Below are positions 1-64,000 of a stretch of DNA of 64,000 bases, one piece after another. Source of the DNA: a virus. Under the pieces are notes generated by a model. That model saw nothing but the letters and a program-made list of their open reading frames with translations. It did no database searches and had not been told where the DNA came from. The stretch spans positions 68,999 through 132,998 of IMG/VR virus record IMGVR_UViG_3300006033_000016; one strand, written 5' to 3'. The translations under genes were made by a program, and so were the position numbers. Within the stretch, counting starts at the first letter, position 1. Each line of letters starts with the position of its first letter.

Positions 1-13
1 TTTCATTTTTTCA

Positions 14-362
14 CGCCAACGACATTTAATCTCGTTTTTTAGATCTAAGTGCCTATGTCATTCCATTAGACCACCCCTTCGCTCAGCAACCAAAAGAATT
101 TGGTTGCTGAGCGAAGGGGGATGGAGTTGAACCATCATCTTAGGCAAGGGTAAACGAGAGGTTGAGATGGCGATCGATTCGGGTCTCCAAGATTAGAGAA
201 TAGACTAACGAAGGGATTGAGGGGTACTAGCCTCTTCCAGTTGGGCTACCTCCCCATAAAATGGCGGGGAGGGCAGGATTCGAACCTGCACCCGATCGTA
301 CCCATATTCAAGTTGAACTTGAACTTGTTCTCTTTCCCTAACTCAAGTCCCATGGACTTGAG
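14..362 (-). ncRNA. Putative structured ncRNA with two circularly permuted tRNA-like modules (boundaries approximate)
   Basis: Minus strand module 1 (222-303): GGGTAC..GCAGG-TTCGAAT-CCTGC, CCTCCCC-GCCA-TTTTAT-GGGGAGG, TAGCCCAACTGGAAGAGGC..GTACCC. Module 2 (50-146): TGCCTA-AGAT-GATGG-TTCAACT-CCATC, 21-bp hairpin (74-119), TGGTCTAATGGAATGAC-A-TAGGCA. Outer pairings 31-37/152-158 and 14-18/168-172. No ORF of 60 aa or more here. Confidence 0.75.
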
Positions 363-381
363 CAGAGTTCTACATGTCTTC

Positions 382-397
382 TAGTATGTACAGGGTT
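382..397 (-). promoter_or_regulatory. Conserved 16-bp motif copy (AACCCTGTACATACTA), putative phage promoter upstream of the ncRNA
   Basis: Matches five other copies at 5647, 10679, 22566, 42167 and 45917. Confidence 0.55.
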
Positions 398-415
398 CGA
401 TCTCCTGTACAACCG

Positions 416-1150
416 TCAAACACCAGAAAAAACGTAGCTGAAGATGGCTCCAGAAACTTCTTTCTTGGTCACAGTGACGGAGTTGGCCTCCTCACGAGCA
501 AATTTAACAGCCTGTTGAAGCTTGTGAATGCGGTCCAGGATGTCATCCTTCTTTTCCTGGGTCAGGGCCCCAGAAAATCGGGTCTGGCGCCAGTATCCGA
601 TGACTACGTCCTCGGACACTTCCTTGACCTGAGCAGGATGCTCTTTGGTGGCTGGATGAAGAATGACGGGCTTGATGGTCTTCTTAGTCTTAGCAGTCTC
701 CACTACAGGAGACCGGAAAGCAGATTGACCGTCATCCCACTGCCAATTCTCTGACGGGTCTAGAATCGGCATCTTAGCAACAAAGGTGTGAAGATCAGTT
801 AGCTGCTTCTCAAGAAAAAGCAAGTAAGTCACAGGAACAGCAGTAAGCAAGGACGTACCATCAACCTTTACGTCAGCCACAGCTGACATATTGGCACTAT
901 CCTTGGTGAAGGTTACGTCAAAAAGCTCGGAGAGAGCCGACTGGACCTCTTTCAGAACATTCTTTGCCTTAATCTGCACCTTCTGGCTCTCAGGGGGAAA
1001 CTTCTCACCCTCCTCGTTGAGAGGTTGGTATGTTCTTTCCCTACCGTCGTACAGAGCCTGCGTCTGTGCTTTACGATGAAGGTCAGTGAGAGCACGGGTG
1101 GAGGATGCTTTGACACCCTTTTCGATGGCCAAAACTTGGTTGAGTTTCAT
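416..1150 (-). CDS. Conserved hypothetical protein (MKLNQVLAIEKGVK... family), adjacent to the structured ncRNA
   Basis: 244-aa ORF. N-terminus KLNQ.LAIEKGVK and internal RTYQP..EEGE..PPE and VP.TYLLFLEKQL are recalled as a family seen in phages and actinobacteria; function unknown. Confidence 0.85.
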   Translation of the reverse strand: MKLNQVLAIEKGVKASSTRALTDLHRKAQTQALYDGRERTYQPLNEEGEKFPPESQKVQIKAKNVLKEVQSALSELFDVTFTKDSANMSAVADVKVDGTSLLTAVPVTYLLFLEKQLTDLHTFVAKMPILDPSENWQWDDGQSAFRSPVVETAKTKKTIKPVILHPATKEHPAQVKEVSEDVVIGYWRQTRFSGALTQEKKDDILDRIHKLQQAVKFAREEANSVTVTKKEVSGAIFSYVFSGV

Positions 1151-1174
1151 GTGAGTCTCTTTGTGTTTAGATTT

Positions 1175-1198
1175 AAAAAGTAGGCAGGTAACCTACTT
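1175..1198 (-). terminator. Intrinsic terminator-like hairpin after tRNA-Arg
   Basis: AAGTAGG-TTACCTG-CCTACTT followed by a T run on the minus strand. Confidence 0.5.
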
Positions 1199-1274
1199 GG
1201 CGCGTCCGGTAGGAATCGAACCTACAACCTCTGATTTCGTAGACCAGTTCTCTATCCGATTGAGATACAGACGC
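1198..1274 (-). tRNA. tRNA-Arg(ACG)
   Basis: Cloverleaf GCGTCTG/CGGACGC, anticodon arm CTGGT-CTACGAA-ATCAG, T loop TTCGATT, encoded CCA. Confidence 0.95.
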
Positions 1275-1298
1275 AGTATAGGCAGGAAGGTAAGATCG

Positions 1299-1577
1299 TC
1301 AAGAGAGCATGTCAACGATGGAAGTAGCAAACCCACCCTCTTCGTCCTCTGCCTCGTCCTTTACAGGCTCATCTTCGTTTTCCGCTGTCTGGTCCTCAGC
1401 TCCGGGAAGATCACCTAGACCAGACATGAATTTAAGAAGATCCACAGGGCTCTTACCCATTCCACTGAGAGATTGAGTAATACCAGCCAACTTCTTTCGC
1501 TTTTGAGAGAAGCGGATTAGGGCTTTTGCGATTCTGACTTTGGACAAAGTCCGTCTACGTAAAGAAGGTGTAATCAC
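1299..1577 (-). CDS. Hypothetical protein
   Basis: 92-aa ORF; start overlaps the stop of the upstream HNH gene; basic N-terminus, acidic C-terminus. Confidence 0.65.
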   Translation of the reverse strand: MITPSLRRRTLSKVRIAKALIRFSQKRKKLAGITQSLSGMGKSPVDLLKFMSGLGDLPGAEDQTAENEDEPVKDEAEDEEGGFATSIVDMLS

Positions 1578-2296
1578 GTGTGTACTCCTGAAACAACCTT
1601 TACGAGAAGACCTGGCTCACTTAGGTCATCTTCGTACTCCAATATAGCACCAAAATGACCTAATTTTTCTTTCAGGGAAGACACTATTTTGTTTACCGTA
1701 TCTGTGTCCCTTTCTCGCCCATACACAGTAAACAAAACCTGATTTCCGTTTTCCTTTCTGAACACGTTCCAGGTGATGACTGGACGACCGATTCTATCGG
1801 ACTTACGAAAGGAAGAAGCGGAGGCAGACTTAACCTCGTCGAAAGAAGAGGCAACGGAAGATGCGACTGAAGAGGCATCTTTGGCAAGTTCCTGAAGGGA
1901 AACCTTCTTCGAAAGCTTGAGGAGCTGAAGGCTTAGCGTGTACGCCTTCTTTTTATTGTCTTTCCCATACTGGCTTTTGCCAGGTTCGGATTTTACTGTA
2001 CCGTTTTCCCTTTGCTTTCCAGTATTTTCTAGATGGTGTTTCCTGCATAAAAGGCGACACTTCTTTAACTCTTTTTTGAATTCCGCTTCGGGCACGGACC
2101 ATAACTTAGTGAGAGTAAAGGATTTACCATCAGGGTTCTTATGGTCGAATTCCAAATTAGAGGTAGAACCACATACAGAGCACTTTCCGCCTAATATATC
2201 AATAGCTTCCTTTTTACGTTCATGATACCTTTTCTTCTGATATTTCTTTTGGTATCCATTTCTGGAAGGGTCGTGCTTTGATATTCTCGTCGTCAT
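1574..2296 (-). CDS. HNH endonuclease with additional C-terminal domain
   Basis: CSVCG..LEFDHKNP...KCRLLCRKHH motif. Confidence 0.85.
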   Translation of the reverse strand: MTTRISKHDPSRNGYQKKYQKKRYHERKKEAIDILGGKCSVCGSTSNLEFDHKNPDGKSFTLTKLWSVPEAEFKKELKKCRLLCRKHHLENTGKQRENGTVKSEPGKSQYGKDNKKKAYTLSLQLLKLSKKVSLQELAKDASSVASSVASSFDEVKSASASSFRKSDRIGRPVITWNVFRKENGNQVLFTVYGRERDTDTVNKIVSSLKEKLGHFGAILEYEDDLSEPGLLVKVVSGVHT

Positions 2297-2318
2297 GCGA
2301 AGGCTAAATAGTAGGTAT

Positions 2319-2804
2319 TTACTTAGTTTTCTTGGCGGCAGATCTGACCTGAGTGTCTTTTACACCGCTAGGTTTAGACTTTCTGTTCCAATCTCTCCAC
2401 CGTATCCAACTACTTATGATGTTAGGAAGCTTTACTTTCTCGAATTCTAAAGCTTTTTGGTAGTCAGGATGTGCTATCTCCATGCACTGAAATCTCAAAC
2501 TATGCGGATATGGCTTCCCATCCGGAGAAAATTGCTGAGGCCCGTGTTGAAGATGAAGCATTTCATGGTAGATGACAAAGTCTAAATACCACAAAGGTAT
2601 TCGAATGTCGTCCATAAAAGAGTTGACCTTTATCAACCTTTCCTCGAATACACAGCAGGCTTGGGCAGTATACTTACTTTTTAGAGGAAGATGGCGCCAA
2701 CCTATTCCTCCGCACACCATACCCCCAAAAAATTCGAGGTTTATCTTGTCAAACCTTTTTAGAAGACTGGTGTGTTTACACGCCGGTTCCTTTGGTTTAC
2801 GCAC
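2319..2804 (-). CDS. SprT/YgjP-like zinc metallopeptidase
   Basis: YLDFVIYHEMLH (HExxH) followed by H..RF. Confidence 0.75.
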   Translation of the reverse strand: MRKPKEPACKHTSLLKRFDKINLEFFGGMVCGGIGWRHLPLKSKYTAQACCVFEERLIKVNSFMDDIRIPLWYLDFVIYHEMLHLQHGPQQFSPDGKPYPHSLRFQCMEIAHPDYQKALEFEKVKLPNIISSWIRWRDWNRKSKPSGVKDTQVRSAAKKTK

Positions 2805-2830
2805 AAGGCACCTCCTCTACTCTCCTAAAT

Positions 2831-2860
2831 AAGGTAGCAGAGGGGTGATTCACCTGTCAA
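2831..2860 (-). promoter_or_regulatory. Sigma70-like promoter
   Basis: TTGACA-18 nt-TACCTT with TGn extended -10, upstream of AGGAG and the gene starting at 2804. Confidence 0.5.
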
Positions 2861-2875
2861 ACAAAGGTCTATTCT

Positions 2876-2951
2876 TGGTAGGACCGGAGGGGCTCGAACC
2901 CTCGACCGTTGGATTAAAAGTCCACTGCTCTACCGACTGAGCTACGGTCCT
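2876..2951 (-). tRNA. tRNA-Lys(TTT)
   Basis: AGGACCG/CGGTCCT acceptor, D arm GCTC..GAGC, anticodon loop CTTTTAA, T loop TTCGAGC, CCA. Confidence 0.95.
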
Positions 2952-3124
2952 GTGCCCCACAAGAGCCAATGCTGTATGCGGGAGGGAAAGATGTAGTTAG
3001 TTATCTCCCACCATGGAACATACTGGCTATCCAGCACTAAAAGAAGTATGAAGCCAGACACTACGCCAAAAACGTATAGCAGGAGATAAGCCAGGATGGA
3101 TTCCATATAGGACTTGCCATGCAT
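2942..3124 (-). CDS. Small putative membrane protein
   Basis: 60-aa ORF with a hydrophobic stretch; its last 10 nt overlap the tRNA-Lys 5' end. Confidence 0.4.
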   Translation of the reverse strand: MHGKSYMESILAYLLLYVFGVVSGFILLLVLDSQYVPWWEITNYIFPSRIQHWLLWGTGP

Positions 3125-3157
3125 GGCTAAGGTCTCAACGTTTAGGTTTGAGGTGTG

Positions 3158-3472
3158 TCATCCTGCTTGCGCCAGTAGTAGAAATCGGTAGCGGTAAGAG
3201 TTAGACTCCTGATGTGTCTTTCTCTTGTGGCAATTAGAGCACAAGACGCGACACTTGTCAAGCTCTAACTGAAGATGGTTCCAACTACATGTGGTAGATC
3301 TTATCAATTTCGATATGTCTACTCTTTTATTGTGTAGGTGGTCAAACTCAAGGACAAGAGGGTCTCTCTCACCACACATTTCACACTCATGCTGGGAGAG
3401 ATAATTCCAAATTTTCTGCTGCTTACTATGAACGTGCTTTTTCTTGTCTTCTTTTGTTTTACCCACGTACAC
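3158..3472 (-). CDS. HNH endonuclease
   Basis: CEMCGERDPLVLEFDHL...KCRVLCSNCHKRKT; paralogous to 12009-12446. Confidence 0.85.
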   Translation of the reverse strand: MYVGKTKEDKKKHVHSKQQKIWNYLSQHECEMCGERDPLVLEFDHLHNKRVDISKLIRSTTCSWNHLQLELDKCRVLCSNCHKRKTHQESNSYRYRFLLLAQAG

Positions 3473-3518
3473 CCCCTTCCTGTGTGATGAGGTGGGAACG
3501 TAGATAAAATAACAAGGT

Positions 3519-3560
3519 AGTTAGCAGTGTTAGACGACCTCTCGCCTAACACTGCTAACT
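3519..3560 (-). terminator. 15-bp stem hairpin downstream of the DGQHR gene
   Basis: AGTTAGCAGTGTTAG...CTAACACTGCTAACT inverted repeat. Confidence 0.5.
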
Positions 3561-3566
3561 TTAGCA

Positions 3567-4481
3567 TCACACGGGAGAGGGGAACTCGTTGGCCTTGGAG
3601 TAGCGAAGGTGGTTCAGCTTCCGCTTTTGACGATAAGCATTCCACGCAGAGATACACCGAGCAGCGGTTTCTCTACGAATAGCGTGACCTCCGCCCGAGT
3701 GCTGGTTAGTCAACAGCCAGTTCGTAAGAAGCTCAATCTGAGGAATGGTAACTCCGTCAATGGCGTGTCGGTTTTGGGCGACTGCCTGGAAGAACGCAAG
3801 GGCCTCGTCCTTCGCTCCCGGTACACGCATGCATCGGATAGCAGCAGCAATCACGGGAGTAGACGCTAGTGTAAACCCGTTCTTAGGAGATGCCATGTCT
3901 ACGAGGTCGTCCAGAAAGGGGTGGTTGTCCACAACCTCGTTGCGCTTCATCTTAGACAAGTTGTCCTTCTGGTCGAAAGAGCGAAGCTCAAAAAGAATTC
4001 CGCCAATGATCCGCCCCGAAACTGCCTTACGGCCTGTCATCTTGCGCAGATCGCTGAGAGTGCGGCTCTTTCCGGTGTCCACTACATCAAGAGCCGCAGC
4101 ACTCTTCAAAAGAACAACAGTCATGTCCTTAAGAATGAAATGCGGCGGAGTGTTGGAGGAGACAAACGCAGTGAGGCGATGCTGACCGTCCACGAGAGTT
4201 CCCGTAGGAGACAGACGAATAGAATCACCAGTGTTAATCCATTTTCCAGCTTCGATATCAGTACGAAGCTCCAGTACACGTTCCCTGGAAACTCGTCGCT
4301 GGCATTCGTCCCTGTTTTCTAGCAGGAGAGAAGCAAGACCCTTGTCGATGTCCAGGGTATACTCCACTCGTCCGTCGAGGTCTCGGGTATCTTTGGCCAC
4401 CTTGAGGATTGCTGCCACAGCAGGAGGCAAAGAGGCAGTCAGCGGAGTCACGGGATGAGCCAGGGTAGACAATTGAGACAT
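3567..4481 (-). CDS. ParB/Srx-like N-terminal (DGQHR motif) protein
   Basis: QRRVS...G.W..TGDSI...LVDGQHRL.A...D.GKSRTL.D. Confidence 0.75.
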   Translation of the reverse strand: MSQLSTLAHPVTPLTASLPPAVAAILKVAKDTRDLDGRVEYTLDIDKGLASLLLENRDECQRRVSRERVLELRTDIEAGKWINTGDSIRLSPTGTLVDGQHRLTAFVSSNTPPHFILKDMTVVLLKSAAALDVVDTGKSRTLSDLRKMTGRKAVSGRIIGGILFELRSFDQKDNLSKMKRNEVVDNHPFLDDLVDMASPKNGFTLASTPVIAAAIRCMRVPGAKDEALAFFQAVAQNRHAIDGVTIPQIELLTNWLLTNQHSGGGHAIRRETAARCISAWNAYRQKRKLNHLRYSKANEFPSPV

Positions 4482-4492
4482 GTAGGCACCTT

Positions 4493-5617
4493 TCAGCGAT
4501 TTTCTTGTTGAGGTCTTCTAGGCCAGACCATTCCGGCGTAGTTTACCTCAATCAACCAAGAATCCTGAGTAGAAAAAGATGAGTATTCTCGAAGGGAAGA
4601 AGGATGATATGTCCACTCCTCCTCATCAGCATAGAAGATTACGCTGTAGGATTCGGACTTGATCACTCTTTGGGGCACGGATTCATTAGGTGAAATCCTG
4701 CTGCCCCAATGAGGCTCGTCATTTGTACCACGCGTCACTTCTCGGTCTATTTCGTCCCACTCATAGTAGGAATAAGTACACCATTCATCGTATACAGGAC
4801 ACTCATCGTAACAGGTGTTGTATTCTGTCCGTGTACAAGTGTCGTAACACGTAGAACAGTGTTCCTCACAGCGAGAGTAACCATTAGAGAGATCAGTGCA
4901 ACTAACGTGACAACTACAGTCGTGTGGTCGACAATCGTAAGATACCTGATGTGGATTGCAATCTCTAGGATGGCATCTCTCTGTGCCTCTCTGTCTGGTG
5001 TGACAGGATGCGTTAAAAGACCCAGAAGGAGTCCCCCAGCCGGAGCCAGATTTAGTCATCCTCTGTTCCAGGATTTTCCTGTATTCCCAGGAGGTAGACC
5101 GTACTTCCGCCCTTACCTCATGAGTGGATAACAAAACCCAAAGAATTACAAAAGAAGACAAAACAGCCAAACAAAGAAGAATTAGTCCAACATTCTTTCG
5201 TAGAGTGGAGAATAAACTCTTCTCCTCGATAAGCACCGCATATCTAGGACTCTCCCTTAGAGAGGGAGCAGGAGAGGGAGCAGTGGATGCTGCTCTTGGG
5301 GGAGGAATGATTGTGGCCTTTGACCTCTTTTTAGGGGCAGGCGGAGGTTCGGAAGGATCCCTACTTGCCCCACACACTCGGCAAGAAGTCAAAAGGGCGC
5401 GGTTGTCATTAAAGCAAAATCTACACGTCCAGTTAGGACCTGCAGATGCCTGCTTGAGCAACTCTGGGTCGGTGACAGGCGTGGAACCCCCAGGATTATA
5501 CTTCTCTCCCTTTTCCTTAGGGGAACCACAAGTAGAACATCGCATGTCCCTGCCAAGGTTTTTAGACCCGCAGGAATAGCAAGTCCACTTATTTTCTACA
5601 ATCCAAGAACGTCCCAC
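4493..5617 (-). CDS. Membrane protein with two RanBP2-type zinc fingers and a Cys-rich C-terminal region
   Basis: WTCYSCGSKN...CSTCG and WTCRFCFNDN...CRVCG; one TM helix; many Cys after the TM. Confidence 0.8.
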   Translation of the reverse strand: MGRSWIVENKWTCYSCGSKNLGRDMRCSTCGSPKEKGEKYNPGGSTPVTDPELLKQASAGPNWTCRFCFNDNRALLTSCRVCGASRDPSEPPPAPKKRSKATIIPPPRAASTAPSPAPSLRESPRYAVLIEEKSLFSTLRKNVGLILLCLAVLSSFVILWVLLSTHEVRAEVRSTSWEYRKILEQRMTKSGSGWGTPSGSFNASCHTRQRGTERCHPRDCNPHQVSYDCRPHDCSCHVSCTDLSNGYSRCEEHCSTCYDTCTRTEYNTCYDECPVYDEWCTYSYYEWDEIDREVTRGTNDEPHWGSRISPNESVPQRVIKSESYSVIFYADEEEWTYHPSSLREYSSFSTQDSWLIEVNYAGMVWPRRPQQENR

Positions 5618-5646
5618 TTAAGCCTCCCTTTTGCGGGGTGGGTCTA

Positions 5647-5662
5647 TACTATGAGCAGGGTT
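5647..5662 (-). promoter_or_regulatory. Conserved 16-bp motif copy (AACCCTGCTCATAGTA)
   Basis: Intergenic, between a terminator and GGAGG/start of the 5617 gene. Confidence 0.6.
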
Positions 5663-5684
5663 CGTTTCGTTCTAGGATGGCTAC

Positions 5685-5709
5685 AAAAAAGCCCCCAATA
5701 AGGGGGCTT
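5685..5709 (-). terminator. Intrinsic terminator
   Basis: AAGCCCCC-TTATT-GGGGGCTT-TTTT right after the vWA gene stop. Confidence 0.8.
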
Positions 5710-5712
5710 CCA

Positions 5713-6435
5713 TCAGGGGGTAGAACCGGGGTCCTGATCTCCGTTAGTGGCGCTCTGAATCTTGAATACCTGATCGAAGTCTATACCTCGGGCTGCCTCT
5801 ACATCAGATGCTTGGCCGTAGAAAGAGAGTGAGGCATCGGATTTCGCGTGAATCCTGGAGGAGCCTATACTTCCCGAAAGTACGGTGTACGTACCACGTA
5901 TACCCTCCGCAGAGGCGTCGTAGTTAAGAGTGTTAGCCCCTCTTATTCCTATGGAAGAACTTTCTGCAAAACTATCTACGTTAGCTCCGAGGTAGATAAA
6001 GTTCCACTTATAGATAGATTCCTGCTGCTCAACCATGGATTTTACCTGCTCCTTCGAAAAAGAGCAAGACGAGTTTTCTTCCCCATCCGTGATTACAATA
6101 AAAAGAACCTTACCTGGGCGATCTTCCTCGGGAAGATCCGAAAGATCTTTTCCTAGGTCGATTATAGACTGCCCCAAAGCGTCGTTTAGGGCAGTCCCTC
6201 CGCTGGGGGAGTAAGAAGCGCGATCGAGCAAGGTTGCCTCTTTTATTGGAACCATGGAAGAAAGAGTTTTCCTTCGGGTAGAAAAGGTATGGACAGAAAC
6301 GGTGGCCTTTCCCTCCACCAAGCGCTGTTCCTCAATAAAAGAGTTGAATCCTCCTATGGTGTCCGCGGCCAGGTGCTGCATGGAGCCGCTCTCGTCGATA
6401 AGAATGGAGATGTGAGTGTAGTTCGGATTTGTCAT
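5713..6435 (-). CDS. von Willebrand factor A domain protein
   Basis: MIDAS motif DESGSM, GGTALNDA, VITDGEEN. Confidence 0.9.
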   Translation of the reverse strand: MTNPNYTHISILIDESGSMQHLAADTIGGFNSFIEEQRLVEGKATVSVHTFSTRRKTLSSMVPIKEATLLDRASYSPSGGTALNDALGQSIIDLGKDLSDLPEEDRPGKVLFIVITDGEENSSCSFSKEQVKSMVEQQESIYKWNFIYLGANVDSFAESSSIGIRGANTLNYDASAEGIRGTYTVLSGSIGSSRIHAKSDASLSFYGQASDVEAARGIDFDQVFKIQSATNGDQDPGSTP

Positions 6436-6535
6436 GATGATGCCTTTCTCTAGTCACGTTGACTAGAACAGTCTCTATTTACAGTACTGTATGTGGATTC
6501 CTATCCACCAAAAAAGAATATAACCAAAATTTAGG

Positions 6536-7558
6536 TCATCCTTCGACCCATCCATTAAACGTAACAGCTTTTCTCATCCAGTGCTGATCTGTTTGAACAT
6601 GGTTGTTCCGAACGAACTTGCCTACTAAACGACGAAACTCAGAGTATTTGAAATCTGATGCCACTCTAACAACGTAACCCTCGCATGGATCTCCGTCCAA
6701 AGAAGACACGTCGATTTCTTTGAGTACGTTTTCGTTCCAGATTCCTCGGTATAGAACAGGAACAGTGCGTAACCCAAGCATGTCAGCACATGACACAGTG
6801 TCATCCCAAGAGAGACACACATTCCATTCATTCCATATGGAGAAAACTTGAAAGAAGTGAGATAGGTTTGTGTATGCTATGGAATGAACTGCAGTAAGGT
6901 TTTCTCCACAAACTCTCCATCTATCGGGTATATCATACCTGATCTGGGACCAAAGAGATTTGAGAAGATTCCTAGATTCATGAGGCGTGTAGGATAATGA
7001 CCGTGAATGTATGTGGTCCCTATAAAGAGAGGAGTTCTCGCCATCCATTTTGGCCGTAACCACTACTTCCCTACCCTCAAACTGGCTGACTGACTCCAGC
7101 GTCTTATCATCGCTTGTAGCACCAGGCGACCATGGCAAGTGATAAGTCCTGGGGTATTTTATTATGTGAGTGAATTCGTGTAAGGAATCAGAAAGAATCT
7201 TCTGAACCTGCTCCTCAAAAAACAACTCACCCGGAGTTCTGAGCCCGGAGGATAAATACACATTGCCCCACTTATCAAATCGAGACGAGGAATCGAAATG
7301 AGGAGGCAGAATGACTTTTCTTATTCCGCACTTTTCTCTTAGAGTTTCGCAAGATACTTTTGTTTCTTCGCAAAGCAGATGACAAGAAGCACACACTGAA
7401 GCTCCGTTGTCTAGATAATACCCACCGTCAGGCCATAGCTTGCGCTCTATAATGTGATGGGCGTCAACAGCAGGACTAGAACAGAGAACGCACCTATGAG
7501 AGTCACGGGTAAAAACCTGTGACTTAAATTCTTCTCGTGTCAGTAGCTGGGATGACAT
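6536..7558 (-). CDS. HNH domain fused to an ATP-dependent RNA ligase (Rnl2-like)
   Basis: N-terminal CVLC..DAHHI..NGASVC..CH; C-terminal KYPRTYHLPWSPG, motif I KMDGEN, GEN, EGYVVR, KFVR. Confidence 0.85.
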   Translation of the reverse strand: MSSQLLTREEFKSQVFTRDSHRCVLCSSPAVDAHHIIERKLWPDGGYYLDNGASVCASCHLLCEETKVSCETLREKCGIRKVILPPHFDSSSRFDKWGNVYLSSGLRTPGELFFEEQVQKILSDSLHEFTHIIKYPRTYHLPWSPGATSDDKTLESVSQFEGREVVVTAKMDGENSSLYRDHIHSRSLSYTPHESRNLLKSLWSQIRYDIPDRWRVCGENLTAVHSIAYTNLSHFFQVFSIWNEWNVCLSWDDTVSCADMLGLRTVPVLYRGIWNENVLKEIDVSSLDGDPCEGYVVRVASDFKYSEFRRLVGKFVRNNHVQTDQHWMRKAVTFNGWVEG

Positions 7559-7567
7559 GACAAACTA

Positions 7568-8500
7568 TCACTTTCTAGATAGCCACTCCTCCACCAACGA
7601 GATACAAAGGGCATCTAGCTTGTGTACAGGAGGGTTCTTTGGCAGGGGCGAAGACTCGTAGAGACGCGCCGCCTCAGCATCCAGGGATTCGGCTTCCTCT
7701 ATCAGTTTATCGTAGGTCCACTCTCCGCGACGAATGGCCAGAAGATCCTCGAAGTCAGGACGTCGAACAATGACCCCCTTACCCGACAGAATTTCGACAC
7801 ACATCCTAAGCAGCCTTATCAAATGAAGAGCGTGCTTAGTATCAAAGCCATGCTGAGCCTCCAGGGCAGCTCTATCTTTATTTCTGTTCTTCTGCCATTT
7901 TTCATACTGCTGCCAATGATGAAGAGCGCTGGCGTACTGCTTTTCCTTTTGGATAACCTGCATCACGTCACTTCCAAAGGAATAGCCTGAGGAGGACAAC
8001 TCGTCAAAGGCACCCATAGTGGACCCACTAACGATCTTATTTCCCTCCTCTGGAAGACCAAAGTCAGAGCGCAGAGGCTTGCCTTTTGGAGGGGACAGAA
8101 GCCAAGACCTGTGGGTCTTGATTCTCTTAAGCTGCGAGTGTGCATACCCTGCAAACGTATAGCGAGCTTTTCTGGATAGGAATAGTTCTCGGTTTTCCAG
8201 AAGCCTTTCACCTAACTTATCGACCTTAATTTGATTAGAAGGGTCGGTGTATAGTATCTCTACCACATTTGGGTTGCAGTCGGAGGCCAGCCTAAAGAAC
8301 TTTCTTATATCAAATACTACCTTGTCGTTAGGGTCGTGCTGCTCGTTTTGCTCGAAAACGAAAGAATAACCTAAAAAGTATTCCTTAGGTGGAATAGCTA
8401 TTCCTCTGAAATCTGTGTCGGAGGTATCTAGGTTGGTTCCGTAGGCCCTACTTCCGTGAACCGTCAAATAGATGGTGTGGTCATCGATAGAAAAATTCAT
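7568..8500 (-). CDS. RlaP-like nucleotidyltransferase (DNA pol beta superfamily)
   Basis: GSRAYG.N..TSDTD.RG motif, NPN..E.L, K.A.H..RL. Confidence 0.85.
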   Translation of the reverse strand: MNFSIDDHTIYLTVHGSRAYGTNLDTSDTDFRGIAIPPKEYFLGYSFVFEQNEQHDPNDKVVFDIRKFFRLASDCNPNVVEILYTDPSNQIKVDKLGERLLENRELFLSRKARYTFAGYAHSQLKRIKTHRSWLLSPPKGKPLRSDFGLPEEGNKIVSGSTMGAFDELSSSGYSFGSDVMQVIQKEKQYASALHHWQQYEKWQKNRNKDRAALEAQHGFDTKHALHLIRLLRMCVEILSGKGVIVRRPDFEDLLAIRRGEWTYDKLIEEAESLDAEAARLYESSPLPKNPPVHKLDALCISLVEEWLSRK

Positions 8501-8542
8501 GTGATACCTGCCCGCAATCAGATGTCGTACATAGCGATTTGC

Positions 8543-8920
8543 TCAAGAAATTGACAGCATCATGGAGACCAGGTTTTCCATGACAGAACGTATTTGCTCT
8601 TTTGTTATTTTTGACAAAGCAAAGGCATCTACTTTTCGGTCTACTGTATGTCCAGGAGGAATTGCGTCCCAGAATGGGGCCATACGTACTCTACGAATGT
8701 GTACCAGTGGAGGAAGGTCGTCTCCCGGTTTGTACCCCTTTGACAAAAGACTGGGTGAATTGTAGAGATCGTGCTCCATAACCATACGGGGGTACACAGC
8801 CAATACAAGGTAAACATGTGGCGCACTATCCGATAGAAGAACGACCAAGTCATTCGCTGCTATCGAGACATCCCACTCTTTAGCTATGGAGGAGGCCAGA
8901 GGAGTCTTCTTTTTAGCCAC
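8543..8920 (-). CDS. Hypothetical protein
   Basis: 125-aa ORF in a tightly packed operon. Confidence 0.7.
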   Translation of the reverse strand: MAKKKTPLASSIAKEWDVSIAANDLVVLLSDSAPHVYLVLAVYPRMVMEHDLYNSPSLLSKGYKPGDDLPPLVHIRRVRMAPFWDAIPPGHTVDRKVDAFALSKITKEQIRSVMENLVSMMLSIS

Positions 8921-8924
8921 GTTA

Positions 8925-9473
8925 CTACTTTCTGTACACGCACTGAACTTTGACTCCTACCATGTCACCCTTCTTAGAAATAGACGTAGAGCCTACGCAA
9001 AAAGAAGAAAGAGAACTCTTTGTGTGTTCTAGCACGGATGAAGCCAAATGTTCCCTAAGAAGAGGTGAGTCGGGGTCAAACAGAAGATCAACACAGGGAC
9101 CTGCCAGAACAAATGTTGTGAGGTTGTGTCCGCTGCTAGTTACTTTGTTTTTGTAGGATTTGACTCCAAATCCTGTACACTTTTCCACTATATCCCTTAC
9201 CAAGAACAACTCCTCGGTATCAGAACAGAGTTCCGCAGAGGGAGGAGTGCTTTGCTTGGACGTGACTACCACGGGATGAACAGAAAAAGAGTATCTCCTG
9301 ACCCTGTTGCGCTTCATTGACCTTTTTAGCTTATGAAGTATGCGAATAGTGTCAGAAGAAGGATGGTACCCAGCGACTAAAAGAGAAGCCTCCAAAGAAA
9401 CCAGATTCTTTTCCGCGTCTGTCTCTAGAGTGTAGTGGTCGAACGACAGGTTTCCTACAGAGGTGTCTGTCAT
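8925..9473 (-). CDS. Hypothetical protein
   Basis: 182-aa ORF, ATGA overlap with upstream gene. Confidence 0.7.
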   Translation of the reverse strand: MTDTSVGNLSFDHYTLETDAEKNLVSLEASLLVAGYHPSSDTIRILHKLKRSMKRNRVRRYSFSVHPVVVTSKQSTPPSAELCSDTEELFLVRDIVEKCTGFGVKSYKNKVTSSGHNLTTFVLAGPCVDLLFDPDSPLLREHLASSVLEHTKSSLSSFCVGSTSISKKGDMVGVKVQCVYRK

Positions 9474-10030
9474 GGCGATCCAACCTCAGACAAGTAAGTT
9501 TTTATAGCCTCCTTTACGTGAGAGGGAGTAATGGAGGGATGGTTGTGTACAACCACGAAAGAAGGACCAGCAGTCTTAGAGTGTACCACTCTGAATTTCC
9601 AACCAGAGATGGAAGAAAACACACCCTGCAACACAGAAATGTCATGTGGGTGTGCGGCTCGAAAAGCCTTAATTATAGTAGTAGACTGCGATACGGAATC
9701 GTTTTCGTGTTCTGGCGCCTCCTCAGAAAGTGGAGGAGAAACGTCAGGGGATGTCATGTCAAATCCGTCTTCCAGTAGAGAAAGTCTAAGTCGGTCTACT
9801 GTCTTCATGACTTTGCTGTTTGGGTCAAATCCGTCTAGAAGTAAACGGCTACGTAACTCCTCATAGTGGCGTACGACATCATTAGACATAGACACTCCTG
9901 TTTTGGTGGCAGAAACTTTTACGGCCTTACGCAATCTAGCAAGTAAAACTGCTGCGTGGTGAGTTCTGTTGTACCCGCACTTTACTAGCAGTTCTCTGAG
10001 TTTTTGAATCGAGTTTTCAACTGAATTCAT
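9470..10030 (-). CDS. Hypothetical protein
   Basis: 186-aa ORF, ATGA overlap with upstream gene. Confidence 0.7.
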   Translation of the reverse strand: MNSVENSIQKLRELLVKCGYNRTHHAAVLLARLRKAVKVSATKTGVSMSNDVVRHYEELRSRLLLDGFDPNSKVMKTVDRLRLSLLEDGFDMTSPDVSPPLSEEAPEHENDSVSQSTTIIKAFRAAHPHDISVLQGVFSSISGWKFRVVHSKTAGPSFVVVHNHPSITPSHVKEAIKTYLSEVGSP

Positions 10031-10233
10031 GTGTGCCCCATTTCCTCTAAGGCTTCAGCTATTCTTTTAGCCTCCTCAACTAAACGAGTGTAAGCAGCCA
10101 ACTTTGTTCCTACGCTCATGTCCATGAGAACTTTATCAAGGGGACGAGCAGAAAGGCGGCTCAAAACTGACAGCAAGTCGTCAAAAAGCTTCTTATCTGA
10201 ACCAACGGAGGAGGCACGGCAGCAATCTGACAT
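10027..10233 (-). CDS. Hypothetical protein
   Basis: 68-aa ORF in operon. Confidence 0.6.
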   Translation of the reverse strand: MSDCCRASSVGSDKKLFDDLLSVLSRLSARPLDKVLMDMSVGTKLAAYTRLVEEAKRIAEALEEMGHT

Positions 10234-10237
10234 GTGT

Positions 10238-10645
10238 TCACCTGCAGGGTTTCTTCATAGATCTAAAGAGAGGCAGAAGCTCTTCCACGGACAAAGATGT
10301 AGTACGATATCCCGTGGACCCGGATTTCCTAACTTCGGAGGCATGTGCTGCCTCGTCTAAGAGACCACTGAGGAATGGCATGTATTCACTAGTGTAAAAA
10401 CACTGGGAGTCTAAGTCTAGGTCTGATAGCGTATCTGCAATTTCGTCGATGAGATTAACTACTGCATTCCTAACCTCCTTAGAGAGAAGGAGGGGCCTCC
10501 TATCCACATAAGGGACAAAGTTATCTGCCCCACAAACTGCACACGCACACTTGACGTCAAAGATGGTGCGGCATTCGACACACATCCAACAGTGGTCAAG
10601 TCTCTGCGAAGAAAAACTAATCATAGGTTCTAGTAGATCAAACAC
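10238..10645 (-). CDS. Hypothetical zinc-ribbon protein
   Basis: CVEC...CAVCG; AGGAG Shine-Dalgarno upstream. Confidence 0.7.
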   Translation of the reverse strand: MFDLLEPMISFSSQRLDHCWMCVECRTIFDVKCACAVCGADNFVPYVDRRPLLLSKEVRNAVVNLIDEIADTLSDLDLDSQCFYTSEYMPFLSGLLDEAAHASEVRKSGSTGYRTTSLSVEELLPLFRSMKKPCR

Positions 10646-10678
10646 GGATACTCCTGTGAAAGAAAGCGTACTCCCATC

Positions 10679-10694
10679 TAGTATGAGCAGGGTT
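10679..10694 (-). promoter_or_regulatory. Conserved 16-bp motif copy (AACCCTGCTCATACTA)
   Basis: Immediately downstream of a 21-bp hairpin, upstream of the 10645 gene. Confidence 0.6.
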
Positions 10695-10741
10695 GCTGCA
10701 ATAGAAAGAGCCCCTTTTTGAGGGGCTCTTTCTATTGCAGC
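10695..10741 (-). terminator. 21-bp perfect hairpin, probable terminator
   Basis: GCTGCAATAGAAAGAGCCCCT-TTTTG-AGGGGCTCTTTCTATTGCAGC. Confidence 0.75.
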
Positions 10742-10747
10742 GCTAGG

Positions 10748-11506
10748 TCAGTCGTCCTCTTCGTCGTCCCAGTCATCGAAGTCATCGTCGTCATCTTCGT
10801 CTACTGGGGCCTTGGATTTGACGGGCGCCTTGGCAAGAGGCTTGGTAGGCGCTTTACGCGGCGGAGGAATGTCATCCTCTTCGTCGTCTTCGTCATCCTC
10901 ATCATCCTCAACGACCTTCTTAGGAGGGGCTTTGGACACCTTGACGGCTTTGCGGGGAGGTTCCTCCTCGTCCTCATCCTCGTCCTCATCCTCATCATCG
11001 GAAGGAGGCGGCGCAGTTTTCTTTGTGGGGGCTTTCGAAGCCTTTTTCGGCGGAGATTCCTCGTCCTCATCCTCGTCCTCATCCTCGTCCTGAGGAGAGG
11101 GAGCTGCTGACTTTTTAGTCAAAGGCTCAGTGGTTGTTGCCTTTGTAGCGACGGACGGAGTATCCTCTTCCTCGTCCGAAGGAACTTCTACAGGATTCTT
11201 TCGAGGGCGTCCTCTTCCCTTCTTAGAATCACTAGATTCCTTTTCTTCAGAGGAGGAGCTAGGAGTGCTGTTCTCTTGTGGAGAGGGTGAAGTTAGTGTA
11301 TCAGAAGAGGGCACAGCTATGCCCTTGTAGGAGTCATGTGACTCCACTTCGTCGAGGCTGTTAAGCCCCATCAACATCAACATTCCTCTGATTTCATCAA
11401 GGTTTAGAATAGGCCCATTTTTTAGACTGACGTAGTAATTTCTCTTTACTATGGCTTCAATCAACAGAGATTGAAGTTTGGCGTAGTCGCTCTTTGACAA
11501 GGACAT
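10748..11506 (-). CDS. Low-complexity acidic/Lys-Pro protein with AT-hook motif
   Basis: KKGRGRPRK followed by repeated DEDEDEDEE tracts alternating with PPKKA-like segments. Confidence 0.8.
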   Translation of the reverse strand: MSLSKSDYAKLQSLLIEAIVKRNYYVSLKNGPILNLDEIRGMLMLMGLNSLDEVESHDSYKGIAVPSSDTLTSPSPQENSTPSSSSEEKESSDSKKGRGRPRKNPVEVPSDEEEDTPSVATKATTTEPLTKKSAAPSPQDEDEDEDEDEESPPKKASKAPTKKTAPPPSDDEDEDEDEDEEEPPRKAVKVSKAPPKKVVEDDEDDEDDEEDDIPPPRKAPTKPLAKAPVKSKAPVDEDDDDDFDDWDDEEDD

Positions 11507-11548
11507 GGACAGGCTCCTGTTAGGTGTAGGTGAGTCTTTTACAAGAAA

Positions 11549-11863
11549 CTAGTTGGAAGAGGGTCTAAGAGACAGTAAGGAAAGAGTCAATTTTTCTGCG
11601 CCTTCTGTAGAAAAACAGACGGCCAGGTCGCACACCGATAGTAAGGACAAGTAAAGTACGCCAGACTTGCCAGAAGAGGGAAGTCCATCAAATTTTCTTC
11701 TAAGAGAAGAGAAAGAAGACGGATCACCATGTGACTCTAAAAGGGCGTCTAAACACATAGAGAAGGAAAGAAGGAAACCCTTTTCCACTCCGTTGGAATG
11801 GCGAGTTGTAAGATCGCTCACAGCGCTTACTATCTGTCTAAGTATATGGTAATCGTTTTCCAT
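11549..11863 (-). CDS. Hypothetical protein (start reassigned downstream of the tRNA sequences)
   Basis: The listed ORF start (11968) lies inside tRNA-Pro; ATG at 11863 (MENDY...) is more plausible. Confidence 0.6.
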   Translation of the reverse strand: MENDYHILRQIVSAVSDLTTRHSNGVEKGFLLSFSMCLDALLESHGDPSSFSSLRRKFDGLPSSGKSGVLYLSLLSVCDLAVCFSTEGAEKLTLSLLSLRPSSN

Positions 11864-11875
11864 GAATACCATATA

Positions 11876-11903
11876 TGGTCGGGGCAGCCAGATTCGAACT
11901 GAC
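11876..11903 (-). pseudogene. 3' piece of a split tRNA-Pro-like gene (T arm, acceptor strand, ACCA)
   Basis: GTCAG-TTCGAAT-CTGGC-TGCCCCG-A-CCA. Confidence 0.8.
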
Positions 11904-11924
11904 GTTGTGTCTGTCCTAATCTTA

Positions 11925-11999
11925 TGGTCGAGGTGACAGGAGTCGAACCTGCTTGATCTAGTTCCCAAAACTAGCGACTGACCGTTAGCCTACACCTCG
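11925..11999 (-). tRNA. tRNA-Pro(TGG)
   Basis: CGAGGTG/CACCTCG acceptor, anticodon arm CTAGT-TTTGGGA-ACTAG, T loop TTCGACT, ACCA. Confidence 0.93.
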
Positions 12000-12008
12000 A
12001 TGTGTAAT

Positions 12009-12446
12009 TTACAGAGCACTTATTCTAATGTATCCCCTTTCTCTGGCTGTTTTTCTTCTATGGCAGTTGGCACATAATATTTGACACTTTTTCACTTCTT
12101 CTTTTATCCTTCTAAGAGAACAGCCACTACCTACAAGGTTTGACACGTTTTCTATCTTAGTAGAAGGGTCTAGGTGGTCAAAGTCAAGTACTATGGGGTC
12201 GGATTCGCCACAAGAAGCACACGGATTGGTTTTTAGTATGTTGAGTATATACTCGGTATTTCGCATCCTCAACTTAGCAAAGTTAGACTGCTTTCTTGCC
12301 AACCTCAGTTCCTTGGTACCACTCCAATACCTACGGTCGTAGGATCTCTTGCACTCTCTACATTTAGAGAGATGCCTGTTTCTCTTTGTAAGATAAGGAA
12401 ATTCGTCTATTGGCTTTTCCACGTTACAAACTAAACAACGTTTCAC
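12009..12446 (-). CDS. HNH endonuclease
   Basis: N-terminal CLVC/CREC; CASCGESDPIVLDFDHL...KCQILCANCHRRKT. Confidence 0.88.
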   Translation of the reverse strand: MKRCLVCNVEKPIDEFPYLTKRNRHLSKCRECKRSYDRRYWSGTKELRLARKQSNFAKLRMRNTEYILNILKTNPCASCGESDPIVLDFDHLDPSTKIENVSNLVGSGCSLRRIKEEVKKCQILCANCHRRKTARERGYIRISAL

Positions 12447-12458
12447 AGAAATACCATA

Positions 12459-12479
12459 ACCAAGCTCAGCTATGCCCCG
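12459..12479 (-). pseudogene. 5' piece of a split tRNA-Pro-like gene
   Basis: CGGGGCA-TA-GCTGAGCTTGGT; first 7 nt are the exact complement of the orphan 3' acceptor strand at 11880-11886. Confidence 0.7.
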
Positions 12480-12487
12480 ATATGTTT

Positions 12488-12563
12488 TGGTGACTCCAAC
12501 GGGATTTGAACCCGTGTTAACGCCGTGAAAGGGCGCGGTCCTAGGCCTCTAGACGATGGAGCC
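12488..12563 (-). tRNA. tRNA-Glu(TTC)
   Basis: GGCTCCA/TGGAGTC acceptor, anticodon arm GCGCC-CTTTCAC-GGCGT, T loop TTCAAAT, CCA. Confidence 0.95.
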
Positions 12564-12568
12564 AAGAA

Positions 12569-12597
12569 ATACTACACGATACGAAAGTGTATGTCAA
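12569..12597 (-). promoter_or_regulatory. Sigma70-like promoter for the tRNA cluster
   Basis: TTGACA-17 nt-TAGTAT ending 5 nt before the tRNA-Glu 5' end. Confidence 0.6.
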
Positions 12598-12841
12598 GTG
12601 AAGGATCAAAAATAGAGTCCACGACTTCAGGATAGCCGTTGTCTCGAACAAAGATATAACGACAAAGGTGAGGAAACGATTCTTCAGGAAAGAAGTCTAT
12701 GAATATTAGCACACCCCTGTGATCGTTGTCAGGATCAAATGTGCCCCTAAAGACCTGTCTATCTCGCGTGTCTTTGACAGAAGACATGGACAGCATAGAA
12801 GAACTTACGTGTACCTTTCTACCGTCTAAGGTCTTCTTCAT
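12572..12841 (-). CDS. Hypothetical protein
   Basis: 89-aa ORF, ATGA overlap. Confidence 0.65.
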   Translation of the reverse strand: MKKTLDGRKVHVSSSMLSMSSVKDTRDRQVFRGTFDPDNDHRGVLIFIDFFPEESFPHLCRYIFVRDNGYPEVVDSIFDPSLDIHFRIV

Positions 12842-13377
12842 CGAGTAAGCTCTTCAAACCGGGTAAGAAAAAGTTCCTGGGCTTGCGCTGGAAGAAGTGG
12901 GTCATTAACATTTAGCCCTGGAGGAGGGCTGGCATTCAGGTAGGAAAACTTCAACTCTCCAACGGGGTACAGAAGATCTCTGGCTTCTGCCATAAGAACA
13001 GAGTTATCTGCCTCATGCACCTCTTCCGGAAGGTCCAACGGAAGGCCGAACTTACGAGCTATGGATTCCCATATGCGAGCCTCTAATTCCTCAAAGTCTG
13101 GCATAAATCTTTTGATGGGTCTAATAAGATCTCCGACATATGCCTCAGTTGCGTCGTGAAGAAGAGCTGCTAAGGCGTTTTCGGGAGAGACGTATTTAGA
13201 GCAATGCACGCTGTGCTCTGCCACGGAGTAAAATAATCTACAGTGACCGTTGAATCGGCAAAGCTTGGATAGGGCGGTAGCTATATCGTGTATGTCTATA
13301 GAGGCCTGTAGGTTGTCCCTAAATGGGTAAAACCTGGCTCCGCTATACAGTGTGAACCAGCTATCTTCTCTGTTCAT
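12838..13377 (-). CDS. HD-domain phosphohydrolase (YfbR/YfdR-like 5'-nucleotidase family)
   Basis: LS..CRFNGH..FYSVAEHS...ALLHDATEAY.GD..P.K...AD. Confidence 0.88.
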   Translation of the reverse strand: MNREDSWFTLYSGARFYPFRDNLQASIDIHDIATALSKLCRFNGHCRLFYSVAEHSVHCSKYVSPENALAALLHDATEAYVGDLIRPIKRFMPDFEELEARIWESIARKFGLPLDLPEEVHEADNSVLMAEARDLLYPVGELKFSYLNASPPPGLNVNDPLLPAQAQELFLTRFEELTR

Positions 13378-13380
13378 AGG

Positions 13381-14604
13381 TTACTCCAGGTCATCAGGCC
13401 AAGAAGACCACTCAAACACATAAGCCAACGGCTTGTAGCTCAGTAGAGCAGATAGGTGCTGTACCGGTACTCCAAATTTACGAGCAGAATCCTGAGGAGA
13501 AACGCCTATGTAGTAAGAATGATAGCAGAAAGCTTTCCAAACCAAAGAATCGGAGAGAGCAAACGAAGATACAAGATCCAAGTCGTCGGGTGAAGCACCT
13601 GCGGCCAAAGCCTTTTTAGAGGCGGACCTAAAAGATTTGGACTCTACAAGGCGACAGATGAAAGCAGAAGCGACACGAGAAAAGGTGGTAGATCCAGTCT
13701 GCTCATCTATGCGAGAAAGAACAGACATAAGATCTACACTATCAGGAGGAAGAGAGGGAGTAGAAATGTTCATAGAGGTTCCCTGTATTGTGTTTCCCTT
13801 CAGCTTTCTAACTCTTCTCTTTGTTTTTATCACTAAGGGCTTGTCTTTAGGGTACTTTACCCATTTAGGTTTTTCCGTCCCTAAGACAGACACTATAAAT
13901 TCCAAGTCATCTATACGAGCGCCAAACTGGTTGGCCGCGTCCTGTAGGGGAACCGAAGCTTCTACATGAGAGAAGAACGCACGCCATAACATCTCAGAAG
14001 AATGGGTAGTTTCAATAAACTTCTCAAGTTCTGCGAGACGCTCAACAGGAACTCCCATAGCCAGGGCAGGTTTCTGAACTCTGGACACCCAAGACTTGCG
14101 GTGTATAATCCCCACCAAGTAAGAACACACGTTTTTCAGAAATTCGTCACCGAGTTCTTTATCGTAAGAGACAGTAGAAAGAACTTCCCTAAAGGAAATG
14201 TCATCCCCTAAATCGTCTAGGGCAGAGTCGGAGGCAGGAAGCCGGAAAGAAGGCGGGGAGGATAAAAGGGCAGAGTTCAGTTCTTCTGGCGTTATGTTCT
14301 TCTTTTTGTGACCAGAAAACATGGGGTCGGATTCGGCATCCAACAACACTACACCCTCTATCTGGGATAGAGCTAGGGGGTCATCAGTGACGAGAAACGA
14401 GTGAACTCCATCTACAGAAGAAAGTCTCTTCAAGGCAGAGATTCCATCTACCAAAACCACAGGAAGTCGGTCATCAGCCTCCTGCAAGAAGGAGTGCAAA
14501 TCTTCTGGGCTGTTGTGGTACAAATGCACTCTAAACATAGAGCGGTTTATCACCATCACAGCGATCGAAGGAGAAGTAAAAGCTAATCCAACTAAACTAG
14601 GCAT
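13381..14604 (-). CDS. Hypothetical protein with an internally duplicated ~85-aa helical domain
   Basis: Two copies of ALA.G...L......LW.AF..H......D.A..FG....L. Confidence 0.8.
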   Translation of the reverse strand: MPSLVGLAFTSPSIAVMVINRSMFRVHLYHNSPEDLHSFLQEADDRLPVVLVDGISALKRLSSVDGVHSFLVTDDPLALSQIEGVVLLDAESDPMFSGHKKKNITPEELNSALLSSPPSFRLPASDSALDDLGDDISFREVLSTVSYDKELGDEFLKNVCSYLVGIIHRKSWVSRVQKPALAMGVPVERLAELEKFIETTHSSEMLWRAFFSHVEASVPLQDAANQFGARIDDLEFIVSVLGTEKPKWVKYPKDKPLVIKTKRRVRKLKGNTIQGTSMNISTPSLPPDSVDLMSVLSRIDEQTGSTTFSRVASAFICRLVESKSFRSASKKALAAGASPDDLDLVSSFALSDSLVWKAFCYHSYYIGVSPQDSARKFGVPVQHLSALLSYKPLAYVFEWSSWPDDLE

Positions 14605-14607
14605 ATT

Positions 14608-16899
14608 TCACTCAGTAAGCAAACGACTAACGTGATTCTCCATCTTTACAGTCCACACCTGGTCATAGCGACGAAGAGATGACATGTCGTGGTCATGAGA
14701 AGTTACTAGCACAGTTCCCATATTGAAGTCCCTTAGGACTTCGAAGCATGCCTCTCTTCCCTTCTTATCGAGGTCACGAAACGGTTCGTCACAAATCAGT
14801 AGATTTGTGGTATTTCTACCCATCTTGGCAAAAGCAAAGATGATCGCCAATCCTACTCGCTTGGCTTGGCCGCCACTTATCAATGTGAGAGGGATAGACC
14901 TGTCCCCTTTGCGAAACATCAGGTCAAATCCGTCAGCATCGTCAGTAACCTCTAACTGTATAGATCCTCCGGGGAACAACTGATTCAGGTACACGGGAAG
15001 AACGGTGCTTAGTAGTTGGGTGCTGTCCCTTAGAGCAGCCTTCCGAAGGTCGTCCAACGTGATATTCAGATATCGAAGCACACGGGATCTATTTTTCTCA
15101 GCAGAAGAAGAGTTCAGACTTCGAGTGATTTCGCTTTTTTGCTTCTTAAGAGAAGAGACTCTAACAGACATCTCCTTGACTCGAATTAGCTCTGCGTTGG
15201 TATCTGAAAGGCGCTCAGTCATATCAGCCACAGACGACATAGAGCGCTGAAGCGCGTGCGGATCAAAGAACGTGTCCCCGTGTTTAAGGGACCAGGCATA
15301 TGCCTTCTCCAGAAGGAGCAAGGAGGAAGACAGTTCCTCTATACGTGTCTCATAGTGAGAAACCGAGCCAGAGACAGGAGGAATCTCAGACAATTGGTCT
15401 AGCACAGATCTATACTTGGATAAAGAGCTAAGAGAAGTACGCAAGGTGGAACGAAGTTTCCTGAGGTCCGCTATTTCTTTTTGAAGAGTCACCAAATCGT
15501 CAGAAGGGAGGAGGTCTTCCAACTCTATAAGAACTTCCGCACGTTTATTTGCAGCGGCCAATCTATCTTCATAATGAGACAACGCAGTGACTGCGTTATT
15601 ACGCAAAGACGAAAGCTCAGCCAGAGCATCCTGTCTTTCCTTAAGCATGGCAGATTTAGACTGTGCATCGATGGGCCGAAGACAGGCGTAGCACACGTCT
15701 TCAAGAGACTCTAGCTTAGACAGTTCTGACTTTAGGGAAGATGCGGTTCCCTTAAGTTCGGATAACTTTCCTGACCACTTTTCTACTCTAGACGAGAGTA
15801 CAGCCACGGATAACTCGTCGGAAGGAATAGACTGAAGTTTTTCCAAAAGCTTGTGCTTTCGCTCCACTTCCGGCAAGATCGACTCTCTAGCCTCTAACTT
15901 TGATTCCGTAGAATAAAGCTTGGACTCTATATCTCCCATATCTTCTAGTGACAGAGACAGGTCGTCCGTCAAAGAGGAAAGAGCGGACTCCAATTTGTTT
16001 CTCTTTAGAAGATTTTGTAAGTCCTGCCTATGAGAGTCAAGCGAAGATCTCACCGAATCAACCTTAGACTTGAGTGTGGAAGACTCAAGCTTTATTCCAT
16101 GCGGTTTCAGCTTTTTCTTCCACTCAGATCTCTCCTCTGCAAATGAACGAGCTAACTCATGCCTTTCCAGCTCAACACGCAGAGATACCAACTGGTCTTG
16201 AATGTCAGAATGTAGAAGAGAAAGTCTAGCGTATTCTGCCTCCAGATCCTCCTCCGATGACAAGGAATCGAGGTCAGAATTTACGGAATCTAACATAGAT
16301 TGAAGCTGGGTCTCGTCAGGAAGAGGAATAGCATTGAGTCTCTTAGTCACCTCTTTCGACATAGCGTCGAGAGTGTCCAAGCCAAAAGACATGCTCAAAT
16401 ACTCTTTTTTCTGAGCTGGGGTTCCGTCTATCATCATATGAGTGTACCTTTGACTCAGGTACACTCTACCAAGGTATTCATTCCAGCTGAGACCTATTAG
16501 ACGAGAAATCATCTTCCGAGCTTCTCTTGGGTCATCTGGAGTGACGTTCACCTTATCTCTATAAATTGTCATCCCAGTTCCCTTTTTAGGGTGGGATCGA
16601 AAGTTTTCTATAACGTGAGGAACAGAATCAATATCGAGATCCAATCTAGTTAGGAACCCCTTAGGTCTGTGCATGTTCATCAGACTGGTCTTGGTCACCC
16701 TCCTATCCGTTTTTGTCAGCTTGTCGAAGAGGCTAAGGGCTAACAACTCGAAGAGGGTAGTCTTTCCAGACCCATTAGAGTCTCCTTCATCTAAGTTGCT
16801 GCCTTGGATGAAGACCAGCCCTTGGTTGTCCAAGGGCATGTCCGCGTATTCAAAGCTAAGCGCATTTTTTATCCGAAACCTCTTGAAGTCCGTCTTCAT
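14608..16899 (-). CDS. sbcC: SbcC/Rad50/gp46-like SMC ATPase
   Basis: Walker A NGSGKTT, coiled coils, zinc hook CYAC, signature ISGGQ, Walker B ICDEP, H-loop TSH. Confidence 0.88.
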   Translation of the reverse strand: MKTDFKRFRIKNALSFEYADMPLDNQGLVFIQGSNLDEGDSNGSGKTTLFELLALSLFDKLTKTDRRVTKTSLMNMHRPKGFLTRLDLDIDSVPHVIENFRSHPKKGTGMTIYRDKVNVTPDDPREARKMISRLIGLSWNEYLGRVYLSQRYTHMMIDGTPAQKKEYLSMSFGLDTLDAMSKEVTKRLNAIPLPDETQLQSMLDSVNSDLDSLSSEEDLEAEYARLSLLHSDIQDQLVSLRVELERHELARSFAEERSEWKKKLKPHGIKLESSTLKSKVDSVRSSLDSHRQDLQNLLKRNKLESALSSLTDDLSLSLEDMGDIESKLYSTESKLEARESILPEVERKHKLLEKLQSIPSDELSVAVLSSRVEKWSGKLSELKGTASSLKSELSKLESLEDVCYACLRPIDAQSKSAMLKERQDALAELSSLRNNAVTALSHYEDRLAAANKRAEVLIELEDLLPSDDLVTLQKEIADLRKLRSTLRTSLSSLSKYRSVLDQLSEIPPVSGSVSHYETRIEELSSSLLLLEKAYAWSLKHGDTFFDPHALQRSMSSVADMTERLSDTNAELIRVKEMSVRVSSLKKQKSEITRSLNSSSAEKNRSRVLRYLNITLDDLRKAALRDSTQLLSTVLPVYLNQLFPGGSIQLEVTDDADGFDLMFRKGDRSIPLTLISGGQAKRVGLAIIFAFAKMGRNTTNLLICDEPFRDLDKKGREACFEVLRDFNMGTVLVTSHDHDMSSLRRYDQVWTVKMENHVSRLLTE

Positions 16900-17246
16900 G
16901 TGAGAGGTCTAGCCTTTCCGTATTTTAAGGAAGGAGTAATTCTCCTGTCTGAGCGACAAGAATAATGACTGCACACCGTAGGCCTTCTATCATAGATTGT
17001 GCACCCAGTTTCCATAGAATGGTACACACAGTACCCGTGCTCTTTTCTCTTCAGAACTCGCCTACCCGGATTAATTGGGGATTCTTGAGTCTCATAGAGG
17101 GGAGCTTCTTCATCCGTCAAATCTACAATAAGCTGGCAACAGGGGGCACGACAATAACTACAATCTGTGACTGCGTCTGCCGGAGTCTTATATACCGTGG
17201 CACGGTTGGAAGCTAACGTATCAAATATGGGAAGCCGGATAGGCAT
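16896..17246 (-). CDS. YkgJ-family CxxCxxxCC zinc/iron-chelating protein
   Basis: CSYCRAPCC...C...CTIYDRRP.VC..Y.C. Confidence 0.85.
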   Translation of the reverse strand: MPIRLPIFDTLASNRATVYKTPADAVTDCSYCRAPCCQLIVDLTDEEAPLYETQESPINPGRRVLKRKEHGYCVYHSMETGCTIYDRRPTVCSHYSCRSDRRITPSLKYGKARPLT

Positions 17247-18331
17247 TAGCTCTTTACAACCTGATAGGATTTTAGAATGGCGAGATCCAACATGTCCAAC
17301 GGATCCGAAAGATGTCTGGATTTCTGCTGTGCGTCTAGGTGTATCTCAAAAAGAGAGACCAGTTTCTCGGAGGAGACGTGCTTTGAACTAGAGTTCTTCA
17401 CAAAGTCAGACAAGGAAGGGTTGTCCACCATTCTGGGCTCTATCTTGTAGATGGTCAACTCCTTCAAAAATTTGATAATCAACCCTAGAAAATGCTCAGG
17501 GTGTTCCACCTTGCGCAAGTACACCATAGGAGTAAGCGATCCGGAAAGCATTTTATCCACGTATTTTGGGACTAAGGCATCAGGAGAAGAACCCAGAATT
17601 CCCTCAGCAATTTCCGGAAGCTGTTCTTTGGCCTCGGCTGCTGTCATATCTGGCGAGGCGGCATACAGCTGTTCAAGGAGATTTAGCGAATCTCGTGCAT
17701 GACCTGATGACAGGTCTGCTATGTAGGAAAGAATCTCTTTTCCGTACGAAATTCCCTCTTGCTTACATACCTTGTTGAGTAGACGAGTAATATCCCTTGG
17801 AGCCAACTCAGCAAGTTTGACCCAAGTAGCCCTGCTACGAATGGTGGGCAAAAGCTTGTATGGATCTGTAGTACAAAGTATAAACACAGTGTGTTTGGGC
17901 GGCTCTTCCAACATCTTAAGAAAGGCTTGAGCAGCAGGTCCTGTCAGCTGATGAAGCTCGTCCAGAATAAACACTCTGGCTTTGTATCGGGGGCTAAAGT
18001 TAGCTTGCGCTAGTATAGTCCTGACATCATCTATTCCACGAGTTTCTGCTGCATTTATCTCTGTAATATCCGGATGCTTATCCAAGCTTAGAAGGCAGGA
18101 GTTGCACTCTCCACAGGGGTCAGCTTTTCCTGCCTTACAGTTTACTGCTTTTGCAAGTATACGTGCAATAGTAGTCTTTCCGACTCCATATGGACCTGAC
18201 AAAAGAATAGTGTTTCCAGCTACCTTGGATGACTCCAGAAGACCCTGAAGCTGAGCAACGCCCTTTGGCTGTCCTACTACGTCAGAAAGAGTCCTAGGGC
18301 GATATTTGTCTACGAAACGAGTGCTCATCAA
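17246..18331 (-). CDS. dnaX: DNA polymerase III gamma/tau-like clamp loader subunit
   Basis: KYRP..L.DVVGQ, GPYGVGKTT, C..C.SC zinc module, DELH, LEEPP, TIRSR. Confidence 0.9.
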   Translation of the reverse strand: MMSTRFVDKYRPRTLSDVVGQPKGVAQLQGLLESSKVAGNTILLSGPYGVGKTTIARILAKAVNCKAGKADPCGECNSCLLSLDKHPDITEINAAETRGIDDVRTILAQANFSPRYKARVFILDELHQLTGPAAQAFLKMLEEPPKHTVFILCTTDPYKLLPTIRSRATWVKLAELAPRDITRLLNKVCKQEGISYGKEILSYIADLSSGHARDSLNLLEQLYAASPDMTAAEAKEQLPEIAEGILGSSPDALVPKYVDKMLSGSLTPMVYLRKVEHPEHFLGLIIKFLKELTIYKIEPRMVDNPSLSDFVKNSSSKHVSSEKLVSLFEIHLDAQQKSRHLSDPLDMLDLAILKSYQVVKS

Positions 18332-19398
18332 GCTACCTGTGCCTTATAGGTGGTGTAACGAGAAAGAAGATGCTTGCGCACATCTGCCTGCGATAGGTTG
18401 AAGTAGTCGCAGGCTAGCTTTACAAGCTTCTTAGGTTTGGACAAGAGGTCATCAATACTTGTTTCGTGTTCCTTCAGCAGCCAAAGTTCGAATTCATCGT
18501 GAGAGGACCCAGAGAACACAAGATCAATGAGATCTTGAAGCGGAGAGGGAGCATCCTTTTTAAGGGTTTCTATCAATCCCCTGGCTTGAAGCATGTCCTC
18601 TGCAGTGTACCTAATTTTACCAAGGTCCTGAACAGGAAGACCTTCTGTAGAAACAGTAGTCAAAGAATAATCGGCAACAGACTGACTGCATCTTTGCGGT
18701 TTGTCAGTAAGACAAAATATACAAGTTCCGCACCCAGTAGTGATATTCTTTACGCAGGCCCTGGATTCAGACGTGAAATGCTGTATTAGATTTATTGCGT
18801 GATTCTGAATAGAGGCCTTGGCATAATTCTCGATCAGAGGAATGTTTTTTGTGTGCTCATACGTTCTAACGACTTGAAGTCCCTGGGCCAGTAACTCTCC
18901 TCGTAAATCTGCCAAGTCAAACGACTTATCATTGTCGGCCAAAAATCTAAGTCTGAGGTAGGCTACCTTGCCACAGTATTTATCTAGACGAGAAGTAAGG
19001 TCTGTTAACTCTTTCTTGGTCAAGAAGTCGTAACAGTCTTCCGCAGAGAGAGAAGCAGACAATGAAGTCTTATCTTCGTCTGAAAGGGCCTTCCAGAAAA
19101 GAAGCATAGCATCCAAGTCAGCGTTGTATTTATTTGCTGAGTCTTCGAAAGAGGAGCCAGAGCTAAGAGAGTCACGAACTGCACGCCACACTTTCTTACA
19201 CTCGAAAGAAGATTTCAAGAAGTTTCTGACTTCGGTGTAAAATACCGTATAGGAGTCCTTAGGAAGCAACTTTATTCTATTTCTGTACTCCTTATAGGAC
19301 CCAAACAGAACAAAGTGTGAAACAGCCCTGAGAGCGATGGCCTTGTCTCTTTTTTCCATAGAGAAAAAGAACGGAAGCAAACTTTGACGAAGCATCAC
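18328..19398 (-). CDS. Putative phage sigma-factor-like protein
   Basis: DLADLRGELLAQGLQVVRTYE...NYAKASIQNHAINLI resembles sigma70 region 2; Cys cluster CGTCIFC; N-terminal domain shared with 13381-14604. Confidence 0.5.
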   Translation of the reverse strand: MMLRQSLLPFFFSMEKRDKAIALRAVSHFVLFGSYKEYRNRIKLLPKDSYTVFYTEVRNFLKSSFECKKVWRAVRDSLSSGSSFEDSANKYNADLDAMLLFWKALSDEDKTSLSASLSAEDCYDFLTKKELTDLTSRLDKYCGKVAYLRLRFLADNDKSFDLADLRGELLAQGLQVVRTYEHTKNIPLIENYAKASIQNHAINLIQHFTSESRACVKNITTGCGTCIFCLTDKPQRCSQSVADYSLTTVSTEGLPVQDLGKIRYTAEDMLQARGLIETLKKDAPSPLQDLIDLVFSGSSHDEFELWLLKEHETSIDDLLSKPKKLVKLACDYFNLSQADVRKHLLSRYTTYKAQVA

Positions 19399-19934
19399 CC
19401 CTCCTTGGCTATCTTGTGAAACTCTGGAGAATACATGTAAGAACCGTGGTTAGTAGTCTTTCGACGACAGAACGAAGTGGGCACAGGAGAATGAAACAAA
19501 CAGTGCCCTATATCTGCCTGAAAGAAATCTTTCACAGACGGGGAAACAATGACGTCTGTTACCCTCCAAGAAGAAGACAATCCTGTAACATGCTGGGCAA
19601 ACAAAAAGTGAATCCCCATGGATTCGTACGAATCCCTCAACGACATAGAAGAGTACTTGGAAGAGTCTCCGGACCAAACTCCGAGTAAACGAACTGTTCG
19701 ATCAAAAAACTCAACAGCCCTTTTTTCTTTCTTGGACTTTTCTCCGAGAACAAGTACTACAGGAACAGAATAGGTAGGAGCAGGATCCTTACTTGGTAAG
19801 AGCAAAGATCCGGTGTGACTCTCTGTTAGAGGATGTAAGAATAATCCTTTTCTTACTTTCTTTGCAGAAGAATTCAAGGATTTGAGATCTAGCGTAGTCA
19901 GTATCAAGATGCCACCAAAAAAGATCGCACCCAA
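19395..19934 (-). CDS. Hypothetical protein (true start probably TTG at 19907)
   Basis: ORF fills the gap between overlapping neighbours. Confidence 0.65.
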   Translation of the reverse strand: MGAIFFGGILILTTLDLKSLNSSAKKVRKGLFLHPLTESHTGSLLLPSKDPAPTYSVPVVLVLGEKSKKEKRAVEFFDRTVRLLGVWSGDSSKYSSMSLRDSYESMGIHFLFAQHVTGLSSSWRVTDVIVSPSVKDFFQADIGHCLFHSPVPTSFCRRKTTNHGSYMYSPEFHKIAKEG

Positions 19935-21115
19935 GAAAAAAGCTCACTGCGTCCTGCTGTAAGCGGAATTTCTGGAAGTGAATCTTTCTCCAAGTAACAC
20001 AATCTGAGTAATGCGTCCAGCACAATAGAGCAGTAACCATCCTCATCCAAAACAGAAGAGGACAAAAGGTCAGTAGCGCCAATAAGAAACTCTCGGAGCA
20101 CCTTAGGTTCGTGCACAGAAGGTATCTGAGCTTTTACAGTGCTTATCCAAGCAGGCCTGTCGTTGACATCAGCACGTAGAAGATCCAGCAGACCCAAGGT
20201 AGTCACAAGCTTGTCCTGCAGCCTGAAACCAGAGACGACTCGTGTAAGTTGAATAGACACTGTCTTAGGATCTATGTGTGACTTGCACATGCCAGTAATT
20301 TCTGGAATCAAGGAAGACAATATAGATACCCTAGAACTATCCTTCATAGGGTAGCCTAGTGACGCAAGAGCTTCACTAGCAGAAAGCAAGTCAACCATGT
20401 ACCTGGCCTGTCTTGGGGTGACATGAAGCTTAATTTCTGTACGTAGTATGCTAACAACTTTTGTGACCAGCTCTCTCAAAGGTGTGGACTCTTCTGGTGA
20501 CCTCAGGCGTACCCGCGCGGAATCCAGCAGTTCCCTAAATTCCTGCAGAGAAGAATGGGGCGCTCTTTCCACCAAGGAAGAGGGAAGGGAGAGGACGCGA
20601 AGTAGCTCCGAATCAGACAGGAAGGAAGGAAGAGATATCACTGAGAATCTAGAAACCACCGCAGGATCTAGGTAAACGGTGTCATACCCAGACCCTGGTG
20701 GATTAGCGGCGGCAAAAACTAATTGAAGGGGGGTCTGCCTGCCCATGACCTTTCTTGTCCGTACTATTTCCATTACTTTGGAAGACACAAATGGATTAGC
20801 TCGGTTTATCTCGTCGAAAAGAACGCTGTCCGCATTCCAGATAGATATAGGGGTTGGAACGTAACCTATCTCTATTCCCTCCTTCATTGAATAAGGATTT
20901 GGATACCCCAACAAGTCTTCAGTCTGGATAAGACGAGTGTCGTAAGGCTGGAAACGAGCCGAAGACCCTAGGGCTGCGTAGGTAAGTATCTCCGCTCCCT
21001 CTGTTTTGTTGTGTCCGTGAGTGCCAACGAATAGTATAGGAAACCGAGCCACGAGACAAGATAGTACCACGGGCTCGATGTCTCCCCACCCAACGATACC
21101 TATTGTTTCAAGCAT
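19904..21115 (-). CDS. MoxR-like AAA+ ATPase
   Basis: GTHGHNKT (Walker A variant), FDEINRA, AANP, LDPAVVSRF. Confidence 0.85.
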   Translation of the reverse strand: MLETIGIVGWGDIEPVVLSCLVARFPILFVGTHGHNKTEGAEILTYAALGSSARFQPYDTRLIQTEDLLGYPNPYSMKEGIEIGYVPTPISIWNADSVLFDEINRANPFVSSKVMEIVRTRKVMGRQTPLQLVFAAANPPGSGYDTVYLDPAVVSRFSVISLPSFLSDSELLRVLSLPSSLVERAPHSSLQEFRELLDSARVRLRSPEESTPLRELVTKVVSILRTEIKLHVTPRQARYMVDLLSASEALASLGYPMKDSSRVSILSSLIPEITGMCKSHIDPKTVSIQLTRVVSGFRLQDKLVTTLGLLDLLRADVNDRPAWISTVKAQIPSVHEPKVLREFLIGATDLLSSSVLDEDGYCSIVLDALLRLCYLEKDSLPEIPLTAGRSELFSWVRSFLVAS

Positions 21116-22568
21116 ATCGAGCCGGAAGTGTGAGAGTGAAGGTAGCCATAGAGTTGAACCCGCACTTTTTAGATGAATCCTGAGTCTGTAGCAGGTATAA
21201 AGAACGAAGTGATTGCTTTAACTCTTTCCTAAGATCTGGAGAAATGCTATCGGTGTTGTCTGTAACTACTATCACATCATGGTATCCGTTATCCAGAATA
21301 TGACGTGCCACTGAGTCATAGCACGTTCCGCCTGTAGTTCGTATGAAGGTGTCGGAGGGATCCACAGATACTACCTCTGTGGAGAACTGAAAGTGCTCAT
21401 CAACGTAATCTGAGAGGTACCTGTGTACAAAAAAGACTACAGGGAAGACATCTGACATAGACCCGGATACGTCAAAGTAAAGCTTAAGCTTCCTCTGTAC
21501 CATGGGCAGTTCTACTGTCCAACTCAGGGGGTCCACGTCGGCAGCTAGGTAGAATACGTCCCGTCGATGAAGAGCTTGCAGTGATCCAGTCTTGCCTATG
21601 AGCACAGGATCTTGGCCAAAAGTAGATATGATGTCACTGGCCAAGTTGGAGGACACCACATCCTCCAATTTCTGCAAAAAATCCAAAGACTGAAGCAAGT
21701 CGAGGCAGTCAGAAGGGACAGTATCAGGAGTAAAGGAGCGAAGAATTCTCTCAAGGGCAGGATCGATGTCTCCTGGATACCTGAGGGTCTGAGGAAATGA
21801 GTCTTTTCCCGAGTCCTTGGCGTACTTAGCGGCGAGAGGGGTACTGTTCTTATTTGAGGAGGAAGAGGTACCTGCTAGATCGTCCAGTATGTCTCTGAGT
21901 TTTCCATCCTGGGGAGGAGAACTCCTCTCCAAAGCCAGGCCGATTTGCATCCATGAGGTGTATGGTATGCAAAGAGACAGAGGAGATTCACTACGGTGCG
22001 TTCGAGTCAACAAAGAGAATAGAGACGCAGGAAGAGAAAACCTTAGCCAGTCGATGTTTTTAGAGTACCATAAGGGAAAGTTCTGAAGCTGAAGGTCTCT
22101 ATACCTAGTAGTAGATTTTTGATACAACCTTTTGCACAGGTCTGACTCTATCATAGTAGCCACGGAATCGTTTATGTACTGGTCCTCCCACATGTTACCG
22201 AAGTCAAAAGAGGAAAAGGACTCAATCCAGGATCCGTGTACCAATTCTATAAGAACGTGGCCTCGCTCATGCAATAAGACAAAGAACAAATCTGTCAGGT
22301 CCTGCAGGCTAAGAAAGAAATCTACGCCCAGAACCATTGTACCCGTATCCACTTCCATGTGAGCGGTCTGAACCTGAGAATCAAACTCTAAGTTTCTAAC
22401 AAAGCTCAGGGAATGATGCAAAGGAGAATTGGATTTGGATATGCTAGACCAATGGAAAAGGGAGTCGGTAGAATACAGCAGTGACAAAAGCGCCTGTGAC
22501 GCTTCCTCCAATTCGCCTCTCTCTAGATGAGTACGGATTTCCTTCACAGAACACCTTGTGGATAGCAC
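21108..22568 (-). CDS. Metallopeptidase-like (HExxH) plus vWA-like protein, MoxR partner
   Basis: LLHERGH...D.YIN N-terminally; FDVSGSM, GGT, VVTD C-terminally. Confidence 0.8.
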   Translation of the reverse strand: MLSTRCSVKEIRTHLERGELEEASQALLSLLYSTDSLFHWSSISKSNSPLHHSLSFVRNLEFDSQVQTAHMEVDTGTMVLGVDFFLSLQDLTDLFFVLLHERGHVLIELVHGSWIESFSSFDFGNMWEDQYINDSVATMIESDLCKRLYQKSTTRYRDLQLQNFPLWYSKNIDWLRFSLPASLFSLLTRTHRSESPLSLCIPYTSWMQIGLALERSSPPQDGKLRDILDDLAGTSSSSNKNSTPLAAKYAKDSGKDSFPQTLRYPGDIDPALERILRSFTPDTVPSDCLDLLQSLDFLQKLEDVVSSNLASDIISTFGQDPVLIGKTGSLQALHRRDVFYLAADVDPLSWTVELPMVQRKLKLYFDVSGSMSDVFPVVFFVHRYLSDYVDEHFQFSTEVVSVDPSDTFIRTTGGTCYDSVARHILDNGYHDVIVVTDNTDSISPDLRKELKQSLRSLYLLQTQDSSKKCGFNSMATFTLTLPARYA

Positions 22569-22581
22569 TATGTACAGGGTT
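22566..22581 (-). promoter_or_regulatory. Conserved 16-bp motif copy (AACCCTGTACATAGTG)
   Basis: At the junction of two genes. Confidence 0.45.
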
Positions 22582-23095
22582 CGGGCAAAATCCTTTCAAA
22601 CATGGAAGATATTCCAATAACGTTTGATTCATACGAAGAGAGCAATATGTCCCTGTCTATGGGATCCATACCATCTATATCAGAAATCTCATGATAAGAA
22701 GCTTCTTCTACCCATCCAGGTTCCTGTACCCGCATCAGAGAGCGCAAAGAGCTGGAATTAGCTTTCTGTAGCTCCACTACCAAAAAAGAGGTGTCAGGAG
22801 ACGAAAGAGAAGTTACCTCGGCCAGCAGAATGGCCAAGTCCGCAGAAATTAATCTGGCTTCGTATCTAGACGCCTCAATAAAAGAAGACGTAGTAGAGTA
22901 AGACCACCCAAATAAAAAAGATCCCTCAGAGGGGCTTACCACTAAAGTCGAGGGAGGAAAAGACATTCTCTTGTCTCTTCTGTAAGACCACAAGAGAGAT
23001 CTTAACTTGGACTCTATGTAAGGGAAGAAGTCCTCTTTGTTAGTAAACTTGTGTATGTTTTTGAAGGGAGAGCTGTTTAGGGAGAAGCGCATCAA
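22568..23095 (-). CDS. Hypothetical protein
   Basis: 175-aa ORF in operon. Confidence 0.7.
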   Translation of the reverse strand: MMRFSLNSSPFKNIHKFTNKEDFFPYIESKLRSLLWSYRRDKRMSFPPSTLVVSPSEGSFLFGWSYSTTSSFIEASRYEARLISADLAILLAEVTSLSSPDTSFLVVELQKANSSSLRSLMRVQEPGWVEEASYHEISDIDGMDPIDRDILLSSYESNVIGISSMFERILPEPCT

Positions 23096-23403
23096 CGAAT
23101 CTTTACCATACGAAACAGCTTTCCTTCTGTCAACTTCCTAGTAAGCTTTTTGCTTACCTCGTTCGGCCACACAAAGTTATCCCCATACCCCTGGTTCCTG
23201 GCGTGGACGGTGTAGCTCAAAGACTGAAACCTCTTTAGGTCACGGTTCCACACGATAGACGACACGGCGTTTCCGTTGAGGTACGTCCTAAAGTGATTAT
23301 TTCCCTTTTCGTCGTCACCAAGGTACACCGTAGCGTAGTGTCGCTGATCTATTGTGGCTTGCACTGCCACAATATTTAGAGTAAGTCGCCTAAAATCAGC
23401 CAT
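23092..23403 (-). CDS. Hypothetical protein
   Basis: 103-aa ORF. Confidence 0.75.
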   Translation of the reverse strand: MADFRRLTLNIVAVQATIDQRHYATVYLGDDEKGNNHFRTYLNGNAVSSIVWNRDLKRFQSLSYTVHARNQGYGDNFVWPNEVSKKLTRKLTEGKLFRMVKIR

Positions 23404-23437
23404 GGATCACCACAAATAATAACAAATGACAACTAAT

Positions 23438-23902
23438 CTACCGTCGAAGGTGAGATAACACTACGCGAGAAACGTACTCTGAAATGCTGAGTCTCTTTCC
23501 GTTAACCTTGTAATCATGTACCCTTGTCTTCAATTTATGGTACTCTGCCTTTGGAATCAGTACTTCTACCATTACGTGGTCTTTTCCCGACCCATATTCT
23601 TTAGCAGTCTGGGATGAAGACATTTCTTCTTGCACTACTTCCATAAGTCTGCTTCTTTGCGCAGGAGAAGAGTAGGAAGAGTGAACTAAGTCGGAGGCGG
23701 GTCCTACCTTTCCAGCCTGCATTAGCTGAGATACTCTGTGTACCAGCTGATGAGCGTTGGCGCATAGCCAGACCAGGTTATCGTTTTCGTCCCCACCACC
23801 TGCGTGACGCGGCCTTTTATGATGCACATGACAGGTAGCTCGCGGGTAGTACTTACCCTCTATGTAGCAGATTACTATCTGATTTGGGTCCGTCACCGTC
23901 AC
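23438..23902 (-). CDS. HNH-domain protein, possibly with a C-terminal DNA-binding domain
   Basis: HVHHKRPRHAGGGD..DNLVWLCANAHQLVH. Confidence 0.8.
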   Translation of the reverse strand: MTVTDPNQIVICYIEGKYYPRATCHVHHKRPRHAGGGDENDNLVWLCANAHQLVHRVSQLMQAGKVGPASDLVHSSYSSPAQRSRLMEVVQEEMSSSQTAKEYGSGKDHVMVEVLIPKAEYHKLKTRVHDYKVNGKRLSISEYVSRVVLSHLRR

Positions 23903-24129
23903 TCAAGAATCTTCAAATGTCCTTTGTTGAACATTTCTTTTAAGTTAGGAGACTTTCTCAACTGCGCTATGGTAGCAAATTGCAGAAGATCAACAGTGGA
24001 TCCTGGACGAATAACATGATATTGCATTTGATTTCGTTCGTTCTTCCAGTAGACCAAGACCTCAGCAGTAGATCTATTGAATACTGTACAGGACCCTCCT
24101 GCCAGAGATTTGAGTAATTTTGCAGACAT
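23899..24129 (-). CDS. Hypothetical protein
   Basis: 76-aa ORF with GAGG Shine-Dalgarno. Confidence 0.7.
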   Translation of the reverse strand: MSAKLLKSLAGGSCTVFNRSTAEVLVYWKNERNQMQYHVIRPGSTVDLLQFATIAQLRKSPNLKEMFNKGHLKILE

Positions 24130-24142
24130 CTAATACCTCTTT

Positions 24143-26575
24143 TTAGGCTAAGCCGTGCTGGTTAAGTAACCTGGCGGTGTCAGAATTATGATAGGCTACG
24201 GCCTCTCCCATATTCTTAAACTTGATTTGAACTGTAGCAACAGTTTCTCCTGATGTATTGACAGAAACGTGTCCCTCACCCACTCCCTCCACTTCGCCCG
24301 GCGCAGAGGGTCTTTGAGTGGTTCTCTGAGACGTCTGTTGAGATACAGTGGTGGAGGCTGCAGCCACTCCTGCTTCCCTACCCCTTTCCGAGTCGTTGGA
24401 GGAAAAGAAGCTCCCCACGTAATTGCTTAGGTCTTCCCATGCCTCTTCTATAAAACTAGGTTCGTCAGTGGAGGGCAGAACAACCTCAGGTATGGCCCTT
24501 TGGTTGTGACGATCCCTCCCTAAAATTTCCTCACGCAAGAACTGTTGCCTTTCCAAGTCTAATCTGCTATCCTCGACCCGTTTTAGCTCTCTGTTTGCGT
24601 TGTCTAGTTGTGTTTGTGCGTTAGTTCTTGCTTCTTCTGACGTCGACTCTCTAAGTACCTTTTGGGCTTCTATGACTCCCTTCATCATTTCTTGACGTTC
24701 TACGTCTGATGACTGCCTCATAGAAGAAAGAACTTCTTGAGGAATTTCATTAGATACTACAGACCTAGTTAGGTCTGGAAGCATGGTGTCTAGGTCTAGA
24801 CCAGTGAAGTCTCCAATCATCTTGACTATGTTGGATACGTTTAGGGCGATGGCTTTTATGTAGTCTTTGATATTGAAGAGCTGTTGAATGGGATCCTTAA
24901 AAGAGAGAACAGCAGTAAGAGCACTAGACTGAAGGTTTTCGGTATCCGCTGCCTTCTCCTGAGCCTCCTCCTGGAGTTTCTGTATCGCTTCTGCCACTTC
25001 TCCAGACCTACCTTCAACGAGCATTTTGGAGTAAAGAAGCTTCTGCGAGGTAGAAAGATCACTAAGTCCATCTATACCCTCAAGGAGCCTAGAAACTACA
25101 GACAGATCTCCACCTAACCCTTGAAGGTTAAGGTCTGACATCCTGGCGTCTAGGTCTGATTGAATGGCTGCGGATGTGCCAGCAAACAAGTTTCGGAAGT
25201 CTAAGGCCCCCATGCCGTCTCCCAAAGATTCTATGCCCTGTTCCATGGCAAGAGCGTTCTCATCCGTAGGAGCAATGCCTATAGAGGAGTAAGCGCTCTC
25301 TCTAAGGGCTTTCCGCTGGGCTTCAGACGCCCTTCCATACGTTATCTCTTCTCCTAGTTCCTCAGACAACGTCTCTTCTGCTTCTCTAAGAGCCCTAGAT
25401 ATCTGACTCTGAAGTCTTTGACCAGAAAGGAAGCCAGCAGCGTCTTGTCTTTCTCCAAATAAAGAGTTAGTGAAGGCTTTGGCTATCTTTTGAGATCCCT
25501 TGACACTGATCCCATATTTTGCTGCCTGTTCCTGCGCATAGGCGTAAGCAGCGGCCACATTATCAACTGACACCACCTGGGAGTCCAAGTTACGTGTGGC
25601 ATCGGCGATAGCTCGTACAAGATCGTCTCGTGTAGTAAACGCAAAACCCTTTATTGCGGATTCTGAGTTATTAATACGATCTGTGAGTATGTCTGCGGTT
25701 GCGGAAACCTCCCTCAGATCTTCAGCCGTTTCGGTGAAAGAACGACCAGAAGTCAAGGATCTCTCAACCAAGGTGGACAGTGCCTCTTCCGCGTTAACTC
25801 CTTGGGCTTCCAAGTTTTTTATGGCGTCCGTTACTTCTATTACTGTGTCTACAGCCCCAGCCTTGATGAGATCCATACGAGACAGTGTAACAAACTGCTC
25901 CGCAAGCTTCTGCGTTCCGTCGGTAGCGTCTGCATACCTTAACTTCAGTTCTGCCACTCCAACATTTAGGTCGTCCATTGCCTGACGGTATTTCCATATG
26001 GTGGGAAATACGTCAGACATAGCGGATCCCATGTCCCCTAATGCGCCGCCTGCTCGATCAACGGTAGAAGACAGGTCAGAAAAATCTACATTTACGTCTC
26101 GTACCGCTCTTCCTACCTTAGGAAGTTCCCCAAACTTACGGAGATTATCGATTCCGGCCGTAAAGGGCTGAAACAGAGACCCCAATACAGTAGATGTGTC
26201 AACAGAGTCTTGTTGCACCTCTCTGAGCGCTATCTTTATACCTTCGTATTTCTGGAGGAGAGAAGAAGACCTTTTCATCTCTTCGTTGTGATAGCGTGCA
26301 CGAACTGTATCTAGATTCTTTAGAGCATCCCCCTGAGCCGACAACAGGGTAGAGGTGTTCTTAAGTTCTCTCTCGTAAGCGGAATGATCCCTGGCACGTT
26401 GCTGCATAGCTGCGGAATGGGCAGCCGCTACGCCTGCGGCTGCCCTTTCCTCATTTGCCATTGTAGAAATGAGCTTTTTTCTGGCCTGGTCATAGGCTTT
26501 CACTGCACGGGTTTGACTCGCGATCTCTCGCTCGCCTCCCGTAGAGCCCATTCTTCCAAAGGGATTAGTAGGCAT
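24143..26575 (-). CDS. Probable tail tape measure protein
   Basis: 810 aa, helical and Ala-rich, immediately downstream of the frameshifted chaperone pair and tail tube. Confidence 0.7.
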   Translation of the reverse strand: MPTNPFGRMGSTGGEREIASQTRAVKAYDQARKKLISTMANEERAAAGVAAAHSAAMQQRARDHSAYERELKNTSTLLSAQGDALKNLDTVRARYHNEEMKRSSSLLQKYEGIKIALREVQQDSVDTSTVLGSLFQPFTAGIDNLRKFGELPKVGRAVRDVNVDFSDLSSTVDRAGGALGDMGSAMSDVFPTIWKYRQAMDDLNVGVAELKLRYADATDGTQKLAEQFVTLSRMDLIKAGAVDTVIEVTDAIKNLEAQGVNAEEALSTLVERSLTSGRSFTETAEDLREVSATADILTDRINNSESAIKGFAFTTRDDLVRAIADATRNLDSQVVSVDNVAAAYAYAQEQAAKYGISVKGSQKIAKAFTNSLFGERQDAAGFLSGQRLQSQISRALREAEETLSEELGEEITYGRASEAQRKALRESAYSSIGIAPTDENALAMEQGIESLGDGMGALDFRNLFAGTSAAIQSDLDARMSDLNLQGLGGDLSVVSRLLEGIDGLSDLSTSQKLLYSKMLVEGRSGEVAEAIQKLQEEAQEKAADTENLQSSALTAVLSFKDPIQQLFNIKDYIKAIALNVSNIVKMIGDFTGLDLDTMLPDLTRSVVSNEIPQEVLSSMRQSSDVERQEMMKGVIEAQKVLRESTSEEARTNAQTQLDNANRELKRVEDSRLDLERQQFLREEILGRDRHNQRAIPEVVLPSTDEPSFIEEAWEDLSNYVGSFFSSNDSERGREAGVAAASTTVSQQTSQRTTQRPSAPGEVEGVGEGHVSVNTSGETVATVQIKFKNMGEAVAYHNSDTARLLNQHGLA

Positions 26576-27171
26576 TACCTACGCTTGCCTCCTCCACCAA
26601 TAGGACGAGAAGGTCCTTCAGAAAATCCACCAGAAGGACGTCGAGACTGACCAAACGGGTCTGCTCCGGTATATTCTGGATCATTGCGGTCGATGGCTGT
26701 TGCGCCCATCTTCCTAAGGAACTCCTCCTTTGACGCCTGCGACAAGGAGGCTGCTCCAGCAGGAACGTGAGGCATACCATACAATCCACCTTGAGAAGGT
26801 ATGGCGTGTTCTTGAAGAGACTTCATCAGTTCAGGACGCACAAGTAAAGATAATGGATAACGAAGAACTGTAGGACGAGCCGCAACAGGAGAAGCCTCCA
26901 TGTCAGCTAAGGTCTTGTTACCTTTGTTGTCTTCTTCGTGCTTAGCTAGCATGTCTAGGTCTTCTTGCGTCCAAACCAGCCCGAGCATTCGCTCCCACCG
27001 GTAAAACCACTGGTCCTCTTCCCACTGAAGAAATAAGTAAGATATTTCTAATTCGTCTAGGGAGGCGTCCTTTATTCTAGGGTCGTTGACTGTCGTACGC
27101 AATTTTGCGGCTAGGGATCCCCTCAGCCATACTGCCCAATCTAGCGTACGGAGTCGGTCTGGGGTAAAGGG
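26575..27171 (-). CDS. Tail assembly chaperone, frameshifted extension (gpT-like)
   Basis: The -1 frame is open from the slippery site at 27165-27171 into ORF 26575-27102. Confidence 0.75.
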   Translation of the reverse strand, partial: PFTPDRLRTLDWAVWLRGSLAAKLRTTVNDPRIKDASLDELEISYLFLQWEEDQWFYRWERMLGLVWTQEDLDMLAKHEEDNKGNKTLADMEASPVAARPTVLRYPLSLLVRPELMKSLQEHAIPSQGGLYGMPHVPAGAASLSQASKEEFLRKMGATAIDRNDPEYTGADPFGQSRRPSGGFSEGPSRPIGGGGKRR

Positions 27172-27977
27172 AGAGGGGTATCCTCCCCCTCCTTTTCGTC
27201 TTTCTTAGAGGACTTAGCCTTAGGCAAGTACTTGGAGTCTACGTTCTGCTCGTATGCAACGTACAAGTGCTCTACCAGTTCGAACAAAGAAGTGCGTAGT
27301 TCGTCGCAAAAGGCGGAGGCAGCTTGGAATCTAAGGCCCATATGAGGATACATTGGGTCCCTTACATGGTCTGGACTTACTGGTTGTATCCCAAATACCT
27401 CATGAAGCGGAACCCCGTCTATGGAAGCCACGCCCATAGAGATAAAGGCAGCTTTCCACGCAAAAGTAGCTAAAGCAGGGTCCTGTATCATTTCGCGAGT
27501 TTTCTCAAGAACCCACTGGTAATCGTCGTAGTTTATACCACGAAGCCCAAAAAGGATCTCCACGTTAGTTTCTGGATTGTGGGGATCTCTTCTAGCTATG
27601 GGGACAGTTACCACGTCCACCCTTTTTAGACCAAATACCTCTCTAAACCTTTTTAGAGTTGAGGATTCCGAAGAAGTGACAGGAGAGGGAGGAAGAGGAC
27701 GCGTACCTGGAGAAGAAACAGGAACAGCTTCCCTTGTTTTTTGAGTGTCCCTCGCTTCCTTCGCGTCGGAAAGCGGGTCAGGAAGAACCGATCGACGAGG
27801 GTCGTAGGAAGTTTCAGCGCCTACGGAAGAGGAAGTAGGTCTGGCTGCCTGTTGAGTGAATGGAGAATTGATATTAGGAGCGTCACTCCACGGATCCTGT
27901 GGATGAGGTAGATTTCCAGAAATAGTACTATCAATTTCAGAAACTATCACTCTATCGCCAAGTCTATCGTCAGTCAT
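27141..27977 (-). CDS. Tail assembly chaperone (gpG-like)
   Basis: 278 aa, between tube and tape measure genes, ends shortly after an in-frame slippery heptamer. Confidence 0.75.
   Translation of the reverse strand: MTDDRLGDRVIVSEIDSTISGNLPHPQDPWSDAPNINSPFTQQAARPTSSSVGAETSYDPRRSVLPDPLSDAKEARDTQKTREAVPVSSPGTRPLPPSPVTSSESSTLKRFREVFGLKRVDVVTVPIARRDPHNPETNVEILFGLRGINYDDYQWVLEKTREMIQDPALATFAWKAAFISMGVASIDGVPLHEVFGIQPVSPDHVRDPMYPHMGLRFQAASAFCDELRTSLFELVEHLYVAYEQNVDSKYLPKAKSSKKDEKEGEDTPLPLPQTDSVR
27165..27171 (-). other. -1 programmed ribosomal frameshift site C CCT TTA
   Basis: X XXY YYZ heptamer in the correct phase; -1 frame reads PFTPDRLRTLDWAVWLRGSLAAKLRTTVNDPRIK with no stop. Confidence 0.8.
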
Positions 27978-28039
27978 TCGTTACTCCTGTGTAAGTAATT
28001 TGCAGTCTTATACGGATACACCGTATACATAATGTACAG

Positions 28040-28068
28040 AACCCTAGCCAGAAATTCTGGCTAGGGTT
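28040..28068. repeat. Near-perfect 29-bp palindrome
   Basis: AACCCTAGCCAGAA-A-TTCTGGCTAGGGTT, intergenic. Confidence 0.7.
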
Positions 28069-28090
28069 ATGTTTCAGTGGAAAATATAGG

Positions 28091-29308
28091 TCACTTGCTG
28101 CGAGCAAGACGAGCTATCTGAGCAGCCTTCTTCTTCTCACCCTTTGCTGCCAGCTTCTTGGCAAGAGTCATCAGGTTCTTGCGCTGAGCCTGACCAAGAT
28201 GAAGGCCTCCAACAGGAGTTTCTACGCCAACTTCGAAGCCAAGGAGACCTTCCTTGTCCTCGTCGTCATCCATGCCCATGTCATCCTCGGACTCCTCTTC
28301 CTCTTCCATGGGTTCATCGGCCTCATCGGCTTCGTCGGAGTCCTCCTCCATGGCCATGTCAAGTTCCATGTCGTCCTCGGATTCATCTGCCTCGTACATA
28401 CGATCGCTGGCTTCGTGGTCCATGGCTTCCATCATAGCAGCCAATTCATCGTCGCCCTCTCCAAGGTCAAGGCCCTCAAAGTCGAGTTCCTCACCGCCCT
28501 CAGCAGGCTCTTCCTCGTCTCCGAAATCGAGGCCCTCTAGGTCCATGTCGTCAGCGTCTTCCGACTCTTCGTCGTCTTCGGAGTCAGAGTCTTCGGAATC
28601 CTCAAGATCCATGTCCAGGTCTGCATCGTCCTCAGATTCCTCATCGGAAACGCCACCAGTGTCAAACTCTTCGTCGGAGTCATCTTCCATGGCAAGACGA
28701 ATCAAGGCCTCCATCTCCTTGTCGAAGGAGGACTGCTTCATGGGGTAGCCCTCACCCTTCTGACCAAAGGGAAGCTCTAGGTCTTCCTTTTCATCTGCGT
28801 CCATCTTGGCTTTAGGCTTATTGGCCTTGGCGCGGTCGAACCTCTTAGAGGCGTCACCCTTGGACTCTGCAGTGCCATGACTATCGGAAGAATAGTCATA
28901 CTCTGAATCCAAATCCTCAGCTATCTTGAGAACCTCAAGAGCAGTCTTCTTGCTTCCTTCCTTAAGAAGCTCAGAAGCAATATCCTCAAGCTCAGCCACC
29001 TGGGCCTTAGCTATTCTCTTCATAGCAGAAGCAATTCGTGCACGGCGCGAACTATAGTTGGCCGCAGCTTCTTTTGCACTAGGAGTGGCCTTCTTGTTCT
29101 TCTTTGAGCGCTTTGGCTTAGCCTTGGCTTTAGCTTTTTCCTTAGCCTTAGCTTTAGCTGCCTCTGCCTGACGCTTATGAGCGGTGACAAGTTCCACCGA
29201 TACCTCGTCCACAAGAGTTGCTAGATCAGGATTTCCAGTTGTGTCCAACTCCTGAGCAATAGAATCAAGCTCAGCAAGAATAGGATGATTTGTGTAGCGA
29301 TGCGCCAT
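28091..29308 (-). CDS. Highly charged protein (basic N-terminus, D/E-rich C-terminus); possible internal head or scaffold-like protein
   Basis: 405-aa ORF within the structural region; function inferred from composition only. Confidence 0.75.
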   Translation of the reverse strand: MAHRYTNHPILAELDSIAQELDTTGNPDLATLVDEVSVELVTAHKRQAEAAKAKAKEKAKAKAKPKRSKKNKKATPSAKEAAANYSSRRARIASAMKRIAKAQVAELEDIASELLKEGSKKTALEVLKIAEDLDSEYDYSSDSHGTAESKGDASKRFDRAKANKPKAKMDADEKEDLELPFGQKGEGYPMKQSSFDKEMEALIRLAMEDDSDEEFDTGGVSDEESEDDADLDMDLEDSEDSDSEDDEESEDADDMDLEGLDFGDEEEPAEGGEELDFEGLDLGEGDDELAAMMEAMDHEASDRMYEADESEDDMELDMAMEEDSDEADEADEPMEEEEESEDDMGMDDDEDKEGLLGFEVGVETPVGGLHLGQAQRKNLMTLAKKLAAKGEKKKAAQIARLARSK

Positions 29309-29338
29309 GGCTGTAGACCTCTATGGTTTCTTTTGTTG

Positions 29339-29662
29339 TTAGGTGTTATCAGAACGCTTCCTTAGCCATTCGCGATTCGCCAGACGACGAATAGCACGAC
29401 GTGCATCAGAAAGTGAAGAAGCAGCCTGACGTATCAGAACTGCGTCATCTTTGTCAAAATAGGTAAGAGCAGGTGTAGAATTTATGTCTTGAAACACATA
29501 ATTCAGGTTATCAAGAGCAATATAGTGGTCTGCAAGGGCTGCTCTTAGTCTATCCTTTTGAAGGCGGGATAGGGAAGGAGAGACATTGTTGTCGTCTTCC
29601 ATCGCCTTCGCATGAATTATGTCCGAAATCTTCATTAGACTTGATTTTCCGTCGTCACTCAT
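29339..29662 (-). CDS. Hypothetical protein
   Basis: 107-aa ORF abutting the tube gene stop. Confidence 0.7.
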   Translation of the reverse strand: MSDDGKSSLMKISDIIHAKAMEDDNNVSPSLSRLQKDRLRAALADHYIALDNLNYVFQDINSTPALTYFDKDDAVLIRQAASSLSDARRAIRRLANREWLRKRSDNT

Positions 29663-30181
29663 TTACACTGCTCGTGTCCTGGATACGAACGCAATTTGTC
29701 CGTCAACGACTGTTTTTGCATCACCCTCAGCGGTAAATCCTTGCTCGTTTCTGCCTGTGAACCAGCAACCGCTGTAGAGCCAAACTCGGTACACAGCAGA
29801 ACCTCTAAACAAGTACTCCTGCATGGCAAACGGTCTGTTCTGGTCAATTAGGTCGGACCAGACTGCAGGATAGCCTAAAGCTCTCTCAAACTCCTGGTCC
29901 CACACCTCTACACGAGAAACAGATATATTGTAGTTTGTATTGATGCTGGGGACGTAGTCAACCGGTCGACCAAACGTTAGATGATTAAGTTCATATACGA
30001 GAGACCCGTTTCGACTGTACATCTGTGGGCTCCATGATTGAACTCGACCTACAATACGTCCATTGACAACAATAGATATACCGTGATAGGTTTTTATTGT
30101 GGGGGCCCCCGGCGCGTCAAAATCAAGGGGGCGTACTCTTACGCCATGGGGGTTTGCTGCGAACGGGGTAGGGGAGGCCAT
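29663..30181 (-). CDS. Probable tail tube protein
   Basis: 172 aa, beta-rich, G.VQSW...YE...WLYSGCWF pattern; downstream of the sheath gene. Confidence 0.7.
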   Translation of the reverse strand: MASPTPFAANPHGVRVRPLDFDAPGAPTIKTYHGISIVVNGRIVGRVQSWSPQMYSRNGSLVYELNHLTFGRPVDYVPSINTNYNISVSRVEVWDQEFERALGYPAVWSDLIDQNRPFAMQEYLFRGSAVYRVWLYSGCWFTGRNEQGFTAEGDAKTVVDGQIAFVSRTRAV

Positions 30182-30238
30182 GATTACTCCTGTTATCGAA
30201 TATTTACCTAAGTTATCGTAATGTTCTAAGTCTAGGTA

Positions 30239-30712
30239 TTACTCTTTGTTTGTACTTAGGTGGGTAAGCGCAATCTTCTTTAGCTTTAGATAACGTTTCC
30301 TATCACTGTCAGTAATAGAAGAGGATATCTCTCTTAAAGAGGCTGAACACTTGGCTCTTTCTTCAAGAGTGCGTGCGCTAATCAGCAAGTTGACCCTGGA
30401 TATGGAAGACAATGCAGCAGATTTGTTTATGAAGTAGGCAGAGTTTTCGTCTACTGTATTGTTGGCAAGTGTATACGCTACACCCTTTAACTGCCCGGAT
30501 TCAGAAAAATCAGCTAAAGAGTGAATCCCATTAGTCTGAAGATATCTGATATACTGAAGAAGAGTCTTTTCTACAGAAGACAAGTCAGAAAACAACAATC
30601 CCTGTGACACCAACTTTGGGTTAGTGTTGTACAGAAGAAACTTTCCATCCTGCTTTCTGACCAGGGTTCCTGAGGAAGACAAGAGAGAATTTAGTCTCTT
30701 GGTAGAAGACAT
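30239..30712 (-). CDS. Hypothetical protein
   Basis: 157-aa ORF. Confidence 0.7.
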   Translation of the reverse strand: MSSTKRLNSLLSSSGTLVRKQDGKFLLYNTNPKLVSQGLLFSDLSSVEKTLLQYIRYLQTNGIHSLADFSESGQLKGVAYTLANNTVDENSAYFINKSAALSSISRVNLLISARTLEERAKCSASLREISSSITDSDRKRYLKLKKIALTHLSTNKE

Positions 30713-31911
30713 CAGACAGCCTCCTGTAATAACTGCATAGCAAGAGGAAGAACCTGCTTGTACAGTTTTCCTTTATCAGGATCTTTTTTAGATATTTGAG
30801 ACAGCAGAGTATCAGTGTCGGTTTCTGGGTTGCTCTTTATAAGAAGAGCCAAGTCTTCAGCGGCAGAATCCCTAATAGAAGATCTCCTGGATTCTAAGGA
30901 AGTCAAAATGTCTGGAAGAACTTCTCTAACTTTCTTTGCTAGCTCAGGATCTTTTACCTTTAGAGTGTTGAGAAGAACCTCGGGAGAAACATCTTTCTCC
31001 ACTAACCAAGATACAGACTTAGATATGAGATCATGCCGTTGGCGAATAGATAGTGATGATTCTTCTTCCGATTTCTGATCGGCTTTAGAAAGGAGATAGT
31101 TCACATTAGAGTACAGGTCCGGCTGAGATTTCTCTGAAAGGACAAATGTGTACTTTACATACACAACATACTCTCTAAATTTGGGTATGTTTCGAGTAGA
31201 GGTAGGTGTTCCGCGCGTAAGTTGGTTAAGAACTGCAGAGGCCTCCTCCGAAGAGCGAAAAACAGCAGGTTTGTATGGGTCGAGGTCCTCAGTTGCGTCT
31301 TTAGCCTGCATTTGGCCTACAACGCGAGGGTCCTCCCACATAGCAACTTCTCCAGCGTGAGGCCCAACATTATGGACTATCTTCCATGCCTTGGTTCCAA
31401 GTTCTTGTGCGTATCCGTGCTCTATACGATAGGGTCTGTCTGAAAGGTCACGAATGTCAGATGTTATCAGCTTGACGTCAGAAGTGACTCCTGAAAATAT
31501 TGCTGATAATACTTTCTTTATGTCGTCCAAAGGAAACAATGGGCTAGGAGACTGTCCAGGGAAGAACTGTGTCTTGGCCGTCACTACTCCAAGATCTCCC
31601 TTATTGTCTAGGAGGGAAAACGGCCCTACTACTAGATCTAACTTTAGAGAGTCCCCCTCACCAGGAAACACGGTCCTAGTGGCCAAAACTTTTTGTATCT
31701 GCGCAGGCTTTCCTCCTTTTAGAGGGGAAAAAAATGAAGTCAACTTGGACATCCGGGCAGACGAATTTGCGTCGAAGGAGGAAACGAACTCTGATGGATC
31801 CAGCTTTTGTTTTGAAAGCTTTTGAACTCGTATAGCAAGTTTATACAAAAAACTTGCTATACGAGTTCTTTCGTCCAGAGATAAAAGTAAGTCTGAGTTC
31901 ATGTCGATCAA
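30712..31911 (-). CDS. Hypothetical protein with a duplicated C-terminal helical repeat
   Basis: Two copies of LL..(L/I)..KDP.......VLP. Confidence 0.75.
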   Translation of the reverse strand: MIDMNSDLLLSLDERTRIASFLYKLAIRVQKLSKQKLDPSEFVSSFDANSSARMSKLTSFFSPLKGGKPAQIQKVLATRTVFPGEGDSLKLDLVVGPFSLLDNKGDLGVVTAKTQFFPGQSPSPLFPLDDIKKVLSAIFSGVTSDVKLITSDIRDLSDRPYRIEHGYAQELGTKAWKIVHNVGPHAGEVAMWEDPRVVGQMQAKDATEDLDPYKPAVFRSSEEASAVLNQLTRGTPTSTRNIPKFREYVVYVKYTFVLSEKSQPDLYSNVNYLLSKADQKSEEESSLSIRQRHDLISKSVSWLVEKDVSPEVLLNTLKVKDPELAKKVREVLPDILTSLESRRSSIRDSAAEDLALLIKSNPETDTDTLLSQISKKDPDKGKLYKQVLPLAMQLLQEAV

Positions 31912-32837
31912 AGAGTAATCAGGTTAGCAGCCATTCTCATCAAGTGCTTAGACCTAGAAAGTTCCTCGTCCAATTTGGTCAAGAGCTGGGCGCTCTGCGT
32001 AACAGAAGCATACTTGGCCGAACTGGCCTGCTTTGGGCTCAACTGGCTCATCAGCTTTCGTATGGTAGCTCCCAACGGAACTATCTGTCCCTTGGTTAGT
32101 TCTTGTACCTTAGTTAGCATGAAAGCGAGGGCTCCCTTGATCTTCTGAAGGTTATTACCTACTACCGCCTCCTCCAACATGTCGTTAGCTTGTTGGAGCT
32201 GCTGTGTGATGGCTGGAAGTATGGTCTGAGCCTTCTCCAGTACCTTGACGGCAGGAAGACGCTGCTCCTTGGAGGCGTCACCTGGGCGCTGCACTCCTAG
32301 CATATCTTTCTCAGAAAGCTCCTCAGTATCCATTTCGTCATCTGACGCAGGCATTAGTGCTGTCTTAAGTTCTGCTATCTTGGCTCTTCTCCACTCTCGT
32401 TGCTCTGCGGCTGACGATAGCTTGGGCTTTGGAGTAGACTTGAGCTTTGGGGTGTCAGAGGAAAGTTCCTTAGCCTTGTTCTTTGCGTCAGACAATGCCT
32501 TCTGTTTGGACTTCTTTGTGTCCTTTGGAGGAGATCCCTTTCCTAGACCACCTTTTGTATCGCCGTCAAAAGGATATCCCACAGGAACTGCTTCTCCTGT
32601 AGACTTGTCTAGCTTGGAGTCCTTCTTGTCGCCTTTGACTTTTGGCTGCGACTTGTTTTTCTTAAACTTGTCCGCAGCAGTGCCCTTAGCTTTGGGCCCG
32701 GCGCCGTCATCCTTATCCGAAGATTTGGACTTTATGGCCTTCTCTAGTTCAGCAATCTTTTCCTTACGCGCTTTTGAACGCGCAGCGGTCATTACACGGG
32801 AAACTCTATCCTGCATTTTTGTAGTTGACATTGACAT
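31908..32837 (-). CDS. Lys-rich hypothetical protein (possible virion protein)
   Basis: 309-aa ORF directly downstream of the sheath gene. Confidence 0.75.
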   Translation of the reverse strand: MSMSTTKMQDRVSRVMTAARSKARKEKIAELEKAIKSKSSDKDDGAGPKAKGTAADKFKKNKSQPKVKGDKKDSKLDKSTGEAVPVGYPFDGDTKGGLGKGSPPKDTKKSKQKALSDAKNKAKELSSDTPKLKSTPKPKLSSAAEQREWRRAKIAELKTALMPASDDEMDTEELSEKDMLGVQRPGDASKEQRLPAVKVLEKAQTILPAITQQLQQANDMLEEAVVGNNLQKIKGALAFMLTKVQELTKGQIVPLGATIRKLMSQLSPKQASSAKYASVTQSAQLLTKLDEELSRSKHLMRMAANLITL

Positions 32838-32863
32838 TTACCTCTTAGACCTGCGTTTTCTTA

Positions 32864-35800
32864 TCAGACCTGATCTCCGAAGAACCGTCGGTCAACAGAA
32901 TAGAGACCGAAGAGTCGCTTGATTGGATATCTAGCATTCCACCAATACTGGAAATTATAGGAAGTTCTGGAATCTCTTGCGCGGAATACTCTGACATCCT
33001 CGTCTGGGTCGATCGGGCGGGCATTGCCTGCATCGTCTGTGTAGGGGCCTATAATTCCTCTGGCAACGAGATTTGTAAGAATGTCCACCAAGAATGTTTG
33101 GATGATGGCCACTCCAGCTTGCTCAGAAGGAGGAACAATGGAAACAAGAGCGTTGTCCATCTGAGTACGGACCTCTCTAGTAGTGTATTCCTTCTGATTA
33201 ATGGCTACGCTAATTTCGTTGTTGTCATCACTGCTTCTGTCCACAGTGGTAGACTCTTCTATGCGGAAGACAGGAGCAACATCATCCCCCACATTGGACA
33301 CAAAGACTACAGAGGCAGCTATAAGTTGCAGCTGCTCAGGCTCTGAATAAGTACGTATGGTGTCGAATCCAAATAGGTTCTTTCGAAGAAGCGTCTCTCC
33401 GGGGTCGGCGAAACTTGCGTTTCGCGCCGCAAAGGCTCCTGCAATGAAAGATCCGTCAAGGGTCACGCTCACCTGGGTCCCGTCCGTAAGAACGATTGTC
33501 TTGGTAGCCTCTGTGTTTCCAATCAATACTCTCTTACCATGAGCTGGATTTTCTCCAAATACTTGAAGAGTTCTTTGCGCGAGGAAGGTGAGAGTTCCTG
33601 CTGTATTTGAATCTCCAATAGCAGTTCCTATGGGAGCACCAACCCAAAGCGCGCGTTCTCCGCTCTGGAAGGGGTCATTCATCTTCTCGTTGTTGGCCAA
33701 CGCAGCAGACAATGCAGAGAAGGTGTTCAATACAACAACGTCAGTAAGATTCTTTTCCTCTTCCGTTGCTTCTATTGCGGTAGTCACGTCCACAGCTGTG
33801 ATTATACCGTCTCCATCAGAATCAAACGCCTGACAGAAGTATGCGCCAGGTGCGTCATTATCATCCAAGGCTATCTGCGCCATTATGAGCAGATCGTTGG
33901 AGGTGGCGCTGGGACCAAGAAGACGGGCGGCTTCTTCGTAAGACAACGCACGAATTGGTGTGTTGTAAAGAGAAGCTGGACGTACAGTATTGGCAGTAAT
34001 GTAGTAGAGAGATGCAGGCGCTGGCTCTTCTCCTATGGTTTCGTACCTAATCTCCACAGGGTTCACTGGCGCAGTCGCAAACGCAACGTACGGCTGACTT
34101 GTGGAAGGAACGGAGTAGGAAGAGATTAGAGCGTCTGTTACTGTGTCACGGATGTAGATAATGTTTAGAGGAACCCCATCCAACACCACGTAACGAAGAC
34201 CTACTGTACCTGTGATCACACCTAGTGTATCAGTGAACACTTGAGTTGGGTCGATTGTCTCCGTAACTAATGTGGTGAGAGACCAATCTAACACATCCTC
34301 GCACACTGTATCAAAGGTCCACTGGTCTCCTATGACATGACGGTTGGCAGAGGTGGTTTGAGATCCGAGGTTCCTAACCCAGAGGTTGATTCCGCTGGAG
34401 AAGAAAAGCTGACCTCCGGGTCCGGTAGATTGTAGAAGACCAAACCCTCCTTCTGTGGTGCCTGTTAGGTAGGAGAAGGTGACTTGGTTATTTGCTCCTG
34501 TAACGCCTACAGCAGAAACATCCAGAGAGAAGGATCTGTCATCTTTTGCGGTGATGTACGACCTTCTAGCATTAGCCTGGAACCAGTAGATGTCGTTGAC
34601 AGCAAAGTTAGATGCCCCAAACTCCAGGTCTAGAAGGACGCCGTCTCCCAAGTCTACGTTCGAGTTGGTGGACAATGACTCAGATATGGAGAAGGTGCGA
34701 GCAGACCCGTTGTACTGAAGATCTGCCATCTCTCCCCATGACTGCCAGACGAAAGAAGCAGTGCGAGTTCCGGGCGCACCGCCTGCTGCGGTACAAACTA
34801 GAGCAAATCTACGGTTGTAGAGACCAGTGAATTCAGCATCATCCCTCAAAGAAACAATACCGGTTCCTACAACAGGACCTCCTACTGTGGTAGAGTAGTT
34901 AGGAGCCACAGCCGTCTGCGTCACAACACCAGAGTTTACGGCAGAAAAACTACTGTGCTGCTGAGTGTTGGTGAGAGCAGAATCAAGCTCCAAGAGGGAG
35001 GGACCTACGCTTGTTACCTCGTAAAGTTCATCTCCGGTAACAACAGCACCTGTGTCATCTAGGATGATGGATATTACGTCACCAGTGATGTCAGTGAAAT
35101 TTACTGGTGTGCTGACTCCTCCTGGAGTGTCGAACTCAACAGCAACAGCAGGAGAGGCTAGGGTAGAGTGAAGCGGAAGTTGAGGCTGAGTGCCATCAGC
35201 AACGGAACCAAAGGTTGAAGCTGCTGTTAAGGTAACTCCTGCGGCCACTTCTGGAATGGAAGCCCCGGAATCCAGCAAAACAGTAATGGTAGCAGGTATA
35301 GTGACACCAGGAGCCCCGAAATCTATACGATACCGTCTGTTGTAATTGTGGTTGGAAGAAGAGGTTGCTTGAATACCCACCACAGGACTTCCTGTGCCGG
35401 AAACCTTGCGAACGTAGCCCGCTGTAGTGTAAGTGGCACCTACCATAGCGGCCGAAGGAAACTGCAATCCAGTGGTACCCAAAATAGCGTTGGCAGTTCC
35501 AGCGGTAACCTCTATGGAGGAAATACCAGGGTCAAACGAGTTTGAGCGAAGAGTGAGAAACCCGCCAGTAGCCTCAAGTGCAGTGCCAGTGGACTCAATC
35601 ACAGAGTTTATTTGTGATACTACCTGTGCAGTGGTAAAACTGCCTGCTGTAGCAAAGGTCACCACAAAAGGCGTGGAGTCGATAGTTACGTTGAGAATCT
35701 CTCCTCCTGCGAAGATGTAGGGACCCGCAAGAGTGGAGGTGATCTGCGCAGGCTCGTATCCTACGTCGGTAGATCCAGAGAAGGCATTCGAAACAGAAGC

Positions 35801-36337
35801 ATCGGGTGTGGTGATAGACACAGGTACGTAATAATGAACGTACTCTTCGTACCTCTCCTGATTTTCGGTATCTCCGATGAATCGGACCTCTCTCACTTCA
35901 TCGAAAGGAAGCTCATCTTGAATGGTTCGAGAGGTAGACTGGTAGTCTAAACTGTAGGTGAAGTTGAGAGAGAACGCCTCAGGAGCAAGGAGAACAGAGT
36001 CATAGATCCCACTTCCAGGAGTAGACTCTAGAAATCTCCACTTAGAGGCGGGGACAATTACGCCATCCGAACGAAAAAGTCTAGAAACTGTCTGATCGTT
36101 TAGTGCTGGTTGAGCCAGAGCTACAATGTGAGGGGAAACAGAAGGAAAGGATAGAGTTACGTCAGAAAGGTAGCTTCTACGAATAGGCTGGTTAAACACC
36201 GTTCTAAGACGAGTTCCCTTACCCACGTAACATGGAAGTCGAGCAAAACCAGTAAGCCCTGTGGGCGCTACTCGGTTTACTCTTCCAATATAAGTTCCAG
36301 GCTTTGTTGCACGATTTGTTACAAGAACGTCAGGCAT
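32864..36337 (-). CDS. Contractile tail sheath protein (large, with inserted domains)
   Basis: N-terminal KPGTYI; C-terminal sheath-like segment (GSFIAGAFAA...TT...EISV...L..LVARGII...YPIKR). Confidence 0.8.
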   Translation of the reverse strand: MPDVLVTNRATKPGTYIGRVNRVAPTGLTGFARLPCYVGKGTRLRTVFNQPIRRSYLSDVTLSFPSVSPHIVALAQPALNDQTVSRLFRSDGVIVPASKWRFLESTPGSGIYDSVLLAPEAFSLNFTYSLDYQSTSRTIQDELPFDEVREVRFIGDTENQERYEEYVHYYVPVSITTPDASVSNAFSGSTDVGYEPAQITSTLAGPYIFAGGEILNVTIDSTPFVVTFATAGSFTTAQVVSQINSVIESTGTALEATGGFLTLRSNSFDPGISSIEVTAGTANAILGTTGLQFPSAAMVGATYTTAGYVRKVSGTGSPVVGIQATSSSNHNYNRRYRIDFGAPGVTIPATITVLLDSGASIPEVAAGVTLTAASTFGSVADGTQPQLPLHSTLASPAVAVEFDTPGGVSTPVNFTDITGDVISIILDDTGAVVTGDELYEVTSVGPSLLELDSALTNTQQHSSFSAVNSGVVTQTAVAPNYSTTVGGPVVGTGIVSLRDDAEFTGLYNRRFALVCTAAGGAPGTRTASFVWQSWGEMADLQYNGSARTFSISESLSTNSNVDLGDGVLLDLEFGASNFAVNDIYWFQANARRSYITAKDDRSFSLDVSAVGVTGANNQVTFSYLTGTTEGGFGLLQSTGPGGQLFFSSGINLWVRNLGSQTTSANRHVIGDQWTFDTVCEDVLDWSLTTLVTETIDPTQVFTDTLGVITGTVGLRYVVLDGVPLNIIYIRDTVTDALISSYSVPSTSQPYVAFATAPVNPVEIRYETIGEEPAPASLYYITANTVRPASLYNTPIRALSYEEAARLLGPSATSNDLLIMAQIALDDNDAPGAYFCQAFDSDGDGIITAVDVTTAIEATEEEKNLTDVVVLNTFSALSAALANNEKMNDPFQSGERALWVGAPIGTAIGDSNTAGTLTFLAQRTLQVFGENPAHGKRVLIGNTEATKTIVLTDGTQVSVTLDGSFIAGAFAARNASFADPGETLLRKNLFGFDTIRTYSEPEQLQLIAASVVFVSNVGDDVAPVFRIEESTTVDRSSDDNNEISVAINQKEYTTREVRTQMDNALVSIVPPSEQAGVAIIQTFLVDILTNLVARGIIGPYTDDAGNARPIDPDEDVRVFRARDSRTSYNFQYWWNARYPIKRLFGLYSVDRRFFGDQV

Positions 36338-36401
36338 CTTTCCTCTTTTATTACTATGTACTCTGATTATTACTCAGTAGGCATAGATTCGATAGGTATT
36401 A

Positions 36402-36896
36402 TCACTCTAAGTCTAGGGCTATCTCGTCCAGAGCGTTGACTTCGCCATCTCTTCCATCCAGCGAGTCCAAACCGTCTTCCTCGATCTCAGGTTCTGCGTT
36501 AGAAGGAGGTCCCTGACGTCCTGGATCCATATCCATCTTTTGGGATGCTAGATCCCGTAGAGTTCGATAGAACTCATGAAGGTCTTTCTCATGCTTCTCT
36601 GCATCCCGAACCAATTTCTTAACCAGTTTAACCTGTTCACTATCGTGACCGTAACTATCCATAAATATATAGATTAGGTTTTGTCCACGATTGTTGTTCC
36701 ACCAATTAAGAAAGTCAGGCCAACTTTCTACCTCTATATTAGATTCAGATTTGGCAGCAAGTCGAATAGTCTCGTTTGCGTGCACCTCTCTCAAGAAGGC
36801 CCCAATACGATAAGAGATCGCATCTTGACCTCTACGTTCTGCTTCAGCAGCCAAGTTTTTCAAAAAGGGTACAAGGATGTTATGCATAGAAGACAC
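36402..36896 (-). CDS. Hypothetical protein
   Basis: 164-aa ORF. Confidence 0.7.
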   Translation of the reverse strand: MSSMHNILVPFLKNLAAEAERRGQDAISYRIGAFLREVHANETIRLAAKSESNIEVESWPDFLNWWNNNRGQNLIYIFMDSYGHDSEQVKLVKKLVRDAEKHEKDLHEFYRTLRDLASQKMDMDPGRQGPPSNAEPEIEEDGLDSLDGRDGEVNALDEIALDLE

Positions 36897-36964
36897 TCTA
36901 AGGGTGAGTGGAACAAACCTAGATAAGCAGGAGAGGGTAACATTTAAGAATGAAACCTACTAAA

Positions 36965-37585
36965 TCACTCGGGTCTTTCTTTATTGTCTGAGAGACCCGA
37001 CCAAGAGTCCAGGGCAGACAACCCGAGCACATCAGTTTGAGCGTAGGCAGACCTCTCATGTTCAGAATCCCTATAGGCAATCAAGAAAATCTGAGATAGA
37101 ATGGACTTAATTGATGCAAAGAATCCTACGCCCTCTGGCTTCTTCACTAAATGACCGTGTCGAAGAACAGCTGTGACAAAGTTAGGCAACTGCCATGCTC
37201 CTCCGGAAACCCACAAGAGAAAGCCAAAAAGTACGTCCTCTGTCACTATGGAGGTAATCAAACCCACAAAAAAGGATAAAAACATCAGGTCCTCCACCTG
37301 AGCGACATGAATTCTCTCATGCTGCTCTATTCTTTCGTCGTCTTCCACTGAGGGGTCCCTATGAGAAGGATGGTAGAGTATACCCCGACCCAAAGTAGTA
37401 GAGAACTTCCAAAAATTGGAAAACCAAGGACGCCAGAAGGTAGTAAGAATCCCAGTTCTTTCCATGCGCAGAGATCTAAAACTGGCAAGCTGAAGTACGC
37501 AGGCTATAAGCACCAGGGCCCAGCAGATCACAGCCCAAGGAGCCACAAAAGAAAATCTTACCCATGAAAATACAATTCTAACCAT
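36965..37585 (-). CDS. Membrane protein with HExxH metallopeptidase-like motif
   Basis: TTLG...HERIHVAQ...YR...E..AY; hydrophobic segments. Confidence 0.7.
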   Translation of the reverse strand: MVRIVFSWVRFSFVAPWAVICWALVLIACVLQLASFRSLRMERTGILTTFWRPWFSNFWKFSTTLGRGILYHPSHRDPSVEDDERIEQHERIHVAQVEDLMFLSFFVGLITSIVTEDVLFGFLLWVSGGAWQLPNFVTAVLRHGHLVKKPEGVGFFASIKSILSQIFLIAYRDSEHERSAYAQTDVLGLSALDSWSGLSDNKERPE

Positions 37586-39464
37586 TTTTAGACTCCATTT
37601 TGTTAATGAACTTTATCTTGTGACCATTGGTCAGGTAGGAAGAAAACCTAGTTCTCATGACATCAATTGCTTGTTTGTTGGAGTCAACGAGGATGAAGTG
37701 TCTATTGTTTTTTAGTGCTGCCTCGCCGACAGTTCCACTTCCAGCAAATATGTCCAATACTATTCCTCCAGGAGGGCTAGAGGCTCTAACTATTCGTTCA
37801 GCCAGTCCTACAGGCTTTTGTGTAGGATAACCAGTCTTTTCTTTTCCTGTAGGACTTACAATGGTATGCCACCAACAGTTTCCGCATATAGCCATCTTGT
37901 TATTTCTGCGTACTACCAAAGTGTGATGGGGGTCAACTGTAGCGCAGTAAACCATACCAGAGTAAGGAACTATGGAAATATGACGATCTCTCCAGATAGT
38001 ACTCTCAGTAGAGGTTCTACGCTGAACAATATACTTGGGCACACGCATTCGTGCCTTGACCGGCACAGTAGAAATGTTAGCGGAATGACCTAGCTTAAAG
38101 AATATTTCTTGTACCTGGCTGGCTAGTGTGTAGCTGGTAGTGTGATAGCACCAGTCTTCTTCGCGGCTCTTTGCACGTCTAAGTCGTTTAGACCCATCAC
38201 CAAGCATCAGGCCATGAAGTAGTCTAGATAGGTGTTGAGGACCCAGGTCCAAAAACTCACGAGGAATTTCCTTGTTGTAGGAGTAAGTTCCAAAGCTGCG
38301 GACAAATGAATGTAATTGCTTATTGGAAATAGTGTAGGTACCCCGAGAGCAGGACCAAGACAACTTCATCCTAGAGAGAAGGTCTTCCAGCTCACGAGTG
38401 TTCTTAGTCTGAGAAATGCAAACTTCTTTCCTATCTCTGTAGGTGACCGTGCATCCCTCAGATAAAAACCACCCAATAAATTCACACCAATCCCCTAGGT
38501 CGAAGGAGGGGAGAGGCTTACCTGGTCTTTGGTATTCAACGACAGGCACAGAGTAGGTAGTCTCAGAGGTAGTCTCAGGGTCATATGTGACTTTATTGAG
38601 CAAAGACACATACTGCCACCTAGACACCTCAGATGATGGGACAAACACGTAAGACTTGCCGTGTTTTGGTCGAATCCACATGTTATGATTAGGAGTTACC
38701 AACAAATCTATAGTCTTCGACTTCATGTGATACATGTCACCGTCATAATGGTAAGCGTGTAACTTAGAAGGATGACAGTATAGCAAGGATCCAGATGGGC
38801 TCACAGACGCCAGAACATCCTGGTCAGTAAGGTCAGAAAACAATTTCCACCCACAACCTGTGAGGACTTCAGTATCAGAGGAGTAGCAGTCGGTTGGAAG
38901 TTTGCCCCGCTTAGCCTTTTCTTCTGAAACCATACCAGGGGCCATATAAGGTATCCTGTCAATGTCGTCCAAAGAAAAGAAATGGGACCCAAGAGATTTG
39001 ACCCACACATTTATGTTGTCATGCTTAGCTGGCCACCTATTTTTAGGCTTTCCTCCATAATCATATGCCCAAATTATCTCATTAAGATAATTTTCTCTAC
39101 CAAATATGGAGTCTCCTACTATCCTAACGTAGGGAGACTCTCGGTAGTCCAAGTGGAGGTAGAGGCTTCCACTTGGCTTCAGCACTCTATGTATTTCTTG
39201 AAGCCTTAAAGAGATAAATTGAAGATAAGCTCCGTGATAAGAGTCTGTGTAGGACATAACCTCTCCTAGGTCTTGTACTACATATTGGCGGTCACCAAAT
39301 CCTTTCCTGTCCCCTTCTCCTACTACAGAAGACATCTTGGCATTTTGCCTTTTTTGTGTGTGTCCTGTGTTGAAGGGAGGGTCGGTGTACACCAAGTCAA
39401 CAGACTCATCAGGCAGCATTCTTAGAATGTCCAAATTCTCTGCCCAGTAAATTTTGTTAGACAT
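37578..39464 (-). CDS. N6-A/N4-C DNA methyltransferase (beta class) interrupted by an intein
   Basis: DPPF catalytic motif N-terminal; YPTQKP and DIFAGSGT C-terminal. Confidence 0.92.
   Translation of the reverse strand: MSNKIYWAENLDILRMLPDESVDLVYTDPPFNTGHTQKRQNAKMSSVVGEGDRKGFGDRQYVVQDLGEVMSYTDSYHGAYLQFISLRLQEIHRVLKPSGSLYLHLDYRESPYVRIVGDSIFGRENYLNEIIWAYDYGGKPKNRWPAKHDNINVWVKSLGSHFFSLDDIDRIPYMAPGMVSEEKAKRGKLPTDCYSSDTEVLTGCGWKLFSDLTDQDVLASVSPSGSLLYCHPSKLHAYHYDGDMYHMKSKTIDLLVTPNHNMWIRPKHGKSYVFVPSSEVSRWQYVSLLNKVTYDPETTSETTYSVPVVEYQRPGKPLPSFDLGDWCEFIGWFLSEGCTVTYRDRKEVCISQTKNTRELEDLLSRMKLSWSCSRGTYTISNKQLHSFVRSFGTYSYNKEIPREFLDLGPQHLSRLLHGLMLGDGSKRLRRAKSREEDWCYHTTSYTLASQVQEIFFKLGHSANISTVPVKARMRVPKYIVQRRTSTESTIWRDRHISIVPYSGMVYCATVDPHHTLVVRRNNKMAICGNCWWHTIVSPTGKEKTGYPTQKPVGLAERIVRASSPPGGIVLDIFAGSGTVGEAALKNNRHFILVDSNKQAIDVMRTRFSSYLTNGHKIKFINKMESKNG
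37878..38888 (-). mobile_element. Intein with LAGLIDADG homing endonuclease domain (337 aa)
   Basis: Starts CYSSDTEVLT, block B VTPNH, LAGLIDADG-like GWFLSEG and GLMLGDGS, block F VYCATV, ends ICGN with +1 Cys. Confidence 0.9.
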
Positions 39465-40534
39465 TACGAGGGTATGACCTTAACTTGCCAAGAGTGAAGG
39501 ACCCTGGGACCACTGTCAGACCCAGGAGTTTCCTGCACAAGCTTTACAGAAAAGGTTCCCAGTCTCTTTGGCACTATGGCACATGTTTTCTGGTCTACCA
39601 GGGCTATTCTTGGGTTATCAGTGATGAATATAGACCTAGCAGGAATCCAGTCTGCCTCGATGACCGCATGCTGTGAGAGGCGTACCGTCTCAGGAACACG
39701 TATGGATGATATAGAGGGCGCAGTAGAGAGAGGAACTGCTTGACCCGTATCCAATCTAAATCCAACAGGTATGGATGAGTCAAACCCAGACTGGATTCTG
39801 AACATATCAGGGTGTACCTGGTTGTCGAACCCAACATTAATCAAGCCCTCAAAAGAAGGAGTAATGGATATGTTGGAGGTCCAAAGAATGTCTTTTTGGT
39901 CATCTGTAATATTCTGCTTGTCCAGACCAGAAGCTTGGAAATCAAGAGGTAGACGTACTTCCCATTTGTCCTCTTTCCTTTTGCTTCGTATGACATGACC
40001 TTTGTTAATGTGAGATAGCGGTCCGAATATGTACACCAGCAAGTCACGGATGTCCGCACATGTGGTTTCGTCTAAGGCCGCAATCCTAAGGTCTAAGGGA
40101 ACGTTAGCCAACATGGAAAGCTGAACTGAAGACGTATTAATGTTTATGGGCCAGGAATCTGTAATTCCTCCAAGACCTGGATTTTCGTATTCGAATCCGG
40201 TGTCAACTAGGATGATACATGGAAGCCGTTGTCTAAGTTCCCCCCAATAGCGTTGGAGCTGCACTTCATACACTGACGGGTCATCGCTATCCCTGGCTCC
40301 CTTAATGCGTGTCTCAAATTGCACAGAAAATCCCGCAGTAAGGTTGAGTAACCTTCTGTGTATCCCATCAGGAGATAAAAACAAACTAAGGTAGGACTGG
40401 ACAGCTGACTTGACTGTCTCAGTGACCCTGGCTTCGGCATCTTTGGCCACCACCTCTCTCTTTGAGCGAGGTACAGCAGTAAAAATGTAGTCTTCTGGTT
40501 TTTCTTCTGACACGTAACAATATAGCCGGGTCAC
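39464..40534 (-). CDS. Putative virion (neck/tail-completion-like) protein
   Basis: 356 aa; possible Ig-like C-terminus; assignment from context only. Confidence 0.55.
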   Translation of the reverse strand: MTRLYCYVSEEKPEDYIFTAVPRSKREVVAKDAEARVTETVKSAVQSYLSLFLSPDGIHRRLLNLTAGFSVQFETRIKGARDSDDPSVYEVQLQRYWGELRQRLPCIILVDTGFEYENPGLGGITDSWPININTSSVQLSMLANVPLDLRIAALDETTCADIRDLLVYIFGPLSHINKGHVIRSKRKEDKWEVRLPLDFQASGLDKQNITDDQKDILWTSNISITPSFEGLINVGFDNQVHPDMFRIQSGFDSSIPVGFRLDTGQAVPLSTAPSISSIRVPETVRLSQHAVIEADWIPARSIFITDNPRIALVDQKTCAIVPKRLGTFSVKLVQETPGSDSGPRVLHSWQVKVIPS

Positions 40535-40544
40535 GATTGGGGTT

Positions 40545-40587
40545 AAAGAGAAAAGGGCCAGTCATAACGACTGGCCCTTTTCTCTTT
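40545..40587. terminator. Intrinsic terminator (bidirectional-type)
   Basis: AAAGAGAAAAGGGCCAGTC-ATAAC-GACTGGCCCTTTTCTCTTT. Confidence 0.8.
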
Positions 40588-41042
40588 CAATCTTCTAGAG
40601 ATTCTATAGCTTCTCTTAGCTCAGAAGAGCTAGCTCCTTTGGAGACTGGAGTCCTTCCGATCATCGCCACGTCCTCTACTGAAATGTACGTGGCAATTCC
40701 CCTTGTACCGGGATGGTCGACTACGAAGTGAGTTATATGGTCCATCTTACTCAGCAAGATACGCCGAGCGATCTTTATGAGTCCTACCTGCTGAACTTCC
40801 TTCTTACCTGAAGGCAAGGTCACAGTTCGACGAGTCAGTGGGTATAGGTGCTCTGAGGCAGAAGGATTTCGGATCCAACAATACTTCTTGGCTGAGTCCT
40901 TGCTAGAGAAGAGCAGAACTACGTATTTCCCTGTGGTCATGTCCAACTCGACAGCAGGGATGCCAGCGTCAGACCTCTCACTTATTGCCCAGAACTCATG
41001 GTCCAATGGGATTTTCTTTGTTTCTTCTTCGGGTGTTGTCAC
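40587..41042 (-). CDS. Hypothetical protein
   Basis: 151-aa ORF. Confidence 0.75.
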   Translation of the reverse strand: MTTPEEETKKIPLDHEFWAISERSDAGIPAVELDMTTGKYVVLLFSSKDSAKKYCWIRNPSASEHLYPLTRRTVTLPSGKKEVQQVGLIKIARRILLSKMDHITHFVVDHPGTRGIATYISVEDVAMIGRTPVSKGASSSELREAIESLED

Positions 41043-41830
41043 GACTCAGACTCCTCAGTATTAGAAGGTAGAGAAGGCGCTAAAGAAGCTTCCTTAAACC
41101 TAGTCATCCAAGTACTCACATTTCGGTAGTACCTATAGTTGAACCAACTAGGACTGTTATGCTGAACCCAATAGCCGTCCATACAGGGAACATCATACCT
41201 TACGACCCTCACAGACCCATCATTTCTGTTTACAGAATGAACTCCTCTGTAACTAGAAATGGAAGAGCACGCAGCTTGGTAAGATTGCAAGGAGTGGGCA
41301 AGAAGTCGGATGCTAACCCGTGCCTCCAGTAGACTAGAGGCACGGGTTACACCAGCAGACACTGCAGCTCTTCCAGGCCATCTGTACTGGACTAGTCCAG
41401 CATCAAATGCAGAAACACCAAGGGAAGACCTCCAGGAAGAATTATCTAAAAGTCGGGCTAAATCCGACTCTACAGGATCCCGGCCATAGCGAGCAGAGAA
41501 AGACGAACTAAACGCTCTCCATTCATTCCTAGATATGGCGCATCGATTTAGTGAAGATTCCTGCATAGCTATAGCAATAGCTACCCATGGGTCAAAGGAC
41601 TCATTGCGAGTCTTCTCTTCCATCAACAACTTGGCGTATTCAAGAGAGCGCTGAGTGGCCTCTGAAGCACTCAGGTGCCGACCACATTCAAACCAACGTA
41701 CGTTTCCTGATTCTCCTGTCTTGACCCGATGAATAGCAGCGGCAAGCCCAAGAGTCTCACTCTCCATGTCTTGCGCAGACGCTGGAACTGTGAGGGATAG
41801 AATGGTCAATAAAAGAAAAAAGTATCGCAT
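41039..41830 (-). CDS. Secreted lysozyme-like/lytic transglycosylase-like protein
   Basis: Signal peptide ending ASA; AIAMQESS...DAGLVQ resembles SLT motifs. Confidence 0.55.
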   Translation of the reverse strand: MRYFFLLLTILSLTVPASAQDMESETLGLAAAIHRVKTGESGNVRWFECGRHLSASEATQRSLEYAKLLMEEKTRNESFDPWVAIAIAMQESSLNRCAISRNEWRAFSSSFSARYGRDPVESDLARLLDNSSWRSSLGVSAFDAGLVQYRWPGRAAVSAGVTRASSLLEARVSIRLLAHSLQSYQAACSSISSYRGVHSVNRNDGSVRVVRYDVPCMDGYWVQHNSPSWFNYRYYRNVSTWMTRFKEASLAPSLPSNTEESES

Positions 41831-41832
41831 AG

Positions 41833-41865
41833 AAAAATCAAGGGACTGGTTTGACCCAGTCCCTT
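41833..41865 (-). terminator. Intrinsic terminator-like hairpin
   Basis: AAGGGACTGG-GTCAAA-CCAGTCCCTT-GATTTTT. Confidence 0.6.
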
Positions 41866-41885
41866 CTCCGGTTGTTTTGATAGGT

Positions 41886-42149
41886 TCAGTTTACAGAGAT
41901 AAAGGACTTAGGTGTAAGTGAGTTCATCTCCAGGGATGCAGAGTTATGCATCGCAGTAGCTTCTTCGTATAGGAGGGTAGCCTCCAAAAACAAGCTCTCG
42001 GCGCTCTCACTTCTACGCAAGGAATCACGGTGTAGCCGATCGAGAGCAGCGGCAGCAGCTTCAAGCTGGGCAAAGCGGGCCCTGAGATAGAAGAAAGCAA
42101 CCACTTCAACCAACAAAAACACCACAACAAAAAATGATACTAGGTACAT
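41886..42149 (-). CDS. Small membrane-anchored coiled-coil protein (start reassigned to ATG 42149)
   Basis: GGAGG Shine-Dalgarno before ATG; N-terminal TM helix. Confidence 0.65.
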   Translation of the reverse strand: MYLVSFFVVVFLLVEVVAFFYLRARFAQLEAAAAALDRLHRDSLRRSESAESLFLEATLLYEEATAMHNSASLEMNSLTPKSFISVN

Positions 42150-42166
42150 TTGACCTCCTACCTCTA

Positions 42167-42182
42167 TAGTATGGTAAGGGTT
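42167..42182 (-). promoter_or_regulatory. Conserved 16-bp motif copy (AACCCTTACCATACTA)
   Basis: Intergenic, 17 nt upstream of ATG 42149. Confidence 0.55.
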
Positions 42183-42187
42183 CGATG

Positions 42188-42856
42188 TCAGGAAGAAGTA
42201 TAGTAGTCCGAAAGGTACTCGTAAGACCTGTAATCGTAACACTGTACAGAGTCGAACTGAAGACAAGAAAGAAGGTTGGCCACCTTGTACTGAAGAGCAA
42301 ACCTTCCTGTGACAGTTCCTAGCTCTAGGTCCGGTCTAAGAGAAGCTATCTCTACCTCCGACTGGTGGGGGTCTGTAGGTCGAGGCAGGTCTACTCGTCT
42401 TACACGAATTATGAAGGAATCCCTGCTTCTCAGATACTTTTCTTCGTTCAAGAAACGTAGGTCGGAGATGATCACCTTGTCATAGACTGATATAAGTCGG
42501 TCCAAAAGATCAATCCAATAGTTAGAACTAACACTTCTAACGTAGTCTGTACCAAAATATTGAAGAACATGCCTTGGGCAATGGGCTGTCATACCCCGTG
42601 GAAGGATGTTGAGCCCAGTCTCTTTGCACATCTCGGAGAGATAGTCATCTAAAAAAATAGGCTCAAGAAATAATTCTTCCTTCCCTTTATCGTCGAACAC
42701 CTGTTCCTTGGAGAGATTGAATACCCTCATGGACATTTCTTTTAGAGGCGCTGCAAAATGTGTAAGGTGCCAAGTGGAGTCCTGTTCTCTAACCATATGA
42801 GCTAAGGAATCTTTGCCATGTCCCTTATACCCTGTAATTCCCAAAATCTTGGTCAT
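42188..42856 (-). CDS. Deoxynucleoside monophosphate kinase
   Basis: GITGYKGHGKD, FAAPLK, R..LQ..GT...R, ISD.RF.NE, H.SE. Confidence 0.9.
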   Translation of the reverse strand: MTKILGITGYKGHGKDSLAHMVREQDSTWHLTHFAAPLKEMSMRVFNLSKEQVFDDKGKEELFLEPIFLDDYLSEMCKETGLNILPRGMTAHCPRHVLQYFGTDYVRSVSSNYWIDLLDRLISVYDKVIISDLRFLNEEKYLRSRDSFIIRVRRVDLPRPTDPHQSEVEIASLRPDLELGTVTGRFALQYKVANLLSCLQFDSVQCYDYRSYEYLSDYYTSS

Positions 42857-44991
42857 GAATACCCTCTCAAAGGAAAAGACCTTTCAACCAGCCCACTGGC
42901 TATGAGTCTTTTTGCTTCCTTGATAGAAAGAATGTCTCTTTTGTCCTCCTTTACAAAGAGGAAGTTGCTGGATGATAACACATAAATGGGCCCAGTAGAA
43001 ACATCTACGTCGTTTCCGGGCAAGATAGCTTTACCTTCAGAAGTGCAGGCAGAGTGGTCTTTGGATAGAGACAACACACTAACAAGCTCGTCTTTGCCTG
43101 ACAACGATTTGCCTCTAACAAAAGCACGAGTCAGCTCAAAATGAGAGCTGTCGTACCACTTTGTCAATCCCTGGGAAGATGTAAGCAATACTTTTCCGCT
43201 AGGAAAGAGAGGCACAGCAGAGCGTATAGAGGTTGCTCCTCGTATGACCTTAAAGTCTTTGTCAGGAGTGCTGATCGCAGCGTATTTTCCGTCAGAGTCA
43301 AGGGCTAGAGTTGGAAGAAGATCTGGTATTATTCCAACTATAGGATGTGAAAATGATTCTTCGGTGAGGTAGGCGAGGGATCTAATGTGCGCCTCATTGT
43401 TAGAGAGAACAACAGTGACAGAGGAGGAGGCAGAGCACAACAAATCAAACTTGTGTCTTCGACTAGGTTCCTTGTCCAGTCTAGTTAGCTTGCTACCTTG
43501 AGAGATTATGTACTTCTCTGGGCTGTCCATCGACAAGCTAGGAGAGGTCACCTCGTAACCGAGAGCAGTTCCTCTGGGGTCAGAAAACTCAAGTAGTCTC
43601 TTTAGAGACTTGATTATTACTTCGTCTACGTTCTCTAAATCTTTCTTAATAGATGAAAGAGTATCCCGGAGAGAAGAGATGTTAGCTAACTGAGTCTCTT
43701 CATTCATTCTAGAAAGCTGCTGCACCTTCATTTCCAGGATGTACTTAGCCTGGGACTCTTTCAGAGAAAGAACTTCTGCCAGACTAGATACGAGAGAAGA
43801 AGTACTGGTGTGCTTCTGCTGCAATACTTCGTAGACCTTATCAAGATTACGTATGGCAGAAAGTAGGGCTTTAGCTTTCAGCAAGTCAGATTTAGCTATC
43901 CGCATCTCTCGCTGCAGCCGTAAATTTTCGATGTCCCTTCGAAAAGAGACAAATTCCTCGAATAAACGAAGAATACCACCGCAAAAAAGAGTCTCAGAAT
44001 CTATGTTTGAAGTAGAATCGTCAGAACGCTTTACTACATAAAATTGATAACTCTGGGTGGTGTGCAACTCAGGAAGAACTCTCTCTTTGATTACCACGGG
44101 GTCCGCAAATTCTATGTATATGCGAACACCATCAGCACTAGTACCATCGGAGCAACTAAGAATGAGTCCTTCATCTGACAACTTTCTCATCTTAGACAAG
44201 AAAGTTCCCATGTTAAATCCGGGAGCTAAACTCTTTACTACGAGTACCTGCCCAGACTTGGTGCTTTCAAAGGAATATTCGCAACGGAAGTTAAGAGACC
44301 CTGACCCAGTCTCGTATAAAGAGTATACATCCTCAGGAGAAGACAACATGACTCCGTACCCGTAGTCTGGCCCTGGCATGTGTTGGACTATGGTGCGAAG
44401 AGAAGGTTTGTCCTTCTTTATGAAGTACACCAAAACCCTAACAAGCTCTCTTAGATTATGAGGGGGCACGGTTGCCCGCAAGGCTACTCCTATGCCCGAG
44501 GACCCGTTCAGAAGAAGAAGAGGCAACCTGGAAGGGAGGACAAGAGGCTCTTGGCGATCCCCTGAATAGTTGGAGACAAGCTCCGCCACTTCGATGTCCG
44601 AAAACAGCTCTGAGGCCAGAGGAGTTAGCCTGGCCTCTGTATAACGCATGCTGGCAGCTGAATCTGTTGGGGAGCCGAAGTTACCGTGTCCCTCAATCAG
44701 TGGGTACCTATCCCACACCATATTAACTAGTGTATCGTATATGGCTTTGTCCCCATGGGGATGAAAGTTTCCCATGGTGTCGCCAACAACCTTTGCGCTC
44801 TTTTTAAAGCCAGCTCCTTTTAGGTGGTGCATGGCCCAAAGTATCCTCCTATGAACCGGTTTGAGACCATCACGCACGTCAGCTACCGCACGATCCATAA
44901 GAACAAAAGTTCCGTAGGTGTGCATGGAAGTCTTGGAGAAATCGCCCAAAGTAACAGGACGAATCAGACCTGTAGTAGAAGTCTTCTTCAT
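42853..44991 (-). CDS. gyrA: Type IIA topoisomerase subunit A (GyrA/ParC-like)
   Basis: DGLKPVHRR, HPHGD, catalytic AASMRYTE, NG..GIGV...PPHNL. Confidence 0.92.
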   Translation of the reverse strand: MKKTSTTGLIRPVTLGDFSKTSMHTYGTFVLMDRAVADVRDGLKPVHRRILWAMHHLKGAGFKKSAKVVGDTMGNFHPHGDKAIYDTLVNMVWDRYPLIEGHGNFGSPTDSAASMRYTEARLTPLASELFSDIEVAELVSNYSGDRQEPLVLPSRLPLLLLNGSSGIGVALRATVPPHNLRELVRVLVYFIKKDKPSLRTIVQHMPGPDYGYGVMLSSPEDVYSLYETGSGSLNFRCEYSFESTKSGQVLVVKSLAPGFNMGTFLSKMRKLSDEGLILSCSDGTSADGVRIYIEFADPVVIKERVLPELHTTQSYQFYVVKRSDDSTSNIDSETLFCGGILRLFEEFVSFRRDIENLRLQREMRIAKSDLLKAKALLSAIRNLDKVYEVLQQKHTSTSSLVSSLAEVLSLKESQAKYILEMKVQQLSRMNEETQLANISSLRDTLSSIKKDLENVDEVIIKSLKRLLEFSDPRGTALGYEVTSPSLSMDSPEKYIISQGSKLTRLDKEPSRRHKFDLLCSASSSVTVVLSNNEAHIRSLAYLTEESFSHPIVGIIPDLLPTLALDSDGKYAAISTPDKDFKVIRGATSIRSAVPLFPSGKVLLTSSQGLTKWYDSSHFELTRAFVRGKSLSGKDELVSVLSLSKDHSACTSEGKAILPGNDVDVSTGPIYVLSSSNFLFVKEDKRDILSIKEAKRLIASGLVERSFPLRGYS

Positions 44992-45015
44992 AAGGAGAAT
45001 TGTATGGAAGAATGT

Positions 45016-45531
45016 CTATCGGTAGGTTTTAGACTCGTGGAGTCTACCGTTGCTGTCTTCCTCGTACTTTACACGAGTACCTAGTATGTAGTCCCACAAA
45101 GGAATCACCACACACCAGTTTGAGTGTTGATTTGTTCCCATGTGATGGTCGTAGTGCCACCTGAGATACTTCTTTCCGAAAGAAGGGTACAGGTGGGATA
45201 ACTTGTGTAAGTTATAGTACAAAAAGGTCCAAAAGACTAGGCCCCCGTAGAAAACAGGGGCCACCATAAAAATAGGCAGAACAAGAACTGACATTCCCAC
45301 CAAACACGCTATCTCTTTTGTTCTGGAATTCCAGTCGTACCAAGGCTGTAAGTAGTCAGGGTCTGAGAACTTATTACGCCTTACAAATCGGTGGTGACGA
45401 ATCCAGTGAAAGGACAATGAACTTTTTGGAGAAGAGCCAAGTCCATGCAAAACATATTTGTGAAGTATCCACTCCAGAGCATTTCCTACCACTATAGACA
45501 GGACAATCTGAAGTAGGACCCAGGCAGTCAC
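45016..45531 (-). CDS. Fatty acid hydroxylase/sterol desaturase family protein
   Basis: His boxes EW..HK..LH, HW..HH, H..SH, HY.HH, NW.V..PLWD...GT. Confidence 0.85.
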   Translation of the reverse strand: MTAWVLLQIVLSIVVGNALEWILHKYVLHGLGSSPKSSLSFHWIRHHRFVRRNKFSDPDYLQPWYDWNSRTKEIACLVGMSVLVLPIFMVAPVFYGGLVFWTFLYYNLHKLSHLYPSFGKKYLRWHYDHHMGTNQHSNWCVVIPLWDYILGTRVKYEEDSNGRLHESKTYR

Positions 45532-45580
45532 ATATTAAACATAACTAAGCTAGGCTTAGTTCATAATGGTCTACAACAGT

Positions 45581-45901
45581 CTAGTCGATTACTTCCGGTT
45601 CAAACCATCGATAGTCGAAGTCAGCAGGAAGAACCTGTCGTTCAAACCAAAATTCGTTCAACTCTTTCAACAAGGAAGGAGTAAGTTCCACACCAGAAGC
45701 GTCACCAAGAACAGAAACTACGCAACAGTGTGGACACAAGGCACCTTCTTCTGCGAAAGAAACCAGAGAAGAAGGAAATGAAGCAGTACAGTGAAGACAA
45801 GTGCAGCTAAAACTTCTCTTCACTTCATTCTTGTTTTTAAGGGTGTGAAGATAGATGGAATTAAGGGCATTTTTTACCAAAACGTAAGAGTCGATCATCA
45901 C
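45581..45901 (-). CDS. Small Cys-rich conserved hypothetical protein
   Basis: C.C..C...ALCP.C...SVLGD.SG...L......WF. Confidence 0.75.
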   Translation of the reverse strand: MMIDSYVLVKNALNSIYLHTLKNKNEVKRSFSCTCLHCTASFPSSLVSFAEEGALCPHCCVVSVLGDASGVELTPSLLKELNEFWFERQVLPADFDYRWFEPEVID

Positions 45902-45916
45902 GAACCTCCACAGTGA

Positions 45917-45932
45917 TACTATGAGCAGGGTT
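45917..45932 (-). promoter_or_regulatory. Conserved 16-bp motif copy (AACCCTGCTCATAGTA)
   Basis: Identical to the copy at 5647; upstream of GGAGG and start at 45901. Confidence 0.6.
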
Positions 45933-46579
45933 CACCTGTAGAGAGCACGCAATAGTTTCCTATCATGGTCGGTTATACGAAGACGAGACAAGACGGGCCC
46001 GTCAGGCTCAACAGAGTGGTACATAGCAGAGCCTTGAAAATCATCATGAGCCAGCCCAAGGCAATGACCCAATTCATGCGTAAGAACTTTGTCTACCATC
46101 TCCACGGTCCCATTATTCCAAGTTCTAACCTCGCACCACAGGAAGCCATCTTCGTTCCTATGGTGTAGAACAGCTCCACTAGCATCTGAAAGCCAAGTTC
46201 CGCCCGCAGAAGCAGCCTCGAACTCTATACGTATGTCTGCATGAGGAGAGGAGGACCGCTCAAGAGCAGTAAACCCCAAGCTGTCATTTATCAGATCTAC
46301 TGCATACTTTAGAGCGTCATCTGGGTCTGCTGGAGGATGTGGATTATTGGTGTAGATAGAAACAGACAAAGGAAATTGGTCCTTTTCCCACTTAACCTCA
46401 TAGCACTCCCCGTCATAGTTCAGATGCCCACTAGGGGTGTCACATGCAGTGAGGAGCCCGCTCTCTTCGTGAGTCAAAATTGCTATAGGAAGTAGGATAG
46501 CTACAGACAAGAAAAGAAGAGCTATACCTCCTATCATGACCTTGTTTGTGGCACTCAGCCTCTTAAACCAAGTAAGCAT
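45932..46579 (-). CDS. Membrane-anchored matrixin (M10-like) metalloprotease
   Basis: N-terminal TM; HELGHCLGLAH plus Met-turn SAMY. Confidence 0.85.
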   Translation of the reverse strand: MLTWFKRLSATNKVMIGGIALLFLSVAILLPIAILTHEESGLLTACDTPSGHLNYDGECYEVKWEKDQFPLSVSIYTNNPHPPADPDDALKYAVDLINDSLGFTALERSSSPHADIRIEFEAASAGGTWLSDASGAVLHHRNEDGFLWCEVRTWNNGTVEMVDKVLTHELGHCLGLAHDDFQGSAMYHSVEPDGPVLSRLRITDHDRKLLRALYR

Positions 46580-46591
46580 ATAGATTTCCTT

Positions 46592-48436
46592 TCACACGCC
46601 CAGAAGGGACTTTCGGTAGGAGGAGTCGGAACCCATCAAAGATAAAATAACCTCTTTGTCGTTCTTTCCCATCGATATAGACCATAGCTTACGAGTGGAA
46701 GGGTTCATAGCATAGTGCCTTAACTCTGCGGCTGCCGCTTCTCCGTGTCCCTTTAGGCGAGAAACCTGAAGTTTGGAAGCGTTCATACCAGACACTCTTT
46801 CCAACTCCTCCAAAGAGTGAGCATACCATCGAGTATCTTTGTGAACGCCAACAAAGAGAGGGCTGTCGACAACGTACAAGTAGCCCTCTCTAACAAAATC
46901 GCCCAACCAAACACAGAAGAAGGAAAGGACAAGACTAGCTATGTGTGACCCATCAGGGTCAGCATCCATGAGCAGTAACACCTTTCCCACTCTAACGTTA
47001 GATAAATCCACTCCTTTGCCTTTGGGACCAAGCTGTACCCCTATGGCCTTCATCAAAGAAGATATCTCGCTGTGCGCGAAAAGCTTCTCTGGGGATGTCT
47101 GAACAGGATTGGGAACTTTTCCCTTTAGGGGAAGGACCTCCTGGTAGTAGGGGTCTCTAGCTATTTTTGCACTGCCCCCTGCGGAGTCTCCTTCCACTAC
47201 AAACAATTCACGTTCGTGGACTCTACACTTTGTAGCCTCTACGAGCTTGTCGGGTAAAATACCCTTGGCGTCTTTCTTCTGGGTGGATTGCCCTGCAACT
47301 GCGCGTAACTTCTTGTAGCTCTCTCTGGCCTTTTTTAGGTGAAGAGCGCGTGCTACGATCTTATCCGCCAATTTAGAGTTTTGATCAAAGAAGGACTTAA
47401 GCTGTGGATATACTACAGCATAAACGTCGTCCTTTACCTCAGAATTAAGGAGCTTTTCTTTGGTCTGGCTCTTGAACTGGGGCTCAGGTACAAGCACCTG
47501 AACAGCAGCACACAGCCCATCCACTAAGTCCTTGGAGTCTACAGACTTCTTCTTGGCGTAGGGTCCGAGAACATCCTGTATAGCTTTTGTGGCGCCATCT
47601 ACATGCTTTCCACCTTCTGGTGTCGAAGAAGCGTTGCACGCAGAAAACCAGATGTCACCTTCTCCTTCAGTCCATAGAAAGGAAGCGGATATGTTACCAG
47701 AAGGAGAAGAAACTAATATAGGAGAATGAAGAGGAGAACTGGTGTCCGCCCTGGAAAGGACTAGCTGTGAAAGACCCTTGCTAAGGAATTCCTCCTTAGC
47801 TCCATCTACTATCAGAGATATTTTTAGTCCAGGACATAAGTGACTCGTTTCTTCTAGCCATCTGCGTACTCTACTAACATCTATTCTATGAGATCCGAAT
47901 ATCTTTATGTCTGGATGAAAAGATATTTCCGTTCCAGTTCTGCCGCGTTTGTTCAGTGACTTATTAGGGGTGGGCTCGCTAGTCTTGGGTACGCCGCGAG
48001 AAAACTCCTGCTCATAGCATAAGCCTGCCCTCCAGACTCGAACCAACAACCACTTACTCAGCGCATTAGTTGCTTTCAGGCCTACACCATGCAAGCCAGC
48101 AGATACCGCATAAGAGTTCTTGTCAAACTTGGATCCAGCCTGAAGGCTGGTAAACACCGTGATGAGCGTGGACACACCTGTTTTTTTATGTACTTCAACG
48201 GGTATTCCCCTCCCATCATCTAATACTCTGAATGTATGGGAGGTAGTGTCTATCTCTATCTCAGTGTGTGAGGCATGTCCTTCCAAGTATTCGTCTACAG
48301 AGTTATCGTGACATTCCTTTAGAATGTGAAATATTCCGTCAGAATCCTGACTTCCTATGTACATTCCAGGTCTTTTTCTGACGTGCTCTAGATCTTCAAG
48401 TACCTGAATTTGGTCTGCGCCGTAAGACTTTGACAT
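46592..48436 (-). CDS. gyrB: Type IIA topoisomerase subunit B (GyrB/ParE-like)
   Basis: VRKRPGMYIG, E..DNSVDE, DDGRGIP, GLHGVG, VEGDSAGG, PLKGK, DADPDG. Confidence 0.92.
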   Translation of the reverse strand: MSKSYGADQIQVLEDLEHVRKRPGMYIGSQDSDGIFHILKECHDNSVDEYLEGHASHTEIEIDTTSHTFRVLDDGRGIPVEVHKKTGVSTLITVFTSLQAGSKFDKNSYAVSAGLHGVGLKATNALSKWLLVRVWRAGLCYEQEFSRGVPKTSEPTPNKSLNKRGRTGTEISFHPDIKIFGSHRIDVSRVRRWLEETSHLCPGLKISLIVDGAKEEFLSKGLSQLVLSRADTSSPLHSPILVSSPSGNISASFLWTEGEGDIWFSACNASSTPEGGKHVDGATKAIQDVLGPYAKKKSVDSKDLVDGLCAAVQVLVPEPQFKSQTKEKLLNSEVKDDVYAVVYPQLKSFFDQNSKLADKIVARALHLKKARESYKKLRAVAGQSTQKKDAKGILPDKLVEATKCRVHERELFVVEGDSAGGSAKIARDPYYQEVLPLKGKVPNPVQTSPEKLFAHSEISSLMKAIGVQLGPKGKGVDLSNVRVGKVLLLMDADPDGSHIASLVLSFFCVWLGDFVREGYLYVVDSPLFVGVHKDTRWYAHSLEELERVSGMNASKLQVSRLKGHGEAAAAELRHYAMNPSTRKLWSISMGKNDKEVILSLMGSDSSYRKSLLGV

Positions 48437-48452
48437 GTGTGACCCTTAGAAA

Positions 48453-48821
48453 CTAGGAAGAAAACACCTTTTTTTGACTTGTCCCCAACAAATCTCTTAG
48501 GTACTGAATGTGTACAAGGTCGAACCCGGCTTCGCTTTCGAATGTTAAAACTCCACGAACGTCTGCGATGAAACACTCTAGAAACTCAGTGTCTTCAGAT
48601 CCAACGGACGAGATGAGTATAATGGTTATAGTTGTAGCCAGAAGAGGATGACATTCTCGGTGAAACGAGGCGGCTACTTTATTATTGCTAGGGTTGATGG
48701 ATAAAATAGCAAAGTTACCCGCCACAACCTTGTCATCCTCTATAGCAACGGGACATTGTAGGTGTTCCCTAATTGCCTCGCATAATCGAGCTAGTCTCGG
48801 GTCCATCTCATCATTAGTCAT
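48453..48821 (-). CDS. Hypothetical protein (start reassigned to ATG 48821)
   Basis: ATGA overlap with the polymerase stop. Confidence 0.65.
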   Translation of the reverse strand: MTNDEMDPRLARLCEAIREHLQCPVAIEDDKVVAGNFAILSINPSNNKVAASFHRECHPLLATTITIILISSVGSEDTEFLECFIADVRGVLTFESEAGFDLVHIQYLRDLLGTSQKKVFSS

Positions 48822-51676
48822 GCAGCAGCATCCTTTCTTTCCGGATCCTGAAACACAGCTTCTCTCGCGGCTATCTCGTGCCAAGGAGTTCCGGCAGCAA
48901 GCTCAGCGCTCCAATCGGAACAGGACTGAACGAGAGAGGGCAGCTTGGAGGCCACTCCGTCATACCCTAGCATATGCCCCCAGCGTACACCAAAATCGAA
49001 GTCTATTTCCATAGGAACAATCATCTTGATACCGAACTCTTCCCTCAAGAAATCAGGAATAGTATCCACCATCATAGTATTGAAGAGCCAGACCGCCTCT
49101 TCTGCCATAGCCAAGTCTATAGGAATCTCAAGAGTGATGGCGTCATGCACACAGTTTATCACATGATAGGGCCTATTGTTCTCTTCTATCCACCGCATGA
49201 TCCTCCACGCAGCCAAGGCAGTAGTGTCAGAAGATACAGCCTGAATGGGAGAGTTTCGAGCCCTTCTAGAACCTGCGCCTTCATCCAAGGCAAAAAGGTC
49301 AGCAAGGTGACGGCGCCTTTCCATAGGACTAGACACCACACCATGGAGTCTAGCGTAATCCTCAATTTCAGTTAGCCATCTACCTGCGCGGGGGAATTCC
49401 TTAATAAAGGTGTCCTGCAGCTCCAACGCCTTGTCTGGTGTGATGCCAAGCAGTGAAGCCAGGGTCTTGTAATGCTGGCCGTAAACGGCACCGAAGCACA
49501 AACTCTTTGCCTTTTTCCTCTCGTCTTTTGTTACCGAAGCAAGAGGCTTCCTGAACATGATGGCAGCAACCTTACGATGAATGTCGCATTCTTCTGCCAC
49601 TCTTTTTCCAAGAACTGGATCACCAGTTTTCTTGTATTCTTCCCTCAACGCCTTCATGTCGGAGAACAGAGAAGCGTACTGTGTATCTCCAGAAATCTGT
49701 GCCCACCAACGAACCTCAGCCTGACCATAGTCACACTCGATGAGCATGTATCCTGGTCTGGCACCGTACATGGAACGAATGAATGCCTTAGCAGTCCAAG
49801 GGTTTCCCTTAGGAAGCTGCTGAAGATTAGGGTTGGACGAACTTAGCCTCCCAGTAACAGTTCGTATGGCATGGAACCCAGCATGAATTCTTCCGTCAGC
49901 AGAATTATCTGGCTTAGAAAATAGAATATCACCTACACTATTAAGGTAAGAACTCCTTAGCTTGTAGAGCCCAGAGTACTCCTGATAGAGTGCTATAAGA
50001 GGATGGTCTTCGTACTCCTCAAAGAAAGCTTTGTTAATGCTAGGTTTGCCGTCTTTTCCGTGAGATAGGGGAGCTAACCCACAGGCCCCCACAAAGAAAT
50101 GAACCTTGTGTAACTTTTTATCAAGGTCCAATACCCATGGCTTTTTTCCAAAAAGTGGGCGCATGCCTTTGGTTCTAGGATCGTCTCCCAGGACTAAGTC
50201 GTTGGCCACCTTCGCTTGCTTAGAATCCGCAAGAAGTTTTGGAATCTCATCTAAACGAGTAATAATGGGGGACGAGTCAGACAAGAGAAAGTCTAACTGC
50301 TCCTTGTCCACATGAAATCCTGCCATTGTCATCTTGGACAGGAGAAAGGATATTCTCCCGTACCATCTAAGGGCGAATTTCAAGGCCGAAGAATATCCCT
50401 GTCTATCCAGCCACCTCTTGTAGTAATAGAACAAACGGAAAGTAATGTAAGCGTCAGTCCCACCGTACTCTGACAGTCGGTCAAGAGATAGGTCCCACAA
50501 ACTTCCCCCCTGAGCCCCTTGGCGTGCAGCCATAGCGTCAGAAAGTTCAGTATCGTACAAATAAAAGCCAAGAAGCTCTCGCGCCAAGTCCTTCAGTCGA
50601 AAAGCGTTGAATTCGCTAGACCCCTTGTTATCGTCTGAACCTACTTGGTTTTCGTCTTGAAGATAAGCCAAAAACTGTGTATCGATGACGGGCTTGGCAA
50701 AGCCAGAGAGCCTAAAAAATCGGATGGCTATTGATATGTCAAACTGAGAGTTGTGAGCTATCCAAAAAGGAAACTTAACAGACTTTGATGAAAATAGTTT
50801 CCTAAGCCTCTTTCTCACATAGTTGAGTTCGGCCCTATCTTTCCATGGAGAGTCCCAGTGTTGAAGGGGAAACACATAGGCTAAGTCTGCGTCTGCAGAC
50901 AACTGCAATGTGGCGACTTTATTACTGGCCACCAAGTTCAGATTCTGGGTTTCGAAGTCAAAAGCAACAGGTTTTGTACATTCGGAAAGGAAAAACGATA
51001 TAGCTTCGTCTACCTTCTCCTTGGTGTCACATACAATTACCTTGCCCTTCCTTGACCACTTTGTCTCCTCTCCGGTCAAGAGGGAATGAACTGATTTTAT
51101 TTGCCTGTGAAATTTCCTTCGACGAGGTCCGTTCTGAGATTTTATAAAAGAGGACGGGTGAACGGTTACTAAGTGGGTTTTTCCGTTACTTTTATAGATC
51201 TGTCCACTGAGAGAGCCAGCGCCCTTTCCCTGCCACGAAGGGTTTGGGTTTAGGGCCTGCAAGGGCTGCGTACCAGCGTATATGACTATCTTAGGCTGCA
51301 GGGCCTCTATGTCCTTCTTGACATAGTTAGAACAGGCTGTGACCTCTTCCAAGGATGGGTCACGACTAGATCCATCATCCTCAGTTGGGCGACATCTGAC
51401 GATATTGGATAAAGCAAACGAATCTGTAATCCCAGCCTTTGCTAAGGCGCTTTTTATCTCTGCCCCTGCGTCGCCAGCAAATGGAAGACCTACATTGTCC
51501 TCTACACGTGATACGGACTCTCCTATAACCAGGACGTCAACTTTAGGAGTTTCCTCGTCCTCGCCCACCTCACTATAGTACACGTCAGTGGGTACGTAAG
51601 TAGTCTTATGGCCACTGTTTCGGTACAGAGGACACCCAGAACAGTACACGGGGTCCTGTGTCATCAGCTTGCGCAT
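48818..51676 (-). CDS. polA: Family A DNA polymerase with N-terminal family-4 uracil-DNA-glycosylase-like domain and 3'-5' exonuclease
   Basis: CSGCPL..IGE..PFAG..N.VRCRP..HPS; exonuclease DFET/HN..FD/Y...D; TGRLSS.NPNLQQ, DYGQAE, K...FG..YG, VHD. Confidence 0.93.
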   Translation of the reverse strand: MRKLMTQDPVYCSGCPLYRNSGHKTTYVPTDVYYSEVGEDEETPKVDVLVIGESVSRVEDNVGLPFAGDAGAEIKSALAKAGITDSFALSNIVRCRPTEDDGSSRDPSLEEVTACSNYVKKDIEALQPKIVIYAGTQPLQALNPNPSWQGKGAGSLSGQIYKSNGKTHLVTVHPSSFIKSQNGPRRRKFHRQIKSVHSLLTGEETKWSRKGKVIVCDTKEKVDEAISFFLSECTKPVAFDFETQNLNLVASNKVATLQLSADADLAYVFPLQHWDSPWKDRAELNYVRKRLRKLFSSKSVKFPFWIAHNSQFDISIAIRFFRLSGFAKPVIDTQFLAYLQDENQVGSDDNKGSSEFNAFRLKDLARELLGFYLYDTELSDAMAARQGAQGGSLWDLSLDRLSEYGGTDAYITFRLFYYYKRWLDRQGYSSALKFALRWYGRISFLLSKMTMAGFHVDKEQLDFLLSDSSPIITRLDEIPKLLADSKQAKVANDLVLGDDPRTKGMRPLFGKKPWVLDLDKKLHKVHFFVGACGLAPLSHGKDGKPSINKAFFEEYEDHPLIALYQEYSGLYKLRSSYLNSVGDILFSKPDNSADGRIHAGFHAIRTVTGRLSSSNPNLQQLPKGNPWTAKAFIRSMYGARPGYMLIECDYGQAEVRWWAQISGDTQYASLFSDMKALREEYKKTGDPVLGKRVAEECDIHRKVAAIMFRKPLASVTKDERKKAKSLCFGAVYGQHYKTLASLLGITPDKALELQDTFIKEFPRAGRWLTEIEDYARLHGVVSSPMERRRHLADLFALDEGAGSRRARNSPIQAVSSDTTALAAWRIMRWIEENNRPYHVINCVHDAITLEIPIDLAMAEEAVWLFNTMMVDTIPDFLREEFGIKMIVPMEIDFDFGVRWGHMLGYDGVASKLPSLVQSCSDWSAELAAGTPWHEIAAREAVFQDPERKDAAA

Positions 51677-51694
51677 CGTGACTCATTTACACAG

Positions 51695-52054
51695 TCAGAA
51701 AGAACGAAGAACGTCTCTTAGGAAACCAAATTTTAGGTTAGTCCCTGGAATAATAGAGATAAATCTATCTTTGGTGACCGTTGAAGAATAGATGGAAGCT
51801 AGTTTAGTTTCGGCAGAAAGGAGTGCCTTGGCAAATTGACCTGAACACCCTAGGCTGGATAGCAAAGAAGACACGGGTAAAGAAGTAGAAAAGGGAGGAT
51901 TTAAGTACAAACGACCGTCTGACACAGTCACTGTTAGGTTGTTTCCCTCCGCCTCCAGAGTAACACACAAGGACTTACGTGGCGTTGAGACGGGCAAGGA
52001 GGCCCTACGAAATCCAGAAGGACTAGGTCGTCCGCTTCTACAGTTACACCCCAT
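51695..52054 (-). CDS. Hypothetical protein
   Basis: 119-aa ORF starting MGCNCR. Confidence 0.65.
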   Translation of the reverse strand: MGCNCRSGRPSPSGFRRASLPVSTPRKSLCVTLEAEGNNLTVTVSDGRLYLNPPFSTSLPVSSLLSSLGCSGQFAKALLSAETKLASIYSSTVTKDRFISIIPGTNLKFGFLRDVLRSF

Positions 52055-52057
52055 ACC

Positions 52058-55000
52058 TCAGAGTTTGTCTAAGAATATGGATCGAGTCAAGCCGCTAAAC
52101 TCAGGAAAAGAGTGCATCAAAGAGGCGGCTCGAAGCATGGCAGTGAAGTCTTCTCTGGGGAAGATATCCTCGATATCCGAATCACTCATTCCCAGGGATT
52201 TCATGTCAGACAAGAAACTGTCCGGATTTCCTATTGTATACCATATGTAAACCTTCCTGGCAAAATCAGAAAGGCTAGATTTGGCCTGAGCCTTGGTTTC
52301 ACCAAGAAGGAGCCACCTCATACTGGTGTCCTGATGCTTAAAGCCCATTCCACGCAATATGTCAGTAGCTTTATCCATAAGACCAGGAGCCAAGAAAGAA
52401 GAGGTGTCGGAGATGATAAACACAGGATACCTGACTAGTCGGGTTCCTCTGATCGTACCCATCACAGCCACATCCAAATTAACTGGGATGCCTACCGCAG
52501 AGGGAGGCTCGTCTATACCTGGTATAGAAGAATCCTCCTCCACGGGGGAAGGGGCCTGCTGACCTGGGGTAGATGTGGTTTCCACGACAGAAGACAGCTG
52601 ATTTTGAAGAATCTTCTTATTCTGGCTGAATATGGTGAACCTAAAGGTCTTCTTATAGAAGTTTCTCACATCTACAGAAGCGGGATCGATGTTAAACAAA
52701 CCGAGCATCTTCGCCGCAGCGAGGACATGCACATCAGCTACCTCCTTGCCAGACTTGGAGAGCAGGTTACGGGCTGCCCTAAGCTGATCCTGCGAAGGAT
52801 TGTACGCTAGAATCTGCTTGGTCGTAGCATCTCCTGGCCTGGAGTTGGGAATATCGTCCAAACTGGATGCGGTGATAACAGAAGCCGTGGTAACGAGCTT
52901 AGAATAGTCTATCTTAGACTGTGGAAAGCGAGGGTCGACAGGAACCTTTCCAGTTATCTTTGGGAGCAAAGACTGTTGGTTGGCAACGTATATCCCCTTT
53001 TCCCGTATGTCAGAAAGCAGCTGCAAGGCATCTCTAGGGGTAGAGAAAGGGTGATACAGTACTCCCTCAGTCTCCATCTTCTCAAAGCCCTCTAATACGA
53101 ACTTCATTCCGTTGATGTACTCAAGAAGAAGCCAGTATGCTCCATTAAAGTAGGATACACGAGGGTTTATAATCCCCTTGCTCATTTTAGAAGGGTTTAC
53201 GTTCCAGGGTCCTCTTTCAAGATCGGAGTCAACGTATGGAGTCTCCACCTTATCCGACCCTTCCATTTCCTCTCCAGTTGCGAGGGAAAAGGATTCGGTG
53301 CCAAAAACCTTAGGCGCAAGACGAGCTTCTTCCTGTTCGTAATCTCTCATTTCCTTGAAGGCATCAATGTGTCTCTGCACAGCAGCAAACGTATTGAACA
53401 TCTGCATATTTTGCAGAGACATGCCTACTAGCTTGAACCGAGAGGACGAGGAATATCCAGATACCAATTGCCTTACAGCGTGCATCTTGGACACCATCCT
53501 AGCAAACTTAGTAAGTTCCGCAGTTCCTTCGCACAAAACCAGGTCCACATAGACAGTGGAATAGCGAGCTGCATCTGGATCTTTAGGAGGAAGTCGATAA
53601 CTTCTTGCTATAGACTGTTCGTAATTACCTGGGTTCCAAGGAAGGTCCACTCGAATAATGCGGTTAGCCATCTGAAGGTTCTGTCCCTCCTGGATGGACT
53701 GCTCCACCGCCACCAATATTTGTACAGAAGGATCCTTCTTAAACCTAGCCAGGGCCTTGGTTTCTCCTGCTTTATAAAAAACAGCTTTTGACGACATCTG
53801 AATGGATTCAGATATGTGTCGGGCTACGTCCTGGTAGTGTGTGAATATGATCACCTTACCATTGTTAGGGTCGGCAAAATGACTAGCAAGAAGTCGATCT
53901 ATCACCTTAATTTTAGGACTAGTCCTATCTTCCTCATCAAACAAGAAGTGCTGACCAAATTCGTCAGAAGGTGGAAAGTTCAAGAACTTATCAATAGCGA
54001 TAAACTTAGTGAGAAGAGGCTTAAAATCTTCCACCTCAGGAGCGTCATCTACTTCCCCTTGTATGGCTTCGTATCTCTGCCACAGCTTTGCTACTCTTTG
54101 CTGAGCAGACTTGAAGGCAGAAGCCAAATCTTCTCCAGAACCCTTTCCTCCACCAAGAGATTTCCACTCTTCGAACCCGCGAGAAGGATCCTGTAAGCTC
54201 TTGAGGAGAGCCTGATCCATCTTCACTTCTTGAAGAAGATTCTCTCTTTCCTTCTTTACTTCTTTAGAGTCCTCATCATCTCCTGATAAGGAGTACTCCA
54301 TCTCCACAAATTCTCCAACTTCCTTGTCGTAAGAGGTAAACGAGGCAGAAGATGGCTTCTGCCACTGCGCAATCTTGTCGCGAGCAAGAGGATTTGAGGC
54401 ATACTGGTCCTTCATAGCCTTTTGAAGCTCTAAACCTATTGTTCCAGGTTCCAGCTCGCCTAAAAGCTCCTCCTTAATAATCCTGTCCAGGAGCCTCTCG
54501 TACACTATGCGCTGTGGTCCGGTTAGAGTGGCCTTATGGTAATTTACCTTTATGGAAGGAAGCTCACTAAGCCACGCACTTCTACGGATAGATACCCCAA
54601 CGCGACGAGAGACAAGATCTCGTATCTGCTTGATGGCTCCGGGCTTGAACTCCTCCACCTTTTTGGACCGCGTCACCGAAAGTGCGTACTTCTCCAAAAA
54701 CCCCTTTCTATTCCCCAAAACAGAAGGGTCCAAAAACGACATCTGGAGGAAAAGGTCGTCTGGGGAAGAGGGCGCTACGGTTCCAGAGTAACATCTCTTG
54801 TAAGGAACCAAGGAAGACATCTGAAGAATAGCTTCCGCCCTACCAGATGCTTCTCCGCCGGAGTTTAGCCGAACAACGTGAGACTCATCAAGAACCAGCA
54901 TGTCTATGCCTATCCTGGTGACGAGCCAACTGGGATTCCTGTATCTGACTCCCGAAGCGGTTTCTATCTTATCATCTTCTCCGCCACGAAGCCAATCGTA

Positions 55001-56410
55001 ACTGGTCAGTATGATTGTATTTTTTGGAGCAGACCGTATAATCTTGGTTAGCTCCTGAAGACCTTTTAACTTATTTCCCTCTTTTTGAAGACCTTTGCGT
55101 ACTCCCTTTTCAAAGGTTCCAGCCTCAGGATCGCTTCTCTTTACGGTATCAGTGTTGATAACTATAAAGTTGATAGTGCCTCTGGTCCACTCTTCAAGCT
55201 CTCTTTTTTGGTCAGACAGAAGAGAGTTTGGCATCACTATGCAAGGACGTTGAACCAAGCCTCTGTTCATTTTGTCCAAAACATCTGCCAACAACATCAG
55301 AGTTTTTCCAGCTCCGGGGTCAGCGTCTATCATTGCAGCTTTCCTCTCTTTGAGGAAAGCCAAAGAATAAGCCTGGTGAGGCAAGAACCGAGTATCCGGC
55401 TTTATGTGAGGTATCTTGGGAGCATCCTTTGGGTCTACCTTAAGAAGCGAAGCCTCTTCTTCCTGCAAGGAAGAAAACATGGAATCGTACTTGTCCGCAA
55501 ACAAAACTGCAGTTATCAGCTGTGCGTAGTACTCACCGAGAACGGAGTTTTTGGCTCCTTTACCTCGTGGACGTACTGCTAACGAGCCTCTCTTGTAGCG
55601 CTCTTCTAAAGAGCGAAGCTCAGAATGAACGAATTCCCTAAAGTCAGGGCTCTTGGCATACATAAACAAAGGAACGCCAGAGCTGCTGTCTATATTGGTT
55701 GACGTTCTTGCTTGAAGTCTCTCTTTTTTAGCACTCGCCTCTGGAGTGTTGTCTGTGGGATCCACAAAAAATAGCGACTCCATACGGTCTGCCGCCCAAG
55801 TTTTTGATGACCCAGACGCATCTGTGAACTTTGATTTTACTGGAATTTTTACGTCCAAAGTAGACAGTATGAGATTCTTATTAGAGGACAAAGGTAAAAG
55901 ATGTCCCAACTGAACATTGCTAATTGTTCCGTCTTTATCTACGTAATATACTATTCCATGATCCGGGTCTGAGTATATTATCTGGTTTCGTATAGATCTG
56001 GTCTGAAGTACCGAATCTATCTTTCGAAGAGGTTCTCCTGTTTCTGGATCCTTGTCCGTCCCAAGAGGAAATTTCTTCTTGGTGCGGGGATTTATCATGG
56101 CCTCGTTGGGTGATGGCGGAACAGGAACTTGAATTGTAGTCCCGGAGTAGGAGGACTCCAGAGCATCCCCCAGTAAGTCTTCGTCATCCTCTTCTTCGCC
56201 TACCCCAAAATCTACTTCATTTTTAGATGTAGATTTTGACTTAGCCTTATCTCGAACCTTTTTTTGCTTGTATGCTTCTGATAGCTGAAACGGGTCTAAG
56301 GAAAGCTGGGTAAGTACATCAACGCGTGGAAGGTACAACACAGAACCGTAAGAACCTTGATAAAGGAACTCTTCCTTATACTGACTCTTCACGTTGGCTT
56401 CTCGTTTCAT
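52058..56410 (-). CDS. Large SNF2-family helicase/ATPase
   Basis: PHQ, DADPGAGKT, LDESH, SGT, EGQNLQ.AN...D.PWNP...QSIAR. Confidence 0.88.
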   Translation of the reverse strand: MKREANVKSQYKEEFLYQGSYGSVLYLPRVDVLTQLSLDPFQLSEAYKQKKVRDKAKSKSTSKNEVDFGVGEEEDDEDLLGDALESSYSGTTIQVPVPPSPNEAMINPRTKKKFPLGTDKDPETGEPLRKIDSVLQTRSIRNQIIYSDPDHGIVYYVDKDGTISNVQLGHLLPLSSNKNLILSTLDVKIPVKSKFTDASGSSKTWAADRMESLFFVDPTDNTPEASAKKERLQARTSTNIDSSSGVPLFMYAKSPDFREFVHSELRSLEERYKRGSLAVRPRGKGAKNSVLGEYYAQLITAVLFADKYDSMFSSLQEEEASLLKVDPKDAPKIPHIKPDTRFLPHQAYSLAFLKERKAAMIDADPGAGKTLMLLADVLDKMNRGLVQRPCIVMPNSLLSDQKRELEEWTRGTINFIVINTDTVKRSDPEAGTFEKGVRKGLQKEGNKLKGLQELTKIIRSAPKNTIILTSYDWLRGGEDDKIETASGVRYRNPSWLVTRIGIDMLVLDESHVVRLNSGGEASGRAEAILQMSSLVPYKRCYSGTVAPSSPDDLFLQMSFLDPSVLGNRKGFLEKYALSVTRSKKVEEFKPGAIKQIRDLVSRRVGVSIRRSAWLSELPSIKVNYHKATLTGPQRIVYERLLDRIIKEELLGELEPGTIGLELQKAMKDQYASNPLARDKIAQWQKPSSASFTSYDKEVGEFVEMEYSLSGDDEDSKEVKKERENLLQEVKMDQALLKSLQDPSRGFEEWKSLGGGKGSGEDLASAFKSAQQRVAKLWQRYEAIQGEVDDAPEVEDFKPLLTKFIAIDKFLNFPPSDEFGQHFLFDEEDRTSPKIKVIDRLLASHFADPNNGKVIIFTHYQDVARHISESIQMSSKAVFYKAGETKALARFKKDPSVQILVAVEQSIQEGQNLQMANRIIRVDLPWNPGNYEQSIARSYRLPPKDPDAARYSTVYVDLVLCEGTAELTKFARMVSKMHAVRQLVSGYSSSSRFKLVGMSLQNMQMFNTFAAVQRHIDAFKEMRDYEQEEARLAPKVFGTESFSLATGEEMEGSDKVETPYVDSDLERGPWNVNPSKMSKGIINPRVSYFNGAYWLLLEYINGMKFVLEGFEKMETEGVLYHPFSTPRDALQLLSDIREKGIYVANQQSLLPKITGKVPVDPRFPQSKIDYSKLVTTASVITASSLDDIPNSRPGDATTKQILAYNPSQDQLRAARNLLSKSGKEVADVHVLAAAKMLGLFNIDPASVDVRNFYKKTFRFTIFSQNKKILQNQLSSVVETTSTPGQQAPSPVEEDSSIPGIDEPPSAVGIPVNLDVAVMGTIRGTRLVRYPVFIISDTSSFLAPGLMDKATDILRGMGFKHQDTSMRWLLLGETKAQAKSSLSDFARKVYIWYTIGNPDSFLSDMKSLGMSDSDIEDIFPREDFTAMLRAASLMHSFPEFSGLTRSIFLDKL

Positions 56411-56721
56411 TCTTCGTCCTTGGCACCGAACACAAAATCAATATAAGTAGGGTCTTTAGCTACCTTTGACCAAAGAGCGTAGGCTTCTGAATCTACCAAG
56501 TCAGAAGCCAATTTCTTAGTGAGGGACGTAAGGAGTGTGCATAAGTCCTTGCGCCTGTCAGGATCCAATCTAAACAACTTGACCGCTCTCCAATTGTACT
56601 GGGCGTAGTACATGTCATTCTCTGTGACCTGTTCTTCCTTGGAGCCCGGTCTTCCCGTAATAAGATCCACTACAGGAAGTTGAGGAACATCGATAGACCC
56701 TTCTGGAGTTAAGCTGCTCAT
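56407..56721 (-). CDS. Hypothetical protein
   Basis: 104-aa ORF, overlap-coupled. Confidence 0.7.
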   Translation of the reverse strand: MSSLTPEGSIDVPQLPVVDLITGRPGSKEEQVTENDMYYAQYNWRAVKLFRLDPDRRKDLCTLLTSLTKKLASDLVDSEAYALWSKVAKDPTYIDFVFGAKDEE

Positions 56722-56732
56722 ACTTGATTACC

Positions 56733-57326
56733 TCAGAACTTATACCCATCTGCCTTCATAGCTGACTGTAGACTCTTAGTTAACCTGGTAATCTTGTGCC
56801 TTCCAGTGTAGCCGTCCTTTTTTAGTTGGTCCAGCAGCTCTGACACCAAATATTCGGACTCCTTGTTGAAGCCTCCATTACCCGCCCTTGCCATCTTAGA
56901 TAGGGTCTGCTTTACTTTTGCTAGTCTGCTTCGAAGATCCGGTCTCATTGCTACTTTCCTAACTATGTCCTGAAGCTCAGGTATACGTCTAAGGCCAGGG
57001 TATGCGGGGTTTATATCAGGAGACTGCGAAGGCCCGTCATGATGTCTACGAGACGAACTTGGGTAGAAGCCGAAGTCATCAGTGTTTTGTGAGGGTGTTC
57101 TTGGAGTTCTTCGTACGTAAGGAGAACCAGAGGGAGCAGACCAAGGAGAAAACGAAATATTAGGGTAGTGAGACTCTAAGTGTTGCTCGTCTGGGTGAAG
57201 AACTATCCTAACAATATAAGAATCATTAGATTTTATGTGAACTATCTTGGGATAGGAGAGAGCCTCTCTGGCGGAAAGAGAAGACGATAGTGTTTCCCAC
57301 TGCAGTTCGGCTTCCTCCCGAGTCAT
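56733..57326 (-). CDS. Hypothetical protein
   Basis: 197-aa ORF. Confidence 0.7.
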   Translation of the reverse strand: MTREEAELQWETLSSSLSAREALSYPKIVHIKSNDSYIVRIVLHPDEQHLESHYPNISFSPWSAPSGSPYVRRTPRTPSQNTDDFGFYPSSSRRHHDGPSQSPDINPAYPGLRRIPELQDIVRKVAMRPDLRSRLAKVKQTLSKMARAGNGGFNKESEYLVSELLDQLKKDGYTGRHKITRLTKSLQSAMKADGYKF

Positions 57327-57607
57327 GATATTTTCAGCACCCCTCCAGCAGATACTCTAAGGGGAACACTGATGCCAGAGGCGGCACCAGCTTCTGAGTG
57401 TGCACTCAAGTTTAGATTAGTCTGTGGAACAAGCTCAACGTACCCTTGAGATCCGTGAACTCTTCTAAGCACTGCGTTGGCCTCTGTTCCATTTCTGGGT
57501 TTCAGGATTAGACCAGGCTGTCCTATCTTAGGCGAGGAGACAAAACGAACCAAATCTCCAACCCTAACCCCGTCAAACTGTACAATGCCATACTTGTGGT
57601 AAATCAT
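57323..57607 (-). CDS. Hypothetical protein
   Basis: 94-aa ORF, ATGA overlaps. Confidence 0.7.
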   Translation of the reverse strand: MIYHKYGIVQFDGVRVGDLVRFVSSPKIGQPGLILKPRNGTEANAVLRRVHGSQGYVELVPQTNLNLSAHSEAGAASGISVPLRVSAGGVLKIS

Positions 57608-58077
57608 AAAATCTCGTCAAAAAGAGAAGATAGCCTAGCAAGCTGGTGTGTTTTGGCGGAGACGGAAGCCAGTCGCGCAGAAAGACTGGCTTTCTTTTTA
57701 GACTTTTTACTGGAGTCAGCTGCTTCCATCTGCTTCACCACCTTAGAAGCCCAGGAACGACCAGGGTCTCCTCCCCACAACATCCAAGCAATGTAACCAT
57801 TTGAAGGGTCACTTGGCTTAGACCAGCCAGGCCTTTTGTTTACGGAGTGACGTGCAAAAAACGAGTGCATCCTCTTAACGGTGGAGGGAGAAAGATTTTT
57901 CCTGTTCGACAAGTCTCTAGCTCTCTGTATACCTACAGAGGTGCCTCCTCTATTAAACTTATCACGAAGATCCAGTCCCCTTTTAGCGGCATTTGCTACA
58001 GATGAGGGAGGAACAAAGTTTATGTGGCTGTATCTGCCACCGGAATCTTTACTTTTATCGGATGTTTTTAGGCTCAT
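57604..58077 (-). CDS. Conserved phage protein (RGGT.VG..RA / IAW.LWGGD domain)
   Basis: Motif recalled from phage structural regions; function unknown. Confidence 0.8.
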   Translation of the reverse strand: MSLKTSDKSKDSGGRYSHINFVPPSSVANAAKRGLDLRDKFNRGGTSVGIQRARDLSNRKNLSPSTVKRMHSFFARHSVNKRPGWSKPSDPSNGYIAWMLWGGDPGRSWASKVVKQMEAADSSKKSKKKASLSARLASVSAKTHQLARLSSLFDEIL

Positions 58078-58565
58078 TATTCCATATCCACAGGTAGTGA
58101 CTCACTTGGTAAGTCGGCCCCGACAGGCATTTCACTTATGGGAAGCGCATCAAGTTGCACAATGACGCAGTACGCCCCTCTTTCTTCAGCCATTATTCTC
58201 TTGTGAAGCAAGGGAAGCAACCAATTTGGGCCAGTCTTTCGGGGTATGATCAAAAGGTGACCATTAACCATTTTTTCATCGTACCAACCTGGTATAAGGT
58301 GAAGTATAGACTTATCGTCTACTTGCTCCAAGGGTTCCACGACAAAACAACCCCGGTTGTGTCCTGAGTTAATCTCTTTTACTACACGACACTTCCAAAG
58401 TTCTCCATGCTTTGGCATTTTGTCAGGGTTCTTCTGACGATAATGCCTAGACACCACAGCTATTTTTAGCAGTGTTCGGCTTATCACCGAATTCTCTGTT
58501 TGAGGTTGTGCTTTCTTATCTTTTGAATAGGAAGAGTTTTCGAAAAACTTTAGAACGCAAAGCAT
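58077..58565 (-). CDS. Hypothetical protein
   Basis: 162-aa ORF. Confidence 0.7.
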   Translation of the reverse strand: MLCVLKFFENSSYSKDKKAQPQTENSVISRTLLKIAVVSRHYRQKNPDKMPKHGELWKCRVVKEINSGHNRGCFVVEPLEQVDDKSILHLIPGWYDEKMVNGHLLIIPRKTGPNWLLPLLHKRIMAEERGAYCVIVQLDALPISEMPVGADLPSESLPVDME

Positions 58566-58580
58566 GATATAATTTCTCCA

Positions 58581-59486
58581 TTAAGGCAGGGGGTCGTAGA
58601 GTATTTGTATGGATTGGAGGTCTACTCGTTCCAACGAGGGAGTGTTAGTAGTAACCTGCAAAATATACAAATTTCCCTCAGTAAATACACCAGAACTAGG
58701 GTCCACACTAACTACTCTATCAGAAAATATGGGAGAGGGACCCAAAGAAGAGCCAGAAAGGACCACACTATTTCCGTCGGTATCCAACATAGACAGTACC
58801 AAAGAAGAGTTGGGAGAAACGATAGAACGAACAACTATGGACACAGGACGAAATCTTCTAGCAACCAAAGGAAAAACAAAAACACTGGACTCAAATCCAG
58901 GAGGAACCGGACCAAGTCCATCCGTCTCTACGCGAGTAAACGCGTTGGGAGAAATGTATAGGTTGGAGAAGCTTGTGTTTACTCCTATGGAAGAGAGAAC
59001 CCAAGAAGAAGAAAACGGTGCCAAGAGGGATGTAGGAACAAGCTGTGAACTGTCAAAGGGTGCTGAGGGTAATCGGCGAGCAGGACTAATAAAATAGGAC
59101 TGTAGGGGAACAGCACCTCCTGGATACCGAATGTAACCTATCGCCACACCGTCACTTAGAGAATCCTGCGAAATAAGACCAACCTCAACTGAATATGTGG
59201 CGGCTTGTCCGCCTATCACATCAGCGTCAGAGTGTCGAACAACAATAGTGTAATTTACCGGAGCAGCAGGAAGAGGACTTATTACGAGTTCTATTGGGGA
59301 AGTTTCTCCAACCAATATCCCACTGGGAAGCAACAAAAACCCAGGTCCCAAAGAGAGGGTGTCAGTGTCTGTAAGGGTGATGTCATACCCCTGATAAACT
59401 CCTGGGTCATGGAGAGCAGATGCCGCTGTAGTAGCTCTTTCGGAGGTAAATGTATCACCGTAATTCCATATTCTTCTTTGGGTCAT
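58581..59486 (-). CDS. Putative tail/baseplate structural protein
   Basis: Beta-rich; GVYQG...L.LGPG pattern typical of baseplate/fibre-attachment proteins. Confidence 0.6.
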   Translation of the reverse strand: MTQRRIWNYGDTFTSERATTAASALHDPGVYQGYDITLTDTDTLSLGPGFLLLPSGILVGETSPIELVISPLPAAPVNYTIVVRHSDADVIGGQAATYSVEVGLISQDSLSDGVAIGYIRYPGGAVPLQSYFISPARRLPSAPFDSSQLVPTSLLAPFSSSWVLSSIGVNTSFSNLYISPNAFTRVETDGLGPVPPGFESSVFVFPLVARRFRPVSIVVRSIVSPNSSLVLSMLDTDGNSVVLSGSSLGPSPIFSDRVVSVDPSSGVFTEGNLYILQVTTNTPSLERVDLQSIQILYDPLP

Positions 59487-60991
59487 ACTATTCCCTCGTG
59501 ATATCCTAATATGTATCCGTCTACAGACGTAACAGATCCCGCCGGACTGGTATCTACTCGAATAGTAAACTGCTGCGTTCCGTCTGATGGGAGAGGAACA
59601 TCCACTTCTATGTGGCCCTTGCCGGTGTCAAAGTTGCCGGAAGCAAACACGAAACCCGCTTGAGTCAAAAAAGAAACGGTGTATTCTGTAGCAGCGTTGT
59701 TTCTAAACCTCCAACGAGTACGAACCAAGCGAGTGTGCGGCGGAACTACCAAATCTCCGCTTATTCCAGGATTTACGGTAACAGATTGGTTAGACCCGTC
59801 AGCAAGAGACGCTATGGAAACAAAAGAAGAAGATGAGTTAGCCCCAGGAGGATTTACTCCGTCTAATAGAGGTGCCACGGTAGTGTATCCTCCTATCTGA
59901 AGAAAATCTCGTACTCTAAAGTTGCCCCCATCCGTATACATCCTAAAGGCCCCAATGTAGTGTCCAACAGACGTAGAATCTGCAGGCCAGGGCGCAGGAA
60001 GAGGCAGGTTGGTACGTGTCCCATAAGGCAAATTAGCGCCAAAAGGAGGAGGATCAGGTGTATATGTAAGAATAACGTTTCCACAACTTCTATTAGGACG
60101 TACAGCGTATAGGTAGAACCATTGGTCTACCACACGAGTAACTCCACTAGGAACTCTGGTGGAAATGTCGATAGAAGCGGGCGATGAAAGAACAGAAGAA
60201 AAAAAGGAACTACCCAACAAAGAAGTATAGCCTGCTATACGAACCTCATTGGGACTCACTACCAATATAGTATTGCTGCCAGAGGCCAAGTAAACATGAG
60301 GAGAAGATCGGAAGCCATCAGTTGCAGCGGAAAGCAAGCCAGCAGATTGAAACTGGCTTACCCACCTTCTTACATCATAAATAGCCAAGGCAGAGGTAGT
60401 CAAAGATCCGCCAGAAATTCCCACAACATAAAGAGGAATCCAGGAAGGATCCGGCCGCAAGGCAGGAGCGACGGCAGAGGAAGAAGAAGCTGCTACTCCT
60501 GGTCTAACTCTTAGCGTCAAAGTGTTGTTGAGTATCTTTGGGACTACAGTAGGAACCAGCCTACGAGTTGGGCCCAGACTAGTTAAAACGTTACGACTCT
60601 CTGTTTCTGTTATCTGAATCGCTGAACACTCTATGATATCGTAACGAGTTTGTCCAACCACGGGAGCGGGAGAAAACCCGAGAGAGACAGGGTTCTCCAA
60701 AGAGGACATCTGATATATGTTGTCATTTTCTATAGAGGAACCACCAAAACCGAAAACAGCTACTCCCCTGCCTATTCCAACGGAAAGATTGGACGAACTT
60801 CGAGTGAGGCTTAGTCCGGATACAACCGCCCCTCCCTCTACTGTTCCTGCGGTAGAAGGTCCGTCCCCAAGGGAGGCCAGAAACCACCCCTCAAGGACTC
60901 TGTTCAAATCCCTGGCACGAAGATCTTGAGCACTGGCCACGTCCTCGTTGGTGACTACTTCATTATCATTGAGTATAATCTTCTTTGACAT
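59483..60991 (-). CDS. Putative tail/baseplate structural protein
   Basis: VVSGL.L...V..G.A...R.D.I...WIPLY.V...I.D.R pattern. Confidence 0.6.
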   Translation of the reverse strand: MSKKIILNDNEVVTNEDVASAQDLRARDLNRVLEGWFLASLGDGPSTAGTVEGGAVVSGLSLTRSSSNLSVGIGRGVAVFGFGGSSIENDNIYQMSSLENPVSLGFSPAPVVGQTRYDIIECSAIQITETESRNVLTSLGPTRRLVPTVVPKILNNTLTLRVRPGVAASSSSAVAPALRPDPSWIPLYVVGISGGSLTTSALAIYDVRRWVSQFQSAGLLSAATDGFRSSPHVYLASGSNTILVVSPNEVRIAGYTSLLGSSFFSSVLSSPASIDISTRVPSGVTRVVDQWFYLYAVRPNRSCGNVILTYTPDPPPFGANLPYGTRTNLPLPAPWPADSTSVGHYIGAFRMYTDGGNFRVRDFLQIGGYTTVAPLLDGVNPPGANSSSSFVSIASLADGSNQSVTVNPGISGDLVVPPHTRLVRTRWRFRNNAATEYTVSFLTQAGFVFASGNFDTGKGHIEVDVPLPSDGTQQFTIRVDTSPAGSVTSVDGYILGYHEGIV

Positions 60992-61000
60992 GCAACACCA

Positions 61001-63241
61001 TCAAGTAAACGTTCCGTTGTCCCACACACCAACGTCAAACACGAAAGAGGCAGCGCTTGCTCCAGGTCCGTCAGTAATGTAAGTTGTGATAAGACCTTGA
61101 CACTGTCCCGACACAACAACTTGCCATTTTATGAGCGGAGATGTTGCACCAGAAAGGTCTATGGTATAGCCTGGAAGAACAAATCCACCAAGGTCCACCC
61201 AGTCAGACCAAGCTCCTGTGCCGTCAAAGTAGCGAGCAAAAAGCTGAAAGTCCCTGTCTGGCTCGATGGGAGTAAATCTTATAGCGACGGGAGAACTGTC
61301 GTGGGGTCGAACAGCAATAGGTCTGCCAACATAAGTGTCAAATCTATCCAATCCCTCAAACACTTTACGCATAGAGGTAGAAGTAGATGGAAGAGAAGGA
61401 GAAGTAGTAGTGTCAGAAAATAGTGTTGACACAAACTTCGGGTGGTCAAAATCCTCCACCCAAAAGTTGAACAAAAATCCAGGCCTATATATGAGAGTCC
61501 CTTCAGACAGGGCCAAAGCACCAGAGGAGTGCTTAGTGACCCTTGGAAGGTGCATTGTGGTATTTATGGGCCGTATGTCTTCTAGGTCGCACACCTGAAG
61601 TCCATCCCATACAATTTCTACTACAGGCAGAACGTCTGCAATCTCTGGAGTTCCTCTTGGAGTAATGTCACCATATATAGCCAGCGCAGCATCCGGCCCA
61701 GAATCTACATTGTTGGTGACAATGTAGTTACTGATAGTGGTAAACTCATTCACGGTATACCTAAATTGTTGGGGCTCTTCCGTGCAGGACCCAGAAACAT
61801 TATTGACCCAGGTGTCGTCAAATGTAACAGTTTCGGTCACAATAGAGCCGGAAGCATCTCTTCCTGTGATCTGCACCTGAACGTTTAGTGAAGCACTAAG
61901 AACGGCATTCTGTAGAGCCAATTTAAGTCTTGCAGGGCCTCTTAAATCCTGGTCAAAGGACCTGAGAGTAAATCCAAGATCAGTAAGACGCATGTAGCAG
62001 GCACAGGTTTGAGGATAACGTTGAAGAATCCCTTCACCGTTCAAATACACTATAAATCTCTGCGGTATGGGACCTACATCTTCAAACGTAAAATCTGGAT
62101 TAACCACGGAGTCTACTACGAATCCTCCGGATATAATGGTCTCTCTGTCCGCAGGCTGCTTGAACTCTAGGCTAGTAAGTGGCACTCCTGTAGGAGGTTC
62201 CACCGCATCCGTAGTCATGTAGTATATGACGATGTTTGTGTTAGGTATGTACTGATCGTTGGGAAGCAAAAATACTACGTTTTTTCGTGGAAGTTGAACT
62301 GGCGCGTAGTCCAACAAAAATTGAGGGTCAGTAGCTCGGAGAATTTGAGTTGGAAACTTATCGGTCTCAAAGTAAATGGCATCCCGAACGCCAGTCATTG
62401 ATCCTGTAGTGTCTACAGAAATAGCCCCAGCAAGAATAGTTTCCTCGCAGATCTTTCCAGGAACCTTGGATAAGGATTTATCCTTGGATACTATCATTCC
62501 ATGGTCAAGATGTAGCTGGAACAAGGTGGACGAGGCGGAGGCCGACACATCGTTTAAAGAAATACCGTGAGGATTTGAGGCCGATGCTACACCAGATCCT
62601 ATAAAACTGCGATGCTCTATGTCCACAGGAGTGAACCAAGGACGGTTAGATACAAGCTGCTCGCTTGTCATGTCAATAACAAGCTGAGATGTCGTGCCGC
62701 CGCCTGAAGCAACTACTTCCTGAACAGTAATGTGGGCAAGAGGGATGGTAAGAGACCGTTCCTCTGCGGTAAGGGACTCGTAGGCAGTACGTGTGGTGGC
62801 CACTACGTACTCGGCATCTAGAGAAAGAAAATCTACGTAGGTGTTGGCTAAGGTGTCAAATCTAGTAAGACGAGGGCCCAACTCCGCCTCAGAAAAACGA
62901 AGGTACACCACACTCTTAGTACCTATACCTCCTGGCACAGAAATTCTACTAGCTCCAGACTCCAGGGCAATAATTTCTCCTGTTGAGAAAACGGCAGTTC
63001 CTGGACTTACGTCAACAGTGGCAGGATCCACTGCATTTATACTAACAACCAATGGTCGTGTAAGCTCTGACGGTAGAGAAGTTCTTGGGTCTGACCTGTC
63101 TACGATTCCAAATCGGGACAGTTCGGAGTCTACAGACCCAAAAAGAAGTTGAGTCCTCTTGAGTATTTCCTCTATAAATACTTGTCTCTCGAACTCTAGT
63201 AGGTCGAGAGTTATCGGTGCAGCTAGTAGTATTCTTCTCAT
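61001..63241 (-). CDS. Putative baseplate/tail structural protein (start probably ATG 63241)
   Basis: ~750 aa, beta-rich, V.PG.A....E.I and NPHG motifs. Confidence 0.6.
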   Translation of the reverse strand: MRRILLAAPITLDLLEFERQVFIEEILKRTQLLFGSVDSELSRFGIVDRSDPRTSLPSELTRPLVVSINAVDPATVDVSPGTAVFSTGEIIALESGASRISVPGGIGTKSVVYLRFSEAELGPRLTRFDTLANTYVDFLSLDAEYVVATTRTAYESLTAEERSLTIPLAHITVQEVVASGGGTTSQLVIDMTSEQLVSNRPWFTPVDIEHRSFIGSGVASASNPHGISLNDVSASASSTLFQLHLDHGMIVSKDKSLSKVPGKICEETILAGAISVDTTGSMTGVRDAIYFETDKFPTQILRATDPQFLLDYAPVQLPRKNVVFLLPNDQYIPNTNIVIYYMTTDAVEPPTGVPLTSLEFKQPADRETIISGGFVVDSVVNPDFTFEDVGPIPQRFIVYLNGEGILQRYPQTCACYMRLTDLGFTLRSFDQDLRGPARLKLALQNAVLSASLNVQVQITGRDASGSIVTETVTFDDTWVNNVSGSCTEEPQQFRYTVNEFTTISNYIVTNNVDSGPDAALAIYGDITPRGTPEIADVLPVVEIVWDGLQVCDLEDIRPINTTMHLPRVTKHSSGALALSEGTLIYRPGFLFNFWVEDFDHPKFVSTLFSDTTTSPSLPSTSTSMRKVFEGLDRFDTYVGRPIAVRPHDSSPVAIRFTPIEPDRDFQLFARYFDGTGAWSDWVDLGGFVLPGYTIDLSGATSPLIKWQVVVSGQCQGLITTYITDGPGASAASFVFDVGVWDNGTFT

Positions 63242-63251
63242 TGAAAATACC

Positions 63252-63998
63252 TTAGGTGGCCAAGAGACCACCATTAAATCTGGAATACAGGTCTGTTTGA
63301 ACCTCTAGATAAGTAAGTCTCAGCCAATAAGGTTTAGCGAGAGCAGAGCTACTGGCCCACACGTTTCTTCCAGAAACTTTTGCTATTGTTACGTGAGATA
63401 TGAAAGCAACGGTTTGAAGTCCTCTTATCTCCCAGCTTCCCATGTCAACTGTAGCCCCTGGATTACCAGGGGAATCAAATAAAACATGTATTTTCTGTAT
63501 GGGGTCGGATCCAACAGGAAAGTCTATGTTCACAGTAGTGGTAACGCCTGCAGGAAGAAATACACCCCCACGAGGAGGTGGAGGTGGTGCAGGTGCTCCC
63601 GGAGCCCTGAGCGTGAAGGGAGAGAGCAGAGGATTAGGGTCTAGGTGCACCACCATGTAAGTGTCATGCTCAGGAGTCACCTGAACTCTCCAGCCTTCAA
63701 ATCCGTCGATAGGCGCTAGTTCAGGAACGCAGCTATAGTGAAGGTGAAACTTCCCATCAGAGTTGCACACCGCAACAAAGGAAGAGGTGGATCTTCGAAA
63801 GTTTAGCCTTCCTTGAGACAGGTCCCAAAAAAGAAAAGAATCAGAAGGTATAGCAAGGTTGTATACCAGATAGTTTTTACTAGCCTCTTGTCGCAAGATT
63901 TCAGAACCCGAGGCAGTATGAAGTCGCACTACGTCCAACTCCTCCACGTCCAAATCTTCAAAAAAAGATCCAGAAATTCTATCGTATAAAAAAGGTCC
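63252..63998 (-). CDS. Putative structural protein, 5' end beyond the window
   Basis: Frame stays open from 63953 to the window edge (GPFLYDRISGSFFEDLDV...). Confidence 0.65.
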   Translation of the reverse strand, partial: GPFLYDRISGSFFEDLDVEELDVVRLHTASGSEILRQEASKNYLVYNLAIPSDSFLFWDLSQGRLNFRRSTSSFVAVCNSDGKFHLHYSCVPELAPIDGFEGWRVQVTPEHDTYMVVHLDPNPLLSPFTLRAPGAPAPPPPPRGGVFLPAGVTTTVNIDFPVGSDPIQKIHVLFDSPGNPGATVDMGSWEIRGLQTVAFISHVTIAKVSGRNVWASSSALAKPYWLRLTYLEVQTDLYSRFNGGLLAT

Positions 63999-64000
63999 TA

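Follow-up and report, generated by a model that had tools for sequence, protein, structure and literature searches.

Organization of the locus

The window analyzed here is a stretch of 64,000 nt (positions 68,999 to 132,998 of IMG/VR record IMGVR_UViG_3300006033_000016) from a 133-kb viral contig. On its minus strand, 3' of a tRNA-Glu, an HNH endonuclease gene and an intact tRNA-Pro(UGG) lie enclosed between two pieces of a second tRNA-Pro (Table 1). The sequence-only reading that drew attention to the locus had described this order of tRNA-Glu, 5' piece, HNH ORF, inner tRNA-Pro and 3' piece, and each element was recovered at the same position. ARAGORN and Rfam called only the tRNA-Glu and the inner tRNA-Pro at the locus and did not call the outer gene as a tRNA; its 3' piece was detected as an orphan T arm with its 7-mer partner at 12479. 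The outer acceptor strands, CGGGGCA and TGCCCCG, form 7/7 Watson-Crick pairs and carry C1-G72 and A73, which confirms the pairing proposed at the outset. We set the border of the 5' piece at 12457, two bases past 12459, by comparison with intact relatives.

The interior between the outer pieces is 555 nt long, and 42 nt remain once the ORF and the inner tRNA are subtracted. The earlier description of a cassette of about this size replacing the anticodon arm was correct in its length and in the lack of an intron, but understated the loss. The outer tRNA-Pro misses approximately positions 24-48, which include the D-stem 3' strand and the variable loop as well as the anticodon arm. The inner tRNA-Pro(UGG) is of a divergent type, with the D arm GGCTAACGGTCAGTC. 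There was no terminator-like site in 11400-13000.

Table 1. Features of the nested tRNA-Pro locus, in the order of transcription (positions are those of the window).
Feature	Position	Strand	Remarks
Promoter-like site TTGACA-17-TAGTAT	12569..12597	-	10/12 consensus match only; just 5' of tRNA-Glu
tRNA-Glu(UUC), intact	12488..12563	-	ARAGORN; Rfam tRNA 55.8 bits; 8 nt upstream of outer 5' piece
Outer tRNA-Pro 5' piece	12457..12479	-	23 nt; CGGGGCA-TA-GCTGAGCTTGGT at 12479-12459, extended to 12457; acceptor 5' strand CGGGGCA, U8 A9, D-stem 5' strand, D-loop
Direct repeat, left copy	12439..12458	-	20 nt (TATGGTATTTCTGTGAAACG); includes HNH GTG start codon
HNH endonuclease gene	12009..12446	-	145 aa, GTG start; phrog_2255
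Inner tRNA-Pro(UGG), intact	11925..11999	-	encoded CCA; ARAGORN; Rfam 52.4 bits; starts 9 nt past HNH stop
Spacer, inner tRNA-Pro to outer 3' piece	11904..11924	-	21 nt
Outer tRNA-Pro 3' piece	11876..11903	-	28 nt; GTCAG-TTCGAAT-CTGGC-TGCCCCG-ACCA; T arm, acceptor 3' strand TGCCCCG, A73, CCA
Direct repeat, right copy	11854..11873	-	20 nt (TATGGTATTCATGGAAAACG); includes start of downstream gene
Downstream gene	11549..11866	-	no Pfam or PHROG family; marks old 3' border of tRNA block

The HNH protein

The HNH gene is an ORF of its own, with start and stop, situated between RNA genes and outside any intron or intein. Its 145-aa product matched phrog_2255, 'HNH endonuclease', with an E-value of 2.9e-37, and a nuclease name stands on 13 of its 16 PHROG matches. 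Pfam PF01844 gave an E-value of 0.091 and 13.4 bits for this protein, under the cut-off of 21.4; the same profile matched six of nine aligned HNH family members, with a best E-value of 8.2e-05. The motif layout consists of an N-terminal CxxC...CxxC zinc ribbon followed by CxxCGE...DFDH...N...CANCH. Residues C76, C79, G80, E81, D90, H91, C125, A126, N127, C128, and H129 are invariant in all nine sequences of alignment A3.

Surveying known structures with the AlphaFold model (pLDDT 92.5) using VIA-align returned as best match the Gme HNH nicking endonuclease of Geobacter metallireducens (4h9d), a modest hit with a Z-score of 5.2 and an rmsd of 3.1 over 62 residues. Many other HNH domains scored between 2.3 and 3.6, too low to be relied on alone. 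The 4h9d match covers the C-terminal 80 residues, which have the same CxxC...H...N...CxxCH layout, whereas the present protein has an extra N-terminal zinc ribbon and a long helix. A Foldseek search of the model against the PDB found nothing at E <= 0.001, and a profile search of PDB sequences found only Hpy99I, at an E-value of 0.17.

Identity of the outer pieces and the inner tRNA-Pro

The pattern CGGGGCATAGC..TGCCCCGA occurs at 39 viral loci. ARAGORN called a tRNA-Pro at 35 of these (34 UGG and one CGG), and the other four are non-tRNA. The best intact match, the tRNA-Pro(UGG) of L255, agrees with the outer 5' piece at 22/23 positions and with the outer 3' piece at 21/25, and the exact 5' piece had no match in the viral contigs. 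For the syntenic tRNA-Pro(CGG) of the relative L002 the corresponding values are 18/23 and 18/25. At pair 6:67 the outer pieces differ from this L002 gene in both bases (C-G instead of T-A), so the two pieces evolved as one helix. By their sequence, the outer pieces are identified as the ends of one canonical tRNA-Pro(UGG). The inner tRNA-Pro shares just 9/23 bases with the 5' piece and 15/25 with the 3' piece; it is identical at 59 of 75 positions to the lone tRNA-Pro(UGG) found at the syntenic place in L004.

The flanks of the outer pieces also resemble each other. The outer 5' piece joins a copy of the sequence that follows the outer 3' piece, the two 20-nt copies being identical at 16 positions, and on the minus strand of the whole contig TATGGTATT is found in two places only, both within these copies. 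A repeat after both outer pieces indicates that the history of the locus comprised more than a clean insertion, the left junction being something other than a plain cut-and-paste boundary. It argues for a history of duplication and deletion, or of microhomology.

Related phages and other samples

Three relatives could be compared at the syntenic locus, and none of them (L002, L003, L004) has the HNH gene there. L002 is collinear, with dmp, the 89-aa gene, tRNA-Glu, three intact tRNA-Pro genes whose acceptor stems are all different, and the downstream gene. In L003 dmp is followed directly by the downstream gene, and L004 carries an inner-type tRNA-Pro(UGG) alone. As this type is resident in L004 without the HNH gene, the inner tRNA need not have come with the nuclease. 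The downstream gene has 39% identity by tblastn to L002 8383-8649, directly 3' of the last tRNA-Pro, and to L003 6572-6835, directly 3' of dmp. In the comparison with relatives for an uninterrupted tRNA-Pro after tRNA-Glu, L002 showed tRNA-Glu and then an intact tRNA-Pro, but the exact outer type was not found uninterrupted after tRNA-Glu in any relative searched.

Megablast of positions 11700-12800 against the phage collection gave no match, and a more distant search with the same region returned 87 records, which cover the tRNA-Glu part only and none of which reaches 80% coverage. Among viral contigs, homologues of the 89-aa upstream gene were confined to the L002 contig, and the JGI metagenomes yielded none. 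A large protein collection contained its own protein and P0002, which is 80% identical and encoded on a 4,275-bp Logan contig.

In sequencing runs X2-X5, from four studies, contigs bridge both junctions, and the nested form is kept in all four near-identical strains. No contig of these runs has a joint that skips the cassette (across 11876-12479); since contigs drop rare variants, the missing joint is no proof that an empty allele is absent. The HNH ORF is intact in the contigs of the four other runs, with three synonymous and four non-synonymous changes and no stop. The outer pieces show zero substitutions in 51 nt in these strains, which at a divergence of ~1.5-2% is the chance expectation and shows neither constraint nor decay. 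Run X3 has one substitution in the spacer, at 11924. In the RNA-labelled runs X15-X20, only 0.05-0.11 of the sampled words were present.

HNH homologues and parallel shells

This HNH family lives beside tRNA genes. A tRNA on the same strand was found at 70 of 143 homologue loci. At 47 of the 143 a tRNA starts within 100 nt downstream of the HNH gene, at 23 a tRNA ends within 100 nt upstream, and at 58 one or the other is the case. The HNH gene has a tRNA on both sides at 24 loci, in four of which both carry the same anticodon; these four include L148 and L163, which are the closest two among the metagenome homologues and both have Pro(UGG).

A search for other HNH-plus-tRNA cassettes inside tRNA halves, which the sequence-only reading had suggested, revealed two parallels. 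In L172 a split tRNA-Lys(UUU), with its anticodon loop kept, surrounds an HNH gene and an intact tRNA-Lys(UUU) whose acceptor stem differs from that of the outer gene. The outer gene of L095, a split tRNA-Val(UAC)-like gene, surrounds an HNH gene and a degenerate Val-like tRNA. The 3' piece starts at the T arm in all three shells. The break points differ among them, and the tRNA precedes the HNH gene in L172 and L095, whereas it follows it here. In both L082 and L087, tRNA fragments lie directly against the stop codon of the HNH gene.

The strict scan for such shells gave three hits in the contig plus the 143 loci, namely the present locus, L095, and L030, which is probably false; 80 further loci added a single hit, L172. 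When the scan was run unmasked, reversed controls gave two hits in 1.61 Mb, against 11 in the real sequences. A relaxed scan gave 13 hits, mostly clear chance. Of these, L092/L093 and L096 were left out of the count as ambiguous, because an uncalled full-length tRNA-like gene sits 3' of the HNH gene. Reading by eye of 16 solitary HNH-plus-tRNA pairs in metagenome contigs found no shell pieces around them. Several of these solitary pairs resemble bacterial chromosomal contexts.

Origin of the nested arrangement

Comparison of sequences leads us to read the outer ends as the probable scar of a homing-endonuclease cassette of the free-standing kind, one that provides a replacement for the tRNA it disrupts. 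The idea of a cassette that invades a tRNA-Pro gene and brings a divergent replacement, which the sequence-only reading had put forward, agrees with the tRNA-adjacent habit of the HNH family, the parallel shells, the HNH-less relatives, and the canonical tRNA-Pro(UGG) type of the outer pieces. Invasion as a single clean insertion is less likely, as the 20-nt flank repeat points to duplication-deletion or microhomology.

We propose that a canonical tRNA-Pro(UGG) once stood 3' of tRNA-Glu in this jumbo phage and that its ends are now dead, its middle being filled by the free-standing HNH gene and a linked divergent tRNA-Pro(UGG) that would take over the decoding of CCN codons. In genomes without the HNH gene, the HNH protein would cut or nick canonical tRNA genes close to the 5' border of the T arm, and the break would be repaired from a genome that carries the HNH gene with its own tRNA. 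Here repair may have proceeded partly via microhomology, or by duplication and then deletion, leaving the 23-nt and 28-nt ends and the duplicated flank of 20 nt. The divergent inner tRNA gene would be the allele spared by the nuclease. The block is probably transcribed from a promoter 5' of tRNA-Glu, possibly as one transcript throughout, and the HNH message may be released by tRNA processing.

It is unlikely, in our estimate, that the 5' and 3' pieces come from different tandem tRNA-Pro genes and that no insertion into one gene took place. In that case the first gene would have been truncated on its 3' side and the last on its 5' side, and the HNH gene and the middle tRNA-Pro would be what is left between them. 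The syntenic place in L002 does hold three consecutive tRNA-Pro genes, in L148 and L163 the HNH gene is flanked by a tRNA-Pro(UGG) on either side, and the copy of the post-tRNA flank after the 5' piece implies that the 3' neighbourhood of the tRNA partly existed twice. Descent from different genes is, however, at odds with the full pairing of the outer pieces, given that the tRNA-Pro genes of L002 differ in their acceptor stems, and with the match of both pieces to one canonical tRNA-Pro(UGG) type, as in L255. Had there been two copies, both would have arisen by duplication of a single gene, and this would accord with a scar.

The outer ends are most likely a scar rather than a working split gene. 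A function for the shell strikes us as quite improbable. In the primary transcript the outer acceptor strands and the T arm would then form a tRNA-like minihelix for RNase P, RNase Z or CCA-related enzymes, framing or timing the HNH message or giving rise to a tRNA-like RNA. The 3' piece has kept its T arm in canonical form and encodes ACCA, several RNAs on the same contig are tRNA-like but lack an anticodon arm (Y RNA-like matches and a 200-nt element), and the minimum free energy fold of the 607-nt stretch closes a 7-bp terminal helix (z -2.19; one of 20 shuffles folded at least as well). A 7-bp helix that spans 600 nt is nevertheless a weak prediction, and processing of the inner tRNA-Pro at both ends would sever the transcript between the outer pieces. 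The conservation of the outer pieces across the four other strains might be taken to favour a function, but is at chance level for this divergence. The shell matches no Rfam family, the parallel shells vary in break points and gene order, and the second split tRNA on the contig, a tRNA-Ala, has a decayed T stem. The suggestion of a tRNA-framed mRNA found no support: the in-silico terminal helix alone favours it, and maturation of the inner tRNA would separate the pieces.

It is common for HNH genes to travel within group I introns of phage genes, and integrative elements are a source of tRNA 3'-end repeats. An intron (group I, group II or novel), or an insertion of the integrase type with duplication of the tRNA 3' end, would be a further way to place the cassette, one to which we give scarcely any credence. 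ORF and tRNA take up 513 of the 555 interior bases, Rfam returned no intron family at E <= 10, and the break, which removes part of the tRNA, does not lie within the anticodon loop. The cassette neither contains nor adjoins an integrase gene, and the 3' piece, at 15/25 shared bases, is no copy of the 3' end of the inner tRNA.

A broader proposal, which we regard as possible but rather doubtful, is that HNH-plus-tRNA cassettes are distinct, widespread 'cut-and-replace' mobile elements. Their nuclease would target the body of one canonical isoacceptor gene, here the bacterial-type tRNA-Pro(UGG), and break it immediately 5' of the T arm in phages that compete with the carrier; the nuclease gene would then be copied in along with a divergent isoacceptor gene, at once its immunity allele and the substitute. 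If true, such elements would drive the turnover of phage tRNA sets. Bacteria usually have this same tRNA type, and these nucleases might cut host tRNA genes too.

On the more probable reading as a scar, the nuclease gene in the present locus, L172, and L095 lies inside the isoacceptor gene it destroyed and brings a working substitute, and the nested cassette offers a selfish gene a route into an essential-type target without an intron. A nuclease specific for the canonical tRNA gene would explain the odd divergent tRNAs of large phages, the tRNA debris in their arrays, and the fast change of their tRNA repertoires, a matter of consequence for escape from tRNA-targeting defences. For annotation, orphan tRNA halves around an HNH gene are best read as scars and not as split genes.

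Relation to known systems

Free-standing homing endonucleases in phage tRNA clusters are already known, SegB and the T5 enzymes among them, and the present locus is a variation on this type. The T5 tRNA-cluster nucleases are HNH nickases. To our knowledge, the effect of free-standing homing endonucleases on the tRNA genes themselves has been little described. Group I introns with homing endonucleases, such as those in the tRNA-Leu and tRNA-fMet genes of cyanobacteria, likewise place a nuclease gene inside a tRNA gene. In contrast to these, the present locus has no ribozyme core, its break lies outside the anticodon loop and has cost part of the tRNA, and a second gene rather than splicing would restore function.

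SegB of phages T4/T6 is, like the present HNH protein, encoded by a free-standing gene between tRNA genes (PMC2330249). The parts of the two SegB reports available to us describe a target that takes in a conserved T-arm motif, and neighbouring tRNA genes that are carried into nuclease-less relatives (PMC2330249, PMC13096335). SegB is there said to recognise this motif and to drive inheritance of the tRNA region (PMC2330249), as well as amplification of a tRNA-plus-segB unit via microhomology (PMC13096335), and the ends of its ORF overlap tRNA processing sites (PMC2330249, PMC13096335). According to the same parts, SegB is a GIY-YIG enzyme, whereas the present protein is a predicted HNH nuclease; they place SegB between intact tRNA genes and describe no nesting in a broken isoacceptor with a carried replacement. 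The F-Tfl-type nuclease ORFs of T5 also lie in a phage tRNA cluster, where tRNA processing of the primary transcript is thought to limit their expression, as far as the accessible text of PMC2330249 goes. That text reports no split-tRNA shell for them, and we liken them to the present locus by description. A literature search, to which the supplementary SegB neighbourhood tables of PMC13096335 did not belong, found no paper on an HNH gene plus a tRNA nested in a split tRNA gene.

Other tRNA-like elements on the contig

The same contig has a second split tRNA, a tRNA-Ala with a decayed T stem, around an unrelated HNH gene and without a replacement tRNA. Y RNA-like Rfam matches were found at 51, 44, and 29 bits, all under the cut-off of 69. 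We considered three other orphan T arms as tRNA debris and rejected them because they lie inside these Y RNA-like matches. Partner pairs for orphan T arms were not used, ~0.7 chance partners per orphan being expected in the 2,500 nt searched. The contig also carries a 200-nt element with acceptor, D and T arms.

Structure of the nested tRNA-Pro locus

The source record is a 132,998-bp IMG/VR virus contig (G000), of which the window covers bases 68999-132998; it is 34% complete by CheckV's estimate and is therefore a fragment of a jumbo phage. ARAGORN called 20 tRNA genes on it, all on the minus strand. The sequence-only reading described an outer tRNA-Pro split into two pieces, here called the shell, that enclose an HNH ORF and a second, intact tRNA-Pro. 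All of these parts were found in the minus-strand sequence with their coordinates unchanged, and the claimed 7/7 pairing of the outer acceptor strands was borne out.

Features of the nested locus, and contigs of other sequencing runs that carry it (window positions)
Feature	Position	Strand	Remarks
Promoter-like site	12597-12569	minus	
tRNA-Glu(UUC)	12563-12488	minus	followed by 8-nt spacer
Outer tRNA 5' piece	from 12479, extends to 12457 in D-loop	minus	starts CGGGGCA-TA-GCTGAGCTTGGT
HNH ORF	12446-12009	minus	GTG start, 145 aa; followed by 9-nt spacer
Inner tRNA-Pro(UGG), intact	11999-11925	minus	CCA encoded; followed by 21-nt spacer
Outer tRNA 3' piece	11903-11876	minus	GTCAG-TTCGAAT-CTGGC-TGCCCCG-ACCA
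Next protein gene	2 nt past 3' piece	minus	
Run X4	11891-12858		one contig
Run X2	11509-12030, 12166-12602		
Run X3	11515-12126, 12426-12670		
Run X5	11846-12383		

Identity of the outer tRNA and relatives of the locus

Viral contigs were searched with a gapped pattern comprising both outer acceptor strands and U8-A9-G10-C11. Of the 39 loci recovered, ARAGORN called tRNA-Pro in 35 (34 UGG, 1 CGG); the other four are not tRNAs. The best match, an intact canonical tRNA-Pro(UGG) at viral locus L255, is identical to the outer pieces at 22/23 and 21/25 positions, and it is this match that places the end of the 5' piece within the D-loop. These canonical matches show the shell to be the remnant of an ordinary bacterial-type tRNA-Pro(UGG), which shared its anticodon with the inner gene. 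The inner tRNA-Pro has 9/23 and 15/25 bases in common with the outer pieces and is of a different type.

The phage collection searched held no close relative of the locus. Three jumbo-phage contigs (L002, L003 and L004) carry the neighbouring dmp-like gene at 52-56% identity and are collinear with the window by tblastn; the HNH gene is absent from the locus in all three. L002 has the order dmp, an extra ORF, an 89-aa gene, tRNA-Glu, three intact tRNA-Pro genes (CGG, GGG, UGG) and the downstream gene. In L003 the downstream gene directly follows dmp with no tRNA between them, and the single tRNA-Pro(UGG) of L004 agrees with the inner tRNA of the window at 59/75 positions. With such differing contents the tRNA interval is a variable spot, and the clade natively carries the inner-type tRNA. 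The locus does occur in HNH-less forms, but the exact empty allele was not found among the three. The L002 tRNA-Pro(CGG), which adjoins tRNA-Glu, matches the shell pieces at 18/23 and 18/25 positions. Pair 6:67 differs on both sides, being T-A in this tRNA and C-G in the shell, a two-sided change indicating that the window's outer pieces evolved as a single helix.

The HNH protein and its association with tRNA genes

The enclosed ORF matches phrog_2255 'HNH endonuclease' (E 2.9e-37). Its CxxCGE, DFDH and CANCH columns are invariant across the window protein and eight homologues and are preceded by an N-terminal CxxC...CxxC ribbon; the Pfam HNH model matched 6/9 aligned members but scored weakly on the window protein (E 0.091). 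Profile and motif together identify the predicted product as a member of the HNH nuclease family. The AlphaFold model is confident (pLDDT 92.5). Foldseek returned no match to it at E <= 0.001, and the top VIA-align match was the Gme HNH nicking endonuclease 4h9d (Z 5.2, rmsd 3.1, 62 residues), with many further HNH domains below it at Z 2.3-3.6. The model is consistent with an HNH fold, though not decisive.

We collected 143 HNH homologue loci, 63 from viral contigs and the best 80 of 564 from metagenome contigs. In this set, with its metagenome part so limited, a same-strand tRNA is present in 70/143 loci. A tRNA starts within 100 nt downstream of the HNH gene in 47/143, ends within 100 nt upstream in 23/143, and lies within 100 nt on either side in 58/143; the downstream tRNA is the sole tRNA of the locus in 23. 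The HNH gene has tRNAs on both sides in 24 loci, with identical anticodons in four of them (L087 Lys, L148 Pro, L163 Pro, L194 His). L148 and L163, the closest metagenome homologues among the best 80 of 564 (45% identity), place the HNH gene between two tRNA-Pro(UGG) genes, and both copies in L163 have an identical 3' flank. In L083 (44%) it lies between an intact tRNA-Pro(CGG) and a Pro-like tRNA with an 8-nt anticodon loop; the latter (2848-2918; C1-G72, A73; ARAGORN anticodon 'aaga') is directly upstream. L082 (45%) has an orphan Pro(UGG) anticodon arm after the HNH gene.

Many homologue ORFs terminate within the next tRNA or at its first base. In L085, L087, L092/L093, L104, L108 and L163 the HNH stop meets or lies within a tRNA gene or fragment that comes next. 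At the U8-A9-G10 positions, L163 has a TGA stop, L087 apparently uses the conserved triplet of a tRNA fragment (TAG), and a TAA stop probably falls there in L085 and L092/L093.

In metagenome locus L188 a tRNA with anticodon CUA ('Pyl', ARAGORN) lies 2 nt after the HNH homologue; this would link a tRNA of amber-suppressor type to the window HNH family. In two groups of loci on high-GC metagenome contigs (L164, L176, L192 and L213; L170, L197, L210, L222 and L223) the HNH gene closely precedes a tRNA-Arg(UCU) or tRNA-Gly(UCC) that stands alone, with conserved, non-phage-looking sequence after the tRNA. Members of the family may also occupy tRNA genes of bacterial chromosomes.

Parallel shells

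The strict shell scan sought an orphan T arm whose 7/7 partner lay 130-1500 nt upstream and led into U8-R9-G10...A14; it left out hits with either part inside a called tRNA. Across the contig and the 143 loci it returned three hits, the window shell, L095 and L030; the 80 metagenome loci gave one, L172. L030, which is without tRNAs and has an odd loop, is probably false. As a control, the unmasked scan gave 2 hits in 1.61 Mb of reversed sequence versus 11 in the real sequences. The sequence-only reading had pointed to other HNH-plus-tRNA cassettes inside tRNA halves as a check, and L172 and L095 are such cases.

The clearest parallel is L172. Some 41 nt of the 5' part of a tRNA-Lys(UUU), including the anticodon loop, are followed by an intact tRNA-Lys(UUU), the HNH gene, and the outer T arm with the acceptor 3' strand. 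The outer strands are 7/7 Watson-Crick paired, the inner acceptor stem is unlike the outer, and the upstream flank is present twice, once before each tRNA. In L095 the 5' piece resembles tRNA-Val(UAC) and is followed by a degenerate Val-like tRNA, now part of the HNH ORF as an extension at its N-terminus; an orphan T arm and acceptor strand overlap the stop codon, and the outer strands pair 7/7, with two G-U pairs. This ORF (2917-3417) lacks a start codon close to the conserved N-terminus and opens at an ATG 84 nt upstream, so that it reads through the tRNA-Val-like sequence; tRNA-like processing would destroy the message.

In all three shells the 3' piece begins at the T arm, and the 5' piece ends variously in the D-loop, anticodon loop or anticodon stem. 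Such endpoints would fit breakage close to the T arm's 5' edge, after which differing lengths were lost from the opposite side.

Junctions and population data

Directly after the 5' piece, positions 12458-12439 are 16/20 identical to 11873-11854, which starts 2 nt past the ACCA of the 3' piece. The left copy contains the HNH start codon and the right copy the start of the downstream gene; no further copy of the 9-mer core occurs on the minus strand of the 133-kb contig. At the left junction the D-loop thus runs into a second copy of the flank that follows the tRNA. This does not resemble the product of a clean insertion, and points either to a deletion after the tRNA 3' part and its flank had been duplicated on the two sides of the insert, or to repair guided by microhomology.

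The locus recurs at ~1-2% divergence in contigs of four runs (X2-X5), each from a different study, that bridge both junctions; no joint in them bypasses the cassette. Seven substitutions lie in the HNH ORF (3 synonymous, 4 not), none creating a stop, and one in the 21-nt spacer. The inner tRNA has none; nor do the outer pieces, which is uninformative on constraint because about one change is expected in their 51 nt. Nearby, a gene for a 252-aa protein (10748-11506, minus strand), whose long tail is very acidic and rich in Asp/Glu and Pro/Lys, has in-frame length variants in other runs' contigs: 9-nt and 6-nt insertions, and skipped stretches of 57-154 nt.

Interpretation

We consider the locus to be, probably, a scar that an HNH-plus-tRNA-Pro cassette has left in a canonical tRNA-Pro(UGG) gene; the cleavage specificity of the HNH and the immunity are putative. 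A functional tRNA-like frame, as the in-silico terminal helix and the intact T arm of the 3' piece would allow, is improbable: maturation of the inner tRNA would part the two outer pieces, and the parallel shells have other gene orders and breakpoints. Descent of the pieces from two different ancestral tRNA-Pro genes is unlikely because they pair perfectly and are both of one canonical type. An intron or integrase-type insertion in the outer tRNA-Pro is excluded by the content of the interruption.

PMC2330249 describes SegB (GIY-YIG) of T4/T6 as a free-standing homing endonuclease in a tRNA cluster, whose 27-bp site includes a T-arm motif and which brings tRNA genes into SegB-less relatives. 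PMC13096335 reports an enrichment of SegB homologues near tRNAs and that SegB-driven amplification in T6 links tRNA and segB via microhomology, as the microhomology-guided repair suggested for the left junction here would do. Free-standing nucleases in phage tRNA clusters are known; full-text searches of main texts found no account of an HNH-plus-tRNA cassette inside a split isoacceptor gene.

Other tRNA-like elements and HNH paralogues on the contig

A second split tRNA, a tRNA-Ala with the G3:U70 pair, lies ~20 kb from the window shell on the minus strand (G000 ~59,960-60,614; L147 4960-5615). Its halves are separated by an HNH unrelated to the window's (phrog_1271, E 9.5e-17), without a replacement tRNA, and its T stem is partly decayed, being no longer fully paired. 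No tRNA-Ala was called on the whole contig.

Two paralogues of the window HNH, at 3158-3472 (phrog_2255, E 4e-21) and 1574-2296 (phrog_4234, E 8e-23), both minus strand, precede tRNA-Lys(UUU) and tRNA-Arg(ACG); the surroundings of the former showed no shell pieces.

Between tRNA-Leu(AAG) and tRNA-Cys, outside the window, a 200-nt tRNA-like element (G000 63175-62976) combines D and T arms with an acceptor stem of 7 perfect base pairs, and ~125 nt stand in place of the anticodon arm; it contains no ORF of at least 60 aa and matches nothing in Rfam at E <= 1. A similar frame is seen in a 264-nt element (G000 66390-66127), whose partner may be due to chance. Three Y RNA-like matches to Rfam YrlA (RF02553), all below the gathering score of 69, account for three minus-strand orphan T arms: window 204-314 (G000 69202-69312; 28.9 bits), G000 57109-57235 (51.2 bits) and G000 50883-51009 (44.3 bits).
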